The translations under genes were made by a program, and so were the position numbers. 13,111 nucleotides of DNA from an uncultured archaeon. GTDB lineage: Archaea; Altiarchaeota; Altiarchaeia; IMC4; SCGC-AAA252-I15. Positions within the stretch are counted from its first letter, which is position 1. The number at the start of each line of letters is the position of its first letter. This document shows positions 1 through 13,111 of this stretch, in pieces. The notes under the pieces are model-generated. The model was not told the origin of the DNA and did no database searches. It saw only the letters and a list, made by a program, of their open reading frames with translations. Where the stretch lies: assembly GCA_964587725.1 (NCBI GenBank), contig CAZPLO010000011.1:1-13111 (forward strand), written 5' to 3'.

Positions 1-234
1 ATTGTAGCGGCCGACCAGTGCATACCGCCTGTGGCTGGGAACTGGACGGTCAACACCACATGCAACATAGTCGACACATTATATGATGTGCCCGCGCACC
101 TGATAATACAGGGCTCCGGCGTCGTGAACCTTACGGGCACCACCAACCTGAACTTCACCGACACCGCGCAGAAGATATACATCTGGTCCGGCGGCGCGTT
201 CAGAGTAGGGTCCGGCAGCGGAATAAACAAGTAA
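1..234 (+). CDS. 3' end (partial) of a probable secreted/surface protein; beta-rich C-terminal domain
   Basis: Frame 1 is open from base 1 (IVAADQCIPPVAGNWTVNTTCNIVDT...GSGSGINK*). It is Thr/Asn/Gly-rich with several N-x-T sequons (NWT, NTT, NLT, NFT) and a Cys pair, has GC-rich codon usage, and is followed by a T-rich tract. The product is inferred. Confidence 0.7.
   Translation: MVAADQCIPPVAGNWTVNTTCNIVDTLYDVPAHLIIQGSGVVNLTGTTNLNFTDTAQKIYIWSGGAFRVGSGSGINK
156..234 (+). repeat. Direct repeat copy 1 (79 bp), the functional 3' end of the upstream gene
   Basis: caccgacaccgcgcagaagatatacatctggtccggcggcgcgttcagagtagggtccggcagcggaataaacaagtaa; encodes TDTAQKIYIWSGGAFRVGSGSGINK*. Confidence 0.97.
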
Positions 235-239
235 CCCAG

Positions 240-290
240 ATTATTGTTAATTATCCCGTTTTTTTATTATTTATTGTTGTTTTTGTTTCA
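240..290 (+). terminator. T-rich archaeal terminator-like tract
   Basis: Several oligo-T runs directly after the stop codon at 234. Confidence 0.5.
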
Positions 291-320
291 ATTATTGGGT
301 GGCTCAGGGGAAACAACAAC

Positions 321-351
321 CTTTTAAATCCATGTTAACTATATTTAACAT
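321..351 (+). promoter_or_regulatory. TATA box plus palindromic operator candidate upstream of the ATPase
   Basis: cttttaaa at 321-328 is preceded by an A-rich stretch; a perfect inverted repeat ATGTTAA-N6-TTAACAT lies at 332-351. Confidence 0.55.
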
Positions 352-370
352 AAAATCGATATTGGGTTAA

Positions 371-1630
371 GTGGATATGCCGGAAATTAATGAGGCTCTG
401 CGGGATTTCAACCCCTGGTGGAAGAGAGAGTTCACGGTAGAGTTCAGGGAAAGAGACGTCTACACAGAAATCAGAAAGTTCATGCACCTGCGGCAGATAA
501 TAGCCGTCACCGGACTACGGAGGGTTGGGAAAACAACCCTGATGCTTAAACTAGCAGAGGACGCGATAGCCGATGGCATAGGCCCGCGAAACATAATCTA
601 CCTCTCCTTTGACGAATTCAGGGATGTGGAGGTAAGGACGGTCATTAAAGAATATGAAAAGCTAATGGAGAAAAACATCAGAGACGGGGAATACCTACTC
701 CTACTGGATGAAATACAGAAACTTAGCGACTGGGAGAACCAGATAAAAACAATCTACGACACCTTCGGGAAAAACATTAAAATAATACTCTCCGGGTCAG
801 AGTCCCTGTTCATAAAACAGAAGTCAAAGGAGACACTCGCCGGCAGAATATTCGAGTTCAAAGTCGAACAACTATCATTCAGGGAATTCCTCGCATTCAA
901 AGAAACCGAGTACGAACCCATAGGGCTCTACGAGAGAGAATTATCCCGGTTATTCAACGAATACACCCTAACCCTCGGCTTCCCGGAACTAGTCGGCGTC
1001 AAAGAAAAAGATGTCATAAGGAAATACATCCAAGAAAACATAATCGAAAAAGTCGTCTACAGAGACATACAACAGCTGTTCAACGTCAGAGACATATCCC
1101 TGGTGGAGTCCCTGATGAACATACTCATCGAGGAACCCGGGCAGTTACTACAGATTTCGGATTTAGCTAAGGAACTGAAGATTTCACGACAGACTCTCTC
1201 AAACTACCTAACATACTTGGAGGAATCCTTCCTCGTCAAAAAACTATATAACTTCTCGAGAAACAGGAGGAAAGCGGAGAGAAAACTGAAAAAATACTAT
1301 CCTGCCGTAATCTCAACCAACCTACTATTCAAGGAAGACAGTCAATCCAAATCGAAGGTGTTTGAGTGGCTGGCAGTCAACCAACTTAAGGCAGAATTCT
1401 TCTGGAGAGACCCGTATAAAAATGAGGTTGACGTGGTCAAAGCCAACCAAAAAATCCTCCCCATCGAGATCAAATACGGGAAAACAGACGACAAAGGCTT
1501 AATAGCGTTCATGGAAAAATTCAAGGCAGACGAAGGGATAATACTATCAGCAGACAAAGAAGAAGAACGGAAAATCAACGGGAAAAAAATCTCCACCATA
1601 CCTGCCTTTAAATACCTGTTGTCTGCATAA
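371..1630 (+). CDS. AAA_14 / DUF4143-type ATP-binding protein (COG1373-like; ATPase + HTH + C-terminal PD-(D/E)xK-like domain)
   Basis: N-terminal NPWW, Walker A GLRRVGKTT, Walker B LLLLDEIQ, LSGS and LAGR motifs, GFPE, HTH-like LAKELKISRQTLSNYLTYLEESFL, and C-terminal EVDVV...PIEIK. The start may be ATG 377. Confidence 0.92.
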   Translation: MDMPEINEALRDFNPWWKREFTVEFRERDVYTEIRKFMHLRQIIAVTGLRRVGKTTLMLKLAEDAIADGIGPRNIIYLSFDEFRDVEVRTVIKEYEKLMEKNIRDGEYLLLLDEIQKLSDWENQIKTIYDTFGKNIKIILSGSESLFIKQKSKETLAGRIFEFKVEQLSFREFLAFKETEYEPIGLYERELSRLFNEYTLTLGFPELVGVKEKDVIRKYIQENIIEKVVYRDIQQLFNVRDISLVESLMNILIEEPGQLLQISDLAKELKISRQTLSNYLTYLEESFLVKKLYNFSRNRRKAERKLKKYYPAVISTNLLFKEDSQSKSKVFEWLAVNQLKAEFFWRDPYKNEVDVVKANQKILPIEIKYGKTDDKGLIAFMEKFKADEGIILSADKEEERKINGKKISTIPAFKYLLSA

Positions 1631-1647
1631 GAACCTAACCTCCACTC

Positions 1648-1726
1648 CACCGACACCGCGCAGAAGATATACATCTGGTCCGGCGGCGCGTTCAGGATAG
1701 GCTCCGGCAGCGGAATAAACAAGTAA
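1648..1726 (+). repeat. Direct repeat copy 2 (79 bp), orphan gene 3' end
   Basis: 76/79 identical to copy 1 (aga gta ggg -> agg ata ggc). Weaker similarity extends 11 bp further left (aacctccactc vs aacctgaactt). Confidence 0.97.
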
Positions 1727-1729
1727 GTA

Positions 1730-1773
1730 CTTTTTAAGGGGGTTATCATCAATATTAATGTACGGTACGTTAA
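1730..1773 (+). promoter_or_regulatory. Putative promoter/operator of hicBA
   Basis: ctttttaag TATA-like box at 1730-1738; near-perfect inverted repeat TTAATGTAC-G-GTACGTTAA at 1755-1773, just before the ATG. Confidence 0.45.
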
Positions 1774-1774
1774 A

Positions 1775-1996
1775 ATGTTGGTGAAGGTTGAGAGTTACTT
1801 CGACGGCGAATACTGGTGTGCCAGGGGTATAGGGGCGGACTTTTTTACTCAAGGCAAAACCCTGGATGAGCTGATGGACAATATACGGGAGGCTGCCGCC
1901 CTTCATTTCGAGGAAAAACTGAAACAGCATAAATCACTCAATATACTGGTTCTATCAGAGACAGAGGTAGACAGTGCCAAAGTTGCCGCAGGTTAG
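1775..1996 (+). CDS. hicB: HicB-family antitoxin (short form, no obvious C-terminal DNA-binding domain)
   Basis: DGEYWCA...FTQGKTLDELMDNIREAAALHFE matches the HicB partial RNase H fold motif; overlaps the downstream hicA by 23 nt. Confidence 0.88.
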   Translation: MLVKVESYFDGEYWCARGIGADFFTQGKTLDELMDNIREAAALHFEEKLKQHKSLNILVLSETEVDSAKVAAG

Positions 1997-2222
1997 TGGA
2001 AAAAAGCTAATCAAACTTCTAACAAGTTTAGACTATGTTGTGGTGAGACAGCGTGGAAGCCACATCAGACTGAAGAAAAGCAGTAAAACAGGGCCGCATA
2101 GCATCACGGTACCCTTACATGAAACTCTCGCTAAAGGAACACTGACTGACATCCTCTCCAAAATAAGCATATGGAATGAAATGCCTAAAGAGAATCTCCT
2201 TAACATGCTCAAGAAACTCTAA
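1974..2222 (+). CDS. hicA: HicA-family mRNA interferase toxin
   Basis: MPKLPQVSGKKLIKLL...VRQRGSHIRL...ITVPLHETLAKGTLTDIL; contains the conserved GSH catalytic motif and VPxH. Confidence 0.93.
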   Translation: MPKLPQVSGKKLIKLLTSLDYVVVRQRGSHIRLKKSSKTGPHSITVPLHETLAKGTLTDILSKISIWNEMPKENLLNMLKKL

Positions 2223-2239
2223 ACTGATAGTCCACCCTC

Positions 2240-2318
2240 CACCGACACCGCGCAGCGGATATACGTCTGGTCCGGCGGCGCGCTGAGGATAGGGTCGGAC
2301 AGCAGAATAAACAAGTGA
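2240..2318 (+). repeat. Direct repeat copy 3 (79 bp), most diverged orphan gene 3' end
   Basis: 68/79 identical to copy 1 and 69/79 to copy 2, no indels; encodes TDTAQRIYVWSGGALRIGSDSRINK* with a TGA stop. Confidence 0.95.
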
Positions 2319-2368
2319 TTTTTTGAAATAGTTTAAACTTTTGTTTAAATAATTTATAAAATACTTTT
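2319..2368. other. Very AT-rich tract (terminator of the displaced gene end and/or duplex-unwinding-like element)
   Basis: ttttttgaaatagtttaaacttttgtttaaataatttataaaatactttt directly follows copy 3. Confidence 0.45.
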
Positions 2369-2463
2369 CCACCGCTCTCTACCGCAAACTACTTTTAAAG
2401 AAACGAGAATGACTTACCGTACCCCGTGTGGTTGGCTGAATTCATCACAATCCACTTGGATCC

Positions 2464-2606
2464 GGGGTATAGGAGGACACAAAAAATGCAGTACATCGGA
2501 AGAACCGACATGGACGCGCCATCAGGGCCAAGGGTTTGGGGACGCAGATACGTCTACAACAGACTCGGCTTCGAGCCAAGCTTCATCTAAACCCCCCCTA
2601 TACCCC
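2464..2606. repeat. Inverted repeat bracketing the small ORF
   Basis: GGGGTATAGGAGG (2464-2476) is complementary to CCCCCTATACCCC (2594-2606) at 12/13 positions, 10 of them contiguous. Confidence 0.8.
2486..2590 (+). CDS. Unannotated small protein, 34 aa (MQYIGRTDMDAPSGPRVWGRRYVYNRLGFEPSFI)
   Basis: Strong SD AGGAGG at 2471-2476, A-rich spacer, ATG 2486, TAA 2588-2590. Uses host-like C-ending codons (tac, atc, gac, aac, ttc). TATA-like cttttaaa lies at 2392-2399. Confidence 0.55.
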   Translation: MQYIGRTDMDAPSGPRVWGRRYVYNRLGFEPSFI

Positions 2607-2642
2607 ACCATTATTTCTTTAAAGACGATGAATACATACGTG

Positions 2643-3752
2643 ATGAAACCCAGGGACATACTCCTGGCTGAGGAGACGCTGTTCAGGAACGAGGAAGTGT
2701 TCACCCCCGCCTACGTGCCTGAAGACTTCATACACCGGGACAGCCAGCTCAAGGAAATATCATTATCCCTGAAGCCGGGGCTACGGGGCGTGAACCCCGT
2801 CAACACCCTCATCCACGGCCCCCCCGGCACCGGTAAGACGACGGCCGTGAAATACCTGTTCAACGAAGTCAACAAAGTATCGGGGAAACTAGTGACAGTC
2901 TACGTGAACTGCGACGACTACAACACCCGCTTCAGCGTATTCTCCAGAATACACGAGGCCGTCTACGGCCACACGCCCCCGGACACGGGGAAGCCGTTGA
3001 ACGCGGTCAAGGAGAAGGTGTTCAGGAAACTCCAGAAGGAAGACAAAACCCTGGTCGTAGCGTTGGACGAGATAGACCAGCTGTTCCTCAACAAAACAGT
3101 CGACAAACTCATGCTGGACCTGCTGAAGGCGCACACAACCTACGGATACGACAAAATAGGCATCATCGGAGTCCTCATAGACGACTCCCTCCTGCTCGAC
3201 CTCGACCCGAAGGCGGCGAGCGTCTTCAACCCAGTGAAGGTCTACTTCCCCCCGTACGACCACCGGGAAGTCTCCGACATACTCGGGGTGAGGGTGAAAT
3301 ACGGCCTCTACGACGGCGTACTCCCCAAAGACCTGTTCGAGTACGCGGTCGACAAGACCGTTGAAGCCGGCGACCTCCGCCTGGGCATAGACCTGATAAA
3401 GAAGGCGGCGCTGCTGGCTGAACGCGACGCATCCAAGAAGATAACGCTGGAGCACATGGAAGAGGCCTACGAAGGCGGCAGCAAAACCCTTAACCTCGTG
3501 AAGGCTGTTTCATCGCTCGACGACACCGAAAAAGCCCTTCTTAAGGTGGTTTCAGAGCACGACGGCGCCCGTTCCGGCGAAGTGCAGAAGGCGTTAAAGG
3601 AGGTTACGGGCACGGGCGTGAAAAAATACAATCAGATGATTGCGAAGCTGGAGCACATCGGTTTGATAGAGACGGTGCCTGTGAAAGGCCGCGGCCAGAG
3701 CAGGGAGATACGGTTGAAATACTCTGCGGAAGACATTGTAGAAGCCATTTGA
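2643..3752 (+). CDS. cdc6: ORC1/Cdc6-type DNA replication initiation protein
   Basis: ETLFRNEEVFTPAYVPEDFIHRD, Walker A GPPGTGKT, YVNC, Walker B VVALDEID, FPPY, sensor-2 GDLR, C-terminal winged helix (GRGQSREI). Start set at ATG 2643 because TATA tttaaa lies about 25 nt upstream; ATG 2628 is an alternative. The 2409 extension does not look coding. Confidence 0.95.
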   Translation: MKPRDILLAEETLFRNEEVFTPAYVPEDFIHRDSQLKEISLSLKPGLRGVNPVNTLIHGPPGTGKTTAVKYLFNEVNKVSGKLVTVYVNCDDYNTRFSVFSRIHEAVYGHTPPDTGKPLNAVKEKVFRKLQKEDKTLVVALDEIDQLFLNKTVDKLMLDLLKAHTTYGYDKIGIIGVLIDDSLLLDLDPKAASVFNPVKVYFPPYDHREVSDILGVRVKYGLYDGVLPKDLFEYAVDKTVEAGDLRLGIDLIKKAALLAERDASKKITLEHMEEAYEGGSKTLNLVKAVSSLDDTEKALLKVVSEHDGARSGEVQKALKEVTGTGVKKYNQMIAKLEHIGLIETVPVKGRGQSREIRLKYSAEDIVEAI

Positions 3753-3790
3753 ACACTGTTTTTAAACCTGTTTCTCAGATACATTACAGG

Positions 3791-4441
3791 ATGCCCCAAC
3801 CGCATGTTACACTGACTTCGTCAGCCAGCTTAGACGGCAGAGCAGACCCAGAGAGACCAGCCCTCCTCTCCAATCGCCTGGAAGAGTACAGGGTGCAGTC
3901 GCTCCGCGGCAACTCCGACGCCATAGTAACCAGCGCCGCCAAGGTGATGCGGGAGAACCCGGAGTTCCCTGTCAAGGACGTCCTCAACGGCGAACCTGCG
4001 GTTGTGGTGGTGGACAAGAACGCGGAGACGCCGCCGGATGCGGAGGTGTTCAAAAACCACGCACGGAAGGTCGTCCTCGTAACCTCCAAAAAATCGTCTA
4101 AAGCCCGCATAAAGAGGATTCAGGAGAAACGCCCCGACATAGAGGTGCTGGAGCTCGGCGAGTTCGCGGTGAACCTGGAGGACATGCTGTGGGAGCTCCA
4201 CCGCGCAGGCCTCCGCAACCTGCTGATGGAAGGCGACATAGGCTTGAACATGCGGATGCTCGACCACGGCCTCGTCGACGAAATCTACCTGATGGTCGCC
4301 CCCGTACTCCTGGGGGAACAGTATCCGGCGGTGTTCGAGGGGAAGCTGGACCGCCGCACGGACCTGCAGCTGGACGGGATACTCCAGTACGGAGACCACG
4401 TCGTATTACACTACATGGTCGCCTCCCGGGGAAGGCGCTAG
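3791..4441 (+). CDS. RibD C-terminal/DHFR-fold reductase (ArfC/Rib7-like pyrimidine reductase homologue)
   Basis: PHVTLTSSASLDG, LRGNSDAIV, LLMEG, GLVDEIYLMVAPVLLG. TATA ttttaaa at about 3760 supports the ATG 3791 start. Confidence 0.85.
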   Translation: MPQPHVTLTSSASLDGRADPERPALLSNRLEEYRVQSLRGNSDAIVTSAAKVMRENPEFPVKDVLNGEPAVVVVDKNAETPPDAEVFKNHARKVVLVTSKKSSKARIKRIQEKRPDIEVLELGEFAVNLEDMLWELHRAGLRNLLMEGDIGLNMRMLDHGLVDEIYLMVAPVLLGEQYPAVFEGKLDRRTDLQLDGILQYGDHVVLHYMVASRGRR

Positions 4442-5661
4442 CCGACTGCGATGTTCGGGTAATCCAGGACATACAATACTGCCGCGGCCGCAACCACCAA
4501 TGCAACCAGCGGCACCAGCATCCTGTACACGTTCTTGAAGTCTCCGCCATAGTACTCCCTGCTCAGCACCAGACACAGGTGGACCGGCGAAAGCATAACC
4601 CCCATGAACCCGCCCACGTACGCGAGCATGAACAAACTGAAGTCGAATCCACCGTCGGATATGAACACCGCCAGCAGCGGAAACGTCGTCCCAACATATG
4701 CGGCGGTGTAGCCGACCAGCAGCCCGATGATGAATGGGAGGGCGAACACGATGAACGCCACGGGTATATTGTATTCCATGAACAGCCCCGGCAGGGTGTC
4801 TGCGGCGTGGCTTTCCTCTATCACGGCCTTGAAAAACATCACCCCCAATATCAAAACAGTCAGATTCAATGTGATGCTCTCCCGGAAGACCACGTCCCTG
4901 AACCCGCGGAAGAACCGGGACTGCAGGAACAACACCAACAAGACGGCGAGCAACGCAACCACCAAATGTATGCCCAACAGTATGTTCACGGTTATGACGG
5001 CCGCGACAGGCCACACCGCCGCAGCCAGTTCACCGAGGTTCCGGACCGCGTCGCCGGACCACGCCCGCTCATGGCGTATGCCCCGCAGAAGCAGGTAATA
5101 CCCCACTGCAACGGCTATGACGTTCAACAGTCCGTTGCTCAATATGATGTCCCTGAAGGTTATCCCGAATATGGTGGTGCTCAGTATGATGCCCGGATAC
5201 AGGGGAAACGTGTACTCCCAGATGTGTCGGAACCAGTAGTTCACCAGCGTCTTCACGTCCGGGTTCAACCCGACCTTGTCGGCGACCTCCCCCGTCAGCG
5301 GCGCCGACAGCATGGCGCCGCCGGGCATGGGCATCAACCCTATGAACGCCGGAACAGCAGCCAACACCACCCGCACGTCCCCCACCAGCTTCTCCAGCGC
5401 CTCCACTGTCCGGTGTAGGTTTTCCATGTGCTTCAACACAGCCCCCAGCAGGGTTATCAACAACACCATCGCCAGCAGCTCCAGGGTCTCCAAGCCGGTG
5501 GAGGAGTCGAAGGCGGTCGCAGCCAATTCCCACGCGCCCATGCCGAACAGCAGCGCCAGCGCCACGCCGCCGGCGAACAACGTAACACCCACGTTCACGC
5601 CCTTCCGTATAAGAGCCACTAGGAGGCCGAAAACCGCGATTAATTTGAGTAAAACAAGCAT
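4438..5661 (-). CDS. DUF401-like multi-pass membrane protein (ion transporter superfamily-like)
   Basis: 407 aa, highly hydrophobic; motifs IGLMPMPGGAMLSAP, NYWFRHIWEYTFPLYPG, GVMLSPVHLCLVLSREYY. Confidence 0.88.
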   Translation of the reverse strand: MLVLLKLIAVFGLLVALIRKGVNVGVTLFAGGVALALLFGMGAWELAATAFDSSTGLETLELLAMVLLITLLGAVLKHMENLHRTVEALEKLVGDVRVVLAAVPAFIGLMPMPGGAMLSAPLTGEVADKVGLNPDVKTLVNYWFRHIWEYTFPLYPGIILSTTIFGITFRDIILSNGLLNVIAVAVGYYLLLRGIRHERAWSGDAVRNLGELAAAVWPVAAVITVNILLGIHLVVALLAVLLVLFLQSRFFRGFRDVVFRESITLNLTVLILGVMFFKAVIEESHAADTLPGLFMEYNIPVAFIVFALPFIIGLLVGYTAAYVGTTFPLLAVFISDGGFDFSLFMLAYVGGFMGVMLSPVHLCLVLSREYYGGDFKNVYRMLVPLVALVVAAAAVLYVLDYPNIAVG

Positions 5662-5697
5662 CCCTATTTATTACTCCCTGGAGTAAAATATACTGCC
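5662..5697. promoter_or_regulatory. Compact divergent promoter with central palindrome
   Basis: 36-bp gap between two divergent ATGs; TTACTCC-CT-GGAGTAA at 5671-5686, flanked by AT-rich boxes. Confidence 0.55.
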
Positions 5698-6972
5698 ATG
5701 GCCGTGATACAGTTGGCGCTGGATTTCATAAACCTCGACCGCGCGTTGAAGGCCGCTGAGGAGGCGGGAGACCCCGTGGACTGGCTGGAGGCGGGGACGC
5801 CGCTGATAAAAAGCGAGGGCTTGGATGCGGTCAGAGAGCTGAAGAAACGCTTCCCCTTGAAGACGATTGTTGCGGACATGAAGGTGATGGACGCAGGCCG
5901 CATAGAGGTGGAGATGGCCGCCAAGGCGGGGGCTGGCGTCGTGGACGTCTGCGGTCAGGCGCCGGACTCCACCATACTCGAGTGCGTGGAGGCCGCCCGC
6001 AACTACGGAGCCAAGATAGCGGTCGACTTGATAGGCGTGGAGGATGTTGTGGCTAGGGCCAAATTCGCGGAACATGCGGGAGCCGACTTCGTAACCGTCC
6101 ACACCGCCATAGACGAGCAGATGCAGTCCAAGACGCCGTTCGATAAGGTGAAGGCCGTAGCCGACGCAGTCAACATACCCGTGGCCGCGGCAGGCGGACT
6201 GAATTCGGAGTCCGTCGTCGACGCGCTTGAGGCCGGCGCCTCCATACTGGTGGTCGGAGGTGCGATAACCAAGGCGGAGGATATCGGTAAGGCCGCGGCC
6301 GACATACGCATGGCAGTTGAGTCGAAGAAGAAGGTGAAGGCCCGCCTGTTCAAACGCGGCGAAGACGTCGCCGAGATACTGTCGAAGGTGTCGGCAGCCA
6401 ACGTCTCCGACGCAATGCACCGCACCGGCGATTTAAGGGGGTTGAACCCTCTTCTAAAGGGAGTTAAGGCGTTCGGCCGCGCAGTCACCGTCCGCTCCTA
6501 CCCCGGCGACTGGGCTAAGCCTGTGGAGGCGATAGACGCAGCCGACGAAGGCGACGTGATAGTGATAACCGCAGGCGGCGTCGGCCCCGCAGTCTGGGGC
6601 GAGCTTGCGACGGAGTCTGCATTGCAGAAGAAGATAGCCGCTGTCGTCGTCGACGGAGCAGTCCGGGACACAGACGAAATACGCAGTCTCAAGCTTCCGG
6701 TTTACGCGAGACTGTCCACGCCCGCAGCCGGAGAACCGAAGGGGTTCGGTGAAATCAACGTTCCCATACGGGTCGGCGACGTCACAGTGAAGCCCGGCGA
6801 CTGGATATTGTGCGACGGAGACGGTGTCGTAGCGATACCGTCAGAGAAGGCGGTGGAGGTGGCCAACCGCGCCCAGGACGTGTTGGAGCGCGAGAACAGG
6901 ATACGGCGTGAAATCAGAGACGGAAGCTCCCTCGCCAAGGTAACCCACCTGCTCAGGTGGGAGAAGAAGTAA
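5698..6972 (+). CDS. hxlA: 3-hexulose-6-phosphate synthase fused to an RraA/MenG-like domain
   Basis: IQLALD, LEAGTPLIKSEG, ADMKVMDAG, VHTAIDEQ, AGGLN, VVGGAITKA (HPS barrel), followed by NVSDAM, GRAVTV, AVWGELA, VVDGAVRD, VKPGDWILCDGDGVVAIP (RraA). Confidence 0.93.
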   Translation: MAVIQLALDFINLDRALKAAEEAGDPVDWLEAGTPLIKSEGLDAVRELKKRFPLKTIVADMKVMDAGRIEVEMAAKAGAGVVDVCGQAPDSTILECVEAARNYGAKIAVDLIGVEDVVARAKFAEHAGADFVTVHTAIDEQMQSKTPFDKVKAVADAVNIPVAAAGGLNSESVVDALEAGASILVVGGAITKAEDIGKAAADIRMAVESKKKVKARLFKRGEDVAEILSKVSAANVSDAMHRTGDLRGLNPLLKGVKAFGRAVTVRSYPGDWAKPVEAIDAADEGDVIVITAGGVGPAVWGELATESALQKKIAAVVVDGAVRDTDEIRSLKLPVYARLSTPAAGEPKGFGEINVPIRVGDVTVKPGDWILCDGDGVVAIPSEKAVEVANRAQDVLERENRIRREIRDGSSLAKVTHLLRWEKK

Positions 6973-6973
6973 A

Positions 6974-7507
6974 CTATTTCTTCCCAGTCAAGGTGTCGTA
7001 TACGCCGGCCAATCCGGTGAGGGCGAGGAGGAAGCCGTAGAACGGTATCAGCGCGTCCACCACCGTCGCCGCAGGCAGGGGCTGGCCGTCGTTGCTGTAC
7101 CAGAGGAACAGGAACAACCCTATCAAGAAGTAGTTTATCAGCCCCGTCAAAGTGAGCATGAGGCTGTTGGACGCCAGCTTCAGCCGCCTGAACACCTCCC
7201 TGTCCTGTTCGTCGAAGCTCAGGCGGATAATCTCCTTGTCCTTGCGGAGGGCGGGAGCCAGCTTCCGGTCCACTATAACCTTCAGCGGAATCAGCAGCAG
7301 CACCATCTCCCCGAAAAACAGTATCGTGCTCAACGTCACCGAAATGAGTATCTGAGACAGCTCCAATGCCTTGAAACGGAACACGACCCCGTGGAGTATG
7401 TATCCGACGGCGAAGAAGTTTATGAAAACAATCGGCCCCAGCATCACCAGCCGCTCGCTTTTAACCGCGTCCAGGAAAATCGCCGAATAGCTTTTGGTGT
7501 CGAACAT
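6974..7507 (-). CDS. Hypothetical membrane protein (about 4 TM helices)
   Basis: Open frame with four hydrophobic segments and a charged central loop. ATG 7507 (MFDTKSY) is preferred over 7558, which would leave no room for a divergent promoter. Confidence 0.75.
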   Translation of the reverse strand: MFDTKSYSAIFLDAVKSERLVMLGPIVFINFFAVGYILHGVVFRFKALELSQILISVTLSTILFFGEMVLLLIPLKVIVDRKLAPALRKDKEIIRLSFDEQDREVFRRLKLASNSLMLTLTGLINYFLIGLFLFLWYSNDGQPLPAATVVDALIPFYGFLLALTGLAGVYDTLTGKK

Positions 7508-7558
7508 ACCATTAAATATCGGATTAAAACTTAAAAAGCCTGAAAAACATACTTTCAC

Positions 7559-8269
7559 ATGCGCTTGCCAACGGTTATGATAGCGGCTTTTCTGGCGTTT
7601 TCAGGCTGCCTGTCACAGCCCGCGGGCGAGGGCGTCACCTGCAACCCCCCGTACATGCGCCTGGGCGACGGATGCTGCCTCGACCAAGACGGCAACGGCG
7701 TCTGCGACCGCGACGAAGCAACCACCACCTTACCCCCAACCACTCTGGCCACGTCAACAACCACCACGTCAACTCCAACCACATCCACCATAATGCTGGC
7801 CACCACACTGTCCACGTCGACTACTTCAACATCTACCACCTCAACCACGTCCACTACCTCCGCGCCCACAACCACGCAGCCGATAACCTGCACGGACACA
7901 GACGGCGGAGAAAACCTGTACGTCAAGGGCACCGCATCGAGGGGGGGTGTCGAATCAGGCACCGACAAATGCATGGGTTCGGCGATACTGTGGGAGTACT
8001 ACTGCGCAGGCAACGCCATCGGCATGCGGCAGGTGCAGTGTCCGCTCGGCTGCGAGGACGGGAGATGCCACGGCTGCGTCGACACCGACGGCGGAGACAA
8101 CCCTTCAGTGTACGGGGAGGTGACGCTTGGGGATACGTTGAAGAAACAGGACATCTGCAGCAACCGCGACGAAAAAGTGCTGCGTGAGTTCTACTGCGTC
8201 AGCGCCGAGGAAGTAGGATCGAGGGAGGTCGTGTGCCCCGGCGTATGCTCCGGAGGCGCCTGCGCCTAA
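7559..8269 (+). CDS. Cys-rich surface lipoprotein with Thr/Ser linker and two CxDTDGG repeats
   Basis: Signal peptide with lipobox-like FSGC; CNPPY...CCLDQDGNGVCD domain; Thr/Ser tract at about 7721-7876; tandem ~62-aa repeats starting at 7889 and 8075. Confidence 0.85.
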   Translation: MRLPTVMIAAFLAFSGCLSQPAGEGVTCNPPYMRLGDGCCLDQDGNGVCDRDEATTTLPPTTLATSTTTTSTPTTSTIMLATTLSTSTTSTSTTSTTSTTSAPTTTQPITCTDTDGGENLYVKGTASRGGVESGTDKCMGSAILWEYYCAGNAIGMRQVQCPLGCEDGRCHGCVDTDGGDNPSVYGEVTLGDTLKKQDICSNRDEKVLREFYCVSAEEVGSREVVCPGVCSGGACA

Positions 8270-9228
8270 AACCACTGATCCAGGCTCTGCTGCGTGTTCT
8301 CCTTGTACGCGTTCAACAGCTCGGAAGCCGCCTTACGCACCCTGCCTTCGCCGAAGTCGTGCTGCCGCGACAGTAGGTTCACCAGGCCCTCCTCGTCCAC
8401 GGCGCCCCACTCCACGCTGTAGTCTTCCGTCACCGGGTGGTTCAGAAACACCTCACGCACCTCGTCGAAGGGGACGTCGTATCCCTCCAGGCTGCCTTCC
8501 TTCACGGCCTTCAACGCCTTCTTAGGGCCTACGCCGTGGACTCCGTCGTTGAAGTCCGTCCCAACCAATATTGCAAGGTCGACCAGTTGCTCCCTGCTTA
8601 TCTCCAGCTCCGACAGTGCAGCATCCAACTCTATCAGAGCCAGCTCCAGCTTCCCGCTCATCGTCAGCCCCTTAACCAGCCTCGGCGCACCAAACAATAG
8701 TGCGTCGTAGTCCTGGCTGCCGACAGCCCACGCATCCCCTTTGTTAACCATCAAAGTGCACTGGGCCTCCCCCTCCGCAGGCGCCTGAATGTGCGGCACC
8801 CCCATCAAATCCAGGAGTTTCCTGCTGTCCTCGAGCATCTCGTCCGTCAGCTTCGACGTGCGCTTCGCGTACTTCAACGCATCATCCAATCGGCCCTCCT
8901 CCTTCGCCTTCAACCACTCCTCACGGGCCTCCCGTTTGGCGGTGCCGCGGGCCTCCAGCGTCTTAAACTTCAAATCGGGTGGTTTCCCGTCGAACACGTA
9001 CACGGGCTTAACGCCCATCTTCAGCAGGTTCACGTTCCTGTACAGGAGCCCGGTCAGATGGGATGTGACGTTCCCCTGGGAGTCCATCAGCGGCGTCCCG
9101 TCCCGCTGCCTTATCGAAGAAAGGAACTGGTATGTGGTGTTCAACGCATCCACCGCAATCGTTCTCCCCCGGAGGTCGCTGAACTCCAGCGGCTTATGCA
9201 ATATGATGTCCTTCAGGTTAACGCCCAC
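8266..9228 (-). CDS. fen: Flap endonuclease-1
   Basis: AVDALNTTYQFLSSIRQRDGTPLMD, YVFDGKPP, APAEGEAQ, SQDYDALLFG, ILVGTDFN, GVGPKKA, C-terminal PIP box QQSLDQWF. Start GTG 9228 (MGVNL) follows an AGGTGA SD. Confidence 0.97.
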   Translation of the reverse strand: MGVNLKDIILHKPLEFSDLRGRTIAVDALNTTYQFLSSIRQRDGTPLMDSQGNVTSHLTGLLYRNVNLLKMGVKPVYVFDGKPPDLKFKTLEARGTAKREAREEWLKAKEEGRLDDALKYAKRTSKLTDEMLEDSRKLLDLMGVPHIQAPAEGEAQCTLMVNKGDAWAVGSQDYDALLFGAPRLVKGLTMSGKLELALIELDAALSELEISREQLVDLAILVGTDFNDGVHGVGPKKALKAVKEGSLEGYDVPFDEVREVFLNHPVTEDYSVEWGAVDEEGLVNLLSRQHDFGEGRVRKAASELLNAYKENTQQSLDQWF

Positions 9229-9233
9229 ACCAA

Positions 9234-10097
9234 TCACCTGTAACCGTACAGTCTCCTAATCCACTCCGGAGCTATCACGTCCCTCAAAATCACGGACGCG
9301 GAATGCAGCCTGTCGTCGTCTCCGGTCAACACCACCTGCCCCCCTGATAAACGTATCGACGACGTGTTCGACGGCCTCAATACCACAGCAGGCCCTATGT
9401 TGGAGCAGTCGTATGTCTGGTTTGTCCCCGACCAGTTCTGCAATACGGTGCTGAACGGCTGCGTCCTGCATGTGCCGTTGGACATGAGGAAGGGATATAT
9501 GAAGAAGTCGTTCTCGTCCACCTCCCACTGTTCCACCGCCTCGTTCCGGTTCAAGTCAGCCCTCTTCGTCTGCATGAAACTCAACGCCCCCATGATTTCA
9601 GCGTACCCGCGCCCGGCTTTGACGCCCGCATCCTCGTCCAGGATGACGCTCATCCCGTCCGCGCCCCTGAAGTAGTCTTCAAGCTCCCCGAAGTCCATGC
9701 ACTCTATGCCCTCCCGGAGGCAGGCGAACACGTGGCAGGACTCCAGTATCTCCTCGTCGCTGCCGCCCCTAATGCGGGCCTCCTTCTCGCCGAGGTACAG
9801 GCCCTGGTCGCCCTCATCAATCCTTATCCTGTACCCCTGAAGCGACGGCTCCGAAATAGCCGACAACTCGAACTTGCACGTCAACTCCGACGCAGACACG
9901 GTAGTGTTATACAATGCGATGTAATGCATTGCCTGAAGACGCTCCAACGGCATCTCAGACACTACCCTAACCCCGTATCTCTCGTACTCGGTCGTCGGCT
10001 TCGGCCACAGGTAAGCGAGTGCAAACACCACTATAATCACCGCCAGAGCACCCAAGGCGGCCTTCTCCACCCACTCTCTACCTCCTTCGTCGGCCAT
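9234..10097 (-). CDS. Hypothetical membrane-anchored exported protein
   Basis: 287 aa with one N-terminal TM helix, six Cys and N-x-S/T sequons; its stop is coupled to the fen SD region. Confidence 0.8.
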   Translation of the reverse strand: MADEGGREWVEKAALGALAVIIVVFALAYLWPKPTTEYERYGVRVVSEMPLERLQAMHYIALYNTTVSASELTCKFELSAISEPSLQGYRIRIDEGDQGLYLGEKEARIRGGSDEEILESCHVFACLREGIECMDFGELEDYFRGADGMSVILDEDAGVKAGRGYAEIMGALSFMQTKRADLNRNEAVEQWEVDENDFFIYPFLMSNGTCRTQPFSTVLQNWSGTNQTYDCSNIGPAVVLRPSNTSSIRLSGGQVVLTGDDDRLHSASVILRDVIAPEWIRRLYGYR

Positions 10098-10127
10098 GGT
10101 AATAATATTACGGCAAATATAATATAC

Positions 10128-10697
10128 GTGGACTCTTTCCAGCAGCGGAAGGACGCGGCGTTAAACAGCCTCGCAGCCTCCGAAAGGGTGGGGGACGCGG
10201 ACGCTGACGTGATGACGCTGCTGAACGCGGTGAACGACCATCCAAGCCTGTACACGACCTCCAGCTGCTCCGGCAGGACGGTGCTGATGGTGGACGCAGG
10301 CGGCAAGGGAGAAAACCGCTTCACCGCCAAATGGCACAGGAAAGTGTCTTTCAACGAGGTTTCAGAGGCGTTGGAGGCTTCCGACGGCAGGGTGTGGTTC
10401 CGCCACGAATCCCCCATACTCCACATCGTAGCCAAAACCCCCGAAACGGCTTCAAAAGTCCTTCACGCCGCGATGATGTCCGGGTTCAAACGATCCGGAA
10501 TACAGTCGCTCAAGGAAGACAGGGTGGTTGTCGAACTGGTGAGCACGGAAAGAGTCGACGCCCCCGTCAAAGACCCGGGAAGACTGCTGGTGCCGCAGGA
10601 ATACCTCCGCGTCCTCGTCGACGAAGCCAACCGAAAACACGAAACAGGATTGAAGAAGCTGAAGAGGCTGGAGCAGAAAATCAAGGGAATAGGCTAG
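10128..10697 (+). CDS. taw3: tRNA wyosine biosynthesis methyltransferase Tyw3/Taw3
   Basis: D.DV..LL..VN, YTTSSCSGR, KWHRKV, PILHIVA, SGFKRSGI, STERVDAP. Start GTG 10128; the 9732 extension overlaps the opposite-strand gene. Confidence 0.93.
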   Translation: MDSFQQRKDAALNSLAASERVGDADADVMTLLNAVNDHPSLYTTSSCSGRTVLMVDAGGKGENRFTAKWHRKVSFNEVSEALEASDGRVWFRHESPILHIVAKTPETASKVLHAAMMSGFKRSGIQSLKEDRVVVELVSTERVDAPVKDPGRLLVPQEYLRVLVDEANRKHETGLKKLKRLEQKIKGIG

Positions 10698-11599
10698 GCG
10701 GCCCTCTCCAAATCCTTCCTATGGGAGTCGACCACGTCGTGTGCCGCTGCCAACACCAGAAGCCTTGACATGCTGGACGGTGTTTTAACCGCGTCGACCG
10801 TCTCCGGGCTGTTCAGTATCTCATGCATAACTCGTTCACCCTCCGGCGTGTCGACCCTGAAACCCATGTCCTCAACCACCAGGGACAGGTCAACCCCCCC
10901 GCACTCTCTCTTAACATCCTCCGCAGTAACACCCTCTTTGGGCTGTGTAATCTCGCGTTCCACCGGCTCTTCAGAGTCGTCTTCCCCCACACCCGCCCCG
11001 TACCCTCCAGCGTCCTTACCCCCACTCAGTTTATCCATCATGAACAGTGCGTACGTCAGCTTCCTCATGACATCCGTCACGGTGAACCCGTCTTTTGAGA
11101 GGACCTCGTCCGCGTAGGCGTGCAGGAGCTTTTTGTCTCTGAGCAGCGGTTCGAACAGGTCGTTGAAGTTAATATCTTTCTTCTTCAATGTGTCGAACGT
11201 TTTAACGTATATGTCCGCGTATTTCCTCCTCTCATCCTCCGTCCATGCGCGGTCCTCAGGCGCCTCAGCTATTTCCTCGAACTCGGGGTTCGCCTTACAC
11301 ATACCCTCCAAGGCAAGGTTTCTCACCACCCTATCTGCGTCCTCTTCACCCCTACCGGATTCCACAAGAATCTTTCTGTAATACGGCGCCGCATACTGTA
11401 TCCAACCAGTGGAACTGGTCCTCACCTTCCCAGCGGCGAAACCATATTCGCCACCATGTTTCTCCCTCAGATACTCCTCTAAGCCGCGGTCAAGCCCTTC
11501 CCCCCGTTTCCTGAACTGGCTCATAACCTCTCTTTCCACATAACTCAAAGGATCCTTTTCAGGGGCTATTGTAGCCTCTCCCCGCTTGGTTACGGCCAT
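10694..11599 (-). CDS. Hypothetical soluble, charged helical protein
   Basis: 301-aa ORF filling the gap between taw3 (4-nt stop overlap) and the divergent rtcB; no family recognised. Confidence 0.75.
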   Translation of the reverse strand: MAVTKRGEATIAPEKDPLSYVEREVMSQFRKRGEGLDRGLEEYLREKHGGEYGFAAGKVRTSSTGWIQYAAPYYRKILVESGRGEEDADRVVRNLALEGMCKANPEFEEIAEAPEDRAWTEDERRKYADIYVKTFDTLKKKDINFNDLFEPLLRDKKLLHAYADEVLSKDGFTVTDVMRKLTYALFMMDKLSGGKDAGGYGAGVGEDDSEEPVEREITQPKEGVTAEDVKRECGGVDLSLVVEDMGFRVDTPEGERVMHEILNSPETVDAVKTPSSMSRLLVLAAAHDVVDSHRKDLERAA

Positions 11600-11656
11600 A
11601 CGGTTAATTATCGGGCGTCCATGGTTTTTATACTGCTTCTTCTAATCTAGTAGGCG

Positions 11657-13063
11657 ATGGAGCCGGAGAAGATACGGGCGGGTGTGTGGGAGTTCCGCGA
11701 CGAAGGCATGAACGTGCCAGCCAGAATCATAGCCTCGGACATATTGTTCCCGGAGATTGAGGAGGGAGTGTTCAAGCAGATAAGTAACGTGGCCAAGCTG
11801 CCGGGGATTGTGGAGCCGGCGCTGGTGATGCCGGACGCCCACTACGGCTACGGCTTCCCAATCGGCGGCGTAGCCGCCTTCAACTTGGACGAAGGCGTAA
11901 TCAGCCCCGGCGGAGTCGGATACGACATAAACTGCGGCGTCCGGTTGATGACGTCGAACCTGACTGCGGAAGACGTAGAAGGAAAAAAGAAGGAGCTGGT
12001 GGACGGACTGTTCGACAACGTGCCTTCGGGATTGGGCAGCAAAGGGAAGCTCCGCTACGGCCGCAGAGAACTCGAGGAAGTATGCGTCGACGGCGCCCGC
12101 TGGGCGGTGGAGCAGGGCTTCGGAGTCGAAGAAGACGTCCGGCACATCGAAGAATACGGGGCCATAGACGGCGCAGACCCATCTAAAATAAGCGACCGTG
12201 CGAAGAAGCGGGGGCAGCCGCAGCTGGGCACATTAGGGAGCGGAAACCATTTCCTCGAAATCTCGGCGGTCGACAAAATATTCGACGAAGACACCGCCCG
12301 GAAGTTCGGAATCACAGGGGAGGGGCAGGTGACGGTGATGGTGCACTGCGGCAGCCGCGGCCTAGGATATCAGATAGCGGACGACTACATCAAGGTGATG
12401 CTGGAGGCCGCGAAAAAATACGGGATAAAATTGCCGGACAAGGAGCTCGCGTGCGCCCCCCTGTCAAGCAGAGAGGCGGAAGACTATGTGAAGGCGATGA
12501 ACTGCGGAATCAACTACGCATTCGCCAACCGCCAGTTCATAACACACTGGGTCCGCGAAGTGTTCACCAAACACTTCCCCGACTCCGAATTGAAGCTGAT
12601 GTACGACGTCTGCCACAACATCGCAAAATTCGAGGAACACGGCGGCCGCGAACTCTGCGTCCACCGGAAGGGCGCCACCAGGGCGTTCGCAGCCGGCATG
12701 AAGGAGGTGCCCGAGGACTACCGCGACATAGGGCAGCCGGTGCTGGTGCCCGGGGACATGGGCACGGCATCCTACGTGCTCGTGGGAACGGATGAGGGGA
12801 TGAAGGAGTCGTTCGGCTCCGTCTGCCACGGCGCAGGCCGGGTGATGTCGAGGACGCAGGCCAAAAGGAACGTACGCGGAGAAGACGTGGAGAAACAGCT
12901 GGCTGAAGCCGGCAAATACGTGCACGCCGCCAGCTTGAAGGTGTTGGCCGAAGAATACAGCGGCGCCTACAAGGACGTGGACGAAGTCGTGAAAAGCGTG
13001 GAAACAGCAGGGATAGGCAGGCTGGTCGCCAGAGTAATACCCCTGGGTGTGGTGAAGGGCTGA
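11657..13063 (+). CDS. rtcB: tRNA-splicing ligase RtcB (archaeal type, no intein)
   Basis: MPDAHYGYGFPIGG, GVGYDINCGVR, LGTLGSGNHFLE, HCGSRGLG, HNIAK, HRKGATRAF, HGAGR. Confidence 0.97.
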   Translation: MEPEKIRAGVWEFRDEGMNVPARIIASDILFPEIEEGVFKQISNVAKLPGIVEPALVMPDAHYGYGFPIGGVAAFNLDEGVISPGGVGYDINCGVRLMTSNLTAEDVEGKKKELVDGLFDNVPSGLGSKGKLRYGRRELEEVCVDGARWAVEQGFGVEEDVRHIEEYGAIDGADPSKISDRAKKRGQPQLGTLGSGNHFLEISAVDKIFDEDTARKFGITGEGQVTVMVHCGSRGLGYQIADDYIKVMLEAAKKYGIKLPDKELACAPLSSREAEDYVKAMNCGINYAFANRQFITHWVREVFTKHFPDSELKLMYDVCHNIAKFEEHGGRELCVHRKGATRAFAAGMKEVPEDYRDIGQPVLVPGDMGTASYVLVGTDEGMKESFGSVCHGAGRVMSRTQAKRNVRGEDVEKQLAEAGKYVHAASLKVLAEEYSGAYKDVDEVVKSVETAGIGRLVARVIPLGVVKG

Positions 13064-13111
13064 CTACGTTTCTTCTATCGATTCCTCAACAGTCATGCCG
13101 AAGTCCCGCTC
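13064..13111 (-). CDS. Probable 3' end of a convergent gene (partial)
   Basis: The minus-strand frame ERDFGMTVEESIEET* is open from the window edge, and its TAG abuts the rtcB stop. Confidence 0.35.
   Translation of the reverse strand, partial: ERDFGMTVEESIEET

Follow-up and report, generated by a model that had tools for sequence, protein, structure and literature searches.

Toxin-antitoxin and ATPase cassettes between repeated gene ends in an uncultured archaeal lineage

Few prokaryotic genes are as mobile as toxin-antitoxin pairs and other small defence genes, most of which carry no mobility machinery of their own. Several systems in which such genes, or other small pieces of DNA, accumulate between repeats have been described. 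Integron gene cassettes are associated with the integrase IntI and the sites attI and attC, and a repeat of 60–140 nt lies closely behind each cassette; archaeal integrons have reportedly been described by Ghaly and co-workers in 2022. Non-autonomous elements bounded by att sites include the cis-mobilizable elements that arise by accretion (streptococcal ICEs), tycheposon satellites, and Xer-dependent modules. Insertion of restriction-modification genes with a long target duplication is said to have been noted by Nobusato and co-workers in 2000.

Restriction-modification inserts of this kind were later surveyed by Furuta, Abe & Kobayashi (2010; PMC2853133). The portions of that paper drawn on here describe inserts that have a target duplication of more than 30 bp, lack mobility genes and arise by a mechanism given as unknown. 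In the same portions, a life cycle of insertion, amplification via the repeats, and release is proposed, and the screen is described as having retained no archaeal case. Archaeal elements that do bear an integrase are treated by Krupovic et al. (2019; PMC6563490), and according to the parts of that work drawn on here they target tRNA genes or the 3'-distal parts of protein genes.

A cassette array bounded by gene ends

The locus described here lies at the start of the window, which is the whole stretch of 13,111 nucleotides that was analysed, from the metagenome-assembled genome (MAG) of an uncultured archaeon. Its features are as follows.

1–234, + strand: 3' end of a gene for a large, probably extracellular protein; 77 codons plus TAA, open from base 1
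145–234, + strand: repeat copy 1, within the gene; last 29 codons plus TAA
235–376, + strand: leader of cassette 1; T-run at 260–266 just past the gene stop, AT-rich TATA-like stretch at 341–349
377–1630, + strand: cargo 1, ATPase with AAA_14 and DUF4143 matches (Pfam E 2.8e-33 and 1.3e-21) and an HTH region
1637–1726, + strand: repeat copy 2, displaced untranslated gene end, ending in TAA
1727–1774, + strand: leader of cassette 2; T-run at 1731–1735, AT-rich stretches at 1731–1738 and 1751–1758
1775–1996, + strand: cargo 2a, HicB-like antitoxin (Pfam E 7.6e-4, 20.1 bits against a cut-off of 27)
1974–2222, + strand: cargo 2b, HicA toxin, RNase-type, of a toxin-antitoxin pair (PF07927, E 2.5e-14, 53.5 bits against a cut-off of 27)
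2229–2318, + strand: repeat copy 3, displaced gene end and the most diverged, 80–87% identical to copy 1, ending in TGA
2319–2642, no strand: AT-rich spacer (GC 0.43) between the array and orc1/cdc6; T-run at 2319–2324
2643–3752, + strand: Orc1/Cdc6, the first core gene past the array (Pfam Cdc6_lid, AAA_16, Cdc6_C)

A repeat search of the window returned the gene end as one family of three direct copies, with start-to-start spacings of 1492 and 592; the cassette ends lack inverted terminal repeats. Over 90 nt, copies 2 and 3 are respectively 93% and 80% identical to copy 1. BLAST alignments give 96.2% identity over 79 nt (156–234 against 1648–1726), 88.8% over 80 nt (1645–1724 against 2237–2316) and 87.0% over 77 nt (156–232 against 2240–2316). 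Strong identity begins at 156, 1648 and 2240 with a 16-mer common to all three copies in the alignment; to the left of this edge copies 1 and 2 are still alike (8/11 nt). On the other side the homology ends at the stop codon, which is TAA, TAA and TGA in copies 1, 2 and 3. The alignment agrees with the original prediction of three 79-bp copies that share a left edge and lose homology at the stop. A comparison with the whole assembly (1.56 Mb), which had been suggested as a check, matched the 90-mer at the three array copies only (E 1e-41, 2e-33 and 2e-21; the next match has E 0.12). No near relative of the gene end was found in genome or metagenome records, and the gene is missing from close relatives.

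Position 1 of the window is the start of the contig; consequently, the 5' part of the host gene is missing. The truncated gene is taken as real because a relative (G018) carries a homologue in an open frame of 508 aa, the last 74 residues of which are 65% identical to the window frame 1–231. This homologue is Cys-rich and full of N-x-S/T sites, a composition suggesting that the truncated gene probably encodes an extracellular or surface-type protein. Neither the truncated product nor the homologue has a Pfam match, so the term surface protein rests on composition. The repeats are true coding 3' ends, being in frame, with the stop codon kept and residues that match the homologue. The copy adjoining the gene body keeps the gene whole, and the two downstream copies are displaced, untranslated ends. 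Orphan gene ends of this type are readily annotated as small ORFs or pseudogenes. Copy 3 is probably the resident, oldest gene end; it is read in this way because the distal copy and its flank are native in a sister case described below (L109). The spacer at 2319–2642 would presumably be the native downstream region of the gene, and it leads to an orc1/cdc6 gene with orthologues in 19/20 other genomes of the family.

Both cassettes have the same layout, in which a T-run and an AT-rich, promoter-like stretch are followed by the cargo and, a few bases on, by the next repeat. The T-runs and AT-rich stretches of the leaders, which were located by eye, are putative terminators and promoters. The ATPase has an alternative GTG start at 371, and homologues at 52–72% identity are encoded by 80 metagenome loci. 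The second unit has the composition of a HicAB pair, with a HicA above the Pfam cut-off and a small, overlapping HicB-like gene upstream; because the Pfam score of the latter is below the cut-off, its identity leans on its position and on the overlap with hicA. The stop codons of the cargo end at 1630 and 2222, each 17 nt short of the point (1648 and 2240) at which strong identity begins. The cargo has a GC content of 0.42–0.44 (0.42 for 235–1636); that of the gene end and of cdc6 is 0.56, and the remainder of the window lies at 0.585. A Pfam scan of the two units (1492 bp for the ATPase unit and 592 bp for the hicB-hicA unit) found only the ATPase and HicB/HicA, and no recombinase, transposase or integrase. 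These observations support the description of both units as foreign, compact, single-operon cassettes without a recombinase. They also bear out what had been anticipated of the cargo, namely the 17-bp distance to the next copy, an AT content above that of the core genes, unit sizes of 1492 and 592 bp, and the lack of an encoded recombinase.

The window begins at a contig end, 155 nt ahead of the strong identity in copy 1, the MAG is assembled in 48 contigs with N-gaps, and contigs assembled from single runs end at a shared 48-nt block. Such features would be expected if separate loci or strain variants had been mis-joined via the repeat. However, in independent per-run contigs from four runs of a single study, every junction is reproduced apart from that across this block, which is the exact stretch common to copies 1 and 2 and has about twofold depth in 3/4 runs, with all three parts of the array at equal depth. 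The copies differ (93% and 80–87%), and the block, at 48 nt the longest exact one, is shorter than the apparent assembler k of 55, a value inferred from 55-nt overlaps beside the N-gaps. Contigs spanning 174–1677 and 1666–3200 are present in three of the four runs and nearly so in the fourth. A closed genome and unrelated assemblies also show the same footprint, and an artefact is hardly credible. In the per-run contigs, the ATPase unit and its flanks have the same depth, indicating that the insertion is fixed in these samples. These contigs yielded no joint of an excised circle, and neither an empty allele nor a different cargo turned up at this locus.

Recurrence of the footprint

Repeat-flanked cassettes, the cargo of which was named by Pfam, occur at at least six other loci of the same MAG. 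Contig C25 holds a three-copy array with a DUF6036 nucleotidyltransferase unit and a 1493-bp ATPase unit, and in C37 a 60-nt repeat flanks a hicBA pair in the end of an amine-oxidase gene. Two cassettes are found in C5 and a PIN cassette in C20, while in C3 a 33-nt repeat at 100% identity flanks an RHH/ParE-like pair between two convergent gene ends.

The frequency of this geometry was surveyed in several sets of loci. In the MAG, 3/5 hicA loci and 2/4 loci of DUF4143 ATPases are flanked. In relatives, hicA loci were scored as flanked when direct repeats of at least 24 nt and at least 85% identity lay at a spacing of 250–3000, and the counts are 19/51 unique hicA loci (11/29 and 8/23, with one locus counted twice), which include 3/11 in a closed, one-contig genome, and 6/29 DUF4143 loci. 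Among the metagenome homologues of the ATPase, 11 of the 54 informative loci are flanked, 3 of these 11 resembling one locus from three samples; the other 26 of the 80 loci were skipped as their flanks are too short. By comparison, repeats flank 9/300 random windows of the MAG, 0/53 windows around two core genes of the relatives, and 2/77 pseudo-gene windows within the same metagenome loci. Fisher p values for flanked cargo loci against controls are 1e-11, 2e-7, 8e-4 and 1.4e-3, and 1.7e-3, for loci that were the best-scoring matches plus those of genomes picked for many hits, a choice that was blind to repeats but not random. The results support the recurrence of the repeat-cassette geometry throughout the genome and across the order, far above controls, and the array of ATPase and hicBA represents a single example of a footprint that is general in this lineage of archaea.

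Flanked cargo includes hicAB, DUF4143 ATPases, PIN, MNT/HEPN-like and RelE/ParE-like genes. The direct repeats, of 27–112 nt, are copies of whatever the cassette landed in, mostly gene 3' ends and also gene 5' ends and interiors, with a tRNA in 1 of about 30 families examined. Tandem arrays of three copies with common borders also occur at L113, L114, L189 and C25. The borders are sharp, as the flanks are dissimilar in 17/18 pairs, the exception being the tRNA case (L091). The identity of repeat pairs grades continuously between 100% and about 80%, with near-identical pairs (97–100%) at L081 (111 nt), L090 (76 nt), L093 (88 nt) and C3 (33 nt). The similarity halts at the stop codon in the window array, L109, L204 and C5a, while in L090, L093 and C3 the 100%-identical repeats extend beyond the stop into intergenic DNA. 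Copy differences in six pairs, counted by eye, comprise about 13 silent and 20 replacement changes, which fit the decay of one copy and the meeting of two alleles equally. No DNA similarity was found between cassettes at different sites, so no recently spreading element has been caught. In one case (L100) the displaced copy of a gene 5' end has no start codon, which fits no simple model.

Two other cases, the sister case L109 and the tRNA case L091, are informative with regard to the origin of the repeats. At L109, the repeat measures 112 nt (93% identity) and reaches as far as the stop codon; the gene has TAA and the displaced copy TGA, as in the window array. Three genomes of the same genus have the corresponding empty site, in which the gene (91–93% aa identity) carries one repeat copy and no cassette. 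The native part of L109 is the displaced copy with its flank, and this displaced copy bears derived replacement changes. At L091, the displaced tRNA part is without a 22-nt insert that is present in the intact gene, which means that the repeat copy came from elsewhere and not from a local duplication. This difference fits a repeat brought from another lineage and not a plain target duplication.

Recombinases and routes of mobility

The original prediction held that the array is integron-like, with a coding sequence as att site, and that a dedicated recombinase acts in trans. The MAG, which is 92% complete, contains one weak XerA-like match to a tyrosine recombinase (contig C27; 104 bits against a cut-off of 220), which scores 54 bits with the integron integrase model (cut-off 265). 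No serine recombinase or TnpB was found in the MAG at this completeness; mobile elements, which may encode a recombinase, often escape binning. Most genomes of the order have 0–2 tyrosine recombinases. Downstream of the array, the window contains no integrase beside it and no IntI-type integrase with attI; the upstream side is cut by the contig end. A simple k-mer count, which would miss a degenerate or structural signal, found no common motif in 24 repeat families. The z-scores of DNA folding are -1.15 and -2.26 for copy 1, -0.08 and -1.31 for copy 2, and -2.46 and -3.36 for copy 3. With copies 1 and 2 folding unremarkably and the repeat being the coding end of a gene, an identity as attC was rejected. 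An integron was likewise set aside, as the window has no IntI or attI and the repeats are not attC palindromes, and a classical integrative element was rejected as neither unit encodes its own integrase. A diversity-generating retroelement was rejected as well: no reverse transcriptase is present among the scanned ORFs of the window, and the copy differences involve all bases. With no integrase nearby, no attC fold, no common motif and varied targets, the integron-like part of the prediction was not upheld, nor was the dedicated recombinase; the predicted geometry and mobility stood, given the recurrence above controls and the empty sites of L109.

Two described patterns are matched more closely. 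The array has direct repeats from the 3' part of a target gene that is regenerated, as for attL and attR. It also has several attributes of insertion with long target duplication, with repeats of 79–90 nt (more than 30 bp) that are absent elsewhere in the genome, units of less than 20 kb, and no transposase or integrase; the further attribute of an empty site is seen for L109, in three genomes of the same genus. The explanation favoured here, at roughly even chances of being right, is that selfish or defence cassettes inserted with long target duplication and that the array grew by recombination inside the repeat. Two foreign single-operon cassettes would have inserted in the 3' end of the gene, each insertion being accompanied by a duplication of the target, the last 26–30 codons of the gene up to the stop. 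Recombination inside the repeated segment would be guided by homology, with no recombinase reading a conserved core. A cassette carrying one repeat copy, whether from a circle looped out between flanking repeats or from the DNA of a related strain, may recombine with the resident gene end, which would regenerate the gene and shift the old end downstream. Repeated rounds would yield a tandem array with identical repeat borders. The hicBA unit may have come first, since its distal copy is 13–20% diverged, and the ATPase unit later, since its copies differ by 4–7%. Homology-guided integration leaves the origin of the first repeat pair at a site unexplained.

Other routes would produce parts of the same pattern. 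The common borders around different cargos in the window array, L114 and C25 would likewise result if cleavage were site-specific, and the case against a recombinase is therefore indirect. Also worth weighing are non-autonomous mini integrative elements that use the gene end as att site, with a site-specific recombinase (tyrosine or other) supplied in trans by the cell or a helper, and whose arrays re-use the regenerated att. The tRNA case has the classic layout of such elements, with a tRNA 3' part and a displaced copy that differs by the 22-nt insert, and the MAG does encode one XerA-like recombinase. Archaeal integrase elements, in the parts of PMC6563490 drawn on here, use the 3' parts of protein genes, supply the stop and form arrays. 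However, no recombinase lies within the array or beside it in the window, the 24 repeat families have no common core, and all but one of the approximately 30 families are from sites other than tRNA, among them gene 5' ends and interiors, so that many different specificities would be needed for the many targets. In G033, G045, G014 and G003, all incomplete genomes, flanked cassettes are present and a tyrosine recombinase was not found. This route is considered unlikely.

Homology-facilitated illegitimate recombination is a process known from bacterial transformation. If it acted on gene flow between strains, no mobile element would be needed: a donor gene end with its cassette would be joined homologously on the gene side and illegitimately upstream of the resident stop, which would leave a duplicated end. 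Since lineages have coding DNA in common but not the DNA downstream of it, such gene flow explains why similarity ends at the stop in the window array, L109, L204 and C5a, and it explains the silent differences and the TAA and TGA stops of the in-gene and native copies, while allowing many targets with no recombinase. It is nevertheless quite improbable, as two independent illegitimate joints are not expected to fall within about 10 nt (window) or at the same base (L114, C25), and it does not account for the repeats of 100% identity that continue into intergenic DNA beyond the stop. A true target-site duplication, made by an enzyme through staggered cuts tens of bases apart with gap filling and later divergence, accounts for the many pairs at 97–100% with sharp borders (L081, L090, L093, C3), for the continuum of identity, and for the derived replacement changes in the displaced copy of L109, as decay predicts. 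Against it, the repeats vary from 27 to 112 nt, which implies no ruler, the displaced copy of L091 lacks the 22-nt insert, one set of borders for two cargos would require site choice too, and the cassettes encode no candidate enzyme; this makes it a very poor prospect.

Insertion with long target duplication, followed by recombination in the repeat, may have a wider meaning. It is tentatively suggested, as a possibility of less than even standing, that in this lineage and in the metagenome hosts it forms a general route, free of transposases and integrases, by which toxin-antitoxin and defence genes move. A minimal cassette of terminator, promoter and cargo would travel with a copy of its last host sequence, loop out between the flanking repeats, and re-enter any genome sharing that sequence, and gene ends would thereby turn into accreting cassette arrays.

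Comparison with known systems

The footprint bears on the old question of how toxin-antitoxin and small defence genes move without machinery. It can be counted, as target duplications of 27–112 nt with sharp borders and tandem arrays, and this makes the question of mobility testable. About one in three hicA loci and one in five loci of DUF4143 ATPases show it, in one archaeal lineage and on unrelated metagenome contigs, as opposed to 0–3% in three control sets. In uncultured archaea the cassettes serve as markers of recent gene flow. If the route free of transposases and integrases is true, it would functionally be an integron without integrase or attC, and would provide a mechanism for the long-noted, unexplained mobility of these genes.

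Similar to integrons, the arrays consist of small, mostly co-oriented cassettes that often encode toxin-antitoxin pairs, and the repeats within an array are alike. In contrast to integrons, no integrase-attI platform is seen, the repeats are pieces of host genes and not imperfect palindromes, the cassettes have AT-rich upstream regions of their own, and many short arrays are found at many loci in place of one platform. The att-bounded non-autonomous elements share with the present cassettes the integrase-less DNA between att-like direct repeats and the tandem accretion at a gene end; they depend on a known partner or an Xer/dif core, whereas neither a partner nor a common core was found here.

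As described in the parts of PMC6563490 drawn on here, integrated elements of archaea likewise have repeats from the 3' part of the target, an intact gene with the stop supplied at the junction, and tandem arrays through re-use of the site. Those elements are kilobases in size with their own integrase or casposase, whereas the units here are single operons without a recombinase, and the targets here include gene starts and interiors, with one tRNA family among those examined. The restriction-modification inserts, as far as the portions of PMC2853133 drawn on here describe them, resemble the present cassettes in that a selfish "addiction" gene set without a mobility gene lies between direct repeats of more than 30 bp, which are a single copy in the empty genome (here for L109), occur nowhere else in the genome, and frequently overlap with an adjacent gene at its 3' end. 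Unlike those inserts, the cargo here consists of toxin-antitoxin pairs and a DUF4143 ATPase, the hosts are archaea, the units are 0.5–1.6 kb in tandem arrays with shared repeat borders, and the footprint touches between about a fifth and a third of the loci in a cargo family.

The cassette array and its host gene

The metagenome-assembled genome (MAG) that contains the window consists of 48 contigs (1.56 Mb) and is 92% complete; the window comprises the leading 13,111 bases of its contig C11. The left end of the window holds a truncated gene and two small units of foreign-looking cargo, arranged as follows.

Features of the array in the window (T-runs from sequence reading)
base 1 to TAA at 232-234: truncated host-gene frame, open throughout
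145-234: direct repeat, copy 1 (repeat search)
260-266: T-run after copy 1
377-1630: AAA_14 + DUF4143 ATPase, between copies 1 and 2 (unit 1)
1637-1726: direct repeat, copy 2 (93%)
1731-1735: T-run after copy 2
1775-1996 / 1974-2222: HicB-like / HicA pair (hicBA), between copies 2 and 3 (unit 2)
2229-2318: direct repeat, copy 3 (80% over 90 nt)
2319-2324: T-run after copy 3

The original prediction described three copies of a gene end bracketing an ATPase and hicBA, and repeat search, BLAST and alignment agree on this anatomy. The copies are spaced 1492 and 592 nt apart and are the sole family of three direct copies reported in the window, with pairwise BLAST identities of 96%, 89% and 87% over cores of 79-80 nt. 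Alignment reveals both the common left edge and the loss of homology at the stop codon (TAA, TAA, TGA) that had been noted, and copy 2 carries an 11-nt leftward extension resembling copy 1. At positions 155, 204 and 205 copy 2 matches copy 3, and elsewhere it matches copy 1, a mosaic of few sites that would fit crossover or conversion between copies. The cargo is AT-richer, as anticipated: its GC content is 0.42-0.44, whereas the gene end and cdc6 have 0.56 and the remainder of the window 0.585. Neither unit encodes a recombinase. In a search of the whole assembly, the 90-mer matches three places, all of them in the array; the next match has an E value of 0.12. The array is followed by an AT-rich spacer of 324 nt (2319-2642) with a 34-codon ORF (2487-2590); since this spacer lies directly upstream of orc1/cdc6, it may contain a replication origin, with the cassette array beside it.

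A homologue of the host gene is present in genome G018 as a 508-aa open frame that is Cys-rich and contains many N-x-S/T sites. The last 74 residues of this protein are 65% identical to the frame in the window, and the G018 gene is followed by unrelated genes without repeats. As judged by sequence comparison, the truncated gene is a real gene. Neither protein has a Pfam match, so the label 'surface protein' rests on composition. The window repeat was found in 0 of 40 relatives by DNA search. A peptide-pattern scan of metagenome contigs for the gene end gave 598 pattern matches with none confirmed, and the corresponding scan of genome contigs recovered the G018 record only.

The assembly itself was also probed. 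Exact 55-nt overlaps flank the 100-N gaps of the MAG, which is why the assembler k seems to be 55; copies 1 and 2 share exact blocks of at most 48 nt. The stretch is present in four runs (X1-X4) of one microbial-mat study, which are not independent of the assembly because they may include its source. The per-run contigs span 1-185, 174-1677 and 1666-3200, the second being split in X4 into 174-289 and 301-1677, and they reach 190-780 nt further left than the first base of the window. The 48-nt block at 156-203 is a separate piece at approximately twice the surrounding depth in three runs (17 vs 7.5-10, 86 vs 45-50 and 173 vs 75-91) and at 6.7 vs 5-6 in the fourth, low-depth run, and the depth of the ATPase unit equals that of its flanks. 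Contig coverage and depth together indicate that the tandem arrangement predominates in the mat samples. No joints or skipped forms are listed among these contigs, in which circles or empty alleles would go unseen if rare. Within the ATPase gene, three of the four runs show single-base differences at 391 (T>C) and 582 (G>A), indicating strain-level variation within the mat study. Exact 55-nt duplicates lying 155 nt apart on either side of 100-N gaps (C1:215153, C4:82229, C25:8226 and C28:4648) were considered as biological repeats and rejected as scaffolding overlaps.

Repeat-flanked cassettes in the MAG and its relatives

Self-comparison of the genome identified further small units bounded by direct repeats, with cargo named by Pfam. 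Repeat pairs that proved to lie inside large genes, or to reflect paralogous domains, scaffold overlaps or a CRISPR array, were set aside.

Repeat-flanked units on other contigs of the MAG
C25: 61-67-nt repeat, 3 copies; DUF6036 nucleotidyltransferase unit + 1493-bp DUF4143 ATPase unit
C37: 60-nt repeat (93%), amine-oxidase gene 3' end; hicBA + small ORF
C5: 34-nt core reaching the stop; hicAB
C5: 39-nt repeat, SLOG gene end; RelE-like gene + antitoxin-like gene
C3: 33-nt repeat (100%) over the overlapping ends of two convergent genes; RHH/ParE-like pair
C20: 37-nt repeat; PIN cassette

Three of five hicA loci and two of four DUF4143 ATPase loci in the MAG are flanked. The C25 array occupies C25:1-2394 (L037), the contig beginning within copy 1. 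Its repeat includes an 8-bp stem, and the first three bases of the repeat are the stop codon of a 44-codon ORF. The left flank together with the beginning of copy 3 (2367-2394) recurs as a 28-nt piece at 790-817, a duplication that on its sequence suggests nested insertions. Rfam gave no matches in the 41 kb searched around the MAG repeats, that of C25 included, and ARAGORN found no tRNAs in five MAG loci, again including C25. In a search for empty sites, the beta-CASP gene had different neighbours in each of the nine relatives read, the amine-oxidase gene hosting the C37 cassette was not found in the same-genus genome searched, and the 424-aa gene that separates the C5 cassettes was not found in five genomes.

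Several other features of these contigs were observed. A CRISPR-like array (30-35-nt repeats, period ~66 nt) lies at C5:44068-46470, and three toxin-antitoxin loci are found within a few kb of it (cassettes at ~49.7, 52.3-52.9 and 54.2-54.8 kb), so that the region looks like a defence island. The hicA gene at C5:52349-52597 (L040:1850-2098) is detected as two Pfam pieces around an A-run; either the gene is a frameshifted pseudogene or there is an error in the sequencing. Contig C40 (6.4 kb) carries a 59-nt repeat (97%) near both ends (68-126 and 6373-6431), the right copy covering the end of an aminotransferase gene, and may represent a further repeat-bounded segment that the assembler split. 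C40 was also considered as a plasmid vehicle; this was rejected, as the adenylate kinase and aminotransferase genes on it show the contig to be chromosomal.

For the order (49 genomes), a hicA locus was scored as flanked if copies of a direct repeat, 24 nt or longer and 85% or more identical, lay on either side of the gene with a spacing of 250-3000 nt. Among the matches listed, a first set of 29 hicA loci contained 11 flanked loci, nine with repeats of 27-111 nt at spacings of 514-742 nt and two with longer repeats. A second set of 23 loci, from five genomes picked for many matches or for being closed, contained eight. As one locus is common to both sets, the total is 19 of 51 unique loci. 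The closed one-contig genome G026 has 3 of 11 hicA loci flanked. As controls, 300 random MAG windows gave 9 flanked cases, some of them being paralogues, CRISPR or cassettes, and 53 windows surrounding two core genes in relatives gave 0 (Fisher p = 1e-11 and 2e-7). For DUF4143 loci of relatives, 6 of 29 are flanked, five at spacings of 1406-1641 nt. The genomes of the phylum at 85% completeness or better number 29 and are mostly of the same order.

Metagenome contigs were scanned with the window ATPase, which listed 80 loci at 52-72% identity, 54 of them informative (at least 250 nt on either side). Eleven of these 54 are flanked, one as a three-copy array, and three of the eleven look like one locus from three samples. 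Pseudo-gene control windows from the same loci gave 2 of 77 (Fisher p = 0.0017). Both control windows with flanking repeats adjoin the ATPase gene (L186:4316-4363/6935-6982 and L221:1151-1185/2811-2843/3405-3439) and look like further cassettes or arrays, so the true background is probably lower. Counts and controls support a general recombinase-less cassette footprint in archaea.

Targets, borders and the proposed mechanism

The repeats derive mostly from gene 3' ends. Gene 5' ends are the target at L081 (111 nt, 100%) and L100, a gene interior at L113, where frames of 417 and 211 aa are split, and a tRNA at one locus, L091. Borders are sharp, and similarity of the flanks outside the repeats is absent in 17 of 18 pairs. 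As in the window, similarity ends at the stop codon at L109, L204 and C5a, and one base later at L074. L113, L114, L189 and C25 are arrays of three copies in which the borders are shared and the cargo differs. Cassettes at different sites have no DNA similarity beyond ~70% in coding parts, and no k-mer motif common to 24 repeat families was found beyond shuffles. L113 (G030:C40) is a two-cassette array (hicBA and RHH+PIN) with repeats at 1121-1150, 1927-1956 and 2460-2489 that encode an identical peptide at the end of the 417-aa frame and the start of the 211-aa frame; the two frames look like one split gene. Comparison of the G030 arrays with same-genus G046 showed the region to be replaced or too diverged. 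At L100, in closed genome G026, a 106-nt repeat of a gene 5' end (1815-1920 and 2498-2603) has the ATG of the functional copy just left of the repeat, within expected cassette DNA, and a displaced copy without a start codon. This layout is explained by none of the simple models.

The closest analogue of the window array is L109, a hicBA cassette between copies of a 112-nt repeat (93%) with TAA in the in-gene copy and TGA in the displaced copy, hicBA stopping 18 nt short of the latter. In three same-genus genomes the L109 gene (91-93% aa) has one repeat copy and no cassette, and it is the displaced copy and downstream flank that match them. Derived replacement changes are found in the displaced copy, and the in-gene copy has only silent ones. 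By analogy, copy 3 would be the resident gene end in the window; because it is also the most diverged, the hicBA unit would have arrived first and the ATPase unit later.

It is proposed that homology-guided recombination within the repeat would account for both array growth and cassette spread. This reading agrees with several observations: borders are shared within arrays, targets are many, a core is missing, in-gene and native copies differ by silent changes, and one copy looks foreign, at L091 (G045:C76). There, ARAGORN calls a 98-nt tRNA-Ser at 1737-1834 that by eye reads as tRNA-Phe (GAA), its anticodon followed by a 22-nt intron, and this insert is absent from the displaced 56-nt copy (1055-1110). 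In archaea, a few tens of bases can suffice for homologous recombination, and homologous sequences can be recombined by an archaeal plasmid integrase. The missing insert means that the displaced L091 copy is not a simple local duplication, and target duplication at staggered cuts, which would yield direct repeats at a cassette's ends, is very improbable. One-sided homologous plus illegitimate recombination with strain DNA is distinctly unlikely.

Movement of the cassettes by a site-specific recombinase acting in trans, as originally predicted, is also unlikely. The MAG has one Phage_integrase match, on contig C27 (weakly XerA-like, 104 bits vs a cut-off of 220), and no Resolvase or TnpB-type Zn-ribbon was found in it. 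Tyrosine recombinases number 0-2 in most genomes of the order, and four genomes, all incomplete, contain flanked cassettes with no tyrosine recombinase found. The anatomy put forward in the original prediction stands, as does its view that the cassettes are mobile and non-autonomous and either brought or created the replacement gene end. Its integron-like gene-capture system with a dedicated recombinase is not supported, given the lack of a common core and of a linked recombinase and the many different targets. Homology-guided recombination is the reading we prefer.

Other readings of the repeat were considered and rejected. For an integron/attC site, the single-strand folds of the repeat are unremarkable and there is no integrase platform; for a DGR-like repeat, there is no RT and no adenine bias. 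Stop read-through or C-terminal tagging was considered as the cargo stops (1628-1630, 2220-2222) are in frame with the next repeat and lie exactly 32 codons upstream of the stop of that repeat (1724-1726, 2316-2318). An in-frame cargo stop is also found at L109 and not at L074, L090, L093 or C5a, and 3 of 7 cassettes is the chance level (hand count).

Relation to known systems

A literature search found no description of long target duplications around toxin-antitoxin or DUF4143 cassettes in archaea, and supplementary tables may list small integrase-less elements. Beyond the original prediction, the survey places the array in a group of similar events that hit many different targets and have neither a common core nor a linked recombinase. 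According to PMC2853133, restriction-modification genes of bacteria undergo insertion with long target duplication by a mechanism that is unknown, and the authors' screen retained no archaeal case. The surveyed events match this class. The archaeal integrase-borne elements of PMC6563490 are alike in using 3'-distal parts of protein genes and in forming arrays, whereas the cassettes surveyed here lack an integrase and differ in size.
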